64,000 nt of DNA from a bacterium. Its GTDB lineage: Bacteria > UBA10199 > 2-02-FULL-44-16 > JAAZCA01. The notes below the pieces were generated by a model that had not been told where the DNA came from, ran no database searches, and was given only the letters and a program-made list of their open reading frames with translations. Positions 1 to 64,000 of this stretch are shown in pieces; within the stretch, counting starts at the first letter, position 1, and the number at the start of each line of letters is the position of its first letter. The stretch is taken from positions 64,001 to 128,000 of the forward strand of contig CAXXGI010000003.1 of the NCBI GenBank assembly GCA_963674695.2, read 5' to 3'. A program made the translations under genes and the position numbers.

Positions 1-1293
<1,293 letters not shown>

Positions 1294-1404
1294 CTGGTGA
1301 GATGGTGAGATAGTTCAATGGCTTGATGGCTTAAACAAAATCGTGGAACGACTTTTGTTTGTACGATTGAGCCATCTCACTATTCAGCCATCTAACGATC
1401 TCAC
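1294..1404. repeat. Inverted octamer tandem-repeat element
   Basis: Left arm GATGGTGA GATAGTTC AATGGCTT GATGGCTT; right arm GAGCCATC TCACTATT CAGCCATC TAACGATC (reverse-complement type); inner AAACAAAA..TTTTGTTT stem. Confidence 0.7.
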
Positions 1405-1413
1405 AAAGAATTT

Positions 1414-2640
1414 ATGCCCATATTTGAATACATCGGGATTGATTCGAAGGGGAAGCGCTCGTCTGGGCAGGTCGATGCCGAGAACGAACGCTCCGCGCGG
1501 GGAAAACTGCGTCGCATGGGGGTCTTTCCGACCACGCTCGGGATTGAGGGCCAGAGCAAGCAGAAGGTCGGCCTCTCGATGAACGTCGATTTCTCCAAGT
1601 ATTTGCAGCGTGTGAAGATGCAGGACATCGCGATGATGACGCGCCAGTTGGCCACGCTCCTGGGTGCCAACATTCCGCTGGTCGATGCCCTGGCCGCGCT
1701 CTGCGATCAGGTGGAAAACCCGAAGTTGCGCACCATCCTCTCGCGCGTGCGCGAGAAGGTCATGGAGGGCGGCAAGCTCTCCGACGGGTTGCGCGCCTAT
1801 CCGCGCCAGTTCAGCGATGTCTACATCAACATGATCAACGCGGGTGAGAACAGCGGCGCGCTCGACGTCGTGCTGGAACGCCTGGCGGATTTTACCGAGG
1901 GGCAGGCAAGGCTCCGCAACAAGGTGCTCAGCGCCATGATCTATCCGGCCATCATGACGGTGGTGGGAATCTCGCTCGTCATCTTTTTGCTCGTGCTGGT
2001 GGTGCCGAAGGTGACGGCCATCTTCGAGGACGTCGATGCGACGCTGCCGATGCCCACGAGGATTCTTATCGCTGTCAGCGACATCCTCTCGAACTACTGG
2101 TATCTTCTGGTCCTCGGCGTGCCGCTGGCGATTTACGGCATCAAGCGCTATCTGGCCACACCGGCCGGTCGGGCGTGGTGGGATCGGAAGTCGCTCACGC
2201 TCCCGATCTTTGGGAAGCTGTCCCGGCTGGTCATCATCGCGCGTTTTTCGCGAACGCTGGCGACGCTCCTGTCCAGTGGCGTTCCGCTGCTGCCGGCGCT
2301 CGAAATCGTGCGCACCATCGTGACCAATACGCACCTGCGCCGCGTTATCGAGCAGACCCGCGACAACGTTCGCGAGGGGCAGAGTATCGCCGATCCGCTC
2401 AAACGCAGCGGCGAGTTTCCGCCGTTGGTGACGCACATGATCGCCATCGGAGAAAAGACGGGCGATTTGGAACGGATGCTTGAACGCATCGCTGACGCCT
2501 ACGACACACAGGTCGACAACGCGGTCTCCGCGCTCACCTCCCTGCTCGAGCCGATCATGATCCTGGTGATGGCGGGCGTGGTCTCCTTTATCGTCATGTC
2601 GATTCTGTTGCCGATCATGCAGCTCAACAAGCTGGGATGA
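1414..2640 (+). CDS. gspF: Type II secretion inner-membrane platform protein GspF
   Basis: 408 aa; TRQLATLL, GENSGALD..LERLADF, AMIYP, LLEPIMI motifs; two T2SSF halves. Confidence 0.93.
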   Translation: MPIFEYIGIDSKGKRSSGQVDAENERSARGKLRRMGVFPTTLGIEGQSKQKVGLSMNVDFSKYLQRVKMQDIAMMTRQLATLLGANIPLVDALAALCDQVENPKLRTILSRVREKVMEGGKLSDGLRAYPRQFSDVYINMINAGENSGALDVVLERLADFTEGQARLRNKVLSAMIYPAIMTVVGISLVIFLLVLVVPKVTAIFEDVDATLPMPTRILIAVSDILSNYWYLLVLGVPLAIYGIKRYLATPAGRAWWDRKSLTLPIFGKLSRLVIIARFSRTLATLLSSGVPLLPALEIVRTIVTNTHLRRVIEQTRDNVREGQSIADPLKRSGEFPPLVTHMIAIGEKTGDLERMLERIADAYDTQVDNAVSALTSLLEPIMILVMAGVVSFIVMSILLPIMQLNKLG

Positions 2641-2743
2641 TTGAACAGAGGGGCATTTGCGCAGGGCGTCAAAGAGAGCGCTTGATTTTTGCGTCTATTA
2701 TCAGATGATGGACGAACAAACGTAGACAAAAGGAGGTAGGGAA

Positions 2744-3193
2744 ATGAAACGGATTCTCGCGAACGCACGAGGTATGACACTCATCGAAATCATGGTCGTG
2801 ATCACGATCCTCGGACTGATCGCCACCGTCGTGACGGTCAACGTGATGGACCGCCTGGATGAGGCGCGGCAGGAGACGGCCAAGACGCAGATGAAGGTGC
2901 TCGAGGAGGCACTCGATCAATTCCGCCGCGACAACGGCTTCTATCCCTCCACCGAACAGGGGCTGCAAGCGCTCGTCGAAAAGCCCTCCACCGGTCGCAT
3001 CCCGAAGCGGTATCCGTCCAAGGGCTACCTCAAGGGGGGAAGGGTCCCGCAGGATCCCTTCGATTGCGACTATCAGTATTACAACCCGGGTCTGCAGGGG
3101 CATGAGTATGAGATCTATTCCCTCGGGGCGGATTGCCAAGAGGGGGGCGACGAGACCGACGCCGATATCAGTTCGTTCGAGACGAACGAATAA
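2744..3193 (+). CDS. gspG: Major pseudopilin GspG
   Basis: AGGAGG RBS; G|MTLIE prepilin site; YPSTEQGLQALV, DPF..YQY, YEIYSLGAD..EGG. Confidence 0.93.
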   Translation: MKRILANARGMTLIEIMVVITILGLIATVVTVNVMDRLDEARQETAKTQMKVLEEALDQFRRDNGFYPSTEQGLQALVEKPSTGRIPKRYPSKGYLKGGRVPQDPFDCDYQYYNPGLQGHEYEIYSLGADCQEGGDETDADISSFETNE

Positions 3194-3225
3194 AGTTGTT
3201 TCACCAGGAACAGTGGGTGCGTGGC

Positions 3226-3268
3226 CGCCCGCGGCGTGCTCAATGGGCAACGGCCGCGGGCGTTTTTT
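3226..3268 (+). terminator. Probable intrinsic terminator/attenuator after gspG
   Basis: CGCCCGCGGC...GCCGCGGGCG stem followed by TTTTTT. Confidence 0.65.
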
Positions 3269-3273
3269 CCATT

Positions 3274-3981
3274 ATGATGAAGCGTATTCGTCACAGATCC
3301 CGCAGGGATCGATCGTCCTTCATCTCAGCGAACAGCGTTCGCGGTCGTCCCTCGTCTTGCAGAGGTGGTTTCACGCTCTTCGAAATTCTGATTTCGATCG
3401 CCGTGGTGGGGCTCATCATGGGGCTGGTGGTCGGTGGAATGAACCAGTTTCTCGAGCTGGACATGAAGAAGGCGTCGAACAAGATGGCGGCGACTATGCG
3501 CTATCTCACCAACAAGGCGGCGCTCGAAGGGCTCTATATCAGGCTCGTCATCGATATGGAGGAGCAGACCTACCACGTGGAGGCGACCACCGATCCGGTG
3601 CTCATCACGCGAGGGGAGGAGGGGCCGCTCTCGGCAGTTACCCCCTCCGATGAGGATGAGCCGACCGGCGAGGCCGAGGAGGATGCCGGTCCACCGAAGC
3701 TCAAACCCCGTGAGGTCACCTTTAGTCCGATGGACTCCTATCTGCTCAAACCGACCAAACTCCCATCGGGGATCTTCTTTAAGGATGTCTCCGTCGAACA
3801 CCGACGGGTGCCGGTGGAGGGGGGCAAGGCCTCCATCTTCTTCTTTCCGAACGGATATATGGAGCATGCCGTCATCAATCTGCGCGACGAGGATGATGAA
3901 CTCAACTATTCGCTCGAGACCAATCCCATCGGCGGTCGGGTGAATATCGACAACACCTATCGAACCCTGGAAGAACGATGA
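3274..3981 (+). CDS. gspH: Minor pseudopilin GspH-like, with extended leader
   Basis: GG|FTLFE prepilin site plus hydrophobic helix; FFPNG motif; position after gspG; start inferred. Confidence 0.75.
   Translation: MMKRIRHRSRRDRSSFISANSVRGRPSSCRGGFTLFEILISIAVVGLIMGLVVGGMNQFLELDMKKASNKMAATMRYLTNKAALEGLYIRLVIDMEEQTYHVEATTDPVLITRGEEGPLSAVTPSDEDEPTGEAEEDAGPPKLKPREVTFSPMDSYLLKPTKLPSGIFFKDVSVEHRRVPVEGGKASIFFFPNGYMEHAVINLRDEDDELNYSLETNPIGGRVNIDNTYRTLEER
3295..3354 (-). repeat. Half copy (60 bp) of the palindromic element found in gspI, in inverted orientation
   Basis: Reverse complement matches 4004-4063 at 53/60 positions (counted by eye). Confidence 0.85.
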
Positions 3982-4589
3982 AGACACGAAATGCACGGCA
4001 TCCCGAAGGACGTCCGCGAACGCTGTTCGCTGGGACGAAGGACGATCGATCTCTTCGAGATCTCGGACGAAAAAGTCGTTTCGTCCATCGTCCGAGCGAG
4101 CAGCGCTCGCGAACGTCCTTCGTCCTTCGGGATAATGGGGGGTTCACCCTTTTAGAGGTGATGATCGCCGTGGCGATCCTGGCGGTTTCGCTAACCGTTC
4201 TCATGACCTTTTCCGGGCGTACGCTCATCGTCAGTGGGCGAGCCGAGCAGATGACCATCTCGACGATGCTGGCGCGACAGAAGATGGCCGAGGTCGAGCT
4301 GGAGTTCCAGAAGGGATTGAAGAAGAACGAGTTTCCGGAGGAGCGCGACGACGAGGGGACCTTCGACGAACCCTATGAGGAATATCGCTGGAAGATGGAG
4401 CTGCGCAAGGTGGAACTGCCCGCGCCGGTCACCGGCGAGAAGGGGAGCCTCGAGGGGATGGTGGGTCGGCAGCTGACCAAGGAGATCGCCAAGGCGGTGC
4501 GCGAACTCAAGGTGACGATCTTCTGGGATGAGCTGGGCGAGGAGCAGACGATGGAAGTGGTGACGCATATCATTAACCTGAAGGCCTGA
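3978..4589 (+). CDS. gspI: Minor pseudopilin GspI-like, with extended leader
   Basis: ATGA overlap with gspH; GG|FTLLEVMIAVAILA prepilin motif; operon position. Confidence 0.8.
   Translation: MKTRNARHPEGRPRTLFAGTKDDRSLRDLGRKSRFVHRPSEQRSRTSFVLRDNGGFTLLEVMIAVAILAVSLTVLMTFSGRTLIVSGRAEQMTISTMLARQKMAEVELEFQKGLKKNEFPEERDDEGTFDEPYEEYRWKMELRKVELPAPVTGEKGSLEGMVGRQLTKEIAKAVRELKVTIFWDELGEEQTMEVVTHIINLKA
4000..4133. mobile_element. About 132 bp palindromic MITE/RPE-like element, in-frame in the gspI leader
   Basis: Ends ATCCCGAAGGACG / CGTCCTTCGGGAT; inner inverted arms CGCGAACGCTGTTCGCT / AGCGAGCAGCGCTCGCG; removing 4002-4133 gives MKTRNARHNGG|F. Confidence 0.75.
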
Positions 4590-4608
4590 TGTCTGGGAGC
4601 TCGATTGT

Positions 4609-5376
4609 ATGGTGCTGCGACGAATGTCATTGCTCAAGGTGTTGTCTGTTTCGGGTCACGGGTCACGAGTCACGGGTCACGAGCGCGAAGCGCAGGATGG
4701 TTTCACCCTGCTCGAGGTCCTCGTCGCGGTGGGCGTGCTCTCGGTCATCATGGTGTTGCTCTGGTCGAGCACCGGTCAGACGCTCAAGGCCAAGGATCGA
4801 TTCGAAGCGCGCGATCTGGTCTACCATCAGGGTCGCGTGGCGTTGCGCAAGATCACCGACGATCTGATGATGGCCTTTTTGACCAAGGTGCCGACGCAAC
4901 GCGAGGCGACCTCAACGGCCAAACCCTATGCGACCTTCTTCATCGGTGAGGATCGCAGCGATCAGGACAGCCTGCGTCTCACCTCTTTTTCGCACCTGCG
5001 GTTCTTCGCCGATGCGAAGGAGTCGGACATGTGCAAGGTCTCCTACGAGATCGCGCCCTCCCCGGAGGACGCCGGCGTGATGAACCTGATTCGCCGCCAG
5101 CAGTCATGGCTCGACGATACGACGGAGATGGGGGATGTGCGCGCATTTGTCCTGGCCGAAAACATCAAGGCGTTCGATATCGAATACTTCGATGAGCGCA
5201 AGGATGACTGGGGCAAGGAATGGGATACGCAGAAGATCGACTGGCGGGACAAGTTGCCTCAGGGCGTGCGCGTCTCGATCCAGTTTGCCAACCCGGATCC
5301 GGATTTTGAGGACGAACCGATCAACATGTCGACGGCGGTGGTCATCCCCATGTCGGCGGGAGCGATCGATCTATGA
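4609..5376 (+). CDS. gspJ: Minor pseudopilin GspJ-like
   Basis: DG|FTLLEVLVAV prepilin motif; C-terminal W..EWDT...LPQGVRVSI; start may be 4609 or 4624. Confidence 0.8.
   Translation: MVLRRMSLLKVLSVSGHGSRVTGHEREAQDGFTLLEVLVAVGVLSVIMVLLWSSTGQTLKAKDRFEARDLVYHQGRVALRKITDDLMMAFLTKVPTQREATSTAKPYATFFIGEDRSDQDSLRLTSFSHLRFFADAKESDMCKVSYEIAPSPEDAGVMNLIRRQQSWLDDTTEMGDVRAFVLAENIKAFDIEYFDERKDDWGKEWDTQKIDWRDKLPQGVRVSIQFANPDPDFEDEPINMSTAVVIPMSAGAIDL
4653..4683 (+). repeat. Heptamer tandem repeat (GRGTCAC x4) in the gspJ leader
   Basis: GGGTCAC GGGTCAC GAGTCAC GGGTCAC, translated GHGSRVTGH. Confidence 0.85.
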
Positions 5377-6701
5377 AGCGGCCTGGGTTCAATCGGCGGG
5401 GCGTGGCCCTGATCCTCGTGTTGTCGGCGCTGATGGTGCTGACCGCCATGGGGGTGGAGTTTGCCTACAATACGAACGTGAACTATCACCTCGCCTCGGG
5501 CGAGCGCGATCGGCTTCAGGCCTATTACCTGGCCAAGTCGGCCTTCAACTTCATGCTCCTGGAGCTCAAGTTCGATCGCGTCTTTCGGCAGGTGGTGCAG
5601 CAGCAGAACCTTGGACAGTATCTCGGCGAGAACGCGAATCTCCCGCTGTGCCAGCAGTTTCCCCTCTCCACGGGGCTCATCCGCGCGGTCTTCACCGGCG
5701 GCGGGGCGGCCGCACTCATGGGCGGCGAGGAGGGGGCCGAAGGGGGGGGCGAAGAGGGTGCTGGAGAGACGGAGGATGAAGCGCTCGAGGATATGCGGCG
5801 CGATGCGAGTCTGGCGCAGGAGTCGAGCGCCGAGGAGTTCTTGCAGTTCGAAGGAGATTTCGACGGCGAGTGCATCGACGAATCGACGAAGATCGACCTC
5901 AATGGATTTTCGGGGCTGAGCACGACGCCCACGACCGAGGGCGCGCGAAGCCCCTTCGATCAGTATAAGGATTTTCTCTTCGCCTTCCTGTCGCGACCGC
6001 AGTTCGACCTCCTCTTCGAAAAGGCGGATGTGACGGTGACCGACGTCATCAACAACATCGGCGACTGGGTCGATCCGAACACGGATGTCAACGAACTGGA
6101 CGGTCGGACCGGCGGCGCTGAACAGTCGATCTATGAACGCCTGGAGGTGCCCTATCCGGTTCGCAATGGGAAGCTCGTCACACTCCTGGAGACCTATCTG
6201 ATCGCCGATGTCGTCGACACCTGGTTTGAGCCGATGATGGAGTACTTCACCGTCTACGGCGATGGGAAGGTGAACGTCTGTACGGCCAGCACCGATGTGG
6301 TGGAGGGGCTGATCCGTCGTTATCAGCTGGCCACGCCGGGCCTGCCGCCGCTGCGTCTGGAGGATCCGGAGGAGATGACGCGCCTGACCGACGCCATCGC
6401 CGAGGCCTGTGCCTCGGGCGCCTTCGGCGATCAGCTCAAGAGCCAGATCGTTACGGCCCTCAACACGGCCATCGGGGCCGCCGGTGCGGAGACCGGAGGG
6501 ACGGAGCAGACCCAGCAGACGGGGCAGACCCAGCAGGGGGGGGAGACCGGTTTCGGTTCCTACATCACGACCGAGAGTCGTTTCTTTTCGCTCAAGCTCG
6601 CCGGGCAGGTGATGGACACGACCGTGCGGGTCAAGGCGGTGATCGATGTGAAGGAGCAGGACCCGACCAAATGGAAGCTCCTCTACTGGCGCGTCCAATG
6701 A
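5373..6701 (+). CDS. gspK: Minor pseudopilin GspK
   Basis: RRG|VALILVL (no Glu5, as in GspK); QAYYLAKS, DESTKIDLN, DWVDPN, KVNV motifs. Confidence 0.85.
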   Translation: MKRPGFNRRGVALILVLSALMVLTAMGVEFAYNTNVNYHLASGERDRLQAYYLAKSAFNFMLLELKFDRVFRQVVQQQNLGQYLGENANLPLCQQFPLSTGLIRAVFTGGGAAALMGGEEGAEGGGEEGAGETEDEALEDMRRDASLAQESSAEEFLQFEGDFDGECIDESTKIDLNGFSGLSTTPTTEGARSPFDQYKDFLFAFLSRPQFDLLFEKADVTVTDVINNIGDWVDPNTDVNELDGRTGGAEQSIYERLEVPYPVRNGKLVTLLETYLIADVVDTWFEPMMEYFTVYGDGKVNVCTASTDVVEGLIRRYQLATPGLPPLRLEDPEEMTRLTDAIAEACASGAFGDQLKSQIVTALNTAIGAAGAETGGTEQTQQTGQTQQGGETGFGSYITTESRFFSLKLAGQVMDTTVRVKAVIDVKEQDPTKWKLLYWRVQ

Positions 6702-6787
6702 CGTTGCGGAAGGATGCTTTGAAAAGCGCTATGATTGTGGTACGTTAAGGAAGTTTTCCTTCGCGGTGACACGATCTTCGGTTTTAC

Positions 6788-6841
6788 GGGTCACGAGTCA
6801 CGAGTCACGAGTCACGAGTCACGAGTCACGAGTCACGAGTC
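6788..6841 (+). repeat. Heptamer tandem repeat GAGTCAC, about 7 copies
   Basis: GGGTCAC plus 6 perfect GAGTCAC plus GAGTC, immediately upstream of the gspL ATG. Confidence 0.95.
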
Positions 6842-6845
6842 TTTT

Positions 6846-8462
6846 ATGCCCCATCGTATCATCGGCATCGATATCGGAAGTTATTCGGTCAAGGTGGCCG
6901 TGATCGAGCGCAGCTTCAAGTCGTTCGCCTTCACCGAGTTTTTCGAGCGCCGCATCCAATATAATGATCTGCTCAGCCCCGAGGAGTCGACCTCGATCGC
7001 CATCCAGGGGCTGATCGACGACTTTAATCTCTCGTGGGATGTCGTCTGCTGCGGTTTTCCGGCCGAGCGCGTGACCTCGCGACTGATTACTTTTCCCTTT
7101 GGCAGCCTCAAGAAGATCGATCAGACCATCGAGTTCGAGATCGAGTCCTATATCCCCTTCGACGTCGAAAATGTGCTCATCGACTATGCGGTGGTCTGGC
7201 AGACCAAAGAGGCGTCCCGGGTGATGGTCGTCTATGTGCAGAAGGGCGATCTCGTTCGCGAACTGACCATGCTCGGTTCGGTCGGTCTGGATCCACGGTT
7301 TGTCTGTGTCGAAGGGGTGGACCTGGTCAACCTCATCAACCTCGGCATGGTTCCGCCCGAAGGGGCGTTCGCCGTGATCGACATCGGTCATGAGAAGACC
7401 ACGCTGACCATCTGTCGGGGAAAACGCCTGGGCTATGTGCGCGCCATCTCAATCGCGGGAAAGTCGATCACGGCGGCAATTGCCAAGCGCCTGGGGGTGC
7501 CCCTCGATGAAGCCGAGCGCATGAAGATCGAGATGGGGCACATCCCGCACGTGGCCGAAGAGGTGGTCGATGACATCTCGCGGGACGTGATCGCCGCTAT
7601 TCGCGAGGTGCTCGACGAGCTGCTCCTGCACCTGCGGCAGACACTCTTTACCTACCGGGAAACGGAAGACACGCCCGTGGAGGGGATCTATCTCTGTGGC
7701 GGTTCATCAAGGCTTCCCGGGATGGATCGATTTTTTTCCGATGCGCTCAAACTCAACGTCAGCTATCTCAACTGCAGCGATTTTCACTTCACGCGCCTGG
7801 ATCGCGCCGATGCCCATCGGCATGTCATCCCGCAGGCGTTGGCACTTGCGCTCAAGGGCGTGGCGGGCGGTGGCCCTGACATCAATCTGCGTCGCAACGA
7901 ATTCGCCTTCAAGGGGGATGTCGAGAAGTTCGGCGGAAGCGTTCGCCGCGCCGGCATCATCCTGGGGCTGCTCATCGTGTTGGCGCTCGTGAACTTTACG
8001 GCGAAGTACTATTCGGTCAAGGGGCGCATCGACAAGATGCGAGAGGATATCGTCACCCTCGTCAGCCAGACGCTGCCGAATACGCCGAAACGTGCCCTGC
8101 AGACGCCGAAGGCGGCGATCGGTCTGCTCAAGTCGAAGGAGCAGGATGTCACCGACCGCATCGATCAGATGGGCAACATCATGGGGGCCTCCCCCCTGGA
8201 CATCTTTAAGGAGGTTTCCGCGGTGCTCCCGCCGCGCGATCAGCTCAAGATCGAGGTGGGCGATCTGAGTATCGCCGGGGGGAAGGTTTCGCTCTCCGGC
8301 GTCGTGGATGATTTTAAGACGGTCGATACCGTCAAGCAGGTCTTCGAGAAGTCGGCCCTGTTCGATAACGTGACGACGGGGAACGTGAGCAAAGGGGTGA
8401 AGGGCGAGGTGAAATTTAAGCTCTCGATGGATGTCGTCTCCGGAGAGAAGCAGGAGGAGTGA
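6846..8462 (+). CDS. gspL: GspL (PilM-like actin-fold domain, TM, PilN-like periplasmic domain)
   Basis: GIDIGSYSVK, IDIGHEKT, LCGGSSRLPG, INLRRNEF then TM; position between gspK and gspM. Confidence 0.8.
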   Translation: MPHRIIGIDIGSYSVKVAVIERSFKSFAFTEFFERRIQYNDLLSPEESTSIAIQGLIDDFNLSWDVVCCGFPAERVTSRLITFPFGSLKKIDQTIEFEIESYIPFDVENVLIDYAVVWQTKEASRVMVVYVQKGDLVRELTMLGSVGLDPRFVCVEGVDLVNLINLGMVPPEGAFAVIDIGHEKTTLTICRGKRLGYVRAISIAGKSITAAIAKRLGVPLDEAERMKIEMGHIPHVAEEVVDDISRDVIAAIREVLDELLLHLRQTLFTYRETEDTPVEGIYLCGGSSRLPGMDRFFSDALKLNVSYLNCSDFHFTRLDRADAHRHVIPQALALALKGVAGGGPDINLRRNEFAFKGDVEKFGGSVRRAGIILGLLIVLALVNFTAKYYSVKGRIDKMREDIVTLVSQTLPNTPKRALQTPKAAIGLLKSKEQDVTDRIDQMGNIMGASPLDIFKEVSAVLPPRDQLKIEVGDLSIAGGKVSLSGVVDDFKTVDTVKQVFEKSALFDNVTTGNVSKGVKGEVKFKLSMDVVSGEKQEE

Positions 8463-8466
8463 TACG

Positions 8467-9072
8467 GTGGCACTGAAGGTCGGCCGGTTCAGCCTTGAGA
8501 GCCTCAAGGTCGAGAACCTCTACAATACGTACCTGGGGATGAATTCGCGCGAGCAGACCATGGCGCTCGTGGGGGCGATCGTTGTGCTCGTGCTCATCAT
8601 CATCCTTCCCGTGACGATCGCCTCCAGTCGCATCAGCCGGCTCGATCGCGATGTCGTGCAAGGGCATCGACAGCTCAAGGATATCATGCGGGCCATCGAA
8701 TCCTACGAGCAGCGCCGCGCCGAACTTGCCCAGACGCAGCAGTTGCTGTCCGGCGGATTCGATTCCTCCATCTCCAGTACGCTCGAGTCGCTCGCAGAAC
8801 GCAATGATATCAAGGATCGCATCGATTCGCTCAAGGAGAAGGCCTCCGCTCCCTCCGAGATCTACGATGAGTCCTCCGTCGATGTTCGCCTCAAGCGGGT
8901 GAGCTTGCCGAAACTCATCGATTATCTCTATGCGATCGAGAACGATCCGGACAAGCTCCTTCGGTTGAAGAAGCTCACCATCAAATCTCGCTTCGACAAG
9001 AAACAGGAACTCGATGTCTCCTTCACGGTTTCCAGCTATCGTCTGCTCGAAGGCGCCGAGGAGGGGATCTAG
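8467..9072 (+). CDS. gspM: GspM-like assembly protein
   Basis: AGGAGGAG RBS plus GTG; REQ..TM, coiled coil, VDVRLKRVSL..LIDYL. Confidence 0.75.
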   Translation: MALKVGRFSLESLKVENLYNTYLGMNSREQTMALVGAIVVLVLIIILPVTIASSRISRLDRDVVQGHRQLKDIMRAIESYEQRRAELAQTQQLLSGGFDSSISSTLESLAERNDIKDRIDSLKEKASAPSEIYDESSVDVRLKRVSLPKLIDYLYAIENDPDKLLRLKKLTIKSRFDKKQELDVSFTVSSYRLLEGAEEGI

Positions 9073-9984
9073 ATGTCACGATTGGTCAAATTCATCGCCT
9101 ATCTCGCGCTCTTCGTCGTGAGTTTCCTCCTGTTCCTCTATTGGATGTTTCCCTATAGCGCTTTGCGCGATCGCGTCTTGGGGGCGATCGAACAGCAGCT
9201 CGGCAGTGGTGTTTCGGTCACCGCGGAAACGCTCGAGCCCTATTGGTTCAGCGGTGTCGAGGTGAGTGGCCTCGAGGTGGAGGGGATGAATGAGGGTCGG
9301 GCGGTGACGCTCCTCAAGTGCCGACGGCTGCGTGCGCGTGCAGGGCTCGTCTCGCTCCTCGTGGGGAGCCCGCGTATTTCCTTCTTGGTCGAGATCGGCA
9401 AGGGGGAGATTTCGGGAACCGCGCGTCGAACCGAAGAGGAGCTTGATCTGGATCTCGAACTCGACAACGTCGATCTTGGCACGATTCAGTTGATTCAGGA
9501 ACGGACAGGACTCAAGCTTTCCTCGAGGATCGGCGGCGTCGTTCGTCTGATGATCGATCGGCAGCGGCCGTTGCGGTCGACCGGAAAGATCGATCTGGAC
9601 CTGCGCGACATCGTCTTGAAGCCATCGATGGTCAAGCTCGGCGAGATGGAGATGGAGATGCCGGAGCTTGCGCTCAGCAAGGGGCGGGAATCGAGGATCA
9701 GGCTCGAGGTCGACCGGGGCGCGATTGCCGTCGAATCGATTGTGCTCAAGGGCGGCGATCTCGGAATCGATCTCAAGGGAAAGGTGTTTCTCTCGACCCG
9801 GGTGGACAACTATCGATTCAACGTGAGCGGTTCCTTTTCGGCATCGGAAAAACTGGGCCAGGCGCTTCCCTTCCTCTTCATCATCGAAAAACAAAAGCGC
9901 GAAGACGGCAGCTATCCCATCTCCATCACCGGGCGCCTGGCCCGGCCCTCCATCAAAATCGGAACCTTCACCGTCCCGCTGTAA
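9073..9984 (+). CDS. gspN: GspN-like protein
   Basis: N-terminal TM followed by FPY..LRDR; beta-rich body; ends ITGRLARP; last gene of the operon. Confidence 0.7.
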   Translation: MSRLVKFIAYLALFVVSFLLFLYWMFPYSALRDRVLGAIEQQLGSGVSVTAETLEPYWFSGVEVSGLEVEGMNEGRAVTLLKCRRLRARAGLVSLLVGSPRISFLVEIGKGEISGTARRTEEELDLDLELDNVDLGTIQLIQERTGLKLSSRIGGVVRLMIDRQRPLRSTGKIDLDLRDIVLKPSMVKLGEMEMEMPELALSKGRESRIRLEVDRGAIAVESIVLKGGDLGIDLKGKVFLSTRVDNYRFNVSGSFSASEKLGQALPFLFIIEKQKREDGSYPISITGRLARPSIKIGTFTVPL

Positions 9985-10019
9985 TCATCTCATATTTGGA
10001 CGCTCTTCCTGTAACGGTG

Positions 10020-10095
10020 CCGCCTTCCGGGGAAATCATTCGCATCTTCACAGATGAAGCTTGTTCCAGACGCAAATGATTTCCCCTCACGGCGG
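10020..10095. repeat. REP-like hairpin (GCCTYCCGGGGAA...TTCCCCTCRCGGC family) between convergent genes
   Basis: GGGGAAATCATTCGCATCT / AGACGCAAATGATTTCCCC stem; same ends as 14821-14896. Confidence 0.65.
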
Positions 10096-10127
10096 TCTGT
10101 ATCAATTGGTGCGAGTCTGGAGGATGT

Positions 10128-10466
10128 TTACTCCCGTGCGGATTGCGGCTGGTCGGCGGGTTTTTCCTCGAACATAATCTCGCCCGGCTTGATGTAGCCG
10201 AGTTCCTTCCGGATGACCATTTCGAGATTGTCCGCTGTGGAGAGCATCTCCTGTTCGCGACTGAGCCGGTCGATGTCGTCGTTGACCGCATCGCGTTCTT
10301 GGCTGAGCTGCTGTTGCATCTTCAGGAGTTGGCGCAAGGAGTAGAGCCCCTGATCGCCCAGCGCCAGGAATCCGAAGAAGGCGACGGCGACGGCGATCAC
10401 GAGGAGGCGAATCGGCGTCAAAAAGCCGAGCACCTTATGGATGGCGTGAAGGATGAGCGTTTTCAT
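10128..10466 (-). CDS. Septum formation initiator (FtsB/DivIC family)
   Basis: TM, GDQGL, coiled coil, [14 protein letters not shown]; ATGA overlap with ruvB. Confidence 0.8.
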
Positions 10467-11503
10467 TTGGAGAAGAGGGCGGCCTGTCCCAGCTCCGCCG
10501 GTGGCGTGAGCCCAAAATGGGCCCAGGCGTGTGCCGTCGCGATACGGCCGCGCGGCGTGCGCTGGATATAGCCGCATTGAATGAGATACGGTTCATAGAC
10601 GTCTTCGATCGTGTCGGCCTCTTCGTGCACGGCCGAGGCGATGGTGTCCACTCCCACGGGGCCGCCGCCAAATTTTTCGATGATCGCCTTCAGAATCGTA
10701 CGGTCCATATGATCGAATCCGCGCTCGTCGATATCCAGGAGTTCGAGTGCCTCATTGGCGACGGTTCCATCGATATGTCCGGCCGCGCGCACCTGGGCAA
10801 AGTCGCGCACGCGGCGCAGCAGTCGGTTGGCAATGCGGGGCGTGCCGCGGGAACGGCGGGCGATCTCATGGGCTCCGCTCTCGTCGATGCTCACCGAAAG
10901 CTTTGCCGCCGAATGCGTAACGATAATACTCAGGTCGGCGGGCGGATAGTGTTCCAGGCGCGCGGTGACGCCGAAGCGATCGCGCAGCGGCGAGGTCAAT
11001 AGCCCCGCGCGCGTGGTTGCCCCGACCAGGGTAAAATGCGGGAGGTCGAGTTTCACCGTCTTGGCAGCAGGCCCTTGTCCGACGAGGATGTCGAGCGTGA
11101 AGTCCTCCATGGCGGGATAGAGGATCTCTTCGACGACGTGACTGAGCCGGTGAATTTCGTCGATGAAGAGGACGTCATGATCCTTGAGGTTGGTGAGGAT
11201 GGCGGCCAGATCGCCGGCGCGCTCGATGACCGGTCCAGACGTGGAGGTGATGCCCACGCGCATCTCCGTGGCGATGATGCCCGCGAGTGTGGTTTTGCCC
11301 AGCCCTGGTGGTCCGGAGAAGAGGACGTGATCGAGGTGTTCCTTGCGCTGCTGTGCGGCGTCGATGAAGAGTTTGAGCCGTTCCTTGACGGCGTGCTGGC
11401 CGATGTACTCTGCGAATGAACGGGGACGCAGACTCGCCTCGAGTCGGCGTTCCTCCTCCGGCAGGTCGCTTGAGCGCAGGATTTGGTTTTCTTGATCAGT
11501 CAT
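10463..11503 (-). CDS. ruvB: Holliday junction branch migration helicase RuvB
   Basis: [47 protein letters not shown]. Confidence 0.97.
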
Positions 11504-11513
11504 TATAAGATCC

Positions 11514-11576
11514 GTGATTAGTGATTAGTGATGAGCAAGATCAAAACCAATCACCAATTACGAATCACCAATCACC
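11514..11576. repeat. Inverted heptamer tandem-repeat element
   Basis: GTGATTA GTGATTA GTGATGA ... AATCACC AATTACG AATCACC AATCACC. Confidence 0.8.
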
Positions 11577-11579
11577 GTT

Positions 11580-12176
11580 TTAAACCCGGCAGAGCTCCCG
11601 TAGGGCCCCGCGGATGGTGTCTTCGAGCGTCATCTTCTTCGAGGGATCGAGTTTATTCAAGGCCTTTTCGGCAACGGCACGCGGATAGCCGAGGTTGGTG
11701 AGCGCCGAAAGCGTGTCCTCGTCCTGCGCGCGGCAGGGCGATTTCGACGTTGGGTGAATCTGGTCGGACATCTCACGGGCGAGTCGATCCTTCAGTTCCA
11801 TGACGATGCGTTCAGCGGTCTTCTTGCCGACGCCCGGAATGGTGGCCAGGCGTGCCCGATCCTGCCCGGCGATGGCGGTGATGAGTTCCTGCGCGGGCAG
11901 TCCCGAGAGGATGGCCAGCGCCATCTTCGGGCCGACGCCGGAGACGCCGATGAGACGCCCGAAGAGATATTTCTCCTCGGGCGCGACAAATCCATAGAGG
12001 GCGATCTGATCTTCCCGGACATGCGTGTAGATGGTCAGACGCACCGGTTGGTCGACCTCCGGGATCGACTCGAAGCTCGTCAGCGAAATCTGAACATCAT
12101 AGCCGACACCATTCACGTCGATGGCGACGCGATGGGGGGCCTTTTCGATGACGATGCCGGACAGATGCGCAATCAT
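11580..12176 (-). CDS. ruvA: Holliday junction DNA-binding protein RuvA
   Basis: MIAHLSG, VNGVGY, HVRED..LYGF, GVGPKMAL, GVGKKTAERI. Confidence 0.96.
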   Translation of the reverse strand: MIAHLSGIVIEKAPHRVAIDVNGVGYDVQISLTSFESIPEVDQPVRLTIYTHVREDQIALYGFVAPEEKYLFGRLIGVSGVGPKMALAILSGLPAQELITAIAGQDRARLATIPGVGKKTAERIVMELKDRLAREMSDQIHPTSKSPCRAQDEDTLSALTNLGYPRAVAEKALNKLDPSKKMTLEDTIRGALRELCRV

Positions 12177-12186
12177 AATGTCCTCG

Positions 12187-12262
12187 AGCGTAGAGTGTTT
12201 AGCGTATAGCGTTTATAACATCATGGTTTTCTACCCGCTAAACGCTCGACGCTATCCGCTAT
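12187..12262. repeat. Inverted heptamer tandem-repeat element (AGCGTAG type) overlapping the ruvC 3' end
   Basis: AGCGTAG AGTGTTT AGCGTAT AGCGTTT / CCGCTAA ACGCTCG ACGCTAT CCGCTAT; homolog at 48211-48323. Confidence 0.8.
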
Positions 12263-12739
12263 TCTTTTCTGCAATGGGGCGCATTGTCCGTGGCACATGG
12301 CCACGGCCAAGGCGTCGGAGGCATCTTCGAAGGCCTCCTCGGGCAGTCGCAGCATTGCCCGCACCATGTGTTGGATCTGGGCCTTCGACGCGCGTCCCGT
12401 GCCGGTGACCGCCTGTTTGACCTCGGTGGGCGAGTATTCCGCCACCGGGAGACCGGCGTTTGCTGCGGCCAGAAGGGCTACGCCGCGAGCATGACCTAAC
12501 AGCAGCGAGCTGCGCACATTGCGCGCGACAAACAGGCTCTCCACGGCGACGGCCTCGGGCTGGAAGCGTTCGATGATGCGCGCGAGCTCCGTCGCGATGG
12601 TCTGAAGCCGTTGCGGCAAGGGCAGCTTCTTCCGTGGCTGGATGCCGCCGTTGTCGACATGGTGTACCTGTCCATTCCGCTCTTCGATGATTCCGTAGCC
12701 GGTGATGATGGTGCCGGGATCGATTCCGAGAATGCGCAT
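12221..12739 (-). CDS. ruvC: Crossover junction endonuclease RuvC
   Basis: MRILGIDPG, VAVE, GHARGV, DASDALAVA. Confidence 0.96.
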   Translation of the reverse strand: MRILGIDPGTIITGYGIIEERNGQVHHVDNGGIQPRKKLPLPQRLQTIATELARIIERFQPEAVAVESLFVARNVRSSLLLGHARGVALLAAANAGLPVAEYSPTEVKQAVTGTGRASKAQIQHMVRAMLRLPEEAFEDASDALAVAMCHGQCAPLQKRIADSVERLAGRKP

Positions 12740-12764
12740 AGTTGCTTGGTACGTTGGTACGTTG

Positions 12765-13511
12765 TCAGAGCAGTTTTTCCATCGTCTGTGTGTCGATGTC
12801 GAAGTTGGCGTAGACGTTTTGGACGTCGTCGTGATCTTCGAGGGTATCCATGAGCCTGAGCATCTTTCCGGCTTGATCGCCCTCGAGACGAACCGTGTTC
12901 TGTGGGATCATCGAAATTTCAGCTTCGAGATAGGAGATGTTGTTGTCATCGCAGGCCTTCTTGACCGCTTCGAACGAGGAGGGCTCGGTCTTGACCGTGA
13001 AGGTGTCTTCCTCATTGATGATGTCCTCGGCCCCCGCTTCGAGGGCGACTTCCATCAGGGTTTCTTCGCTGACGGTTTTTTTGTCGAAGGTGAGGATGCC
13101 GTGTTTGGAGAAGATCCAGGAGACGCAGCCGGTTTCGCCGAGGTTTCCGCCCATCTTTGAAAAGATGTGACGGATGTCGGCGACGGTGCGGTTGCGGTTG
13201 TCCGTGACGGTTTCCACCATGACAGCGACACCGCCCGTGCCATATCCCTCGAAGTTCACCTCTTCAAAGGAGACGCCTTCCAGTTCACCGGTGCCACGCT
13301 TGATGGCCCGGGTGACATTATCATTGGGCATATTGGCTGACCGCGCCTTGTCGAGAACGGTGCGAAGTCGGGGGTTGCAATCCGGATCACCACCCCCGTC
13401 GCGTGCGGCAATGGTGATTTCCTTGATGAGTTTGGAGAAGATTTTCCCTCTTTTGGCATCTGCTGCCCCCTTCTTGTGTTTGATCGATGACCATTTATTG
13501 TGACCCGACAT
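12765..13511 (-). CDS. yebC: YebC/PmpR family protein
   Basis: [35 protein letters not shown]. Confidence 0.95.
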
Positions 13512-13629
13512 AGAATGTGTTCCTCCCGAAAAAAGGGTAGTGGGGGCCACGTCCGCAGGGGGAGCAGCCCCGAATAGGGAGTGATGAACCTAGCAGATAT
13601 GAATGCTGGATGTAAAGGGGGAGAAACGC

Positions 13630-14736
13630 CTACCCGGCGGCATTTGAGGGCGCTGTTGTCCGATTTGAGGGGGCCTTGAGGTACATCTCGAAGTCGGCCG
13701 GGTTGATGCATTGCCGAAGGGCATCCTCCTCCAGGATGAGGTTGTTCCGGACGAGATCGGCCAGGGCTTGGTCCATCATGATCATACCTGTCTGTTGTTG
13801 CCCCATCTGCATCTGAGCCCCGATCTGATGGGTTTTTCCCTCGCGGATCAGGTTGCGCAGTCCGGAATCGGGAAGCATGATCTCCATGGCGAGGACGCGG
13901 CCGCCCCCCCTTTTTGGCAGGAGCTGTTGGCAGAAGATCCCTTCCAAGACGAACGCCAGCTGTGTGCGTATCTGCGGCTGTTGGTGGGGGGGGAAGACGT
14001 CGATGATGCGGTCGATGGTCTGTGCCGCCGAGTTCGTGTGCAGGGTGGCAAAGACCAGATGGCCCGTCTCCGCGACGGTGATCGCGTTCTGGATCGTCTC
14101 CAGGTCGCGCATCTCGCCGATGAGGACGACGTCGGGATCCTGGCGCAGGATGTATTTGAGGGCGCGCTGGAAACTCAGCGTGTCGCGTCCGACCTCGCGC
14201 TGGTGGATCAGGGACTTTTCCTGATCATAGATATATTCGATTGGATCTTCGACGGTGATGATGTGTTCGCTGCGCAATTTGTTGATATGGTTGAGCAAGG
14301 AAGCCAGCGTGGTCGATTTTCCGGTTCCGGTCTGACCGGTCACCAATACCAGCCCGCGCGGTTTTTCCGTGATGGGGATGATGAGCGGGGGCAGTCCCAG
14401 CTCGGTGGGTGTAGGAATCTTATAGGGGATCATGCGGAAGGCGCCAGCGACACAGTCCATGGCCCAGAAAATATTTCCGCGAAATCGGGCGAGGTTGTTC
14501 GTTCCAAAGGAGAAGGAGAGGTCGATGGATCGCTCCGCCTCGAGCTTCATGATCTGTTCCTGGTTGAGACATTCGTAGCAGAGCGTCTGGGTCTCCTCGG
14601 CGGTGAGTTTGCTGTCTCCGATGGGGACGAGTTTGCCGTCGATGCGTGCCTGGGGAGGGAGTCCCGCGTTCATGTGGAGATCGCTCGCGTTGTGTTCGAC
14701 GATGAATCCGAGCAGTTCCTTCAGAGTGATCGGCAT
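13630..14736 (-). CDS. pilT: Type IV pilus retraction ATPase PilT family
   Basis: ASDLH, GQTGTGKSTT, RQDPDVVLIGEMRD, ETGHLVFATLHT, LRNLIREGKTHQI. Confidence 0.9.
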   Translation of the reverse strand: MPITLKELLGFIVEHNASDLHMNAGLPPQARIDGKLVPIGDSKLTAEETQTLCYECLNQEQIMKLEAERSIDLSFSFGTNNLARFRGNIFWAMDCVAGAFRMIPYKIPTPTELGLPPLIIPITEKPRGLVLVTGQTGTGKSTTLASLLNHINKLRSEHIITVEDPIEYIYDQEKSLIHQREVGRDTLSFQRALKYILRQDPDVVLIGEMRDLETIQNAITVAETGHLVFATLHTNSAAQTIDRIIDVFPPHQQPQIRTQLAFVLEGIFCQQLLPKRGGGRVLAMEIMLPDSGLRNLIREGKTHQIGAQMQMGQQQTGMIMMDQALADLVRNNLILEEDALRQCINPADFEMYLKAPSNRTTAPSNAAG

Positions 14737-14817
14737 ATTCGGCTCCTCTCGATTGATCGACCACATCTGTATCAGATTCCCCGTTCGAATTCAGTCAAAT
14801 TCGGCAAGCACAAGAGG

Positions 14818-14961
14818 CATGGTGCCTCCCGGGGAATATCGAAACCATTTTTCCGATGACCCTGTAAAAATGGCTTCGCTCTTCCCCTCGCGGCACGACG
14901 GCCATGGTGCCTCCCGGGGGGGAAGGCCGTGATCCGTGACTCGTGATCCGTGATCCGAAGA
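14818..14961. repeat. Composite repeat: REP-like hairpin, 17 bp direct repeat and CCGTGAT heptamers
   Basis: CATGGTGCCTCCCGGGG at 14818 and 14903; stem CGAAACCATTTTT / AAAAATGGCTTCG; CCGTGAT CCGTGAC TCGTGAT CCGTGAT from 14927. Confidence 0.7.
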
Positions 14962-14997
14962 TCATGATCGAAAATTGAAATTCCGATGGGGCAGGTG

Positions 14998-16644
14998 TTA
15001 CAGGCCGTCGCTGATCGAGTCGTGCTGTTTGTCGGGGGCGGGTTCCTTTTTCCCGAAGGTGCGATTCATCATCTCGATGAGGGGGTTTTGCTTGAGTTCG
15101 AACCGGTCGATGATGGTGCGGAAGCGGGGGGTGTTGCGGACATAGACGATGCCGTCATCCTGCATGTAGACGAGTCGCCATTTCGGATCGCGCCAGAGGT
15201 GTTCGTGAACATAGCGGAGGTCCCAAGAGGGGATGGTCTTGAAGACGAGATAGTCGAAATGGTAGCGATCGTCCAGTTGCTGAAAGTTTCGGGAGCTTCG
15301 AACGAAGTCGGTGTAGCGATCATAGAACCGATCGCCGTAGACCGGGGTGCGCCCGTCGATGAAAACGCGTTCTTGCGGCCATCGACGGAAGATCAGGTAT
15401 CCCCCCAGCCCCATCTCATTGAAGACGTTTCCGGTGATCTGATTCTCCTCCAGAAAATCGACCATGCGCGTCGGGGCGCTGTAGATCGAGGTGCCGAATC
15501 CGATCGGTTCATGCATGCGCCCGCCCAACGATGCCGGAACGCCATAGAGGATCGTGAGCAGCGAGAGCTCCATCACGACTGCCAGCGCCAGCCACGTGGG
15601 CCGGTTGCCCCAACGGCGCAGTCGACTCAGGTGCGGGCCCAGGGCCTCATGCAGGTTGAGCCACATGAGCGGCAGATTGATGATGAGAAATTGAGGGGTG
15701 AAGCGCTTGGCCTTGGCGATGAGCATGCAGGTCAGCAGCGTGAGCAGCAGGTGGCTGAGCGGCACGCGACGCGCGTTGATCAGATAGGAGATGAGCGTTC
15801 CCACCAGCATCGCCCGGAAGAGGATGTGGGAGATGACATCATCGACGCGGGCATCGAGCGTGGGAAACCACTCATGCGTAAAGGTGAGGATGGCCTGCAT
15901 GTGCAGGTGTTCGAGCGGGAAGGTGAAGATATTCACCCCCCAGGGGTTGATCAAACAGGCGATGATACACAGGAGCGTGATCACCCAGAGGTGCACGCGC
16001 TGCGATCGATCCAGCCGTGGGGCGGGGGCCCATCCGCGTGCGGCCAGGCGTGATTGGATGGCCTCCCCCAGGGCATAGACGAAGAGGAGTTGGGGGCCGA
16101 TGATGCCGCCGCCATGGAGGTTGATCCAGATGATCGTGAGGGGAGGGAGGAACCAGAGTCGGCGCAGGCGGCCGGCGGCGAACGCATGCAGGCAGAGGGC
16201 GAAGAGGGCGAAGAAGAACAGGGTGAAGAGAAAGGGTCGGCACATGATGCGGTCCATGATGCCGATGAGGAGCACAAAGGTTCCCAGGAGCGCGGACCCC
16301 AGCGGGATGTTGAGGATGCGAAAGGTGCGAAAGGCGACCCAGGCGATGCCCGCGGTGAGCGTCCCCTTCAGGAGCGTAAGGGTCGCGATGCCTCCGGCGG
16401 AAAAGAGGGCCCAGGCGATGACTTCGAAGAGCCATTCGTGGTTGGTCCAGGGGGCGCCGGGGGCGGTATAGGAGAAGAGGTCGACCTGGGGGATCTGCCC
16501 CCCCCTCCAGATCACCTCGCCGGTCTTGAGGTGCCACCAGATATCGAGGTTGATGACCTGGGTGAACCCCAGGGCGATGATGATGCCGGCCAGCGCCAGC
16601 ACGCAGAGCAAGGGGGAGGGACGTTGATCAAAGAATGAGGGCAC
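14998..16644 (-). CDS. Polytopic membrane protein, putative GT-C-type glycosyltransferase
   Basis: 548 aa, many TM segments; DIWWHLKTG..DLFSYT..W.NHEWL after TM1, WINLHGG, C-terminal GGYLI..VFIDGR..Y; function inferred. Confidence 0.6.
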   Translation of the reverse strand: MPSFFDQRPSPLLCVLALAGIIIALGFTQVINLDIWWHLKTGEVIWRGGQIPQVDLFSYTAPGAPWTNHEWLFEVIAWALFSAGGIATLTLLKGTLTAGIAWVAFRTFRILNIPLGSALLGTFVLLIGIMDRIMCRPFLFTLFFFALFALCLHAFAAGRLRRLWFLPPLTIIWINLHGGGIIGPQLLFVYALGEAIQSRLAARGWAPAPRLDRSQRVHLWVITLLCIIACLINPWGVNIFTFPLEHLHMQAILTFTHEWFPTLDARVDDVISHILFRAMLVGTLISYLINARRVPLSHLLLTLLTCMLIAKAKRFTPQFLIINLPLMWLNLHEALGPHLSRLRRWGNRPTWLALAVVMELSLLTILYGVPASLGGRMHEPIGFGTSIYSAPTRMVDFLEENQITGNVFNEMGLGGYLIFRRWPQERVFIDGRTPVYGDRFYDRYTDFVRSSRNFQQLDDRYHFDYLVFKTIPSWDLRYVHEHLWRDPKWRLVYMQDDGIVYVRNTPRFRTIIDRFELKQNPLIEMMNRTFGKKEPAPDKQHDSISDGL

Positions 16645-16703
16645 GGATAGCCTTGTAGCACACCGATTTCGGAAACGCTACCATGCGCAACGCAGCAGTC
16701 GCA

Positions 16704-16732
16704 TTGACCTGGCGCAAATCCCTTGATACATT
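16704..16732 (+). promoter_or_regulatory. Candidate sigma70 promoter for the pilus operon
   Basis: TTGACC-N17-TACATT upstream of ATG 16761. Confidence 0.4.
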
Positions 16733-16760
16733 AGATGCCTATCCGTATGGGGGGAAGTTC

Positions 16761-18455
16761 ATGGCGCAGGTCAGTTTTCAGGTTTTGGACAACATCGGGC
16801 AGGAGCTTGTCGAAGCGGAGCTCATCAGCGCTGATCAACTCGCGGTGGCCCAGGAGACCCAGAAGAATCTGGGCGGAGATCTCGGGCACATTCTTATCAA
16901 GAAGGGGTTTATCACCGAGGAGCAGGTGCTCGAATTCCTGAGCCAGCGCCTCAATATCCCCTTCGTCTCCCTCAAAGACTACACGATCGATCCGGATGTC
17001 ACCAAGCATGTGCCGGTGAGCCTGGCCAAGAAATATCACTTCATGCCGCTCTTCCGAATCGAAGATACGCTCACGGTCGCCATGGCCGATCCGCTCGATG
17101 TCTTTGCCATCGATGAGCTGCGCGTCGCGCTCAAGTGTCAGATTCAGCCGGTGTTGGCCTCCGCTACCGAGATCGAGCGCTTGGTCGGCGAAAACTACCG
17201 CATTATCGATCCCGCTGAGCCCTCCACCGAAGAGGTTGAGATCATTTCCTTCGGGCCGGAGTCTGCGGAGGACGTGGCCGATCGCCTGCGGGAGATGGCC
17301 TCCGGAGCGAAGGTCGTCTCGGAGGTGAATCGCATCCTGCGCAGTGCGGTCAACGAGGGGGCCAGCGATATTCACATCGAGCCGATGGAGCGTTCGGTCA
17401 AGGTGCGCAATCGTATCGACGGCGTGCTCGAGGAGCGCATCATTCTTTCGAAGCAGATGCATCTGCCGATCGTCACCCGCATCAAGATCATCGCCGATAT
17501 GGATATCGCCGAACGGCGCGTTCCCCAGGACGGGCGTGTGCGCATCAAGATGCAGGGCACGGCCCTCGATCTTCGCTTGTCCACCTATCCCACGATGCAC
17601 GGGGAGAAGGTCGTGATTCGTATCCTCAACCGGGAGAAGAATATCGGCCTGGAACAGCTGGGCTTAAAAGAGGACGAACGCGCCACCTTTGAGCGGATCA
17701 TCTCACGGCCACACGGTATCTTTCTCGTGAGCGGCCCCACCGGTTCCGGTAAGACGACCACGCTCTATGCGGCGTTGCAGCGGATCAATTCGCAGGATCG
17801 CAATATCGTCTCCATCGAGGACCCGATCGAAAACGAGATCGTCGGCGTCAACCAGGCGCAGGTCAATACCAAGGCCGGCATGACGTTTGCTTCCGCACTG
17901 CGTTCCATCCTGCGCCAGGATCCGGACGTGATCATGGTCGGTGAAATTCGTGACAGCGAGACGGCTGAGATCGCCGTGCGCGCGGCGATCACTGGCCATT
18001 TGGTCTTTTCCACCATTCACACCAATACGGCCATGGGCGCGGTCTCCCGCCTGGAGAACCTCGGGGTCGAATCGTTTATGGTGGCGTCCGGCATCATCGG
18101 CGTCATGTCACAGCGTCTCGTACGGCGCATCTGTAGTCACTGTAGTCGGCGTGTCGAGCCGGACGAGGTGAAGCTGGCGTCGCTCGATCTGCCGCTGGAT
18201 ACCGTCGTCTACCGAGGGCGTGGGTGCAAACACTGTCGCATGACCGGTTATTCGGGGCGCATCGGCTTGTTCGAAATCGTGCCGATGACGGCGGATCTTC
18301 GCAAATTGATCGTCAAAGGGGTGAACGAGGATGCGCTGGCAGGAGAAGAACGCAAGATGGGCATTCTCGATATGCGCGAGCAGGGGCGTCAGCGTTTGCG
18401 CGAAGGGGTGACGACGGTGGATGAGGTGTTGCGCGCGACGGAAGAACGCGACTGA
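16761..18455 (+). CDS. PilB/MshE-type pilus assembly ATPase with MshEN-like N-terminus
   Basis: IG..LV...LIS..QL..Q / LGHILIKKGFIT; ASDIHIEP; GPTGSGKTTT; RQDPD; CxxC..CxxC. Confidence 0.9.
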   Translation: MAQVSFQVLDNIGQELVEAELISADQLAVAQETQKNLGGDLGHILIKKGFITEEQVLEFLSQRLNIPFVSLKDYTIDPDVTKHVPVSLAKKYHFMPLFRIEDTLTVAMADPLDVFAIDELRVALKCQIQPVLASATEIERLVGENYRIIDPAEPSTEEVEIISFGPESAEDVADRLREMASGAKVVSEVNRILRSAVNEGASDIHIEPMERSVKVRNRIDGVLEERIILSKQMHLPIVTRIKIIADMDIAERRVPQDGRVRIKMQGTALDLRLSTYPTMHGEKVVIRILNREKNIGLEQLGLKEDERATFERIISRPHGIFLVSGPTGSGKTTTLYAALQRINSQDRNIVSIEDPIENEIVGVNQAQVNTKAGMTFASALRSILRQDPDVIMVGEIRDSETAEIAVRAAITGHLVFSTIHTNTAMGAVSRLENLGVESFMVASGIIGVMSQRLVRRICSHCSRRVEPDEVKLASLDLPLDTVVYRGRGCKHCRMTGYSGRIGLFEIVPMTADLRKLIVKGVNEDALAGEERKMGILDMREQGRQRLREGVTTVDEVLRATEERD

Positions 18456-18469
18456 GGGGAGAGCTGAAC

Positions 18470-19690
18470 ATGGCAACTTTTTATTATCGGGCTCGGGATA
18501 AGGATGGAACCCTTGTCAGTGGAGAGATCGAAGCTGTCTCCGCCGATGAGCTCAAGGACGGTCTGTTCGGCGAAGGCATGGTGCCGCTTGAAGTGCGGGA
18601 GGTGCATGCCGGATCGATTTCACTCAAGTCGATCGGCGATTTCTTCAAGCGCGTGAGGCGCGAGGATCTCATGATCTTCACGCGGCAGTTCTACACGCTT
18701 TTCAAAGCCGGCGTCAGCATGGACACGATCCTGGGGACCATGGTCAAGCAGGTCAAAGCCGGGTCGCTCAAGAATGCGCTGGTGCGGATACGGGCCGACA
18801 TCGCCAGCGGGGCAACGCTGGCTCAGGCATTTGGGCGTCATCCGCGCATCTTCGACGAACTCTATGTCTCTTTGCTCAGTGCGGGCGAGGAGGCTGGTGT
18901 TCTGGAAGAGGTGTTGGCGCACCTCTCGGATTTGCTGCAAAAGGATTATGAAATTCAGAAGAGTGTGAAAGGGGCGACCCTCTATCCCAAGATTGTCATC
19001 GTGGTGCTCATCTTTGCCATCGCCTTCCTCATGACGTTTGTGATCCCGAGATTTGTCGAATTCTATGCGCGTTTCGGAGCGGATCTCCCGTTGCCGACGC
19101 GCATTCTGATCGGTGTGAGCAGTTTCTTTCGCAACTATTGGTACGTCGTGCTCGGTTCGGTCATCGTCCTGTTCTATGCCTTTCACAGTTTTTATCGAAC
19201 CAAGGTTGGACGCCTCAAAATCGACCGGATGCGCTTTCGCATGCCGATCTTCGGCCCGCTCAATCAGAAGGTGGCCTGTGCCCGGTTCGGTCATATCCTT
19301 TCATCCCTCTATCGCAGCGGTTTGGCCATGCCGCGAAGCCTCGAGGTGGTGGCGAACGTGATCGGAAATCTCGCCTTCGCGCTCGAGGTCGAGAAGGTGC
19401 GTGATGAAATTCAGAAGGGCTCGACGCTCTCCGAGGCATTGGGTCGACAGACGTATTTCCCCCCCGTTATCGTCGAAACGACGGCGGTGGGGGAGCGCGC
19501 CGGTGCGCTGGGGGATATGTTGTCGACGGTTTCGGATCACTATGATATGGAAGTGCAGCATACGATTAAGAATCTGACGACGCTTTTAGAGCCGATCATG
19601 TTGATCTTTATTTTCTCCGTTGTGGCGCTCCTGGCGTTGGCTATTTTTCTCCCGATCTGGAATATGTCGACGGTGGTCAGCGGTGGATAA
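18470..19690 (+). CDS. PilC/MshG-type platform protein
   Basis: F.YRARD..G, FTRQFYTL, GEEAG.L, LYP, LLEPIM. Confidence 0.9.
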   Translation: MATFYYRARDKDGTLVSGEIEAVSADELKDGLFGEGMVPLEVREVHAGSISLKSIGDFFKRVRREDLMIFTRQFYTLFKAGVSMDTILGTMVKQVKAGSLKNALVRIRADIASGATLAQAFGRHPRIFDELYVSLLSAGEEAGVLEEVLAHLSDLLQKDYEIQKSVKGATLYPKIVIVVLIFAIAFLMTFVIPRFVEFYARFGADLPLPTRILIGVSSFFRNYWYVVLGSVIVLFYAFHSFYRTKVGRLKIDRMRFRMPIFGPLNQKVACARFGHILSSLYRSGLAMPRSLEVVANVIGNLAFALEVEKVRDEIQKGSTLSEALGRQTYFPPVIVETTAVGERAGALGDMLSTVSDHYDMEVQHTIKNLTTLLEPIMLIFIFSVVALLALAIFLPIWNMSTVVSGG

Positions 19691-19715
19691 TCGATGATAA
19701 GGATTGGTGTTCAGC

Positions 19716-20081
19716 ATGCAGCATAAGCGTTCGACCTATGAAATCGTTTTGGTCTCCCTCGTCGTCCTGCTCTCAGTGGCCTTGGCCATGGGGCTCTATG
19801 CCCAGCGAGCGAAGATGCGCAAAAATGCGGTTCTCCTGGAGGAGCTGGCGCTGTTGCGCAACGGGGTCATGCTGCATCGGTTGGTGAACAAGGCGCTTCC
19901 GCCATCGCTTTCGGAATTGGCCGGGGGGACCTACGATGTAGAGGGGACCCCGCACTCCTATCTCCAACGCGTTCCCCCGCGTCGTGACGGGGCGTTCATC
20001 GATCCATTCGGGAACTTCTATCGATATGATGTGCGGTCCGGCTGGATCCATTCGACGACGCCGGGGTGCGAGCGCTGGTAG
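19716..20081 (+). CDS. Small pilin-like protein with non-canonical leader
   Basis: N-terminal TM, P.SLSEL, DPFGN.Y.Y...GW.HS.T.G...W; paralog of the next ORF. Confidence 0.65.
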   Translation: MQHKRSTYEIVLVSLVVLLSVALAMGLYAQRAKMRKNAVLLEELALLRNGVMLHRLVNKALPPSLSELAGGTYDVEGTPHSYLQRVPPRRDGAFIDPFGNFYRYDVRSGWIHSTTPGCERW

Positions 20082-20123
20082 GGTTCGGACAGCTCAATAC
20101 GAAACCGTTTGAAGGAGGCTTTC

Positions 20124-20486
20124 ATGAATCGCAATGCGGAACGGATCATCCTGGTCGCAGTCGCGGTCGTCACCTTTCTGGCGATGGCGGCGTCGATCAC
20201 CTTTGAACGGCGTATTTCGAACCAGAGGGTGATGCAGTATCAATTGCAGGCGCTGCGTGGGTCGGTGGCGCTCTTCAAGGCGATCAATGGTCGAAATCCG
20301 AAGAGCTTGAATGAACTGGTGCTGACTCAATTTCAGTTTCCCGGCGAGGAGACGAAGCATCGCTATCTCGACGATCCCCCGCTCGATCGGGAGGGGCGCG
20401 TAGTCGATCCCTTTGGCATGCCGTATGCCTATGAGGTGAATAAGGGATGGGTGCACAGTGATACCAAGGGGTATGGGTATTGGTAG
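20124..20486 (+). CDS. Small pilin-like protein with non-canonical leader
   Basis: GGAGG RBS; N-terminal TM, P.SLNEL, DPFGM.Y.Y...GW.HS.T.G...W. Confidence 0.65.
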   Translation: MNRNAERIILVAVAVVTFLAMAASITFERRISNQRVMQYQLQALRGSVALFKAINGRNPKSLNELVLTQFQFPGEETKHRYLDDPPLDREGRVVDPFGMPYAYEVNKGWVHSDTKGYGYW

Positions 20487-20579
20487 TATTGGTGGTATGC
20501 GGTCTCAGCAAGGGTGAGAGGAAAATGATGATACTTCATGAGCGGTTAGATTGTTGTTGGGATCGCGCTTTATTTTTTG

Positions 20580-20673
20580 TTGTCTCACGAGAGCGATAAT
20601 TGTATAAACCCCTGTCCTATTTCATCATTTTTGTATCTCGTGCTGGACAATGAGGGGGAAGAGGATATATAAT
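20580..20673 (+). promoter_or_regulatory. Tandem sigma70-like promoters in AT-rich region upstream of the major pilin
   Basis: TTGTCT-N17-TATAAA with TG just upstream of the -10 (20580-20608); TGGACA-N18-TATAAT (20644-20673). Confidence 0.5.
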
Positions 20674-20749
20674 TACGAGAGAAAGAGGGAAAATCGTAGT
20701 GATTCTCAGTATTTATAAATAATAGCAACACTAACCACAAGGAGGGGGT

Positions 20750-21139
20750 ATGAATAGAAAGGGTTTTACATTAATCGAATTGATCCTCGTGATCGCAATC
20801 CTCGGTATTTTGGCCGTTTCAGCACTGCCGAAGTTCCTGGATCTGTCAACGAAGGCCGAGCAGGCCTCCCGTGATGGTGTCGTCGGTGCCGTGCGCTCCG
20901 GTATCGCCCTCTATCGTGCCAACGAGATGGTGACGGTTGGCGGCGGTGGCAGCTATCCTTCACAGCTCGATGATAGCGCCGATGCGAATGCCTGTTCTGG
21001 AAACTGCTTCAACACGATCCTCGCTAACGGTATCAATGATAGTAGCTGGACGCGCACCTCCTCGTCGGCCTATACGTTCAACGATGGGGCGAACGTGACG
21101 AGTTATACGTATGATTCAGCTACGGGTACTTTTGAATAA
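20750..21139 (+). CDS. Major type IV pilin, MshA-like
   Basis: Strong AAGGAGG RBS; MNRKG|FTLIELILVIAILGILAVSALPKFLDLS; own promoter and terminator; CxxxC. Confidence 0.85.
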   Translation: MNRKGFTLIELILVIAILGILAVSALPKFLDLSTKAEQASRDGVVGAVRSGIALYRANEMVTVGGGGSYPSQLDDSADANACSGNCFNTILANGINDSSWTRTSSSAYTFNDGANVTSYTYDSATGTFE

Positions 21140-21189
21140 GGGATCTATTTTTTCGCTTCGGCGGAGATTGAACTGAGATGAAAGAGTAG

Positions 21190-21230
21190 GGGAATGGGAA
21201 GCGTAGATGCCTCCCGTTCCCCTCTTTTTT
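21190..21230 (+). terminator. Intrinsic terminator after the major pilin
   Basis: GGGAATGGGAAGC / GCCTCCCGTTCCC stem followed by a T tract. Confidence 0.65.
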
Positions 21231-21270
21231 GATGTATGATAGAGGGGGATGCTGGAACCGGGGAGGGGCG

Positions 21271-21774
21271 ATGCGAAAGGGATTTACCCTGATGGAGTTC
21301 TTGCTCACGATGTGCATGCTCACGATTATCGCGTTGCTCTTCATCACCTTCACGGGGGATGTCGGCAACGTGGCCGTGGATGCCGCTTCATGGAAGATTC
21401 AATCGGACCTGCGGTATGCCCAACAGTTAGCGATGAGCATGGGGACGACGCACGGGATCGCATTTGTAAACGGTGGGGACTATACGGTCTATGAGGGGAC
21501 GGTCGCAACGCCGGTGATCGATCCGCTCAAGCGGACGGCGATGGTCGTGACCCTGAATGATTTTGGCGACGTAGCGGTGAACACCGACCTGGTGGTCGAA
21601 TTCGACGCGGTGGGTCGGCCGATGCAAGGGGGCGGCGACTTTGTCGAGGTGATCTCCAGTGGTGGGGCAGCTCGTCGCGTGTATATCACCGCCAATACCG
21701 GGGCGGTGATCGTCGATGTGCTCGATTACGGTTCGGGATGCAACTGTCAGCTTTGCATCGAGGAGGAACGATGA
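21271..21774 (+). CDS. Minor pilin 1a (MshC/FimT-like)
   Basis: KG|FTLME; IQSDLRYAQQLAM, DPL, FDAVGRP, I.ANTG; C-terminal CNCQLC. Confidence 0.75.
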   Translation: MRKGFTLMEFLLTMCMLTIIALLFITFTGDVGNVAVDAASWKIQSDLRYAQQLAMSMGTTHGIAFVNGGDYTVYEGTVATPVIDPLKRTAMVVTLNDFGDVAVNTDLVVEFDAVGRPMQGGGDFVEVISSGGAARRVYITANTGAVIVDVLDYGSGCNCQLCIEEER

Positions 21775-22190
21775 GGAGGCGCCGCAGGAGGCGAACAGGG
21801 TTTACGCTCATCGAGCTGGTGCTGACCATCGTCGTAATTTCGGTGGGCCTCTTGGGTGTGCTTGCCCTCTTTGAAAATGCGGTGCGTGGGGCAGCGCTTG
21901 CCGACATCAATGTCATCGCGGCACATCTGGCGCGAGAAAAACTCGAACAGATCGTGCACGACAAGGTGCGCTTTGGATATGCGGCGCTCGATGAGACGCT
22001 CTATCCGGCGGAGAGCTTCAGCGGTGATTTCAGTTCTTATGCGCGCTCGACGACGATCGATGAGGTTTCGAACGCCGATTTTTTGACGCCGGAGGTCGCC
22101 TCCGGATACAAGCGCGTCGAAGTGACGGTGAGTTGGGGCGCTGCAGCCAACATGCATATCACCATTCCGACGGTGTTGGCGGACTACTAG
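21771..22190 (+). CDS. Minor pilin 1b (MshD/PilV-like)
   Basis: TG|FTLIEL; LAREKLE, GYKRVEVTVSWG. Confidence 0.75.
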   Translation: MRRRRRRRTGFTLIELVLTIVVISVGLLGVLALFENAVRGAALADINVIAAHLAREKLEQIVHDKVRFGYAALDETLYPAESFSGDFSSYARSTTIDEVSNADFLTPEVASGYKRVEVTVSWGAAANMHITIPTVLADY

Positions 22191-22337
22191 GGCGTGTCCT
22201 CATTTGGTAAGGTGTCATTCCCGCGAAAGCGGGAATCTCGCTTATGAGGGGTCAATCGAGATCCCCGCTTTCGCGGGGATGACAAAAACAAAGACCCCTT
22301 TTGTTTTAAGGGGTTATGGTCAAATGATGACACGCCC
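22190..22337. mobile_element. MITE-like element, family A
   Basis: TIR GGGCGTGTCCTCATTT / AAATGATGACACGCCC flanked by TA; internal GTCATTCCCGCGAAAGCGGGAATC palindrome pair; second copy at 60354-60502. Confidence 0.85.
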
Positions 22338-22375
22338 TAGTGTGGGTGAAGCGTATGCGGGGGAGGGACGGCGGT

Positions 22376-22897
22376 ATGAAACGTAGGCGCGCAATGGGAT
22401 TTACCTTTGTCGAGACGCTCCTCGTGATCATTATGATTGGCATCTTGGGGGGCATCGCGGCGAGGGTCTTGTTGTCAGGCTTGGATATCTACGCCTTTAT
22501 CGTCAATCGAAACAACGCCTTTCACAATGCCCGCGTGGCGATGGAGCGTATGGTCGACGAGACGCTGCTCATCGATTCGGGGGATATCACCTATCTCGGC
22601 AGTACGCGGTTCGGGTTTCGCGATGTCGATGGGATCTCGACCGACTTTCGGAGTCGCACGATGAGTCGGGATGGCGTGAGCGTTCCCTGTATTTATCGGG
22701 GAGATGATTTTCTCGCGGGCAACGTCGTCAGCCTCGACTTCGACTATCTGAAGGACGATGGGTCGACGACTATTTTTTCGCCATGGGTTCGACGCATCAA
22801 TATCGATTTTACCGTCACCGCGCTCGCCGGTGCGGGCGATGTTCATCTGCGCACCGATGTCTATCCCCGGAATTTTATGTATAGTGGTTTTCAGTAG
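22376..22897 (+). CDS. Minor pilin 1c (MshO/PilW-like)
   Basis: MG|FTFVETLL; SGLDIY, ARVAMERM, LAGNV..L.F.Y, VYPRN. Confidence 0.75.
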   Translation: MKRRRAMGFTFVETLLVIIMIGILGGIAARVLLSGLDIYAFIVNRNNAFHNARVAMERMVDETLLIDSGDITYLGSTRFGFRDVDGISTDFRSRTMSRDGVSVPCIYRGDDFLAGNVVSLDFDYLKDDGSTTIFSPWVRRINIDFTVTALAGAGDVHLRTDVYPRNFMYSGFQ

Positions 22898-22907
22898 GGG
22901 GCTTTCC

Positions 22908-23639
22908 ATGGGTCGGTGGTGTGTAAGGATCGTTTCGAGCTTGAGGTCGAATCGTCGCGGTGTTTCCATCATCGGGACGGTGTTCACGCTCATCATCCTC
23001 GGCGTTATGGGGGCGGCGCTCGTGGCGATCGTCGCGATGGATCAGGAATCGCGCATGGTGAGTATTCGCCGTGAGCGGGCGTTCTATGCCGTTCAGGCGG
23101 GGTTGGAGTATGCCCTGCGGGAGATCAAGGAGGGGGGGTATCCGATCGTGGCGAACACGGCCATCGGTGAGGCGAGCTTTACGACGACCATCGATGCGGG
23201 GGCGCATCGGATCACCGTGGTCGGCGCGGAGGGCACCAACCGTCGCACGCATTCGATTACCACGAGTCTCCTGGCAGGAGATTGTGCTGCCATCGATGTT
23301 TCGGGGGCGTCGGTAGGGGGGATTGGGAACGACGAGGTGCAGAACATTCTCATCACCCAGAGCTGTCTGAATGCGGTTCGCCTTGAATCGATGACGCTCT
23401 CCTGGGTCTCGGATGTGGGCGAGCGGCTTCGTCGGGTGCAGATCGATGGGATCAATGTCTATGACGATCCGTTCGGCATCGCTTCCGGCGAGACGGTCGA
23501 CGTGGAGGATGTTCGCATCGTCGGCGCAGCGACGATCAATGCGATCGAATTCTCTTCCTCCGTTACGGGAAAGACGGTGAGCATAACGCTGACGTTCACC
23601 GATGCGAGCGAAGTTATTCAGGCGGGGGTATCAATCTAA
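22908..23639 (+). CDS. Minor pilin 1d (MshP/PilX-like) with one C-terminal Cys-pair beta domain
   Basis: RRG|VSIIG (no Glu5); AFYAVQAGLEYAL; C-terminal domain similar to the repeats in 25187-26710. Confidence 0.7.
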   Translation: MGRWCVRIVSSLRSNRRGVSIIGTVFTLIILGVMGAALVAIVAMDQESRMVSIRRERAFYAVQAGLEYALREIKEGGYPIVANTAIGEASFTTTIDAGAHRITVVGAEGTNRRTHSITTSLLAGDCAAIDVSGASVGGIGNDEVQNILITQSCLNAVRLESMTLSWVSDVGERLRRVQIDGINVYDDPFGIASGETVDVEDVRIVGAATINAIEFSSSVTGKTVSITLTFTDASEVIQAGVSI

Positions 23640-23705
23640 AGTATTGTTTTTATAGGTAGTATTTGCTATGACGGTGTGGAGGAAAGATGGTATCATGAAG
23701 GGGCC

Positions 23706-24170
23706 ATGGTGCAGAAACGTAGGGACAGTCGGTTGGGGAAGGCCGGATTTACGCTGGTCGAGTTGATCGCCGTCATGGTGATCATCGCGGCGCTGATGAC
23801 GGCGGCGATGGCGCGAATAGATAATTCAGCCGGATCGCTCGATGCGGTTGCCAACGTGATTCGTTCAAATATTCAGCTTGCCCAGGATCTCTCCATGACC
23901 CAGGACGCCGTCTTTGGTTTCGAGTCGATCTCGGCGTCCGATTATCGCATCTTCGATGGCGCGCCGGGGACGCCGGCCCGTGATCCGCTCACCGGCGGTG
24001 ATTTCGAGGTGACGATTTCACCGGTCGCCTTCGTGGGCGTCGTACCGACGATCACCTTCACGAACGGCATTCCGAGCAATGGGGCGTTGGCGACGATCAC
24101 CGTGCAGGAGGCTTCTATTCAGCGGCAGATTACAGTGACGCCCAACACGGGTTTTGTGCAGATCCCATAG
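23706..24170 (+). CDS. Minor pilin 2a (MshC/FimT-like)
   Basis: AG|FTLVEL; IRSNIQLAQDLSM, DPL, V.PNTG; paralog of 1a. Confidence 0.75.
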   Translation: MVQKRRDSRLGKAGFTLVELIAVMVIIAALMTAAMARIDNSAGSLDAVANVIRSNIQLAQDLSMTQDAVFGFESISASDYRIFDGAPGTPARDPLTGGDFEVTISPVAFVGVVPTITFTNGIPSNGALATITVQEASIQRQITVTPNTGFVQIP

Positions 24171-24194
24171 TCGGTGGGATGAAGGGGTGTATCC

Positions 24195-24650
24195 ATGCGA
24201 CTTCGACGGAGACAGGGTTTTTCGCTGATCGAGGCGTTGCTCATCCTCATCGTCATGTCGATCGCCTTCTTGGGTTTTGGCTATCTCTATGGCAATGTTA
24301 CGCAGGAGGCGCTCAAGGCGGATCTCACCGTTTTGGCGACGAAGCTCGGTCGTGAGAAGATGGAGGGGATCATTCAGACCAAGGCCGACTCCGGATATGG
24401 GGCGGTCTCCTCCGAGTCCTCTACGTCGGTGAGCAGCGGGACTTGGTCGTTCGATCGCGAGGTGGTCGTGACCTATGTCAATCCCGCCGATTTTTCCACG
24501 GCGGGAAGCGATACGGGATATAAGAAGGTGGAGGTGACGGTTTCTTGGGGGGCGGGCGTGGGGGATACCGTGACGATCACCTCGCTGGTAACCGACATGG
24601 TGCCGAGCGCGGTGACCGGCGGCGGCGGGGGGTTCCCCCCCTGTCCGTGA
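24195..24650 (+). CDS. Minor pilin 2b (MshD/PilV-like)
   Basis: QG|FSLIE; LGREKME, GYKKVEVTVSWG; paralog of 1b. Confidence 0.75.
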   Translation: MRLRRRQGFSLIEALLILIVMSIAFLGFGYLYGNVTQEALKADLTVLATKLGREKMEGIIQTKADSGYGAVSSESSTSVSSGTWSFDREVVVTYVNPADFSTAGSDTGYKKVEVTVSWGAGVGDTVTITSLVTDMVPSAVTGGGGGFPPCP

Positions 24651-24675
24651 TATCGTCGAAGGAGGATGGGCGCGG

Positions 24676-25209
24676 ATGAAAGGCAGCGGATACAGCGCGA
24701 TCGGACGGCGAGCCTTTACGCTCGTCGAGTCGATCCTCGCGATCATCATCATCAGTGCCATGGCACTGGTGACGGGCGATATCCTCATGAGTGGCATGGA
24801 TACCTATGCGCTCGTCGTCGAGCGCCGAGAGGCGTTGCAACAGGCACGGCTTGCCACCAACTTTATGACGAACGAGTTGCAGACGATCGCCGATCCGGCC
24901 ACCGATATCAGCAGCATCGGTGCAACTTCGATCACCTTCACGCCCGCAGGGGGTGGGGGGCCGGTGACCTATTCGGTGAGCGGTTCAAATCTGATGCGCG
25001 GGGCCGATATCCTGGCGACGAACATTGGGGGGGCGACCCAGTTTCTGTATTTTACCACCGGTGGGGCGGCGACGAGTAACCCGACGCAGGTCTATCGGAT
25101 CGATCTCACCGTGCAGATCGATGCCAACGATCCCAAATTTGATTCGGTGACGATCAAGAACGGCATCTATCTCCGGAACCGATACTATGATCAGTTTACG
25201 CAGACATAG
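24676..25209 (+). CDS. Minor pilin 2c (MshO/PilW-like)
   Basis: RA|FTLVES; SGMDTY, ARLATNFM, LATNI..F.Y, IYLRN; paralog of 1c. Confidence 0.75.
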   Translation: MKGSGYSAIGRRAFTLVESILAIIIISAMALVTGDILMSGMDTYALVVERREALQQARLATNFMTNELQTIADPATDISSIGATSITFTPAGGGGPVTYSVSGSNLMRGADILATNIGGATQFLYFTTGGAATSNPTQVYRIDLTVQIDANDPKFDSVTIKNGIYLRNRYYDQFTQT

Positions 25210-26710
25210 ACAGTCTCTTTCGGCGGGGCGGACGGCACGCGAGCGCGGCGTGGGCATCGTGGCCGTGCTGCTCGTCATCGCCGTCCTGGGAATCCTGGGA
25301 GGCGTCATCACCACACTCGTCGCTGCGGGCGCGGTGAGCAAGACCAACGACATGGTCCGCGAGCAGTCCTGGGAGCTGGGTACGGCCGGGTTGGAGTATG
25401 CCCTCAAGCGCATCGACGACGGCTTCGACCCGGACGGCGACATGCGTGATCTGGGCGCGGGGCAATTTACCGTGGGGTATGCGCCCACCGGTGTGATCAC
25501 CATCGCCACGGACGTGAGTGCCATGGAGGGGAGTTCGAGTCCAAGCTTCACCATCCAGGGGCCAACCCCGGGCGGCACGATGGCCGACTGCCTCACCGTC
25601 GATGTCTCCGGAACGTATCAGCACGACCAGTGGTGGCCCGACGAGATCCGCGGCACGGTATTGCAGAATACCTGCAATGCCCAGATCACGATTTCGGAGA
25701 TGACCGTGAGCTGGACGCCGACGAGTACGGATCACGTGACACGCATTCGCATCGCCAACAGCAACGTCTATAACAACTGGCCGGGGACGCTCCCGGGCGT
25801 GCCGATCGACATCACCGATCGCACCATCAACGCCTGTAGCTCGCAGAATCTCACCTACATCCGTTTCGATACGGAACTGCCGGACAAGAACTTCACCATC
25901 ACCTTCACGATGAGTGATGGTTCGGTCAAGACCAGATTCCTCCAGTTTATCGTCGGAAACGAATCCGCTTGCCTCACGGTCGACCTCTCTCCTTCTTATA
26001 TCGGCGGCAGCGGATATGTCGATATGCGCGAGGGGGAGCTGACCAATTCCTGTGCCGCGCCCACGGTGATCGGGGTGGAGGGGATGATCGTCGAGTGGAC
26101 GCCCACCTCTCCCTCGCGGCATCTTACCGGAATCCGTATGGACGATTGGATGTGGTCGGGGTGGGCATCCAGCGGCACTTCGGTCAGTTTCTGGGGGCCG
26201 GTCCTGATCGATGCAGGTGCGAGCCAGCGCCAGCGTTTCCTCGAGTTCGATACCGATATGCGCGGGTATAATTATCCGGCCATTACCTACATCATGCGCG
26301 ACAGCACGCAGCATACGGTCTCCAAGAATTTCTATGCCGCCAACATGGCCTCCTGCCTCGTGGTGGGAACCGGCTCCACCTACTGGAGTAACGGCAATCG
26401 GCGGCTTCGAGCGGAGACGTTCCAGAACACCTGTGCGCTGGGGATCGTGATCGAACGGATTCAGAGCACCTGGAGCGGAGCCCCGGGGACTCGTTATCTG
26501 CAGCAGATTCGCATCGGGGGAAGCAACGTCTATAGCGGGTGGGCGGGTTCCGGCACGAACGTCGACATCGACAATGTTGAGGTTCCTGGCGGGAGCACGA
26601 TCACCGTCGATCGCTATGTGTTCAGCGGGAGTATGTCGGGGGCGACGGTCAGCCATGTCATGACGATGCTGGATGGCACGACCGTTTCCGTTCCTTCATT
26701 CACCCCCTGA
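25187..26710 (+). CDS. Minor pilin 2d (MshP/PilX-like) with three tandem ~120 aa Cys-pair domains; candidate tip adhesin
   Basis: ERG|VGIVA; AGLEYAL; three repeats starting MADCL / ESACL / MASCL, each with N(T/S)C, W, IRI/IRM, F and (S/R/L)D(G/S). Confidence 0.75.
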   Translation: MISLRRHRQSLSAGRTARERGVGIVAVLLVIAVLGILGGVITTLVAAGAVSKTNDMVREQSWELGTAGLEYALKRIDDGFDPDGDMRDLGAGQFTVGYAPTGVITIATDVSAMEGSSSPSFTIQGPTPGGTMADCLTVDVSGTYQHDQWWPDEIRGTVLQNTCNAQITISEMTVSWTPTSTDHVTRIRIANSNVYNNWPGTLPGVPIDITDRTINACSSQNLTYIRFDTELPDKNFTITFTMSDGSVKTRFLQFIVGNESACLTVDLSPSYIGGSGYVDMREGELTNSCAAPTVIGVEGMIVEWTPTSPSRHLTGIRMDDWMWSGWASSGTSVSFWGPVLIDAGASQRQRFLEFDTDMRGYNYPAITYIMRDSTQHTVSKNFYAANMASCLVVGTGSTYWSNGNRRLRAETFQNTCALGIVIERIQSTWSGAPGTRYLQQIRIGGSNVYSGWAGSGTNVDIDNVEVPGGSTITVDRYVFSGSMSGATVSHVMTMLDGTTVSVPSFTP

Positions 26711-26839
26711 TTCAGGGGGATAGTCTTGGATGCCCTCGGTCTTTCTTCAGGGGCATCAATCTAATCGCTTGAATTCGCTCAACATTTCTTTTGCCATCCG
26801 AAGAGGGACGCGGTATACTTCTCCAAACGCGGGGGAGCT

Positions 26840-27697
26840 ATGTATCTGGAATTCTTCGGGCTTTCTGAAAGGCCCTTCTCCATCACGCCGGATATCGCCT
26901 ACCTCTATCTGGGCAAGCAGCATGAGGAGGCGCTGGCGACGATCACCTATGGCATCACCGAGCGCTTAGGGATCAGCTTGCTCACGGGTGAGGTCGGCTC
27001 GGGCAAGACGACGCTCTCGCGGGCGTTGCTCGCACGCTTGGACGACTCCGTCGTCACGGCGATGCTCGTCAATCCGCTCCTGTCCGTTCCGGAACTCCTC
27101 AAGATGATCACGAAGGATTTCGGCATCGCCTGTCGCTTTACGTCGCCGCAGAAACAACTCGATGCCCTCAATCGCTTTCTGTTGCATCAGGCCAAGACCG
27201 GGGGAAACGCGCTCCTCGTGATCGATGAGGCGCAGAACCTCTCCATCGAGGCGCTCGAAGCGTTGCGCATGCTCACCAATCTTGAAACGGACAAGCAGAA
27301 GTTGCTGCAGATCTTGCTCGTCGGCCAGCCCGAACTGCTCAAAAAAATCGGCACGAATGAATTGCGGCAGCTCGAGCAGCGCATCACGACGCGCTACCAT
27401 CTGCGTCCGCTCTCCCAGGTGGAGATGATGCGTTATATCAACCACCGTATCTGCATCGCCGGCGGCGGGGGAAAGGTCTTCTTCGATCCGAAGGCATACC
27501 GAACGCTCTTCAAACAGACGAAGGGATATCCTCGGCTTATCAACCTGCTCTGCGATCGAGCCCTGATGGCGGCATACTTGCGCGAACAGTATGTGATCGA
27601 CCATGATGCCGTTCGCGCAGCGATTGCCGATTGGAAAGGGCAGTCGGCGCCGACGTCTCGATGGGGGGTTCTCAAGCGGTTGGTCTTTTCATCCTGA
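26840..27697 (+). CDS. ExeA/MshM family AAA ATPase
   Basis: MYLEFFGL.ERPFSITPD, GEVGSGKTT, IDEAQNL, VGQPEL, GYPRLIN.LCDRAL. Confidence 0.9.
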   Translation: MYLEFFGLSERPFSITPDIAYLYLGKQHEEALATITYGITERLGISLLTGEVGSGKTTLSRALLARLDDSVVTAMLVNPLLSVPELLKMITKDFGIACRFTSPQKQLDALNRFLLHQAKTGGNALLVIDEAQNLSIEALEALRMLTNLETDKQKLLQILLVGQPELLKKIGTNELRQLEQRITTRYHLRPLSQVEMMRYINHRICIAGGGGKVFFDPKAYRTLFKQTKGYPRLINLLCDRALMAAYLREQYVIDHDAVRAAIADWKGQSAPTSRWGVLKRLVFSS

Positions 27698-27768
27698 ACT
27701 GGTTCTTGGTTCGATAGTTCTCGGTTTTAGGGTTTTGAACTTCGGATTTGGTCTTATAGGGGGGATTT

Positions 27769-28509
27769 GTGTCGCTCATTCATGATGCCTTGAAGAAGGT
27801 GGAGGAGAAAAAGGAGAGCGCGCCTCCGGCGTCGAAGGCGCCGCTTGGCCCCGGGCTCACGTCGTTCAAAGAGCCGGTCATCAAGCCCTCACGAAAGATG
27901 CCGACGCGTACCGTGTTGTTGGGAACGGGCGTTGCGGTTGCGATCGGTATTTTTGTCTACATCACATTCTTTTCGAAAGGAACGGCAACAGCGCCGGTGC
28001 CACAACTCCCCGTTGCGCAAGCGCCTCAGTATACGAAGGCTGATGTGGGCCAACTCAAAAAGCGCGCGCTCGATGCGGCACGGACCGGTGATATGGCGGT
28101 GGCCTGGACGCAGATTTCGGCGGCCAGCGGAGTGGCTCCGGATGATCCGGAGGTTTGGAACAACCTGGGCTATGTCGCCGCCAAACGGGGCGATAATGTC
28201 AAGGCGAGACAAGCCTATCAAAAGGCGCTCGAACTCAAACCCGACTATCCCGAGGCGCTCAACAATCTCGGCGTTCTGGAAATGGATTCTGGGGATATGG
28301 TCAAGGCCAAGGAGTTGTTCGAGAAGGCGGTGGGTATTACACCGGCATATCCAGAGGCGAACTTTCATCTGGGTTTGCTCTACGAGCGATCGGGGAATAA
28401 GCAAAAGGCGGCTGAGTATTATCGTCGCTTCCTTGAAGTGGGCGGTGATTTTCAAAGCAGCGTCATCGATCAGGTGCGCAATCACATCATGGAGTTGGAG
28501 CGTCAATGA
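27769..28509 (+). CDS. Membrane-anchored TPR protein (MshN-like)
   Basis: SLIHDALKK N-terminus, TM, several NNLG..A..Y..AL TPR repeats. Confidence 0.8.
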   Translation: MSLIHDALKKVEEKKESAPPASKAPLGPGLTSFKEPVIKPSRKMPTRTVLLGTGVAVAIGIFVYITFFSKGTATAPVPQLPVAQAPQYTKADVGQLKKRALDAARTGDMAVAWTQISAASGVAPDDPEVWNNLGYVAAKRGDNVKARQAYQKALELKPDYPEALNNLGVLEMDSGDMVKAKELFEKAVGITPAYPEANFHLGLLYERSGNKQKAAEYYRRFLEVGGDFQSSVIDQVRNHIMELERQ

Positions 28510-29609
28510 AGGTGAAGGATTTTGATCCGAGAGCGATTTGGGGTCGCTTGGTGCAACACCGTGAGCGCCTTGGGGTAGAGTTGTGCGGTTCGTCCGTTCG
28601 CATTGTTCGCATACAGCGGTCGGGGGAGCTGGGCTGGAGCCTACAAACATATGGAGAGTTGGACATCGATCTGCGCAAGGCGGGCGGGATGGATCGTCAA
28701 CGGTTCAAGGCAGCGGTTCGGCAGCTCGGCTCTGGGCTCACGCGCGTTGCGGTCAACCTCGACGCGCCGACGCTGCGGGTACGGCGCATGGCATTCGCGA
28801 AAATGCCGGAGCGAGATCTGTTGCAAGCCATCCGCTGGAACTTTCGGGAACATGTCGAGGTTCCCATCGAGCAGTATACCGTCTGCTATACACCGCTCGA
28901 TGAGGATTTAGAGGAGAATAAGATTTCGGTGATGGCCTACGGTGTGGCCAGCGAGACCATCGGCGAGTATGCTGAATTGACACGGGCTTTAGGGCTCAAA
29001 CTCGTTTCGCTTGAACCGGTGGCGACAGCACTTTTGGCGGCGATGCACGCCAATGGCATTTTGGAAGATGGGCGGGTGCATGTTTGTATCGCGTTTGGAA
29101 ACGATGTGACGCATTTTCTCGTCATGCGAAATGATGTCGTGCTCTTTTCCCGCCCGCTCGGCGGCTTTTCGCACGAGGCGCTCATTAAACTCATTCAGCG
29201 CAATCTCAACCTCACCGAGCCCGAGGTGCTCGCTGCACTTTCTGATTGGATGAGCGCTGTTCCCGGAGAGACTTCGATTGAGGCGGAGGATCGAGACCAG
29301 GGCGGGGAGCAGCTCTCCCATCGCATCGATATGACCATCGGACATTTTTTCAGCCATCTGGTTATCGAGGTGCAGCGTTCGATCGATGCATTTTGCATCA
29401 TGTACAACGTGGATCGAGTGGATGCGATTCATACCTGCGGGATTGGTGTCTATTATCCGGGCCTCGTGGCCCATGTGCACAAATCATTAGGGGTTGAGAC
29501 CTCGGTTTTCAACCCATTCGATCGGCTGGTGGAGACGGAGCGGATGACAGAAGAAGCTCGCCATCAAGCTCCATTGTACGCGGTCTCGGTGGGATTGGCC
29601 CTACCATGA
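28506..29609 (+). CDS. PilM-like alignment protein
   Basis: LGVEL..SSVRIV, AIRW, EVQRSID.F, FNPF, YAVSVGLAL. Confidence 0.75.
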   Translation: MKVKDFDPRAIWGRLVQHRERLGVELCGSSVRIVRIQRSGELGWSLQTYGELDIDLRKAGGMDRQRFKAAVRQLGSGLTRVAVNLDAPTLRVRRMAFAKMPERDLLQAIRWNFREHVEVPIEQYTVCYTPLDEDLEENKISVMAYGVASETIGEYAELTRALGLKLVSLEPVATALLAAMHANGILEDGRVHVCIAFGNDVTHFLVMRNDVVLFSRPLGGFSHEALIKLIQRNLNLTEPEVLAALSDWMSAVPGETSIEAEDRDQGGEQLSHRIDMTIGHFFSHLVIEVQRSIDAFCIMYNVDRVDAIHTCGIGVYYPGLVAHVHKSLGVETSVFNPFDRLVETERMTEEARHQAPLYAVSVGLALP

Positions 29610-29619
29610 GGAGCAGAAT

Positions 29620-30216
29620 GTGAAGGGGACGACGACGACAGTCAGACGGGTCAATTTTCTCCAGCAGGAGCGGCATGGCCTGAACTATAAGAATATGGTC
29701 TTTCTCCTGATCGGTTGGTGTTTGTTGCTGGCGCTGGCCTACGGGGCGCAATTAGGGCGACAGCATCTCGTCGTTCGTGAGATACGCGCCGAGCGTGAGG
29801 TTATTGCAAAGCTGGACGAAGAGAAGGATCAGCACCTGGAAAAAGCAGCGCAGTACTATCGAAGGCGGTTGGGGGGAACGAGCCACTCGGATCTGCAGGC
29901 CATTTTGGAGAATCGTCCGAGCTGGTCGCATGTCTTGCGGGAATTGACGCAACAGCTTCCCGGGCAGGTGTGGTTGGATTCCGTGAAAATTATGCTGCAT
30001 GCGAGTGAGGGGTTTCTCATCGAGATTACAGGGAAAGCCAAGTCGCAGCGGCGTATTACCAATTTTCTTATGCAGCTAGAATCCAGCGGCATGTTTGTCG
30101 ACACGGAGCTGGATAATACCGTTCGCGGAAAGGGTGGGACCGACGATATCTGGGTTTTTCGTTTGACGACGCATCCGGTGATGACCGATTTTGTTGTGCG
30201 GAGTGAAAAAAAATGA
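29620..30216 (+). CDS. PilN-like protein
   Basis: RVNFL, TM, coiled coil, WS.VL.EL...LP..VWL, ITGKA. Confidence 0.75.
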   Translation: MKGTTTTVRRVNFLQQERHGLNYKNMVFLLIGWCLLLALAYGAQLGRQHLVVREIRAEREVIAKLDEEKDQHLEKAAQYYRRRLGGTSHSDLQAILENRPSWSHVLRELTQQLPGQVWLDSVKIMLHASEGFLIEITGKAKSQRRITNFLMQLESSGMFVDTELDNTVRGKGGTDDIWVFRLTTHPVMTDFVVRSEKK

Positions 30217-30809
30217 AGCTGCAGGTGCCGAAAGGAATGTGGAAACAGCAGCCTTCGCTACGGGAGAAAATTTTCTTCGTGGCGGCGCTTCTCGGTATCC
30301 TGATTCTCTTTTCGAACTATTTTTGGTCGGCACAGGGGGGGAAGCTTCGGGCGCTCCAGGCCGATCTCAAGGGCGTCGAGATGCAGACGAAGGCCATTCG
30401 AGAGCTCATCAAGGCTGCAGGAGTGCAACTCAAGGCGCGGCAACAGGAGCAGCAGAAGCCACCGGCCGAGATGGATCCATTGATCAAACAGATTCTCGGG
30501 CGCGATGTATTGGATGCGACCGATGAGATTCATTCTACCGTCGCGCTTCTTGGCGGTCGAAAGGTAGCTCAGCGGGTGAACATTGGGGCGATCGATGTTG
30601 AGGACGCGTCGAAGAAGAAGAATTATACGGTCGTTCCGATGCGCATTCAACTCTCGGGACGATTTACCGGTGTGCAATCCTATCTGGATGAGATCGAACG
30701 GTTACCTCGCGCGCTGGTCGTTCGCAGTGTCGATCTCAAGACGGCAGGAGCGGGTGAGCGCATGATCGAAGCGACGGTCGATGTGGATCTGTACATCGCC
30801 AGGCGCTAG
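30213..30809 (+). CDS. PilO-like protein
   Basis: REK plus TM, coiled coil, Y..VP..I.LSG.F..V..YL..IE.LPR. Confidence 0.75.
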   Translation: MKLQVPKGMWKQQPSLREKIFFVAALLGILILFSNYFWSAQGGKLRALQADLKGVEMQTKAIRELIKAAGVQLKARQQEQQKPPAEMDPLIKQILGRDVLDATDEIHSTVALLGGRKVAQRVNIGAIDVEDASKKKNYTVVPMRIQLSGRFTGVQSYLDEIERLPRALVVRSVDLKTAGAGERMIEATVDVDLYIARR

Positions 30810-30850
30810 GCACTGATGTTGCTCTGATGAGCGTCACGGGAGGAGGGGGC

Positions 30851-31234
30851 ATGTCAAGTCGATGGTGTTCGATGACGGTGTTTTTTCTGTGTTTTCTTCT
30901 CACGATGTTTTTGAGCGGAGTGGCGGGTGCGCAGTCGCTCTCCGATCTTTCGATGAAGCAGTTTGAGTCGGAGACGTCGAAATATCAGGTGCAATCACAC
31001 GTCGATCCGTTTTCCAGCGGCGTTTCAGCTGCGGAAGACCTTTCGATCGAAGATCTTCAGCTGTCGGGGATCGTCTTTCGCGATACAAAGGACGCCTATG
31101 CCCTGATCAGTGGGTATCTCGTGCGGCCGGGCGATATGATCGCGGGGTACCGCGTGGAGAAAGTCGAGAAGGATCGTGTGCGGTTGAGGCGTATCGACGA
31201 TGTTTTCGTGCTGGCCCTCGGGGGAGGAATTTGA
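30851..31234 (+). CDS. PilP/MshK-like protein
   Basis: Signal/TM, DPF, LQLSGIV...ALI.G..V..GD.I.G..V..V..D.V. Confidence 0.65.
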   Translation: MSSRWCSMTVFFLCFLLTMFLSGVAGAQSLSDLSMKQFESETSKYQVQSHVDPFSSGVSAAEDLSIEDLQLSGIVFRDTKDAYALISGYLVRPGDMIAGYRVEKVEKDRVRLRRIDDVFVLALGGGI

Positions 31235-31235
31235 C

Positions 31236-32807
31236 GTGAGAATCCATCACTCCGTATTCGTGATCATAGCCGCAGGGGTGTTGTTTTTCATCGCGACAGC
31301 GATGATAACACCGCTGGCGCGCGCACAGGGCATTCCGCAATCGGTCTTGGGACTGGAGGCACAGGAGTCTCAGGAAAAACCGGTCGATACCGGCAGCGCC
31401 AGCCAGTTTGAGACCACCAACTATCTTGGTATTACAAAGGGGACGCATTACGACGTCAGCTTTCGGAATGGATCGCTGCGTGAGGTGCTCCAATTTCTCT
31501 CCTGGATTGCCGAAATCAATATCATGATCCCAGAGGGTGTTGAAGGGGTCGTCAACGTTCACTTTCGCGATATCACTATCGGCGATTCCCTCAATTCCAT
31601 CATCAAGGCGAATCAGCTGGAGTATACGCTCGAGGGGAGCGTCATTCGGATCGGCAAGGAAGAACAGTTTAAGGACACGGGTGAAGATTTGAAGGCGGAG
31701 ACGATCCGCTTGCGCTTCGCGACCGCCAGCGACATGGCGGGCAAGGTCAAGACCATGCTCACTTCCCGCGGATCGGTTATTTCCGATCAACGCACCAACT
31801 CGATCGTCGTGCGGGAATATCCGGGTAATATCGACAACGTCAGGCGCTTTATCAAGGACATCGACATCAAGGATGCGCAGGTTCTCATCGAGGCAAAGCT
31901 TCTGGAGGCGACGCGTAGCTTTTCGCGGGATCTGGGTTTGCAGTGGGGGGTCAACAGCGGCAGTGCGACATCGAAGTTTCGCGTTGGCGGTGTCAATGCG
32001 GTGGGCACGTCGGATTCTGGACAGAACCTCAATACCAATCTTTTCGGCGGAACGCCGACCAGTGGATTGCTCATCGGCAGCCTTGTGCGCGGTGCAAATA
32101 TCGATGTGCAGATCTTGGCAGCGGAGCAGCGCGGCGATGTCTATGTGATCTCAGATCCGTCGATCGTCACGTCCAACGGACAGGCGGCCAACATTCGTAG
32201 CGGTGCGACCCTGTTGATCCAAGGGTCGGGGGATGTCAATATTGGGAGTGGCGGAACGACCGGCGGAACAACCAGTGGAAGCACGGGGACGTCGACAGGG
32301 GGCATCGTCGAAAAGGAGACGGGCGTCGAACTGACGGTGACGCCGCAGATCACGGTCGACGATTTCATCAAGCTCCAGATCAAGACGACGACCTCGACGC
32401 CTGATTTTTCCCGCGCGGTTCAGGGAATACCGATCATCGTCGATAACGTGGCGACCACGACGGTTCTCGTCAAGGACGGCGAGACGACCGTCATCGGGGG
32501 GCTCTCACGATTCACTGACAACTTGGGCAAGCAGCGGGTGCCGTTTTTTTCGCGCATTCCCGTCCTCGGAAATCTCTTCCGATCGCGTTCGCGAAACAAA
32601 GAGAACACGGAAATGATGGTCTTCATCAAGCCGACCGTCATTCGCGTTGAAGGGATTTCGCCCGCGCAGACGCGCGTGCGTGATATGGAACAGCGTCGCG
32701 AAAATATGACGCTGACACCGCTCGAGGATGCTGAAAAGATTAACGAAGAACGGCGCGAGAAGACGAAGCGAACAGAGGACGTTCGGGGCAATAAATACGT
32801 TCGATGA
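31236..32807 (+). CDS. Secretin (PilQ/MshL family)
   Basis: D.RTNSIVV, QVLIEAKL, G..L.VTPQI, V.DGET.VIGGL, VP..SRIP.LG.LF, VFIKP. Confidence 0.9.
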   Translation: MRIHHSVFVIIAAGVLFFIATAMITPLARAQGIPQSVLGLEAQESQEKPVDTGSASQFETTNYLGITKGTHYDVSFRNGSLREVLQFLSWIAEINIMIPEGVEGVVNVHFRDITIGDSLNSIIKANQLEYTLEGSVIRIGKEEQFKDTGEDLKAETIRLRFATASDMAGKVKTMLTSRGSVISDQRTNSIVVREYPGNIDNVRRFIKDIDIKDAQVLIEAKLLEATRSFSRDLGLQWGVNSGSATSKFRVGGVNAVGTSDSGQNLNTNLFGGTPTSGLLIGSLVRGANIDVQILAAEQRGDVYVISDPSIVTSNGQAANIRSGATLLIQGSGDVNIGSGGTTGGTTSGSTGTSTGGIVEKETGVELTVTPQITVDDFIKLQIKTTTSTPDFSRAVQGIPIIVDNVATTTVLVKDGETTVIGGLSRFTDNLGKQRVPFFSRIPVLGNLFRSRSRNKENTEMMVFIKPTVIRVEGISPAQTRVRDMEQRRENMTLTPLEDAEKINEERREKTKRTEDVRGNKYVR

Positions 32808-32912
32808 TTGGTGTGAAATGAATCGGATGGCAGCCGTTGCACAGAGTCTTTTCATATGTGCAGCGGCTGCTTTTGTTTGCCTTGGCGCTCAAAGTATGAC
32901 AATCATCTCCCT

Positions 32913-33227
32913 ATGTCCGTCAAACTTCGTATGCTTCAGGAACGTCCCCCGAATTGGCTGCCGCCGCCTGGTAGCGATCGCCTCAGTCGTGCACAGGTCG
33001 AAGTGGACGATCTCTTCTCCAAGGGCTGTATCACGCGTTTTTATCCAAAGCTCGGGTTGGGCTGGGTGGAGCGCGATGGTGATGGCGAAGTTTCCGTTTC
33101 CCTTGCGGATGCCAGGCTCGTCGGTCCAAAGGGGTCGGAGCGCTATCTTGTGGCGGGCGCACGAGTTGGGTTTGACCTCTCCTGGACCTCCTCCGGTCCT
33201 CGCATCACCTGCCTCAAGGTCTATTGA
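32913..33227 (+). CDS. Divergent cold-shock-domain-like small protein
   Basis: KG.I..F....G.GWV...G..V.V....L..G..V.F......GP....L pattern of the CSD OB fold. Confidence 0.5.
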   Translation: MSVKLRMLQERPPNWLPPPGSDRLSRAQVEVDDLFSKGCITRFYPKLGLGWVERDGDGEVSVSLADARLVGPKGSERYLVAGARVGFDLSWTSSGPRITCLKVY

Positions 33228-33274
33228 TTGAACTCCCTGAAAGAGGCCGTCTCGGGCGTTTTCCAGAAAAGGCG

Positions 33275-33301
33275 CAACTTTTCGTCCGATTCTGCCGATA
33301 T
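33275..33301 (+). promoter_or_regulatory. Candidate sigma28 (FliA)-type promoter
   Basis: CAACTTTT-N11-GCCGATAT versus consensus TAAAGTTT-N11-GCCGATAA, 17 bp upstream of ATG 33319. Confidence 0.45.
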
Positions 33302-33318
33302 GGGGGCGGGAGCGATCA

Positions 33319-34695
33319 ATGACCGATATTCTGCACATGGATCTCTGTGGGCGGTCTTCACGGGGAGTGCTGTGCCGAGATGAGGCGTTTTCTGTGAAGC
33401 CATTCGGGCGGTCGCATCGCATCCGATCCTTCGGGATCATTATCGACGAAGCAGCAAGCCCCGAGCAGATCCGATTGATTCGACAGACACTCAAAGTATT
33501 TCCCGATCCGTTTCTTGAGGCCTTTGTTTCCGGTCGCTCGTTTCACGTGGTTTCGCGCGAGGAGTTCGACCGCTTGCCGCACACGATGGAGGCTTCTTTC
33601 TCTGCCAAAATGGGGATCAAGATTTCCGGAATGACCTGGTATCTGCGTGAAGATACCCTGTCCGCGTCATCTGCGCATTCGTTTTCATCGCGTCTCTGGT
33701 ATGCGATGAGTGCCCTGGTTGCGAATGAGCTGGAGGGTGAGCCAGAGTTTGATCGTCTTCGCTTTCAGGCAAACTTCGTTCGATACCTGCGCGGGCGTTT
33801 GGGAAATGCCCTCGCTCTTCCTTGGATCCCGCTCGATTTTTTTCTCAAGGGAGTTGATCCGCTCTATCAGATATTTTTCGATCTCTTGGCGGAGGCTCCG
33901 GATTTTTCCCATGGGCGACTTCGGGAACTCTTTCGAGAGGCCTTGGTTCGCTCCCGATCGCCGCACAAGCTGGCGCCTTCGCGTCGTCGTATGGCTGCCG
34001 AGGCGCTGACGCCCTGGTCGGCCCAACAGGCCTATGCACAGCTCGTGGCGGGCGAATACTCCTGGCACACCGGGGGGGGGAATGTGCTGCAGTTTTCACT
34101 GCAAAACGCCAAGGATCGTACGCGCCCTGAGAGCAGTCATCGTTTCAGCATGCACTATTACAACGACCCCCTCAACGAACTGCTAGGACAGGGGTTGGGA
34201 CGGCTGTTCCCCGGAACGGCGGTGGATGTCGTCTGGTCGCCCGGTTTGGTCGGTTCGTATGATACGGCAACTCCCAACGGCGTCGAACGCGAGACGGTGT
34301 TGCTCGGATCGCTCTTCGACCTGAATCTGAAATATGACGGATGGACGATGGGCCTGCATTCCTATCTTGGCCTTCCTGTTTCATTGCGCGAACGCGAGGA
34401 CGATCGCTGGGCGCCGCAGGATTTGTGCAGCAAGGCCTATGCGGGTCGATCGGTTGACGAGAATCCCTGTGATCGCGAGGGCCCCATTACCCTGCCGAAC
34501 GGAAGTGTGATCTGGAATCATCCGAAGGGGATGTGCGATCAGGGGTGGTCGGTTACGCCGCAATGGGAGGTGGGGTTTAAACTCACTGACCCCGAGAAGA
34601 GATTTTTTCTCGGGACGATGCTGATGGTGCCCTTTCCTCGAACGGAGGGGCGGTATTTTGGATTGATCCTGCGGTGGCAGCCCGACGCTCTATGA
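33319..34695 (+). CDS. Hypothetical protein
   Basis: 458 aa ORF filling the gap before convergent gltX; C-terminal half rich in alternating beta strands; family not recognised. Confidence 0.55.
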   Translation: MTDILHMDLCGRSSRGVLCRDEAFSVKPFGRSHRIRSFGIIIDEAASPEQIRLIRQTLKVFPDPFLEAFVSGRSFHVVSREEFDRLPHTMEASFSAKMGIKISGMTWYLREDTLSASSAHSFSSRLWYAMSALVANELEGEPEFDRLRFQANFVRYLRGRLGNALALPWIPLDFFLKGVDPLYQIFFDLLAEAPDFSHGRLRELFREALVRSRSPHKLAPSRRRMAAEALTPWSAQQAYAQLVAGEYSWHTGGGNVLQFSLQNAKDRTRPESSHRFSMHYYNDPLNELLGQGLGRLFPGTAVDVVWSPGLVGSYDTATPNGVERETVLLGSLFDLNLKYDGWTMGLHSYLGLPVSLREREDDRWAPQDLCSKAYAGRSVDENPCDREGPITLPNGSVIWNHPKGMCDQGWSVTPQWEVGFKLTDPEKRFFLGTMLMVPFPRTEGRYFGLILRWQPDAL

Positions 34696-36084
34696 AGAGA
34701 AACGCAGCGCTGCATCGATGCGTGCGAGGGAGCGTTCCTTCCCCAGGATGGCGAGTACCTCGTAGATTCCGGGGCTCACCGTCGTGCCGGTCATAGCCAC
34801 GCGCACCGGCTGTGCGAGTTTTAGCATCTTACAGTCGCGCTCCTGCATCATCGTTTCGAAGAGCTCTTTGAGGGGCTCCTCTTCAAACGAGGTCAGTTGG
34901 CTCAGGCGCTGACGCAGCTCGGCCAGCATTTCGCGATGGCTCTCCTTGAGCCACTTCTTTGCGGCATTGGGGTCGATTTCGATCTGTTCCCGAAAATAGA
35001 AGGCGGAGATGTCAGCGAGCTCCTTGAGGGTTCGTCCCCGTTCGCGTTCGGAGGCGATGGCGCGTGCGGCATAGGCGGTGTCGTTTGCGTCGAGGTCGAT
35101 CTCATTCAGAAATGGTTTTACCAATCCCACGAGATCCTCGTCGGAGATTTTCGCGAGGTGCTGGCTGTTGACCCAGCTCAGCTTTTCCACGTCGAAGATC
35201 GAGGGGGCGCTCCCCACCGAGGCGAGGTCGAATTTCTTGGTGAGTTCCTCGCGCGTGAAGATCTCCTGATCGCCACAGGACCACCCGAGCCGAGACAGGT
35301 AGTTCACCATCGCTTCCGACAGAAATCCCATCTTCTGGTATTCGGTCACCGAGACGGCGCCATGGCGTTTGGAGAGTTTTTTCTTGTCCGGTCCATGGAT
35401 CATCGGGAGGTGAGCGAATTCGGGGACCGGAAAGTCCAGCGCTTGGTAGAGCAAAACCTGCCGTGGTGTATTGTTGATGTGATCGTCGCCGCGGATGACG
35501 TGCGTGATCTCCATGGTGACGTCGTCGACGACGACGGTCAGGTTGTACGTTGGGGTTCCATCCGAGCGCGCGATGATCAGGTCGTCGAGTTCGGCGTTTT
35601 CAAACGTGATCGTGCCGCGGCAGATGTCGTGAAACGTGGTCGACCCTTCCGTCGGACAGCGAAACCGAATGGCGGTGGGCCGATCCGGATGAACAGGGCC
35701 ATTGCGGCAGGTGCCGTCGTACTTGGGTTTCCGGCCCTCGGCCATCGCCTGTGCGCGCTTGGCCTCCAGTTCTTCCGGCGTGCAGCTGCAGCGATAGGCT
35801 CGGCCCTCGTCGAGGAGTTTTTGGACATATTCCTTATAGAGCCCGGTTCGCTCGGATTGGTAGGTGAGCTCTCCATCCCAGTCCATGCCCAGCCAGCGCA
35901 TGCCTTCGAGGATCGACTGCTCGAACGCCTTGGTCGAACGCTCCTGATCGGTGTCCTCGATGCGCAGCAAAAAGGTGCCGCCGGCATTTCGGGCGAAGAG
36001 CCAGTTGAAGAGCGCTGTGCGGGCGCCACCGATATGGAGGTTTCCCGTCGGAGAGGGGGCAAAACGGACGCGTGGAGTTTTCAT
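34690..36084 (-). CDS. gltX: Glutamate--tRNA ligase
   Basis: RVRFAPSPTG.LHIGG, LRIEDTD, IRGDDH, KLSKR. Confidence 0.96.
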   Translation of the reverse strand: MKTPRVRFAPSPTGNLHIGGARTALFNWLFARNAGGTFLLRIEDTDQERSTKAFEQSILEGMRWLGMDWDGELTYQSERTGLYKEYVQKLLDEGRAYRCSCTPEELEAKRAQAMAEGRKPKYDGTCRNGPVHPDRPTAIRFRCPTEGSTTFHDICRGTITFENAELDDLIIARSDGTPTYNLTVVVDDVTMEITHVIRGDDHINNTPRQVLLYQALDFPVPEFAHLPMIHGPDKKKLSKRHGAVSVTEYQKMGFLSEAMVNYLSRLGWSCGDQEIFTREELTKKFDLASVGSAPSIFDVEKLSWVNSQHLAKISDEDLVGLVKPFLNEIDLDANDTAYAARAIASERERGRTLKELADISAFYFREQIEIDPNAAKKWLKESHREMLAELRQRLSQLTSFEEEPLKELFETMMQERDCKMLKLAQPVRVAMTGTTVSPGIYEVLAILGKERSLARIDAALRFSS

Positions 36085-36094
36085 AGCGGCATAC

Positions 36095-37789
36095 CTATGG
36101 AAACGCTGGCTGCGGGTCAAGGGGAACTTCCGGCTCTTCGGGTTTTGGGCTGGTCTGTTCCGCGATGGTCGCCAGGACGGTTTCCGCGTGTTTTCGATCG
36201 GCCTCATATCTCAGGGCGCGTTTGAGATGGGCCCTGCCTTCATCGATGCGACCGATATCGGCGAGCGAGGTTCCCAGGAGGAGGTCGATATGTTCTTGGT
36301 CCGGATTCAGATCGAGGCTCGCTTGCAGCGCGGGGATGGCGCGATCGATGATCCCGGCCAGGTACCATGACTTTCCGAGGAAATACCAGAGTTTGCTGTC
36401 TTCGGGACTCAGCTCGACGGCCCGAGAGAAACTCTCGGCGGCCGCGATGGGTTTTTTGTCGCGGTAGAGGATCTCGCCGCGAATGATGTGGTTGAGCAAC
36501 ATGTTGGGATCGCGCTCGATCGCCTTGTCGATCCAGTGGATCGCTTCGTCATAACGATCGGCTTCGAGAAGGGCGTTGGCGTAGAGCGACGCCGTTGGCA
36601 TGATCGGGGCCAGCGGTGCTGCATACGACCAGAGTTCGAGGTTCGATCTCCAGTGGCGTGCCTGTCGGTGGGTGGCGATGGACAGCGCTGTCGCGATGGC
36701 GAGAGCGACGATGAGGATGCACGCGATCGCGCGCCGATCCTGGATCCGTCGCAGCGGAGCCAGGAGTGCGAGCAGGATTCCGACGAGGGGGAGGTAGAGA
36801 TAACGGTCGGCAAACCAGATCACCATCGGCACGAGGTTGGCGACCGGAAGCCAGAGGATGAAGAACCAGGCGATGCCAAACGAGACGAGCTTTTGGCGAC
36901 GGATTGCGCTGATTCCCACAACGAGCAGGGCGGCGGTGATCGCTACGTACGCGGCCGTCGGCCAGAGGGGGAAGGTGATGCGATAGAGCGGGGAGAGATC
37001 GACCGGCCAGATGAGCGTGGCGATATAGCGTCCCGGGAGCGAGGTGACGCGCCAGAGCTGGACGAGCGCCCCCTCGTTCCATTCGGCGATCGTCTTTTGC
37101 AGCGATTGCGCAAAGAGGTTGAAGGCGGTCATCGCTGCGGCCAGCAGTGCCAGCGGCAGGGCGTTGAAAAAGGATTGGCGCCATGTTCGACGGCGGACGA
37201 TCAGGTCGAAGGCGAAGATGATCGCGGGGATCACGACCGCCACGGCCTTGGCGCACATGGCCAGGAAACCCAGGAGCAGCAGGGCCCAGCGCGGTCCACC
37301 GCGCACCAGGACGCGCATGGCTCCCAAGAGGAGCGCGGCGGAGAGGAGCGCTTTGTGCTCGGAGATCCAGGCGACGGTCTCGACCTGAACGGGATGGACG
37401 AGAAAGAGGATCGCCCCGATGGCGGCCAACCACCGACGGCGAAGCAGTGCTGCGAGGATTCCGAAGACGAGGGTCGCGTTGAGCACGTGGAGCGCCAGGT
37501 TCACGATGCGATAGCCGGGCGCCCAGAGTCCCCAGAGCTTGTGCCAGAGCGCGAGTAAAAAGGTGTTGAGCGGAAGGTAGTCGCTGAAGTGGATGGAGGT
37601 GAGCGTTCGGCCCAACGTCTGCATCGACAGCTGTTGGACAATCGTCGACTGCGTGATGTACTGGTTGTCATCCCAGTTCAGAAAGTCGCTCGAGAGCGTC
37701 TGTCCATAGAGCAGCAGGGCGATCGCAACCAGTCCCAAGGGAAAGAGCATCCACAGAAGACGAACGGTTTTTGAATTCACATTTTTCAT
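36095..37789 (-). CDS. TMTC-like membrane glycosyltransferase with C-terminal TPRs
   Basis: F..WDD..YI, NL.LH.LN, LF.VHP.QVE.VAWIS, ADRYLYLP, W.S...LW, then TPR repeats. Confidence 0.75.
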   Translation of the reverse strand: MKNVNSKTVRLLWMLFPLGLVAIALLLYGQTLSSDFLNWDDNQYITQSTIVQQLSMQTLGRTLTSIHFSDYLPLNTFLLALWHKLWGLWAPGYRIVNLALHVLNATLVFGILAALLRRRWLAAIGAILFLVHPVQVETVAWISEHKALLSAALLLGAMRVLVRGGPRWALLLLGFLAMCAKAVAVVIPAIIFAFDLIVRRRTWRQSFFNALPLALLAAAMTAFNLFAQSLQKTIAEWNEGALVQLWRVTSLPGRYIATLIWPVDLSPLYRITFPLWPTAAYVAITAALLVVGISAIRRQKLVSFGIAWFFILWLPVANLVPMVIWFADRYLYLPLVGILLALLAPLRRIQDRRAIACILIVALAIATALSIATHRQARHWRSNLELWSYAAPLAPIMPTASLYANALLEADRYDEAIHWIDKAIERDPNMLLNHIIRGEILYRDKKPIAAAESFSRAVELSPEDSKLWYFLGKSWYLAGIIDRAIPALQASLDLNPDQEHIDLLLGTSLADIGRIDEGRAHLKRALRYEADRKHAETVLATIAEQTSPKPEEPEVPLDPQPAFP

Positions 37790-37794
37790 ATGGA

Positions 37795-37865
37795 TGTCAT
37801 TCCCGCGAAGGCGGGAATCTCGATTATTTAAGAACGTCGAGATTCCCGCCTTCACGGGAATGACA
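37795..37865. repeat. Stand-alone REP/RPE-like palindrome core
   Basis: TGTCATTCCCGCGAAGGCGGGAATCTCGA ... TCGAGATTCCCGCCTTCACGGGAATGACA; same core as the MITEs but no outer TIR. Confidence 0.85.
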
Positions 37866-37885
37866 GCGATAGCCGCAGATCCTTC

Positions 37886-38872
37886 TTAAATCGTCAGCGC
37901 AGCGGACAGGCCCAACTTTCCCTTTACCGGCGTTGGGAGCTTGTCCATCGGGATGCGGAACTCATAGACGCGGTGTTCGAAATTGGCCGCTCCCGTATAG
38001 GTCGCGCCACGCCGGCCATATTCATCCGGGGCATCTCCCGCCCGGAAGGAGGCCAGTCCCCCTTCACCGCGTACGTAGAGGATGGTCTCATCATCCGCAT
38101 CCGAGACGGTGTTATCCGCAGCCACGTCGATGGCGACCGAGAGGTACTGCCCATCGTCCATCACCCAGGCTAAAATCGGCAACGGTTTCTTGCTGATCGC
38201 CGTCTTGATCTCCGTCTTCAGACTTGGTTTGCCCAACTGCTCCTCGGGGGTGATCTGCCCGTCGAGCAGGAGCGTTCCTTTACGGGAGCCGAGCTTGTAG
38301 TCATAGAATTTCTTCGCCTGGATGACCCGCGGTTGTGCGGTACCGTTTTCCGGAAGCGAAACGGCGCGGGATTCCTGTTTTGTTGCGGCAACGAGTTGGA
38401 GCCGCGCTCCCTGTGCCTCGGAGGCGGGGACGTATTCGATCCAGTACTCTTTGGCGCCGACGATGTCGTCATCGCGACTGGTGAGTTTCTTCGTCACGTC
38501 ACGACCGTCGGCTGTGGCGCGCACCGGTGTGAGCGTCTGCCCGCCGACATCGAGCGTGGCTTGGTCGATGTGCACGGGCCTGCCCGACGAGCTCGAGATG
38601 TGCACCTTGACGGTTCGCTTGGGTTCGAGCGTGAGATCCTGGCCGACCACCTGCGTATACTCCGCCATCGGCGCCTGTTCGTTGATCGGCAGGAACTGGA
38701 GTTTGCTGGTCTCTTTGGGGGCGACCTGGAGGCTCACGCCCACGCCGGTTAAGTTGGTCATCATCGGATCGGGGTTCGGCTGCTGTCCCGGAATGGGTGC
38801 CGGCTGTGCCGCGGCGCTTGCAGCGATGAGGGCAAGGCCCATTATAATGATAAGAAGGTGTGTCGAGCGCAT
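37886..38872 (-). CDS. Hypothetical exported protein
   Basis: AAGGAG RBS; Sec signal peptide ending ASAAA|Q; C-terminal DOMON/CBM9-like look (D..YL.VA.D, YEFRIP). Confidence 0.6.
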   Translation of the reverse strand: MRSTHLLIIIMGLALIAASAAAQPAPIPGQQPNPDPMMTNLTGVGVSLQVAPKETSKLQFLPINEQAPMAEYTQVVGQDLTLEPKRTVKVHISSSSGRPVHIDQATLDVGGQTLTPVRATADGRDVTKKLTSRDDDIVGAKEYWIEYVPASEAQGARLQLVAATKQESRAVSLPENGTAQPRVIQAKKFYDYKLGSRKGTLLLDGQITPEEQLGKPSLKTEIKTAISKKPLPILAWVMDDGQYLSVAIDVAADNTVSDADDETILYVRGEGGLASFRAGDAPDEYGRRGATYTGAANFEHRVYEFRIPMDKLPTPVKGKLGLSAALTI

Positions 38873-38928
38873 GAGAGACTCCTTGGGGTTGTGATGATCC
38901 CCAATCTCTCATGTGTGTCGGGTTTTGT

Positions 38929-41898
38929 CTACCGTCTGGTGGGGCGGGCTTCTTTCTGTTTCTCTTCCCGCTGCATCCGCCGGCGTTGGATCTCCTGCTT
39001 TCGCTCGGCGCGGTTTACGGCCTTGCTCGTGTCGATCAGTTGGGCGATGTCATTCGAGACGCGGATTTTCGTCGGCCTTCGCAAGGCCCTGGATTCGCGC
39101 CGCGGAAGACGAATCTCTTTGTGGCGCGCCGATTCCGGGGCGGCCTCGGCCAGTGCTTCGATCGCTCCATTTATCAGCTTTCGATAGGGTTTCCCCGACG
39201 GTTGCTTGATGATCTGGAGCAGCGTTCGGCTGAGCAGGGGGTTCCAGCGTTTGCCGACGGCCTTGTGGTCGTCTTTGTTGGCCAGCCAGAGCAGCTGGTG
39301 GATCATTCCCTCCGAGGAGATCATCGTGCGCGGTTTGACCACGCTGGTCGGGATGCGTTCCCGCCGCGGGTTGGCGCGACCGCGCTGGCCGGGGCTCTCT
39401 TTGGTCGCCCTTTGCGGTGTGGTCGGTCCGAGGATCGGTTTGGTCGCTTCGGAAAAATTCAGGTAGATCAGATGCTGTTTGCGTCCGACCTGGTCGCTGA
39501 CGCCGATGCGCGTCGGATCGACGATGGCGTTGGCGATGGCCGTGATCGAGCGGTTGGTCTTGCGTGCTGATCGCATGCCCCTGTTTGTCGTCCCGTCGGA
39601 CAGAAAGCGGAAAAAATGCGATCGCCCCTTGCTGGTGAGGCGATCGATGAAGGCGATGAACTCCTCCGGATGCGCTTCGATGCGTTTGGCGAGCTGCTCT
39701 CGCTTCTCCGACAACAGGCGATAGAGCGGATGGGTGCGCGTGAGCTCGCTGCGCACGTACTCGGCGATCGCTTTTTTGCGCTTTGAATGCGACATCTCCT
39801 CAAACTGATCGAGTATCTTCGTTTGGAGGAAGAGTTCAACGGCGGTATCCGCGTGTTTTTCGGCCCCATGGGAAGCGCTGACGAAGCGATCGGACTGGGT
39901 CATGTACACGTCGATTCCTTCGATTCTATCGGTGAAGACGCTGGGATCGGCGCCCGGATTGTCCAGAAGGGCAAAAGCCCCTTTCATCCGATTCTGTTGG
40001 AGCTTGGCCGTTATGCTCTTGTGCAAGAGCTGCAGGATGAAGGCGCTGCGCTGTGCGTCCGTCTCCAAACGATCGAAGTGCTCTTTCTGCTCGGGGATGC
40101 GAAAGAGAATGCGATGTCTTCCGTTTCCACGCACGAATCGGAAATCCGGATCCCATCTGTGGATATAGCCTCCGTCATGCTTTGACTTGATCTTCATGAA
40201 TGCATCGTTGGTCATCGTCTCCCATCGCGGTCGTGGCGCGAATTTGCTCTTGTTGGTGTTGCGGCTTCCTTCGGATGCTTGTTCGCCGTCACGACTTCCT
40301 CCCGAAGGGAAGGCCGCGGTTTTCGAGGGTGCGTCTGCCATCTCCCCCGATGCTGTCGCATGCGATGGAGATTCGCTATAGGGTGAGGCGGAGTAGGCCT
40401 GTTCGGGGACGTCGTCGTCGGAATAGGTGTTGATTCCCTTGGGGAAGATGAGCGAGGAGTTGGTGCTCACGTTCACGGCGCTGCCGATCTGCGCGATGCT
40501 CTTTCCCTCGACCTGCGTCGGCATGGCGATGAGCAGGTCGTCGTCGGAGACGACGAGATCCACGCGGTCGCGACCGGCAAGTCGTTCCGAACGATCGTAT
40601 CCCTTGAGGATGGCATAGGGCAGGGCATGCGGGTCGTAGATCGGCGCGCGCACTTCATTCGTGACCTTCCCGCTCATCAGGTCCCAGACTTCATTCGTCT
40701 GCCGGTCGTAGAGGACCGGCTGCACATGGCCACTGCGCTTGATGTTTGCGGCGAAGACCTGGACGCCGAACGTCTGCCCCTCCGGGAGTTCGATCCCGCA
40801 GGCGGAGAGCGTGGCGAGAACGAGTTTGAGTCGCGCCTCGCAGTTTCCGCCCAGATAGAGGAGATAGTCGGTCAGGCGCGCGTCGTCCCGTTCATAGAGC
40901 ATGAGATAGTCGGTATAGAGCAGGTCCATGACCCGCCGGATCGCGGCGTGGCCCGCAAGGCCCTCCTTCGCGAGGATTGCGCGATAGCCTTCGATCAGCT
41001 CCGACCAGCGCGTCTGGAGTATTTCGTAGAGGCCGTCGATGGTCTCTTCGTTTCCATCAAGGCGTGCGCGCATCTCCTGATCGATCGAGAGATCGCCGAT
41101 GGTCGGCATGGCATCGCTGCCGTCGCGCTTCCATGCCCCGAGCTGTTGCTGGGTTTTCGCAATGATCGCTTCACGTGTGGGTGGCTCTTGGGCGGCCTGG
41201 GCGCGCAGGTGTGTGAGATCGCTGCTGTCGATCCGGGTGGATTCCTGCTGGCGTGCGCCGATGGGCCCGTCGAAGACGTCGGCGGCATCCCCGGTGTCCT
41301 TTCCGGCGAGTGTCGCTTCCTGTTGATGATTCAGGGCAGAGGGGGAGGAGTCGGTGTTGGTTTGATCAGGACGGGAGCTTGGAGTGGTTTTTCCCCTGTG
41401 GGGAGCATGGGGCTGTGGCTTTGTCTCCATCCATGCGATCGGGGCCGCGTGTAGGGCCATCGAACCGCCGAAACCGATGGCCATGCCAGCCCCCATTCCG
41501 AACAGGAGTGGAAGGCCGATTCCGGCCAGGCTCGTTCCCGCGGTGGTGGCGATGGTACTGCAGACTCGCTTTCCGGTCATGCCTGCCGATTCATTTCGCC
41601 CGAGATACTGGCGCCAGGCGCGGTTGGCAAAACGCGCTTCCCGGTCGGCGTGCGCCAGCGCCTGTTGCGCCAGATCGTTCTTTCCTGAATCGATAGAGGC
41701 CCGTGCGCGTTTCCAGAGTGATTGCGCCTGCGCCAGATGGTCTTCAAACAGATCGAGCGAATCGCCCGCCGATGAAAAGAAGTCGACCGAGGCGCGCACG
41801 ACCGAGAAGGTTTCGTCGCGAAAGTGTTCCCGCTCGAAGTCGAGCTGCTCCAGGCGCTGTTTGAGGAGTAGCGCATGTTTGGCGATGGAGGTCTTCAT
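38929..41898 (-). CDS. Large hypothetical protein with a putative transglutaminase/papain-like Cys-His-Asp domain
   Basis: 989 aa ORF; Gly-rich hydrophobic segment near aa 115-155; GGNCEAR ... GHVQPVLYD ... VWDL. Confidence 0.55.
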   Translation of the reverse strand: MKTSIAKHALLLKQRLEQLDFEREHFRDETFSVVRASVDFFSSAGDSLDLFEDHLAQAQSLWKRARASIDSGKNDLAQQALAHADREARFANRAWRQYLGRNESAGMTGKRVCSTIATTAGTSLAGIGLPLLFGMGAGMAIGFGGSMALHAAPIAWMETKPQPHAPHRGKTTPSSRPDQTNTDSSPSALNHQQEATLAGKDTGDAADVFDGPIGARQQESTRIDSSDLTHLRAQAAQEPPTREAIIAKTQQQLGAWKRDGSDAMPTIGDLSIDQEMRARLDGNEETIDGLYEILQTRWSELIEGYRAILAKEGLAGHAAIRRVMDLLYTDYLMLYERDDARLTDYLLYLGGNCEARLKLVLATLSACGIELPEGQTFGVQVFAANIKRSGHVQPVLYDRQTNEVWDLMSGKVTNEVRAPIYDPHALPYAILKGYDRSERLAGRDRVDLVVSDDDLLIAMPTQVEGKSIAQIGSAVNVSTNSSLIFPKGINTYSDDDVPEQAYSASPYSESPSHATASGEMADAPSKTAAFPSGGSRDGEQASEGSRNTNKSKFAPRPRWETMTNDAFMKIKSKHDGGYIHRWDPDFRFVRGNGRHRILFRIPEQKEHFDRLETDAQRSAFILQLLHKSITAKLQQNRMKGAFALLDNPGADPSVFTDRIEGIDVYMTQSDRFVSASHGAEKHADTAVELFLQTKILDQFEEMSHSKRKKAIAEYVRSELTRTHPLYRLLSEKREQLAKRIEAHPEEFIAFIDRLTSKGRSHFFRFLSDGTTNRGMRSARKTNRSITAIANAIVDPTRIGVSDQVGRKQHLIYLNFSEATKPILGPTTPQRATKESPGQRGRANPRRERIPTSVVKPRTMISSEGMIHQLLWLANKDDHKAVGKRWNPLLSRTLLQIIKQPSGKPYRKLINGAIEALAEAAPESARHKEIRLPRRESRALRRPTKIRVSNDIAQLIDTSKAVNRAERKQEIQRRRMQREEKQKEARPTRR

Positions 41899-41983
41899 GT
41901 CATTGTAGTGTCGTCGGTTTTCGAGAAAAGTTGTGTCGAAAAAAAGCGAAGGGGAAAAAAGATAGAATTGTCGGGGGCGTGGT

Positions 41984-42787
41984 TCAGGCGATCACAAACC
42001 CTGCATATCCGACCACCGCATTGTAGTCGCCCGAGACATCGCCCGAGGTGGTGTGCTCGATCAGTTCGGCCTTCGTTGCGCCCAGCTCCTTGGCCGCGAT
42101 GATCGCAATGGCGGTGGCCACGGCGCCGCACATCGAGATCTGGTGCTGGCCGCAGACGTGCAGCAGCCCGTCGGCGTCGAGCGCTTGCACGCGCTCGATG
42201 GCAAGACGATCCTTGTCCATCGTGCTGGCCTGGTCTTCATAGTGGTTCATATCGGTCGAGGCGACGATGAGGATATCGTCTTTCTTCTCCCGAATGACTT
42301 CGGCGATCGCTTTGCCGATGGCGTGGCAGGCATCCGCGCTCTTGTGTGCGAGCGCGATCGGCACGATTGAGAGCTCGGGCTGGCGGGCGAGCAGGAAGGG
42401 GAGTTCCACCTCGAGCGAGTGCTCGGCCAGATGCGCCGAGGGATCATCGATGAGGACGTTGCAGCGCGCCAGGAGTTTCTGCGCGAGCGCTTCATCGACC
42501 GGAATCGATCCGGTCGGAATCGACCAGTTGCCACTCGTCATGATGGCGGCGCGGCGTCCCATCCCCGTGTGATTGGGGCCCAGAACGATGCAGCGCTTCG
42601 GCACGATGACGTTGGCAAAGACCTTGCCCGCCACCGCGCCCGAATAGACATAGCCGGCATGCGGCGCTACCGCGGCGATCGCCCGGCGCGGGGTGACATC
42701 GACGTTCAAGAACCGCTCGACCTCACGGCGCAGCTCGCGTTCGGTCCCGGGATAAAATTGCCCTGCCACAGCCGGTTGGCGTTCCAT
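41984..42787 (-). CDS. AmmeMemoRadiSam system protein B (MEMO1 family)
   Basis: R.PAVAGQFYP, PHAGYVYSG, GPNH, EHSLEVELPFL, ASTDMNHY, SMCG, VVGYA. Confidence 0.92.
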   Translation of the reverse strand: MERQPAVAGQFYPGTERELRREVERFLNVDVTPRRAIAAVAPHAGYVYSGAVAGKVFANVIVPKRCIVLGPNHTGMGRRAAIMTSGNWSIPTGSIPVDEALAQKLLARCNVLIDDPSAHLAEHSLEVELPFLLARQPELSIVPIALAHKSADACHAIGKAIAEVIREKKDDILIVASTDMNHYEDQASTMDKDRLAIERVQALDADGLLHVCGQHQISMCGAVATAIAIIAAKELGATKAELIEHTTSGDVSGDYNAVVGYAGFVIA

Positions 42788-42848
42788 TTTTTCTCCATTC
42801 GTGAAGAGAATACCGAAAGTGTATCGAGGTTGTTGTATGAAAACACGT

Positions 42849-42999
42849 GAAAAATGATATCCGGCTCGCTCCTCGAGCGGCTTCTTCGAGCGCCGCCATC
42901 GGTAGCCTCTGATTCCGCGGCGCGAAGAAGAGCAGTCGACGAGCCGGCGTTTGAGGCGAGGAGACGTAAGCGAGAGGAGTGAGCCGGATATCATTTTTC
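42849..42999. mobile_element. About 150 bp MITE-like element with 26 bp terminal inverted repeats
   Basis: GAAAAATGATATCCGGCTCGCTCCTC / GAGGAGTGAGCCGGATATCATTTTTC (1 mismatch); internal hairpin. Confidence 0.65.
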
Positions 43000-43010
43000 C
43001 GCGATTTCTA

Positions 43011-43979
43011 TTACGACTCTCGATCGGGCGGGTTAAACTTCCGATGGATGCGTTCGATGGCGTGGTCTTGCTCACGCGAGAGGGCCTCGTTCGTCGTCGG
43101 ATGCCCCTTGTGGCGCTCGAGGATGAGCTCTTTGGTGAACGCGCCGGAACGGATGTCGTCGAGGATGGCCGCGAGATTGTCGCGCGTGTGCCCATCGATG
43201 ACGCGCGGGCCGCGCGTGATGGCGCCGAACCGGGCGGTATCGCTGATGTGGTCGCGCATGCCGACGATGCCCATTCCATCGAGCAGGCGAACGATGGCGC
43301 GCACCTCCCGCAGACAGCTGAAATAGGCGATGTCCGGGTTGTAGCCGCGTTCCACGAGCGTCTCGAACGAGGCCCGGATCAGTTCCGGCAGACCGCCGCA
43401 GAGGACGGCCTGCTCGGCAAAGAGGTCGGTCTCGACCTCCTCGGCGATCGAGGTGTCGATGAAGGGGCCCACCTTGCTGATCCCCTTGGCATAGGCGTGT
43501 CCGCGCGTGTGCGCCAGGCCTGTGGCATCCTGTTCGATGGCGACGATAATGGGCACGCCGCCGCCCTTGAGGTAGTCGCTGCGCACCGTCTCTCCCTGGG
43601 CGAGGGGCGCCACGAGGATCGTGTCGAGGTCCGGGCGGGGGAGGATCTGGCGGTAGTGCAGCGCGAAGCCGTGGGCGAAGACGAGCGCTGCTCCCTCAGG
43701 CAGATGTGGTTCGAGATACTGGGTGTAGAATTGGGGCTGGTCTCCATCCGGGATCATGATGGCGGCGATACGGGCCTCATTCACCGCCTCGACCGGATCG
43801 GTCAGAACGGGCAAGCCGGACTCGCGTGCGGCGTTCATCCGATCGCTCTGGGCGCGCAGAAAGATCTTCACGTTGTGACCGCTGTCGCGGAGGTTCAGCG
43901 CATGGGCTCGCCCCTGTGCCCCATATCCGAAGACGACGATCGGTTCCTGCTGGGCTTCCGTATGTGATAAATTTTTCAT
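43011..43979 (-). CDS. ilvC: Ketol-acid reductoisomerase (class I)
   Basis: GYGAQGRAHALNLRDSG, FAHGF, EE.ETDLF.EQAVLCGG, ISDTA.FG. Confidence 0.92.
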   Translation of the reverse strand: MKNLSHTEAQQEPIVVFGYGAQGRAHALNLRDSGHNVKIFLRAQSDRMNAARESGLPVLTDPVEAVNEARIAAIMIPDGDQPQFYTQYLEPHLPEGAALVFAHGFALHYRQILPRPDLDTILVAPLAQGETVRSDYLKGGGVPIIVAIEQDATGLAHTRGHAYAKGISKVGPFIDTSIAEEVETDLFAEQAVLCGGLPELIRASFETLVERGYNPDIAYFSCLREVRAIVRLLDGMGIVGMRDHISDTARFGAITRGPRVIDGHTRDNLAAILDDIRSGAFTKELILERHKGHPTTNEALSREQDHAIERIHRKFNPPDRES

Positions 43980-44143
43980 AATTCTGAATCCCTATCATTG
44001 GAGCGCTTTAGGATCAAGGGCTTATCCAGATGTCTTGCTGCATGACAGGAGGTTATCGTCGCACCATGAGAATCTACTTGAAGAAAAACACTCAACGCAA
44101 TTGCTTGACAGTCGGGAACCCTTCGGTATAGGTTCCCGCGCCC

Positions 44144-44536
44144 ATGCGACGCAAGATACTGAAATCAAAGATTCATCGGGCGGTCGTGACCGATGCCGAT
44201 CTCAACTATGAGGGGTCGATCACCATCGACCGAAACCTCATGGATGCGGCCGATCTCGTTGAATATGAAGCGGTTTATGTCTGGGATGTTACCAACGGTC
44301 AGCGGTTGATGACCTATGCCATCGAGGGGCCGCGCGGTTCGGGCACGGTAGCGATGAACGGCGCCGCGGCGCACCTGATCCGAGCAGGTGATGTCGTCAT
44401 CATCGGGAGCTATGCCGATTATGACGAAGCGGAACTCGTCGATCACCGCGTCCGCAAGGTCTTCGTCGACGAGAAGAACAACATCCGCCAGTCAGGCGAG
44501 AAAAGCCAGTCAGGCCAGTCAAGCCAGTCAGGTTGA
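44144..44536 (+). CDS. panD: Aspartate 1-decarboxylase
   Basis: [16 protein letters not shown]|SITID, NG.R..TY, NGAAA; repeat-derived C-terminal tail. Confidence 0.95.
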
Positions 44537-44690
44537 CAGCCAACGAGAATCGTAGCCTGACTAGCCTGACTAGCCTGACTAGCCTGACTAGCCTGACTAG
44601 CCTGACTAGCCTGACTAGCCTGACTAGCCTGACTAGCCTGACTAGCCTGACTAGCCTGACTAGCCTGACTAGCCTGACTAGCCTGACTGG
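44488..44690. repeat. Inverted nonamer tandem-repeat element with a perfect TAGCCTGAC x15 array
   Basis: Left arm CCAGTCA(G/A)G units in the panD 3' end; right arm TAGCCTGAC x15 at 44553-44687. Confidence 0.95.
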
Positions 44691-44699
44691 CGGCCTTTT

Positions 44700-45299
44700 A
44701 TGGAAATCCTCATCTACGACATCCCCGAAGAGGGGCTCGATATCAGCGCCAGCCAGGCCGATGCCTGGTTTGTCGACATCGTGCGTGAGGTCTTCGGCGA
44801 ATCCTATGAAAAAGGGGATTCCGCCCGTCTGGCCCTCCACATCGACCGGTATGAGGAGAACATCAATATCGGGGGAACCGTCGAGATGGGCCTGCATCAC
44901 ACCTGTGATCGTTGCCTGGAGGGCTTTTCGGAGTCGTGCACCATGCCGATCCACGCCGTTTTGGCTCCGCTCTATGAGAATATGCGCCAGCGCGACCGTG
45001 AATCCGGGCTGGAGGTCGAGCTCGTACGCGAGGACCTGGAATTTACCTTTTATGAAGGGGATCGCTTCGATCTGGACGAGATCCTCCAGGAGCAGATGCT
45101 GTTGGCAAAGCCCATGAAATACCTCTGTCGCCAGGACTGCAAAGGTCTGTGTCAGCGCTGCGGGGCCGACCTCAACAAGGTGGGGGGCTGCACCTGCCGG
45201 GAGGAAACGGTCGATCCCCGGTGGGAGGCGCTCAAGGGCGTGCAGATCGAAGCGCCGGCCGGTGGGCCATCCTCCGATAAAAAACGCAGAAGAGATTGA
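44700..45299 (+). CDS. yceD: DUF177/YceD family protein
   Basis: CDRCL, P.K.LC..DCKGLC..CG.DLN...C.C....DPRW.AL; upstream of rpmF. Confidence 0.9.
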   Translation: MEILIYDIPEEGLDISASQADAWFVDIVREVFGESYEKGDSARLALHIDRYEENINIGGTVEMGLHHTCDRCLEGFSESCTMPIHAVLAPLYENMRQRDRESGLEVELVREDLEFTFYEGDRFDLDEILQEQMLLAKPMKYLCRQDCKGLCQRCGADLNKVGGCTCREETVDPRWEALKGVQIEAPAGGPSSDKKRRRD

Positions 45300-45351
45300 C
45301 ATCGAAGGCCTTTTTCCGCTAGGACAGAGCGCCTTTTGAAAGGAGTTCACC

Positions 45352-45537
45352 GTGGCCGTTCCCAAGAGAAGACATTCCAAGGGGCGTCGTGATCAGCGAC
45401 GCGCCGCCAATTCGAAGCTCGCCACACCGAGCCTCTCCACCTGTCCGCAGTGCAAGCGGCCGAAGATGCCGCACCGGGTCTGTATCCAGTGCGGGTTCTA
45501 TAAGGGTCGTGAAGTGATCAAGCAGGTCTCAGCGTAG
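45352..45537 (+). CDS. rpmF: 50S ribosomal protein L32
   Basis: [18 protein letters not shown]...K.PHRVC..CG.Y.GR. Confidence 0.96.
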
Positions 45538-45551
45538 GTGGAGAACCAACG

Positions 45552-45797
45552 GTGATTGCTGACGAAAAAGAAAACCGCGTGCGTGAAATCATCGGCGAGC
45601 AGTTGGGCGTTTCCGTCGATGAGGTCGCGCTCGACTCCTCTTTTTCCGGTGAGCTCGGCGCGGATACCCTCGATCGCATCGAGCTGGTTCTGGCATTGGA
45701 GGAGGAGTTCGATCTCGAAATAACCGAAGAGGATGCTGACCACCTCAAGAACGTCCAGGACGCCGTCGACCTCGTGGCGCGCCGGACCTCCGCGTAA
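45552..45797 (+). CDS. acpP: Acyl carrier protein with Thr at the phosphopantetheine site
   Basis: RV.EII.EQLGV...EV....SF..ELGADTLD.IELV.ALEEEF..EI..EDA.....VQDA. Confidence 0.85.
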   Translation: MIADEKENRVREIIGEQLGVSVDEVALDSSFSGELGADTLDRIELVLALEEEFDLEITEEDADHLKNVQDAVDLVARRTSA

Positions 45798-45806
45798 GGA
45801 TCGATC

Positions 45807-46238
45807 ATGCGCATCGCGCTCGCTTCCGATCACGCCGGCTTTTCTCTCAAGACATTCCTGACTCACTATCTGCAATCGGCTGGGCATGAGGTGCGCGATT
45901 TTGGTGCGCCTGCTGGAGATCGGTTCGATTATCCGGACTTTGCGCATCCTGCGGCGCGCGCGATCGCCGCGGGCGAGTGTGATCGCGGCATCTTCATCTG
46001 TGGCAGTGGCATCGGCATGTGTATGGTGGCCAATCGCACGCCGGGCGTGCGCGCCGTGGTGATGCACGATGCCTTCGACGCTGAGATGAGTCGGCGCCAC
46101 AACAACGCCAACGTCGCCTGCTTCGGCGCGCGCGCGATGGAAGAAACGGAAATGCTCCGCCTCATCGACCTGTTTCTGGTCACCCCCTTCGAAGGCGGTC
46201 GGCATGAGGAGCGCGTGGCAAAAATCGACAAGCCGTGA
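45807..46238 (+). CDS. rpiB: Ribose 5-phosphate isomerase B
   Basis: SDHAG, DYPD, ICGSGIGM, SRRHNNAN, FEGGRH. Confidence 0.95.
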   Translation: MRIALASDHAGFSLKTFLTHYLQSAGHEVRDFGAPAGDRFDYPDFAHPAARAIAAGECDRGIFICGSGIGMCMVANRTPGVRAVVMHDAFDAEMSRRHNNANVACFGARAMEETEMLRLIDLFLVTPFEGGRHEERVAKIDKP

Positions 46239-46273
46239 CTCGTGAAGCATAAACTGCAAAACCGGAGGTTATC

Positions 46274-46393
46274 AGATTGCTGACAAAGTCTTTTCGCGCT
46301 GTCATTCCCGCGAAAGCGGGAATCTCGATCATCAGGACACATCGAGATCCCCGCTTTCGCGGGGATGACAACGGCTGGGTTTGTCAGCATCCT
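46274..46393. mobile_element. MITE-like element, family B, flanked by a 16 bp direct repeat
   Basis: TIR AGATTGCTGACAAA / TTTGTCAGCATCCT; internal GTCATTCCCGCGAAAGCGGGAATC core; CAAAACCGGAGGTTAT at 46257 and 46394. Confidence 0.8.
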
Positions 46394-46409
46394 CAAAACC
46401 GGAGGTTAT

Positions 46410-47651
46410 ATGATTTTGGAAGAACTCAAGACATTCGATCCTGAAATTGCCGCTTCTCTTCGAGACGAGATCGAGCGCCAGGAGGAGGGGCTCGAGCTCA
46501 TCGCTTCGGAGAACTTCGTCTCCCGCCGCGTCATGAACGCGATGGGGAGCGTGATGACGAACAAGTATGCCGAGGGGTATCCGGGAAAGCGCTACTACGG
46601 CGGCTGCGAATTCGTCGATGTGGCCGAGGACCTCGCGCGCGAGCGGGCGAAAAAACTCTTCGGCTGCGATCACGCCAACGTCCAGCCGCATTCCGGCAGT
46701 TCCGCAAACCTGGGTGTCTACTTCGCCGCCATCAAGCCCGGCGACACGATCATGGGGATGAACCTCTCGCAGGGCGGGCATCTCACGCATGGTTCCCCCG
46801 TCTCCATCTCGGGTTCCTATTTCAACGTCGTGCATTACGGCGTCGATGTCGAGACGGAGCTGATCGATTTCGATGAGGTGCGTCGTCTCGCGTGCGAACA
46901 CAAGCCGAAGCTCATCGTCTGCGGTGCGTCGGCCTACGCCCGCGACATCGACTTCAAGAAATTCCGCGAGATCGCCGACGAGGTGGGAGCGCTTGTCATG
47001 GCGGACATCGCGCATCCGGCGGGTCTGGTCGCCACGGGTCTGCACACCTCTCCCGTTCCGCACTGCCAGTTCGTCACGACCACCACGCACAAGACGTTGC
47101 GTGGGCCGCGCGGCGGGATGATCATGTGCGAGGAGCAGTATGCCAAGGCGATCGACAAGGCGATCTTTCCCGGCCTGCAGGGCGGTCCGCTCATGCACGT
47201 CATCGCGGCCAAGGCGGTTGCCTTCCTCGAGGACTTGCAGCCCGAGTACAAGGCGTACTGCCAGCAGGTCATCACGAACGCGCGGGCGCTGGCCGCGGCG
47301 CTGGCCGATCGGAAGCTGCGCATCGTCACCGGTGGCACCGACACGCATCTCTTCCTCGTCGACCTGACCGAGACGGGGCTCACCGGCAAGCAGGCCGAGG
47401 CCGCCCTCGGGGTCGCCGGCATTACGGTCAACAAGAACACCATTCCGCGCGAGACGCGCTCGCCCTTTGTCACCACCGGCATTCGCCTCGGGACGCCGGC
47501 GCTCACCACCCGTGGCATGACGGCAAACGAGATGGCCATCGTCGGCAACTGGATCGCCGATGTGCTCGGCGACATCGAAAACGAACAGAAGCAGATCGCC
47601 ATCAAAGCCGAGATCAAAAAACTCTGTGAAGGCTTTCCGTTGTACAGATAA
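46410..47651 (+). CDS. glyA: Serine hydroxymethyltransferase
   Basis: [42 protein letters not shown]. Confidence 0.97.
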
Positions 47652-47654
47652 GGC

Positions 47655-47750
47655 GTTCGATAGTCCGTCAGTTCGATAGTTCGATAGTCCAATCATAATC
47701 CAAGGGCCACGAACCGTCGAACCGTCGAACCATCGAATCATCGAACTATG
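47655..47750. repeat. Inverted octamer tandem-repeat element
   Basis: GTTCGATA-type x4 / GAACCRTC-type x5; last unit GAACTATG contains the nrdR start codon. Confidence 0.85.
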
Positions 47751-48209
47751 AAATGTCCCTTCTGCCCACAGGTTGAGAGCAAGGTGATCGATTCGCGCGT
47801 CTCCAAGGATGGCGCGATCATTCGCCGTCGTCGCGAGTGCGAGGGGTGCGCGAAGCGTTTCACGACGTACGAACGCGTCGAGGAACCGTTGCCGGCGGTG
47901 GTCAAAAAGGATGGGCGGCGCGAGACCTTCGACCGCATGAAGATCGTCGGCGGCATTCGCAAGGCATGCGAGAAGAGGCCCGTCTCCACGGCCACGATCG
48001 AGGAGGTCGTCGACCGGATCGAGCGCTGGGCGCAGGAACTCAGCGAGGCCGAGATCGCCAGCGCCGCCATCGGTGAACGCGTCATGGCGGAACTCCACGG
48101 GCTCGATGAAGTGGCCTATGTGCGTTTCGCCTCGGTCTACCGCTCCTTCAAGGATATCAACGAATTCATGTCGGAGCTCTCGGACTTACTCAAAAAAGAC
48201 AGCGGATAA
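47748..48209 (+). CDS. nrdR: Transcriptional repressor NrdR
   Basis: [35 protein letters not shown]. Confidence 0.97.
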
Positions 48210-48210
48210 T

Positions 48211-48323
48211 AGCGTAGAGCGTGGAGCGTTTAGCGTAGAGAACATCAACGATCTGCTTTTCTATCCGCTAAACGCTCCACGCTAAACGCTCGTGAACGCT
48301 CCACGCTATCCGCTATTCGCTAT
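48211..48323. repeat. Inverted heptamer tandem-repeat element (AGCGTAG type)
   Basis: AGCGTAG AGCGTGG AGCGTTT AGCGTAG / CCGCTAA ACGCTCC ACGCTAA...; loop ends AACATCA..TTTTCTA shared with the 12187 copy. Confidence 0.85.
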
Positions 48324-48331
48324 TCCAGGTT

Positions 48332-49426
48332 ATGAAAAAGCAGGAATCCTACATGCGGTGGGCGATCGCGTTGGCGCTCGAGGGCCAGGGATTGACGTCG
48401 CCCAACCCGATGGTCGGTGCGCTCATCGTCAAGAATGATCGCATCGTCGGCGAGGGGTACCACCGCAAAGCGGGAGGACCGCATGCGGAGATCGTGGCGC
48501 TTCACCAGACGGGCGGTCGAGCGCGCGCGGCCGATCTCTATGTGACGCTCGAGCCCTGTGCCCATAAAGGGCGTACGCCACCGTGCGTCGACGCGATTAT
48601 CGCCGCCGGCGTTCGGCGCGTCATCATCGGCACGCGGGACCCGAATCCGATGGTGAACGGCCGAGGTATCCGTCGACTTCGTCGTGCTGGTATCGCGGTT
48701 ACCGTCGGTGTGCTCGAACAGAATTGCCGCTCGATCAACGAGGCCTATAACGCGTTCATCGTTACGGGCAAACCCTTCGTCACCGTCAAGGCGGCGCTCT
48801 CGCTCGATGGAAAGATTGCTGCGGCATCGGGCGATTCCCGTTGGATTACGAATGCCGAATGCCGTCAGTATGTGCATCGCCTGCGCGGACAGGTCGATGC
48901 GGTTCTCGTGGGCGGGGGAACCGTTCGGGCCGATGACCCGCGGTTGACCGTTCGGCTCAAGGGATGGATCGGGCATGAGCCGCGTGCGATCATCGTCGAT
49001 GAAGCCCTCGATCTTTCCCGGAAGGCACGTATCTGGAAGCGCGCGCGTGGACAGGTGATCGTTGCCACGACGATGGCTGCGTCGATTTCGCGGCGGCGCT
49101 GGATCGAACGGCAAGGGCATGCCGTGCTCATCTGCCGGGCCACAGCCGATGGGCGCGTGATGCTCTCGGACCTCATGCGGCGTCTCGGTCGAGAGGGGAT
49201 TTCATCGGTGCTCGTCGAGGGCGGAGGCGAGATCTTCGCCGGATTTTTTCGGAGCAAACTGGTCGGACGTCTGGTTGCATGCATGGCCCCGAAGCTGATC
49301 GGCGGAAAGGGTCTGGATTTTCTGCCGGGAATCTCGCATGCGACGATGCAAAAGGTGCCGTCACTGTCCGACGTGACGATGAAGACCTTCGGTGATAATA
49401 TCGTCGTCGAAGGAAGACTGCGTTGA
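48332..49426 (+). CDS. ribD: Riboflavin biosynthesis deaminase/reductase RibD
   Basis: PNPMVG, HAE, TLEPC.H.G.TPPC, SLDGK, VEGG. Confidence 0.95.
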   Translation: MKKQESYMRWAIALALEGQGLTSPNPMVGALIVKNDRIVGEGYHRKAGGPHAEIVALHQTGGRARAADLYVTLEPCAHKGRTPPCVDAIIAAGVRRVIIGTRDPNPMVNGRGIRRLRRAGIAVTVGVLEQNCRSINEAYNAFIVTGKPFVTVKAALSLDGKIAAASGDSRWITNAECRQYVHRLRGQVDAVLVGGGTVRADDPRLTVRLKGWIGHEPRAIIVDEALDLSRKARIWKRARGQVIVATTMAASISRRRWIERQGHAVLICRATADGRVMLSDLMRRLGREGISSVLVEGGGEIFAGFFRSKLVGRLVACMAPKLIGGKGLDFLPGISHATMQKVPSLSDVTMKTFGDNIVVEGRLR

Positions 49427-49461
49427 TGACGAACCACGAATAACGAATGATGAATCACGAG
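49427..49461 (+). repeat. Degenerate heptamer array
   Basis: TGACGAA CCACGAA TAACGAA TGATGAA TCACGAG between ribD and ribE. Confidence 0.7.
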
Positions 49462-49466
49462 GTTCT

Positions 49467-50117
49467 ATGTTTACCGGTATCATCGAAGGCGTGGGGGTTG
49501 TCCGCGCGATCAAAAAGAAGGGGGATGGTGCTGAGATCGAGATCGGATGCGATTTCGACCTCGAGCAGACCAACGTGGGCGACTCGATCTCGGTCAACGG
49601 TATCTGCCTCACCGTCACCTCGCGTTTGGGCAAGAGCTTCTGGGCGGATGCCTCGGTCGAGACGCTCATGACGACGAGTTTTTCCGATCTGAAGGTGAAC
49701 GATCCGGTCAACCTCGAGCGGGCGCTCATGGTCGGCAGCCGATTGGGCGGGCATATCGTCCAGGGGCATGTCGACGCCATTGGGCAAGTAGTTGATATTA
49801 AAAAACATTCCGATTCAACTGCCTTTACGATCGAATTTCCACGCAACCTTTCCCGCTATATTGTCGAAAAGGGTTCGGTCGCCATCGATGGGGTGAGCCT
49901 GACGGTCAATCACTGTGAAAAGGATCGGTTTTCCGTCATGGTCATCCCGCACACCCAGCTCAAATCCACGTTTCATGCGATGAAGCGGGGGACGCGGGTG
50001 AACTTGGAGGTTGACATCATCGGGAAATATGTTGAAAAGCTTACGTTTTTAGACAGCGCCCAGTATGAGAAGGATTCGAAAATCACGAAGGAGTTTTTGA
50101 AAAAACACGGATTTTAA
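49467..50117 (+). CDS. ribE: Riboflavin synthase
   Basis: MFTGII, GDSISVNG.CLTV, VNLERA, GGHIVQGHVD. Confidence 0.95.
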   Translation: MFTGIIEGVGVVRAIKKKGDGAEIEIGCDFDLEQTNVGDSISVNGICLTVTSRLGKSFWADASVETLMTTSFSDLKVNDPVNLERALMVGSRLGGHIVQGHVDAIGQVVDIKKHSDSTAFTIEFPRNLSRYIVEKGSVAIDGVSLTVNHCEKDRFSVMVIPHTQLKSTFHAMKRGTRVNLEVDIIGKYVEKLTFLDSAQYEKDSKITKEFLKKHGF

Positions 50118-50129
50118 CGAGTCACGAGT

Positions 50130-51368
50130 ATGCCTATGACTGAAATGAACGACAGCTCTTGTCAGGCGACCGCCTCCGTGGAACGCGCGATCGAAGAGAT
50201 CCGTGCGGGACGCATGGTCATTCTCGTCGATGATGAAGACCGCGAGAACGAGGGCGATCTCGCCTGCGCGGCCTGCCATATCACGCCGGAGATGGTCAAC
50301 TTCATGGCGCGTTTCGGGCGTGGGCTCATCTGTCTGACGCTGACCGAAGAGCGCGCCGATGCGCTCGACCTTCCGCTGATGGTCCACGACAATACCTCGG
50401 CCTTTCATACGGGCTTTACCGTTTCGATCGATGCAAAAGAGGGGATCACCACCGGCATCTCGGCGGCCGATCGCGCGCTCACCATCCAGAAGGCGATCGA
50501 TCCGAAGGTCACCGCGCAGGATCTGGCGCGCCCGGGGCACATCTTTCCGCTGCGGGCGAAGTCCGGCGGCGTGCTCGTGCGCACGGGTCAGACCGAGGGT
50601 TCCGTCGACCTGGCGCGGCTGGCGGGCGTTGATCCCTCCGGCGTCATCTGCGAGATCATGAATGAGGATGGGAGCATGTCGCGCATGCCGGAGCTGAAAC
50701 AGTTTGCGCGCGAGCATAACCTGCACATCGTCAGCATCGCCGATATCGTTCGCTATCGCATGCAGCATGAGCGCTTGGTGGAGTGTGGCTCCGAGGCCGC
50801 GCTTCCCCTCGAGCAGGGCGATGATTTTCGCGTCTTGACCTTCCACACGCAGGTCGATCCACATTCGCACGTGGCGCTGGTCAAGGGGGACGTCACCGAT
50901 GGCGAGCCGATCCTGGTGCGCGTGCACTCCGAGTGCCTCACGGGCGATGTCTTCGGGTCGAAGCGGTGTGACTGTGGCCTGCAATTGCAGCGCGCGCTCG
51001 ACATGATCGAGCAGGCTGGCCGCGGCGTGCTCCTCTACATTCGGCAGGAGGGACGCGGCATCGGTCTGCACAACAAGATCCGGGCCTATGCCCTGCAGGA
51101 CGAAGGACTCGACACCGTCGAAGCGAACGTGAAGCTGGGATTCAAGCCGGACCTGCGCGACTATGGCATTGGCGCGCAAATCCTCGTGGAGCTCGGATTG
51201 AAGCGCATTCGCCTCCTCACGAACAACCCGTGTAAGGTCGTGGGTCTGTCCGGGTATGGCCTCGAGATGGTCGAGCGCGTGCCCATCGAAATCGATCCGG
51301 GCCGTCACAACGAATTCTACTTGCGCACCAAGCGCCTCAAGATGGGACACCTGTTGGAAAAAGTGTAA
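50130..51368 (+). CDS. ribBA: Bifunctional DHBP synthase / GTP cyclohydrolase II
   Basis: [48 protein letters not shown]. Confidence 0.96.
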
Positions 51369-51381
51369 AGGAGAGGTGAGT

Positions 51382-51849
51382 ATGCCGAAATTTATCGAGG
51401 GAACGCTGACGGCGAAGGGGCTTCGTCTTGCGATCGTGGCGAGCCGCTTCAACGATTTTATCACCGGCCGTCTCCTGGAAGGGGCGCTCGACACGATTGG
51501 CCGCAGTGGCGGCGATGCTGAAGGCACGGTCGTGGTCAAGGTGCCGGGTGCATTCGAGATTGCCCTTGCGGCCAAGCGCCTTGCAGCGAGCGGTACCTAC
51601 GATGCGGTCGTCTGCTTGGGCGCGGTCATTCGTGGGGCCACCCCGCACTACGAACACGTGGCTACACAGATGGCGCGCGGGGTCGCCAGCGCATCGCTCG
51701 AGACCGGCGTTCCGGTTACCTTCGGCGTGATCACGGCCGACGATCTGGAGCAGGCGATTGAGCGCGCTGGATCCAAACAGGGGAACAAGGGCACCGAGGC
51801 GACGCTCGCTGCCATCGAAATGGCCAACGTCCTCAAGAAAGTGTCGTAA
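51382..51849 (+). CDS. ribH: Lumazine synthase
   Basis: [30 protein letters not shown]. Confidence 0.96.
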
Positions 51850-51854
51850 TACCC

Positions 51855-52316
51855 ATGAGCAGCCGCAGACGACAGGCGCGTGAGTGCGCCCTCCAAATGC
51901 TCTACCAGATCGAGCTCGCCGGCGATCCGATCGAACAGGTGGTGGCTCGCTATTGGGAGGCGAACGATGTGACCGAAGAGGTCCATCGTTTTGCCGAAGC
52001 ATTGGCGGTCGGGGTGAACCAGAACGGCGCGGCCCTCGATGAGATGATTATGCGTTTTTCCACCAACTGGAAACTCTCCCGCATGGCCGCGGTCGATCGC
52101 AACATCCTCCGACTGGCGGTCTACGAGTTGGTTCATTGCGACGACATTCCAGCAAAGGTGACGATCAATGAGGCGGTGGAGATCGCCAAGCGCTTCGGCA
52201 CGATCGAGAGCGGCTCGTTCGTCAACGGCATCCTCGACAACGTCGCACGCGCGACATCAGCGTCGGAGCCGAAAACAGAAGCAGGGTCCGAGCCGAAGGA
52301 GGAGGACGCCTCATGA
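51855..52316 (+). CDS. nusB: Transcription antitermination factor NusB
   Basis: RR.ARE.ALQ.LY, DRNILRL, INEAVEIAK.FG, FVNGILD. Confidence 0.95.
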   Translation: MSSRRRQARECALQMLYQIELAGDPIEQVVARYWEANDVTEEVHRFAEALAVGVNQNGAALDEMIMRFSTNWKLSRMAAVDRNILRLAVYELVHCDDIPAKVTINEAVEIAKRFGTIESGSFVNGILDNVARATSASEPKTEAGSEPKEEDAS

Positions 52317-53188
52317 CACAAACGCGTCGCATCATCGTGGCCACATCGGCTGGTTTCTGTTGGGGTGTTCAACGCGCCTTCGACAAGGTGCTCGAGGTAG
52401 CGCGCCAGAGTCCGGCCGATGCGCCGGTCTACACCTATGGGCCGCTCATCCATAATCCGCAGGCGGTGCACATGCTCGAGCAGCAGGGGATCGCTGTCTT
52501 GGATGAGATCCCGAATCGGATCGAGGGGACGGTCGCCATTCGCACGCACGGCGTGCCGCCATCAGACCGCAAGCGTCTGGAGGCCAGCGGCGCAAAACTC
52601 TGCGACGCTACCTGTCCCGACGTGGGGATCATCCAGGGCCGCGTGCGCAAGCACCTTCGCCTGGGCTACTTCATCATCATTATCGGCAACCGCGAACACC
52701 CCGAGGTGAAGGCGCTTCTGGGATTTGCAGAAAAAAATGGCGCGTGCGTCAACACCTCCGAGGAGGTGGCTGCTCTCCCCGCGGACCTCGCGCAGGTCTG
52801 CGTGGTCTCCCAGAGCACGCAGCAGCGTCAGAAGTTCGAGGAGCTGGTGGCGCTCATCCGCAAACGCTATGAGCAGTGCGTGGTCTTCAACACGATCTGT
52901 AGCTCCACCGAGAAACGACAGGAAGAGGTACGCGAGCTGGCGGGTACGGTGGATGCCATGGTCGTGGTGGGGGGGCGCAACAGTTCGAACACCAATCGCC
53001 TGGCCGAGATTTCGCGTGGAATCGGCACGCCCACCTTTCACGTCGAGAGCGACGAAGAGATTGCGCCGGATGATTTTGCGGCGGCCGAAACCATCGGGGT
53101 CACGGCGGGAGCGTCGACGCCCAAGTGGGTGATCGAACGCGTCGTGCAGAAACTCGAATCGTTCGGCAGTATTGGCACCGTTTCCTAA
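52313..53188 (+). CDS. ispH: 4-hydroxy-3-methylbut-2-enyl diphosphate reductase
   Basis: AGFCWGV, IHN, DATCP, HPEV, TIC..T..RQ, SSNT, GVTAGASTP. Confidence 0.95.
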   Translation: MTQTRRIIVATSAGFCWGVQRAFDKVLEVARQSPADAPVYTYGPLIHNPQAVHMLEQQGIAVLDEIPNRIEGTVAIRTHGVPPSDRKRLEASGAKLCDATCPDVGIIQGRVRKHLRLGYFIIIIGNREHPEVKALLGFAEKNGACVNTSEEVAALPADLAQVCVVSQSTQQRQKFEELVALIRKRYEQCVVFNTICSSTEKRQEEVRELAGTVDAMVVVGGRNSSNTNRLAEISRGIGTPTFHVESDEEIAPDDFAAAETIGVTAGASTPKWVIERVVQKLESFGSIGTVS

Positions 53189-53195
53189 ACGCGTC

Positions 53196-53320
53196 AGACT
53201 GCTGACACAGTCATCTTGCGCTGTCATTCCCGCAGGGGTAAGCGGGAATCTCGATTGTAGCAGTACATCGAGATCCCCGCGTTCGCGGGGATGACAAAAA
53301 CGCAGGTTTTTCAGCAATCT
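53196..53320. mobile_element. MITE-like element, family B
   Basis: TIR AGACTGCTGACACA / TTTTTCAGCAATCT; same palindromic core as 46274-46393. Confidence 0.75.
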
Positions 53321-53375
53321 CGCGAGCTTTCGTAGATGTGTCTCTTTTCCTTCCCCCAAAGCCAAGGAGGTGCGC

Positions 53376-54743
53376 ATGGCTTCCCTCGATCGAAAGTTAT
53401 TTGGCACCGACGGCGTGCGTGGAATCGCCAACCGCTATCCGATGGAGGCGGTCACCGCTCTTCGTCTGGGACAGGCCGTGGCGGCGATCACCCGCGATGT
53501 GGATGGGCTCGATCGCATCGTTGTCGGAAAGGATACCCGGCGTTCCGGCTATGTCATCGAGTCGGCACTCGTGGCGGGCATCTGTTCGATGGGCGTGGAT
53601 GCCATGTTGGTGGGGCCTCTGCCCAGCCCCGGCATCGCCTTTATCGCTCACAGTATGCGCGCCAAGGCCGGCGTGATGGTCAGCGCCTCGCACAATCCCG
53701 TCGAATACAACGGCATCAAATTCTTCGACAACCTGGGGTTTAAATTTCCTGACGAGATCGAGGGACGGATGGAGGCGCTCGTCTTCGGCAACGAACTGGA
53801 CGCCATGCGTCCCGGGCCGGAGGCGGTGGGGAAGGCCTTTCGCATCGACGATGCGGGGGGGCGGTACATTCAATATCTCAAGGGGACCTTTTCGCAACAC
53901 CTGTCGCTCGAAGGGATGCGCATCGTCGTCGACTGCGCGCACGGATCGGGATATCGCACCGCGCCGACGGTCTTGACCGAATTGGGGGCGCAGGTGGTGA
54001 CGATGGGGGATGCGCCCAACGGACTCAATATCAACGATGGCTGTGGAGCCCTCCATCCCGAGCGTATGGCTCGGCGTGTGGTCGAATGTGGCGCCGACGT
54101 GGGCATCGCGCTCGATGGCGATGCCGATCGCGTGATCATGTGCGACGAGAAGGGCGAGGTGATCGACGGCGATGGCATCCTTGCCATCTGCGCCACGCAC
54201 CTGCACGCCAAGAAGCAGCTGGCCAAGAATGCGGTGGTGGGGACCAAGATGAGCAACATGGGGTTGGAGACCACACTCGCCGAGCGCGGCATCAGCCTGA
54301 TTCGCACCGATGTCGGTGATCGCTATGTCATGGAACTGATGCGGCGCGAGCAGCTCAACCTGGGCGGAGAGACCAGCGGGCATATCATCTTTCTGCACCA
54401 CACGACATCGGGCGATGGGACGCTGGCAGCACTGCGCGTGCTTTCCATCATGTGCCAGCAGGGGCGAGCGCTCTCCGAGGTCGGTCGCGTCTTCACGCCC
54501 TTTCCGCAGGTGATCCGAAACGTTCGCGTCTGCGAGAAACGACCCGTCGAGAAGATGACGGCGGTCGTGCGCGAGATGGCGCGTGCCGAGGAACAGCTCG
54601 GGACGCGAGGCCGCCTGCTGGTGCGGTATTCCGGAACGGAAAATATCGCCCGCGTCATGGTCGAAGGTCCCGACCAGGATCGCATCGACGAACTTGCGGA
54701 TGCCATCGCCGATGCCATCGCTGTCGACATCGGCATGCGGTGA
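53376..54743 (+). CDS. glmM: Phosphoglucosamine mutase
   Basis: FGTDGVRG, GKDTR.SGY, SASHNP, DGDADR, RYSGTE. Confidence 0.95.
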   Translation: MASLDRKLFGTDGVRGIANRYPMEAVTALRLGQAVAAITRDVDGLDRIVVGKDTRRSGYVIESALVAGICSMGVDAMLVGPLPSPGIAFIAHSMRAKAGVMVSASHNPVEYNGIKFFDNLGFKFPDEIEGRMEALVFGNELDAMRPGPEAVGKAFRIDDAGGRYIQYLKGTFSQHLSLEGMRIVVDCAHGSGYRTAPTVLTELGAQVVTMGDAPNGLNINDGCGALHPERMARRVVECGADVGIALDGDADRVIMCDEKGEVIDGDGILAICATHLHAKKQLAKNAVVGTKMSNMGLETTLAERGISLIRTDVGDRYVMELMRREQLNLGGETSGHIIFLHHTTSGDGTLAALRVLSIMCQQGRALSEVGRVFTPFPQVIRNVRVCEKRPVEKMTAVVREMARAEEQLGTRGRLLVRYSGTENIARVMVEGPDQDRIDELADAIADAIAVDIGMR

Positions 54744-55010
54744 AGAGCATCGGTAGTTCCTCCTGAAGCAAGGCTTTCCCCCTTTCCCTCGCGGTGACGC
54801 ATCGAGAGATCTCTCGATGTCCCCACAAGTAAAATACTGGAATAGAAAGTAAATCGCTCGAGTACTTATAGTTTTGGCGTTTTAGCATTGACGCGCTGCA
54901 TCGTTGGGCGTACCAAAAAAGAAGAAGAAAGGCGTTCATCCCACCGGGTTCAGGAGGCATATCGAAACGAACAGAAGGGGCAGTCCTGAAAAAGAAGAGC
55001 TTTCTCACGT

Positions 55011-55844
55011 ATGCACGCAGCCATGCTGCAGAAGGGGGGCTTTCAGATGCTATCAGGATGTGGAGAAAAGGAAGTTCGTCTCAACACCGTCTCGTTGCGC
55101 ACGCCCTTTGATGTTCCCTTGAAGTTTCCCTCCTCGACGGGGGCACCCCCTCGAAGTATTCCCGATACCATCGATGCAAAGAGCCGATATTGCCTTGTGC
55201 CGGCCCAGGGGTTGAAGCTGGGTTTTGAGCTCAGCACCGACTGTCATCGCCGTCTGTCCCTCAACGCCTACAGCCGCCTGTTTCCGGATTCCTCTCCCTC
55301 CGTTTCGCGATATGCCTTCGGCGAAAAATTTTTTCCGACTCCTTGTTGTCTTCCACAGAGGCCGGAAACAATGGCCATTAGCAACCATGCGTATTGGCGG
55401 TTCGGATTCGGGTACTGGAAGCCATTCCTGAACGGGGCGATGTTGACCCTTCGAAGAGGCGATGTGGCGTTGCATTCGTTTCCCCAGGCATCGCAATTGG
55501 CACTGCCCATCGTGTGGCAGAACGCCGGCGGGGCGAGCGTTGTCGGGCTTGGAAAACCTCTCGTGTTGAAACCGCCGCCTCCGAGTTGGAGTGTTTCTCC
55601 GGCGCTGTTTGCCGAGCAGCGCGACGATCGTCTTCTTCCAGGGCAAGGGCCAGGCTCGTGCACGAGCGGTCTGGAGGGAGGATTGAGCATCGACGGTTGG
55701 CTCAATTCGGGTTCTTCAGCATCTCAGGTGCGTCTCTATGGAGGCGTGGGGGTCGAACAGTCTCGACAGCAGACCCTCATCATGCCGGCAAAAAAAGAAG
55801 AGACCGGCGTTCGCGGGACCTTCGGATTCGAGATCAAGTTTTAG
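55011..55844 (+). CDS. Hypothetical protein (start uncertain)
   Basis: Longest ORF between glmM and ffh; ends GTFGFEIKF; family not recognised. Confidence 0.4.
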   Translation: MHAAMLQKGGFQMLSGCGEKEVRLNTVSLRTPFDVPLKFPSSTGAPPRSIPDTIDAKSRYCLVPAQGLKLGFELSTDCHRRLSLNAYSRLFPDSSPSVSRYAFGEKFFPTPCCLPQRPETMAISNHAYWRFGFGYWKPFLNGAMLTLRRGDVALHSFPQASQLALPIVWQNAGGASVVGLGKPLVLKPPPPSWSVSPALFAEQRDDRLLPGQGPGSCTSGLEGGLSIDGWLNSGSSASQVRLYGGVGVEQSRQQTLIMPAKKEETGVRGTFGFEIKF

Positions 55845-55918
55845 CAATACGGAGATGTGGCTGATTGACAGCCATCCTCCGTTTCGCATAAGGTGCGGGC
55901 CTCTTTTACGAGGCCCGC

Positions 55919-57259
55919 ATGTTTATTCAGCTTACAGAAACCTTTCGCAAGGCCATCGACAAGATCTCCGGAAAGGGGAAGCTGTCGGAGGCCGATGTCA
56001 AAGCCGCCGCGCGCGAGATTCGCTTGGCGCTGTTGGGCGCCGATGTCCACTTCGCCGTCGTGAAGGATTTCGTCGACGGCGTGGCCGCGCGTGCGGTCGG
56101 ACAGGACGTGCTCGATTCCATCCATCCCGCGCAGCAGTTCACCAAGATCGTGCATGACGAACTGGTGCGCGTCCTGGGCGGCACCGTTACGCCCTTCGAT
56201 TTTGCGGCCAAACCGCCGCTCATCCTGCTCATCGTGGGCCTTCAGGGGAGCGGCAAGACCACGACCGCTGCGCGTTTTGCGCTGCAGTGCAAGAAGCTGG
56301 GGCGCCGTCCCTACCTCGTTCCGGCCGACGTCCATCGGCCCGCGGCCATCGATCAGCTCAAACAGCTCGCCCGCCAGGCCGAGGTCGATTGTTGGGACAC
56401 CACCATCGGAGACAAGGCCGTCAAGGTCGCCAAGGCGGGGGTGAAGCAGGCGACGAAGAATGGATACGATACGATCATCATCGATACCGCGGGACGTTTG
56501 CATATCGATGCGGAGATGATGGATGAGGTTCGGGCCATTTCGAAAAAGGTTGAACCGCAGCGCATCCTCTATGTCGCCGATGCCATGACCGGTCAGGATG
56601 CGGTCCGTGCGGCGAAGGCCTTCGATGAGGCGCTGGCTATCACGGGCGTGGCGCTGACCAAGTGCGATGGCGATGCGCGTGGCGGTGCGGCGCTCTCCGT
56701 GCGTGCGGTGACGGGAAAGCCCATCCTCTTCGTCGGCACGGGCGAGGGCTTGGACGATCTCGAACCCTTTCATCCCGATCGCATGGCTTCGCGCATCCTG
56801 GGCAAGGGGGATGTTGTCACCCTCGTCGAGCAGGTCGCGACGAAGGTCGAGGCCGGTGAGGCCGAGGCGATGGGGAAAGCCATGGCCAGCGGCTCCTTCA
56901 CTCTGGAGGACTTTCTCAAGCAGCTCAAGATGGTGCGGCGCTTAGGCCCCCTCGACCGCATGCTGGGCATGATGCCGGGCATGGGGGATATGGCGCGCGA
57001 CATCGATCCGGATCAGATGCGGCATATGCTCTCCCACAAGGAGGCCATCGTGCTGTCCATGACGCGCCAGGAACGCTCCAACCCCAAGATTTTAAACGGT
57101 TCCCGCCGGAAGCGGATCGCCTTCGGGGCCGGGGTGGCGGTCTCCGACGTCAATCGTTTCCTGAAGGAATTCAGTACGATGGAGCAGATGCTGCGCAAGA
57201 TGCGCGGCGGCGGCATGCGAAAACTGTTTAAAGGCTTGACTCAAAAAGGATTTTCCTGA
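55919..57259 (+). CDS. ffh: Signal recognition particle protein Ffh
   Basis: GLQGSGKTT, DTAGR, TK.DGDARGG, Met-rich M domain SMT..ER..P, SRRKRIA.G.G. Confidence 0.96.
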   Translation: MFIQLTETFRKAIDKISGKGKLSEADVKAAAREIRLALLGADVHFAVVKDFVDGVAARAVGQDVLDSIHPAQQFTKIVHDELVRVLGGTVTPFDFAAKPPLILLIVGLQGSGKTTTAARFALQCKKLGRRPYLVPADVHRPAAIDQLKQLARQAEVDCWDTTIGDKAVKVAKAGVKQATKNGYDTIIIDTAGRLHIDAEMMDEVRAISKKVEPQRILYVADAMTGQDAVRAAKAFDEALAITGVALTKCDGDARGGAALSVRAVTGKPILFVGTGEGLDDLEPFHPDRMASRILGKGDVVTLVEQVATKVEAGEAEAMGKAMASGSFTLEDFLKQLKMVRRLGPLDRMLGMMPGMGDMARDIDPDQMRHMLSHKEAIVLSMTRQERSNPKILNGSRRKRIAFGAGVAVSDVNRFLKEFSTMEQMLRKMRGGGMRKLFKGLTQKGFS

Positions 57260-57319
57260 TAGGACGCTGCGCTCGTCAATCATGTCCCCCGGCAGACGGG
57301 GGGCGTCTGTGGAGGCTAT

Positions 57320-57553
57320 ATGGCAGTGAGAATTCGGTTATCCCGGTCCGGAAAGACGCATGCACCGTTCTACCATGTGGTGGCGGCTGACATGCACATG
57401 CCGCGCGACGGGCGCTTTCTGGAGATCCTCGGGACCTACGATCCGCGCAACAAAGAGCAGCGCTTCACCGGCAAGAAGGAACGCATCGAGTACTGGCTGG
57501 GCAAGGGTGCGCGTCCAACCGAGACCGTTGCGAAGCTGTTGCGGACGCTCTAG
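57320..57553 (+). CDS. rpsP: 30S ribosomal protein S16
   Basis: MAVRIRL.R.G...PFY.VV.AD...PRDGRF.E.LG.YDP. Confidence 0.95.
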
Positions 57554-57575
57554 TTTTTCATCACCAGGAGGAGCC

Positions 57576-57821
57576 ATGGCAGGCGAACCCATGCAGCAGC
57601 TGATCGAGGTGATGGCGAAGGCGTTGGTGGACAATCCTGACGAGGTCGAGGTGGTCGAGGTAGAGGGCGAGGTGACCAACGTCATCGAGTTGCGCGTGGC
57701 CAAAGACGACCTGGGGAAGGTGATCGGAAAACAGGGGCGCACCGCACGTGCGCTGCGCACGATCCTCTCGGCAGCCTCCACTAAATTGCGCAAGCGTTCT
57801 GTCCTCGAGATTGTGGAGTAG
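57576..57821 (+). CDS. khpA: KH-domain RNA-binding protein KhpA
   Basis: AGGAGG RBS; [22 protein letters not shown]; between rpsP and rimM. Confidence 0.9.
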
Positions 57822-57826
57822 TAAAC

Positions 57827-58375
57827 GTGGAAGAACCCAAGGAGCAGCAGACGAAGTGGATCGAGAGTGGGCGCATTGGACGTGCCCTGGGGCTTCGCGG
57901 TGAAAATATCGTCTATTGGAATAACGACGTGCCGCCGGTCGAAGTGAACGATGAAATTTTTGTCGCAACCGATTTGAACGCAGAACCTGAACCGTATCGA
58001 ATAGCGGCCTTGCGCAAGCAAGGCCGTTTGCATGTGGTGCGCTTCGAGGGCATCGACGATCGCGAGGCCGCTGAGGGGATGAAGAACCGCCATCTCTTCC
58101 GTAGTGCCGATGAGTTGCCCGCCCTTGCCGAGAATGAGTACTACAGCTATCAGATCCTGGGACTCGCGGTCGTCACGCGCGAGGGGCGACGGTTGGGCGA
58201 GATCGTGCGCATCTTTACCGCGGGCGAAAACGACGTCTATGAAGTGCGCCCCGAGGGAGCGAAGAAGGGTTCGGAAGTCCTCGTCCCCGCCATCGCCGAT
58301 GTTATTGACCGCATCGACCTGAACGCAGGTGAAGTCATCATCAACCCCCTGCCGGGAATGATTGAAGAACCCTAA
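57827..58375 (+). CDS. rimM: 16S rRNA processing protein RimM
   Basis: G.I....GLRGE, F.GIDDRE.AE, EYY..Q..GL.V, NDVY; operon position. Confidence 0.9.
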   Translation: MEEPKEQQTKWIESGRIGRALGLRGENIVYWNNDVPPVEVNDEIFVATDLNAEPEPYRIAALRKQGRLHVVRFEGIDDREAAEGMKNRHLFRSADELPALAENEYYSYQILGLAVVTREGRRLGEIVRIFTAGENDVYEVRPEGAKKGSEVLVPAIADVIDRIDLNAGEVIINPLPGMIEEP

Positions 58376-58425
58376 TGGACCTTTCCCCGGGAGGCGCCGG
58401 AGCTCTTGCGCTGCGATAGAACGTT

Positions 58426-59184
58426 ATGAGAATCGACATCGTCACCATCTTTCCGAGTTTTTTTGATTCGCCGCTTTCTGAGACGATCATCAAGCGTGCG
58501 CGCCAGAAGGGGTGTGTCTCCTTTCATTGTCACGACATTCGCGACCAGACCCACGACAAACACCGCTCGGTCGACGACACCCCCTACGGCGGTGGTGCGG
58601 GCATGGTGATGCGGCCGGGTCCCATCACCGAGGCGGTCGAGGCCGTCCCGCGTCAGGGTCGGTGCGTGCGCATCCTGCTCACACCGCAGGGAGAATCCTT
58701 TTCGCAGCCGATCGCGCGCGATCTGGCCGAATGTGATCAGCTCATCCTGACCTGCGGAAGGTACGAAGGGATCGATGAACGCGCGCGAGGGTTTGTCGCC
58801 GATCGCGAGATCTCCGTGGGCGACTACGTCCTCTCCGGCGGTGAGATCGCTGCCATCGTCGTCATCGATGCGGTGGTACGCCTGCTGCCCGGTGTGCTGG
58901 GAAATGAGGAGAGCATCGCGCACGAGTCGTTTGAGACGGGACTTCTGGAGTATCCGCAGTATACGCGCCCCGAGATCTTTCGCGGGGAAGGGGTGCCGAC
59001 GGTGCTCACCGGCGGACACCATGCCGAGATCGAGCGCTGGCGTCGAGGACAGGCCCTGCTCCGCACCCGGGAACGACGCCCGGATCTCTTTGATAAGATT
59101 GAACTTTCTGACGACGACCGGATGCTCTTGGCGGAGATATCTGCCGGGTCGCCCCCAAAGGGCGCCAGCGAGGGAAGTGATTGA
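58426..59184 (+). CDS. trmD: tRNA (guanine-N1)-methyltransferase
   Basis: [42 protein letters not shown]. Confidence 0.97.
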
Positions 59185-59258
59185 CAATATGAGGGAAAGC
59201 CGATAAAGACCCCCGGCTTTTCGCTGTTTTGGCCCTGTCTGCAAGGAGTGTATGTATT

Positions 59259-59693
59259 ATGACCATCATCGATACCATTGAGAACGAACAGCTGCGCAAG
59301 GGATTGCCCGAGTTTCGCTCGGGAGACACCGTGCGCGTTCATTGCAAAATCCGCGAAGGCGAGAAAGAGCGCATTCAGATCTTCGAAGGCGTTTGCATTC
59401 GTCGCAAGCGTGGTGGCGTGCGCGCGACCTTTACGGTGCTCAAGCGTTCCTTCGGCGTCGGCGTCGAGCGCGTCTTCCCGATGCATTCGCCCGAGGTCGA
59501 TCGCATCGAGGTGGTCAGCCGGGGCAAGGTGCGTCGTTCGCGTCTCTACTATCTGCGCGACCTCACCGGTAAGGCCGCTCGCATCAAGGGTCGCCAGTGG
59601 AAGGGATTGGCCAGTAAGGGAGAGGCTGATGGGAGAGACGAAGCCCCGGCGAAAAAGGATGCGTCAGCCGACGTTGCCACTCCTGCCGAGTGA
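59259..59693 (+). CDS. rplS: 50S ribosomal protein L19
   Basis: F..GDTV.V...I.EG.KERIQ.FEG, GVGVER.FP, G.VRR..LYYLR. Confidence 0.96.
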
Positions 59694-60285
59694 TGGTCCC
59701 TTTTTGTTTGAACGCGCGCTCCGTGTCGACGGCGCCCAGCATGTTGCAGGGCTCGACGAAGCGGGGCGCGGTTGTTTGGCCGGTCCGGTCGTAGCGGCGG
59801 CCGTCATCCTTCCCGATCCCATTCCCATCGACGGCATCAACGATTCCAAGAAACTCAGCCCCCGTAAACGCGAAGAGCTCTTCACGCAGATCTGCGTGCA
59901 TGCGGTGGCCTGGTCGACGGGCCTGGTCGATTCGGTCGAAATCGATCGCATCAATATCCTCGAAGCAGCGCTCAAGGCGATGCGCCTCGCCGTCGATGAC
60001 CTCCCCGTTCAACCCGATCATCTCCTCATCGATGGACCCCACGGTATCGATGCGCCTATTGCCCAAACCGCACTCATCCAGGGCGATTCACGCTCCGTGA
60101 GCATCGCCGCCGCTTCGATCATCGCCAAGGTGACGCGCGATCGCATGATGGTGGCATTCGAGCGCGACTATCCCGCCTTTCGGTTCTCCGCGCACAAGGG
60201 GTATGGCACGGCGGCCCACCTGGCCGAGATCCGCACGCATGGCCCCACGCCGATCCACCGGATGACGTTTCGCGGAGTGCGGTAG
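59659..60285 (+). CDS. rnhB: Ribonuclease HII
   Basis: [41 protein letters not shown]; start inferred. Confidence 0.94.
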
Positions 60286-60286
60286 G

Positions 60287-60545
60287 GCCAGTCAGGCGAG
60301 ACAGGCCAGTCAAGCCAGTCAAGCCAGTCAAGCCAGTCAGGTTGACAACATTAGGGCGTGTCCTCATTTGGTAAGGTGTCATTCCCGCGAAAGCGGGAAT
60401 CTCGCTTATTATAACGATAAATCGAGATCCCCGCTTTCGCGGGGATGACAAAAACAAATAATTCTTCGTTTCAAAGAGTTATGATCTTATGAGGACACGC
60501 CCTAATCAAAATCGTTCGCCTGACTCGCCTGACTCGCCTGACTGG
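60287..60545. repeat. Inverted nonamer tandem-repeat element interrupted by a MITE
   Basis: GCCAGTCA(A/G) units ending GTTGACA; right arm CGCCTGACT x3; homolog of 44488-44690. Confidence 0.85.
60354..60502. mobile_element. MITE-like element, family A
   Basis: TIR GGGCGTGTCCTCAT / ATGAGGACACGCCC, TA flanks; 5' part identical to the 22190 copy. Confidence 0.85.
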
Positions 60546-60602
60546 CAATTTTCTTGAACTCTGTACAGTTGCGCGATAGCTCTATCGACAGAGGGGGTTG
60601 CC

Positions 60603-61448
60603 ATGCCGAAGAAAACGACCTTTCACTCCGCCGAGATCGTGGCCGATGCGAGCGGACGCCAATATCACATCGGGTGTGCGCCGGGAGAGGTCGCGCCCAA
60701 CATCCTGCTCTGCGGCGATCCCAAACGCGCGCACCGCGTCGCCTCGTATTTCACGAAAACAAAAGCGCCGATCACCAGCCGCGAGTACGTGATGATCACC
60801 GGCGTCTATAACGGACTGCCCATGACCGTCATGGCCACGGGGATGGGGCCCGACAACACCGAGATCGCGGTCGTGGAACTCTCGCAGATCGTGAAGGACC
60901 CCACCTTCATTCGTATCGGCTCTTCCGGGGCGCTCAAGAAGGGGATCGAGTTGGGCGATCTGGTCGTCTCCACCGGTGCGGTGCGTCTCGAGAACACCTC
61001 CACGCAGTTTGTCGTCGAGGGGTTTCCGGCCGTGGCACATCATGAGGTGGTGCTGGCCCTGCTCGAAGCGGCGCGGGCCAAGGGGTTTCGGTATCATCAG
61101 GGGATCACCGCGACGGCACCGGGATTCTATGGGGCGCAGGGACGCACGGTTCCGGGGTTTCCGCCGCGCGTCTCCGATATTCCCGATCAGCTCGACCGGA
61201 TGAACGTCTCCAATATGGAGATGGAGAGCTCCTGCCTCTTCACACTCGCCACGCTTTCCAACGCGCGCGCGGGTGCGGTCTGTGCGATCTATGCCAATCG
61301 CCACAAGAATAAATTCATCGACACGAAGACCAAGGATGCGGCTGAGCGTCGCTGCATCGAGACGGGGCTCACCGCCTTCGAGGTGCTCGCCCTCATGGAT
61401 CGCGCACGCGGCCGAGAAAAGGGCTGGATTCCGTCGATGGGATTGTAA
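60603..61448 (+). CDS. udp: Uridine phosphorylase family nucleoside phosphorylase
   Basis: QYHI, GDP.R, REY, TGMG, IRIGSSG, FY..QGR, EMESS. Confidence 0.85.
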   Translation: MPKKTTFHSAEIVADASGRQYHIGCAPGEVAPNILLCGDPKRAHRVASYFTKTKAPITSREYVMITGVYNGLPMTVMATGMGPDNTEIAVVELSQIVKDPTFIRIGSSGALKKGIELGDLVVSTGAVRLENTSTQFVVEGFPAVAHHEVVLALLEAARAKGFRYHQGITATAPGFYGAQGRTVPGFPPRVSDIPDQLDRMNVSNMEMESSCLFTLATLSNARAGAVCAIYANRHKNKFIDTKTKDAAERRCIETGLTAFEVLALMDRARGREKGWIPSMGL

Positions 61449-61455
61449 AACCTTG

Positions 61456-61502
61456 TCCGTCGGTTCGTCGGTTTTTACCATCGAACGATCGGACCATCGA
61501 AC
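61456..61502. repeat. Short inverted octamer repeat element
   Basis: CCGTCGGT TCGTCGGT / ACCATCGA ACGATCGG ACCATCGA; same unit family as 47655-47750. Confidence 0.6.
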
Positions 61503-61520
61503 ATCTGTTACGGAGAACAC

Positions 61521-62840
61521 ATGGATCGTTTCATCGGCATCATTGGCATCGTGGCGCTTTTGGCACTCGCTTTTCTCATGTCCAACAACAAGCGCAACAT
61601 CAACCTGCGTACGGTCGGGGTTGGCATTGGGCTGCAGTTCGGCATCGGTGTCTTGCTGCTGAAGTGGCAGCCGGGCAACGAGGGGATGCAGTGGCTGGCG
61701 CAGAAGGTGACGGCCTTTCTCTTTCTCGCCGACCAGGGCACGCAGTTTCTCTTCGGGAAACTCGCCGATCCCAATGCGATGGGGATGTTTGGCTTTCAGT
61801 TTGCCTTTCGGGTGCTGCCCATCATCATCTTCTTCTCCGCCTTCATGGCCGTACTGTATTACATGGGCGTCATGCAGCGCGTCGTGCAGCTCTTCGCCTG
61901 GGTGATGAGTCGGTTGATGAAGACCTCGGGTGCGGAATCGCTGAGTTGTTCGGCCAACATCTTTCTCGGGCAGACCGAGGCGCCGCTGCTCATCCGTCCC
62001 TTTCTCAATCACTGCACGATGTCGGAGCTCAACGCCATCATGGTGGGCGGCTTCGGGACCATTGCGGGAAGCGTCATGGCCGGGTATATCGGCATGGGGA
62101 TTCCCGCCCAGCACATCATCATCGCCTCATCCATGGCGGCACCGGCGTCCCTTATGGTCGCCAAGATCATCTATCCCGAGACGGAGCGCTCCGAGACGGG
62201 CGGCGATCTCCACCTGCCGAAGGTCGATGCGGGTCGCAACCTCCTCGATGCGGCGTCCAAGGGGGTGACCGACGGCCTGCACCTGGCGCTCAACGTGGCG
62301 GCGATGCTCATCGCCTTCATCACGCTCATCGCCCTGGCCGACAAGCTCTTGGGGATCTTCGACCGCTGGCTCGATGGCACGGTCCTGGCCTGGATCGATG
62401 CGCGTCTCTTCGCAGGCAGCCACGGCTGGGGCGCGCTCATGAGCGAGGGGGGGCATGCGGGCTATTTTCCCGGGAGCCTCAAGGTCCTCTTCGGCACGCT
62501 CTTCTCGCCGCTCGCGTTTGTCATGGGTGTCCCGCGTGCGGATATCTTCAACGTCGCGGGGCTCTTGGGCCTCAAGATCACCGTCAACGAGTTCGTGGCC
62601 TACGCCAAGCTCTCCGAGATGATCCGTTCGAACGTCCTCTCGCCGAAGGCGCAGATCATGGCGACCTATATGCTCTGCGGTTTTGCCAACTTCGCCTCCA
62701 TCGGCATCCAGATCGGCGGCATCTCCGCGCTCGCCCCCGACCGCCGCGCCGACCTCGCGCAACTCGGCCTTCGCACCATGCTCGGCGGTGCGATCGTCTC
62801 CTGTCTCACGGCCACGATTGCAGGACTGCTTCTGGGGTAG
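61521..62840 (+). CDS. Concentrative nucleoside transporter (NupC/CNT family)
   Basis: FAF.VLP.IIF.S, NIFLGQTEAPL.IRP, TIAGSV, NEFVAY, LCGFANF.SIGI. Confidence 0.93.
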   Translation: MDRFIGIIGIVALLALAFLMSNNKRNINLRTVGVGIGLQFGIGVLLLKWQPGNEGMQWLAQKVTAFLFLADQGTQFLFGKLADPNAMGMFGFQFAFRVLPIIIFFSAFMAVLYYMGVMQRVVQLFAWVMSRLMKTSGAESLSCSANIFLGQTEAPLLIRPFLNHCTMSELNAIMVGGFGTIAGSVMAGYIGMGIPAQHIIIASSMAAPASLMVAKIIYPETERSETGGDLHLPKVDAGRNLLDAASKGVTDGLHLALNVAAMLIAFITLIALADKLLGIFDRWLDGTVLAWIDARLFAGSHGWGALMSEGGHAGYFPGSLKVLFGTLFSPLAFVMGVPRADIFNVAGLLGLKITVNEFVAYAKLSEMIRSNVLSPKAQIMATYMLCGFANFASIGIQIGGISALAPDRRADLAQLGLRTMLGGAIVSCLTATIAGLLLG

Positions 62841-62849
62841 GGGGATGTT

Positions 62850-64000
62850 TCAGAAGCGCGGATTCGCCAGTACGAACCGTTCGATTTGTTCATTTCGCTG
62901 GTCCCGTTGGTAACGCTCCTGCCCGCCTTTCTGCAGGTACGTGACGATCGGCAGCAGACGCTGCAGAACGATGTGCGCAAGCGCGGACCCATTCGTGAAT
63001 TTCGGAAACGTTCCCGCCCAGGGCGAATGCACCAGATGGTGTGCGGCCGATTCCGGCTCGGCCCGCTGACCTTGCGGAATGAGATAGGGAAGCATCCGGG
63101 CGCGCATTGTTGAACCCTCTACATTCAACGTCGCTGCACCCACATCGATCAGCCGATCGACGATCCGTTCGAGATGATCGTTTCCAATCCATTCAGCGGG
63201 AAAGAAGGGGCCGTCCGAACCGATGCGCACGAGCTTGTGGGTTGGGCGATATGGTGCGATTCCCCTCCGGGTGAAGAGCGATCGGACGTCGATCTCCCGT
63301 TCCCGTTTGCGGCCGGAAACGATATAGTACCGTTCCCGCGCGCACGTCTCCGGGCTGACGCGCGAAATGCCCGTGACGTCCAGCTCCAGGCCGGCGCGCA
63401 ACAGGTGTTGGCGATACCGATCGGCGTGGAGCGAGCGCAGAAAGCTCCCGGCTCCAACCTTCCACATCAGGAAAAACTCACCGCCGATGCGCAGGCTGTC
63501 GACGACGTTTTGCATCACGCCCAGCTGATCGCGATCATAGAAACTGGCGAAGATCGAGTAGGCCAACTCAAACGTCGACGATGGGAGAACGGCTTTGCTC
63601 GCGGGCAGCGGTGGATGTACGACGTCCATGACGCCCTCGAGCTCACCGTAGGCGGGGCTCGATTCATGTATTTCGATGTCGTCGTCATAGACCGCTTTGA
63701 GTCCTGCGGCGACCAGGCGTTGCCCTGCGCCCAGCTCCAGGATCGCTGCCGGGCCGTCGAGACCGCGCGCTCGTCTGCGCTCGATGGCGCGGTGCGCCGC
63801 CAGTGAGAGCGGACCAGTCTGTGCGGGCCACATGACCCCGTCGGCTTGATGCAGGGTACGCGTCTCCATCCAGCCGAGCATATGGTGTTTGAGCCATTGT
63901 CCCCCCGTGCTGGTGGTCGGGCGAAAGTGCGCGGGCTTTTCGATGTGCGGGAAGGCGAAGTCGCGTTCATGCAGCAGCGCTTGAGCTACCTCCGCTTCCG
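62850..64000 (-). CDS. Protein with class I SAM-methyltransferase-like domain (5' end beyond window)
   Basis: ILELGAGQ, LP..TFEL.YS, L.IGGEF; frame stays open from 63881 to the window end. Confidence 0.55.
   Translation of the reverse strand, partial: EAEVAQALLHERDFAFPHIEKPAHFRPTTSTGGQWLKHHMLGWMETRTLHQADGVMWPAQTGPLSLAAHRAIERRRARGLDGPAAILELGAGQRLVAAGLKAVYDDDIEIHESSPAYGELEGVMDVVHPPLPASKAVLPSSTFELAYSIFASFYDRDQLGVMQNVVDSLRIGGEFFLMWKVGAGSFLRSLHADRYRQHLLRAGLELDVTGISRVSPETCARERYYIVSGRKREREIDVRSLFTRRGIAPYRPTHKLVRIGSDGPFFPAEWIGNDHLERIVDRLIDVGAATLNVEGSTMRARMLPYLIPQGQRAEPESAAHHLVHSPWAGTFPKFTNGSALAHIVLQRLLPIVTYLQKGGQERYQRDQRNEQIERFVLANPRF

Follow-up and report, generated by a model that had tools for sequence, protein, structure and literature searches.

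The only acyl carrier protein (ACP) gene of the genome analysed here has lost the serine to which the 4'-phosphopantetheine arm is attached, and the same holds for every ACP recovered from its family. Relatives carry glutamate, aspartate, glycine, arginine, histidine, isoleucine or alanine at this position, yet the gene is under purifying selection. The best reading of these observations, already put forward in the original prediction made from the DNA of the locus, is a role other than the carriage of acyl chains. The protein is probably an obligate apo-ACP, which works through binding to other proteins and not as a carrier.

The ACP gene and its neighbourhood

The gene acp (45552..45797, forward strand) lies in the window, which is the whole stretch of 64,000 nucleotides that was analysed, and encodes a protein of 81 amino acids from a GTG start codon preceded by a GGAG-like ribosome-binding site. 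The protein matches the family models PF00550 (50 bits, cut-off 20.8), TIGR00517 acyl_carrier (84.1 bits, cut-off 70.45) and NF002148 (score 87.4, cut-off 71), and its score of 90 with the equivalog NF002149 lies under the cut-off of 106. The nearest solved chains by sequence are E. coli-type AcpP structures (E ~2e-19), and identity to E. coli AcpP is 57% over 69 residues. Judged by position and sequence, acp is an AcpP orthologue that lacks the acceptor serine.

The residues around the site read ELGADTLDRIE, and the ACC codon for threonine (45666..45668, forward strand) stands in the phosphopantetheine-attachment column (E. coli Ser36), which confirms the LGADTLD motif noted in the original prediction. 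Support for this codon comes from assembled contigs and not from raw reads: Logan contigs from three public runs, representing two samples of one study, show no differences over the stretch. Two of these contigs (X1 and X2), possibly from the source sample, cover 45300-46300, and a third (X3) from the second sample covers 45529-45922, again with 0 differences.

All neighbouring genes are encoded on the forward strand. The block starts with yceD (DUF177; 44700..45299; PF02620, 93.9 bits) and continues with rpmF for ribosomal protein L32 (45352..45537; PF01783, 86.1 bits), acp, and rpiB for ribose-5-phosphate isomerase B (45807..46238; PF02502, 184.4 bits). It is followed by the serine hydroxymethyltransferase gene glyA (46365..47651; PF00464, 561.6 bits), nrdR (47748..48209; PF22811 and PF03477) and ribD (48332..49426; PF01872 and PF00383). 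Gaps of 14 bp (45538-45551) and 9 bp (45798-45806) separate acp from rpmF and rpiB, respectively, so that gene order and spacing are as originally described. Just upstream of the block lies panD (44144..44536; PF02261, 160.1 bits), encoding aspartate 1-decarboxylase, the enzyme of the beta-alanine step in pantothenate and CoA synthesis. The window also contains two pilus/T2SS gene sets. Assignment to Omnitrophota, Acetothermia/Bipolaricaulota or Dadabacteria gained no support: fatty acids come up once, in an unrelated context, in the Omnitrophota paper, and Acetothermia are reported to lack pili as well as LPS genes, unlike the pilus-encoding window.

Across the phylum, the genes for L32 and ACP adjoin in all 30 related loci, yceD stands upstream of this pair in most of them, and rpiB adjoins the ACP gene in 26. 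None of the 30 loci has a match to a fab gene or to plsX. The fab-less order yceD-rpmF-acp-rpiB is thus that of the whole phylum, and the proposal that fatty acid synthesis genes were cleanly removed from around acp in this organism has to be abandoned. Because this order is shared by 62 lineages that keep the serine, fatty acid synthesis and the serine were lost independently and at widely separated times, the fab genes long before the serine.

Absence of fatty acid synthesis and lipid A genes

The genome is 100% complete with 0.85% contamination in a 3-contig assembly. It has a single PF00550 match and no second ACP; among 40,797 six-frame open reading frames acp is the only ACP-like one, the next best having E = 13. 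In family searches of the whole genome, FabA/Z, FabD and PlsX had no match, FabH_C remained under the cut-off, and the only ketosynthase (KS) match, of 21 bits, lies within a thiolase. A FabG query in tblastn returned only a generic SDR. Single-query tblastn, a search that did not pick up yceD or rpmF of the window itself, found none of FabI, AccA/D, PlsY and PlsC (E. coli query), and the same search found none of lpxA/B/D/K. The predicted absence of fab genes and plsX therefore extends from the locus to the whole genome, and the type II fatty acid synthesis (FAS II) genes are likewise absent from 12 related genomes. In the phylum as a whole, 22 of 93 genomes have a KS match at E<=1e-20 (71 have none); these matches are mostly in open reading frames of ~950 to 6,450 amino acids, with seven in frames of 360-561 amino acids. 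FabA/Z is found in six of the 93 genomes (87 without), PlsX in 0 of 41 and LpxC in 0 of 93. The latter result rules out lipopolysaccharide as the reason for serine retention in other families.

The genome encodes PlsB-type and PlsC-type acyltransferases, CdsA and two AMP-binding acyl ligases. This gene content is consistent with the scavenging of fatty acids, in which case membrane acyl chains would derive from imported fatty acids that are activated by the AMP-binding ligases and used as acyl-CoA. The part of the original prediction that proposed a lipid scavenger hence fits, whereas no feature found here points to the predatory or epibiotic life that it also suggested. Forward or reverse beta-oxidation was considered as a source of acyl chains and rejected, as neither Ter nor an acyl-CoA dehydrogenase was found in the genome; archaeal-type ether lipids were discarded in the same way, GGGPS not being found in the genome. 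LipB is encoded in 11 of 13 family genomes. By analogy with the E. coli enzyme, which can use octanoyl-CoA according to the accessible text of PMC9307952, its presence would not call for holo-ACP.

Loss of the serine and selection on ACP

The family was sampled with 13 species genomes and the phylum-level lineage with 93 species genomes of one class; it is to this lineage that the genome belongs, for which the original prediction took Geobacter-like deltaproteobacteria as its frame. All 12 ACPs recovered from the family lack the serine. Eight kinds of residue occupy the column, namely threonine (four), aspartate (two), glutamate, alanine, glycine, arginine, isoleucine and histidine, encoded by ACC (three), ACG, GAT (two), GAA, GCG, GGG, AGG, ATC and CAT. 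Among 63 ACPs from the phylum outside the family, the serine is retained in 62, the exception being G026, and the entropy of the column is 2.75 bits within the family versus 0.12 outside. The loss is thus not private to this assembly. The two checks on orthologs suggested in the original prediction, for a conserved DTL motif and for dN/dS, gave a residue that varies and dN/dS values of 0.11-0.26, which indicate purifying selection.

A profile search of 1.84 billion proteins returned mostly giant proteins with multiple ACP domains. Of the 74 ACP domains that it placed in proteins of up to 145 amino acids, 72 have the serine; the other two (P0046 with arginine, P0050 with alanine) are both family-like. 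A contig search with the ACP alignment yielded at least 80 loci, generic proteobacterial and other, and the lineage of the window was absent among the matches listed. A search for homologous proteins gave nine matches among 15 candidates. No bacterial housekeeping ACP without the serine was found in open-access literature text. An ACP was not found in three other families of the phylum (f16, 0 of 4 genomes; f20, 0 of 2; f19, 0 of 1), from which it follows that the role of ACP is not universally essential in the phylum.

The reading frame is intact in all 12 family ACPs, which represent 10 genera. Pairwise dN/dS values (NG86) are 0.11 for G001/G010, 0.21 for G007/G012, 0.16 for G003/G004, 0.20 for G000/G007 and 0.26 for G000/G003, with dS ranging from ~0.7 to above 1.7 and close to saturation in several pairs. 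Eleven columns are fixed in the 12 proteins (L35, G36, D38, L40, D41, E44, E50, E51, E52, F53 and I57 in their own numbering). They cluster on helix II, the ACP surface for docking on partner proteins, while the former serine column varies freely. Among them are the residues that correspond to D35, D38, E41 and E47-49 of E. coli, and these do not vary in 62 other ACPs either. Purifying selection together with an intact acidic helix II makes protein binding the most likely retained function. Without a serine for 4'-phosphopantetheine, the family ACP would not carry acyl chains; as an apo-protein it would instead bind to at least one other protein and serve there as subunit or regulator. The ratio of ACP to RpiB p-distances amounts to 1.16 for 66 pairs within the family and to 0.77 for 351 pairs outside, and this weaker constraint on ACP also fits a slow decay.

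The phosphopantetheinyl transferase AcpS

An AcpS of 124 amino acids (PF01648, 61 bits) is encoded after pdxJ. The original prediction had proposed a search for acpS or sfp without foreseeing its outcome, an intact AcpS with a highly conserved sequence. All 13 family genomes have a match to PF01648, as against none of those of f16 (0 of 4) and f20 (0 of 2), two of the families in which no ACP was found. The family alignment has a mean column identity of 79%, with dN/dS values of 0.03-0.09. In four of the 13 genomes the catalytic glutamate is replaced by glutamine, including G007, whose ACP has threonine at the site. The AcpS of the genome studied here keeps all residues of the catalytic motifs, including the glutamate of AAKEA, and from its sequence looks active. 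An active-looking AcpS would be pointless without an acceptor, so that an acceptor may have been missed or the threonine may be used.

Alternative explanations

The latter possibility would mean that threonine, in this species and the three other family members that have it, is slowly phosphopantetheinylated and that the holo-ACP, once an acyl-ACP synthetase has charged it with scavenged fatty acids, feeds LipB and the PlsB- and PlsC-type acyltransferases. Threonine has a hydroxyl group and occurs at the site more often than any other residue (4 of 12 family ACPs), the AcpS of this genome is intact with its AAKEA glutamate, and the genome encodes LipB, a PlsB-type glycerol-3-phosphate acyltransferase, an acyltransferase of the PlsC type and two AMP-binding ligases. 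However, eight family members with the non-acceptors E, D, D, G, R, H, I and A show the same conservation of ACP and AcpS, and the threonine-bearing G007 has glutamine for the catalytic glutamate of AcpS. In addition, Aas cannot acylate E. coli ACP S36T according to the available part of PMC13343975, and LipB need not depend on holo-ACP given the use of octanoyl-CoA described in the accessible portion of PMC9307952. Modification of the threonine is accordingly considered improbable. Equally improbable is that acp is a decaying relic without function, held in place by the rpmF operon and on the path already taken by the ACP-less families. Such a decay would explain why the rate of ACP evolution, measured against RpiB, is ~1.5 times as high in the family as outside, why ACP and AcpS were not found in two other families and why no partner for ACP was recognised. 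It is difficult to reconcile with 12 intact frames out of 12 across 10 genera, with dN/dS values of 0.11-0.26 between species that had both already lost the serine, and with eleven invariant columns on helix II beside a freely varying serine column; a neutral frame of 81 codons would not be expected to stay open at dS values of ~0.7 to above 1.7.

Two further explanations were already named in the original prediction. If a canonical serine-bearing ACP and a complete FAS II were encoded elsewhere in the genome, acp would be a degenerate paralogue. No gene in support of this was found, an absence that is provisional in a 3-contig assembly; the single PF00550 match (next ACP-like frame at E = 13), the lack of KS, FabD, FabZ, FabH and PlsX in family searches at 100% completeness, the same picture in 12 related genomes and the ancestral acpP position of the gene beside rpmF make it very improbable. 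An error of sequencing or assembly at the threonine codon is scarcely credible: independent contigs from three runs of two samples are identical over the codon, three other species have threonine, and eight have other residues than serine.

Comparison with known systems

The ACP studied here resembles E. coli AcpP in its length, its acidic helix II and its place beside yceD-rpmF, and as in E. coli the cognate acpS follows pdxJ. In contrast to E. coli AcpP, it has no acceptor serine, its gene is neither preceded by plsX-fabHDG nor followed by fabF, and there are no FAS II, PlsX or Lpx enzymes for it to serve. Apo-ACP is reportedly a cofactor of the E. coli glucosyltransferase OpgH and an inhibitor of PlsB. 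These cases illustrate that a bacterial ACP may have activities that do not depend on the prosthetic group, and a PlsB-type acyltransferase is also present here; they are, however, side roles of a mostly holo protein, whereas the family ACP would, from its sequence, be obligately apo. OpgH/OpgG was examined as a client of apo-ACP and set aside, as neither protein was found by tblastn. MukF/E as an ACP partner was not found by single-query tblastn, the search that also missed yceD and rpmF.

The closest parallel is the mitochondrial ACP of Apicomplexa, in which, as far as the accessible text of PMC8547962 goes, the serine was lost once mitochondrial FASII had disappeared and this protein binds the Isd11-Nfs1 complex. 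The site carries phenylalanine in Plasmodium falciparum and cysteine or glycine in Toxoplasma, and in the same part of that source its authors report no serine-less ACP outside Apicomplexa and one chromerid (PMC8547962). Both systems thus share the lost serine, the absence of FAS II, the retained ACP and a site residue that varies between lineages. They differ in that the apicomplexan phosphopantetheinyl transferase was lost too, according to this text, whereas here each of the 13 family genomes retains AcpS, which is strongly constrained. They also differ in location, the apicomplexan protein being organellar and the family ACP being encoded in a free-standing bacterial genome. The apicomplexan partner is, as described there, the LYR protein Isd11 with Nfs1 (PMC8547962); a match to the LYR model PF05347 was found neither in this genome nor in any of 14 control genomes. 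Since position beside rpmF and similarity identify the family protein as a bacterial AcpP orthologue, the likeness is probably convergent.

In E. coli, contact between ACP and IscS tunes Fe-S cluster synthesis; it needs Ser36 with its arm and uses D35 and D38 of ACP, and the S36T variant is neither acylated nor able to bind IscS, as stated in the accessible part of PMC13343975. Both aspartates are invariant in the family ACP. The NifS-type desulfurase encoded here has lysine at both positions of IscS R112 and R116, residues known from that partly available source, in a comparison of the sequences by eye. Because S36T abolishes the E. coli contact, a contact of apo-ACP with a desulfurase in this organism would differ in kind.

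Candidate partners of the apo-ACP

For the apo-ACP favoured here, AcpS is ranked first as a candidate partner, because all family members retain it, other families of the phylum lost it along with ACP and its sequence is very strongly conserved; this assignment is tentative and may well prove wrong. The NifS-type cysteine desulfurase, whose gene adjoins that of NifU in the genome, comes second and is an unlikely partner, and the PlsB-type glycerol-3-phosphate acyltransferase, ranked third, is less likely still. The remaining probability falls to a protein that was not recognised, listed fourth. It is conceivable, though rather doubtful, that ACP and AcpS form a non-catalytic pair under strong selection whose complex, expected only with CoA-bound AcpS, has taken on a new role. 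ACP would then be a carrier closed to loading, and AcpS a transferase that lacks a substrate to load and tolerates glutamine for its catalytic glutamate. One possibility is that the complex reports the CoA or acyl-CoA state in a cell that lives wholly on imported fatty acids.

Significance

To our knowledge, ACP and its phosphopantetheine arm are regarded as common to all bacteria and indispensable to them, and the serine of the DSL motif as invariant. The serine-less bacterial ACP has a precedent in Apicomplexa, a parallel of probably independent origin. The retention of the transferase, unlike in Apicomplexa, points to a novel activity, either of AcpS itself or of AcpS paired with ACP. If a non-catalytic pair exists, it would be the first bacterial ACP system that is independent of phosphopantetheine, and it would sit in a phylum that has outer-membrane machinery (BamA, secretins and TolC-like proteins) yet lacks both FAS II and lipid A. 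Cells of this phylum must build their membranes, the outer one included, from acyl chains made by no known route of their own. Annotation pipelines label the protein 'acyl carrier protein' and may thereby credit the organism with lipid synthesis beyond its means. Carrier-independent functions of ACP are difficult to disentangle from lipid synthesis in model bacteria because acpP is essential there; a family whose sole ACP is unmodifiable yet conserved would be a natural experiment that isolates these functions.

The Thr-ACP and its locus

The AcpP orthologue is encoded at window positions 45552-45797 on the forward strand (81 codons, GTG start, GGAG-like ribosome-binding site), and its translation includes SSFSGELGADTLDRIELVLALEEEFD. 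The ACC codon at 45666-45668 of the same strand places Thr at the position of the phosphopantetheine-accepting Ser36 of E. coli. The protein scores 50 bits against Pfam PP-binding (cut-off 20.8) and 84.1 bits against TIGR00517 acyl_carrier (cut-off 70.45), and E. coli AcpP matches it with 57% identity over 69 residues (tblastn). The Thr-ACP is real: its codon showed 0 differences in independent contigs from three public runs, the support being assembled contigs rather than raw reads, from two samples of one study, with two contigs possibly representing the source sample. By descent and sequence, the protein belongs to the AcpP family, yet it fails the defining chemical feature of that family.

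The neighbours named in the original prediction (yceD, rpmF, rpiB, glyA, nrdR, and ribD) were all recovered beside the ACP gene, which is flanked by gaps of 14 and 9 bp. The region also contains a perfect 9-bp tandem repeat, TAGCCTGAC, between panD and yceD (44553-44688, 15.1 copies, 100% matches), a looser 9/18-bp array within the end of panD (44487-44532), and a dispersed palindromic element between rpiB and glyA (about 46270-46400). The latter occurs a second time around pdxJ/acpS (locus L002; contig C3 of the window's genome, G000, around 545,500-546,400), and its translations resemble a string beginning with VIPAKAGIS. Window positions 1-32807 hold two type II secretion/type IV pili gene sets (T2SSE, T2SSF, pseudopilins, PilM/N/O, secretin).

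Loss of FAS II and of Ser among relatives

The locus had been read as the product of a clean removal of fab genes, but the fab-less state is not recent; it is as old as the phylum. The block yceD-rpmF-acp-rpiB-glyA is common to relatives; L32 and ACP are adjacent in 30/30 loci from 18 families, RpiB follows in 26, and no match to PlsX, FabH, FabD, FabG, or FabF was found in any of these loci. Among the 93 species genomes of the phylum, which equals one class with 24 families, ketoacyl synthase (KS) was matched at E<=1e-20 in 22, mostly within ORFs of about 950 to 6,450 aa, with seven matches in ORFs of 360-561 aa. FabA/Z was found in 6/93, where it forms small clusters together with KS genes of this kind, and PlsX in 0/41 relatives. 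Given the fab-less block and the scarcity of KS, FabA/Z, and PlsX, FAS II was lost early and across the whole phylum. G036, a relative from this phylum, has a small cluster at C3:14789-19050 that encodes two FabA-like proteins, a KS of 425 aa, another ACP-like protein, and a PPTase; it resembles a module for secondary metabolites or special lipids rather than a housekeeping FAS.

The ACP site was scored in every genome with a strong match; G061, G062, and G065 had only weak matches, the best of them within ORFs of 900-1000 aa, and were left out. The change is not private to the window's genome, as all 12 ACPs recovered from its family of 13 species genomes have a residue other than Ser: Thr in G000, G003, G007, and G012, Asp in G006 and G010, Glu in G001, Ala in G002, Gly in G004, Arg in G005, Ile in G008, and His in G009. 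In eight of them, the site residue has no hydroxyl. The 13th genome (78% complete) yielded no ACP. In the rest of the phylum, Ser is kept in 62 of 63 ACPs, the sole exception being G026 from another order, which has Asn. Ser was thus lost later, within this family alone, and independently once more in G026.

An ACP match is absent in 15/93 phylum genomes, with 0/4 in family f16 and 0/2 in family f20. All six genomes of f16 and f20 (G035, G066-G070, 82-98% complete) gave no match for ACP or AcpS, yet LipB is still present in G035. In a profile search over 1.84 billion proteins, Thr occupies the Ser column in 40/314 aligned ACP-like domains; giant proteins of 752-4019 aa with 4-6 tandem ACP-like domains (P0017, P0041, P0049, P0065, P0066, P0102, P0121, P0142) read LGIDTVKQ in these domains.

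Lipid metabolism in the window's genome

The genome (3.03 Mb, 3 contigs) was scored 100% complete and 0.85% contaminated. It contains no other ACP: the window gene is the only PP-binding match, and an unfiltered HMM of related ACPs over 40,797 six-frame ORFs returned it at E = 2e-33 and the runner-up at E = 13. Family searches of the genome found no FabA/Z, FabD, or PlsX; the sole ketoacyl synthase (21 bits) and FabH_C (16 bits) hits lie in one 392-aa ORF, which Pfam assigns to the thiolases. With 50 E. coli K-12 proteins as tblastn queries, BamA, a TolC-like protein, CdsA, Dxr, IspU, a PlsB-type protein, two FadD-like ligases, NifS/IscS-like and IscU-like proteins, LipA, LipB, AcpS, and PdxJ were found in the genome, and LpxA/B/C/D/K, FabZ/H/D/F/B/I, AccA/D, and PlsX/Y/C were not. 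Since yceD and rpmF of the window itself also escaped this search, a single-query miss is weak evidence, and only absences from family searches are taken as strong. With LpxC in 0/93 phylum genomes, the lineage has the machinery of an outer membrane but no lipid A.

Pfam confirmed an 887-aa GPAT (Acyltransferase and GPAT_C), a PlsC-type acyltransferase, a 624-aa AMP-binding ligase, NifU and NifS, and a 124-aa AcpS encoded after pdxJ. CdsA accompanies the PlsB-type and PlsC-type acyltransferases, and FAS II was not found. Trans-2-enoyl-CoA reductase (Ter), acyl-CoA dehydrogenase, and GGGP synthase were not found in the whole genome. With acyltransferases present and enzymes for making or breaking acyl chains not found, phosphatidic acid can be assembled by the cell, with no known route seen to make or degrade the chains; the simplest interpretation is that fatty acids are imported. 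The predatory life originally proposed was not shown. At locus L188 (C3:604757-609546), the sole Rel/SpoT homologue (725 aa with HD, RelA_SpoT, TGS, and ACT domains) adjoins the 624-aa acyl ligase on the same strand.

Selection on ACP and AcpS

The Ser-less ACP remains under selection. Between species pairs both lacking Ser, NG86 dN/dS values were 0.11, 0.21, 0.16, 0.20, and 0.26, with dS of 0.7-1.7, close to saturation for some pairs. The 12 family ACPs share eleven invariant columns, including the equivalents of E. coli D35, L37, D38, E41, E47, E48, E49, and F50. Across the alignment, entropy peaks at the former Ser column (2.75 bits in the family vs 0.12 outside), and the column three residues beyond it (E. 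coli T39) is relaxed, too. The ACP/RpiB distance ratio of 1.16 within the family (66 pairs) vs 0.77 outside (351 pairs) nevertheless shows a weaker constraint than elsewhere.

An apo ACP in a fab-less organism, as predicted, holds in its core, with the correction that AcpS (PF01648) is retained in 13/13 family genomes. PF01648 was found in 83/93 phylum genomes and in 0/4 and 0/2 genomes of f16 and f20, which also lack ACP, so that both genes go missing jointly elsewhere and are retained jointly here. Family AcpS has a mean column identity of 79% vs 64% for ACP, RpiB having about 61% mean pairwise identity, and its dN/dS is 0.03-0.09. The Glu of its AAKEA motif, which is a Mg2+ ligand of phosphopantetheinyl transferases (B. 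subtilis AcpS), is replaced by Gln in 4/13 family members. Two genera are each split into one species with Glu and another with Gln; therefore, these changes are independent. In sister families of the same order, 6/9 AcpS have another residue at this position (K, Q, H, H, H, and Q), although the ACPs of these families keep Ser. Order-wide (families f1-f4), it is Q, H, or K in 10/22 (loci L002, L036-L046, L149-L158, L168-L185), and AcpS-type sequences recovered from other orders have Glu in 8/8, the longer PPTase type of ten further genomes being left out of the alignment.

Possible functions of the Ser-less ACP

In function, the nearest precedent comes from Apicomplexa (Plasmodium and others) with their mitochondrial ACP. 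According to PMC8547962, its Ser is replaced by Phe, Cys, or Gly in an organelle that has lost FASII, it acts through Isd11-Nfs1 binding, and apart from Apicomplexa and a single chromerid the authors report no further ACP lacking Ser. No bacterial case was found in the open-access literature, supplements aside. In contrast to this mitochondrial protein, the window ACP is bacterial, its site varies freely within the family and has not settled on a single new residue, and the transferase AcpS is kept.

LipB is encoded in 38/41 relatives, 11/13 family genomes among them, which at first sight demands octanoyl-ACP. PMC9307952 describes octanoyl-CoA as being used efficiently by E. coli LipB and mouse LipT2, and apo-ACP as being bound by them only at millimolar Kd. 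An S36T variant of E. coli ACP was not acylated by Aas and lost IscS binding, as PMC13343975 reports. The sequences indicate that the apo state would be obligate in most of the family, with an intact docking helix and no client pathway. The core of the original prediction, a non-carrier role, stands with the family-wide loss of Ser and the purifying selection on the gene.

The ACP may bind partner proteins via helix II. Apo-ACP inhibits E. coli PlsB, and by analogy the PlsB-type GPAT is a candidate partner. OpgH is the classical apo-ACP client; neither OpgH nor MukF/E was found in the genome by tblastn, and they are not counted among the candidates. NifS is another candidate by analogy, with precedents in E. 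coli and mitochondria, the bacterial contact needing the arm. AcpS is a candidate on the grounds of co-retention, co-loss, and extreme conservation. Its constraint without a visible acceptor would reflect either an unrecognised substrate or activity, or an AcpS-ACP pair that itself is the functional unit.
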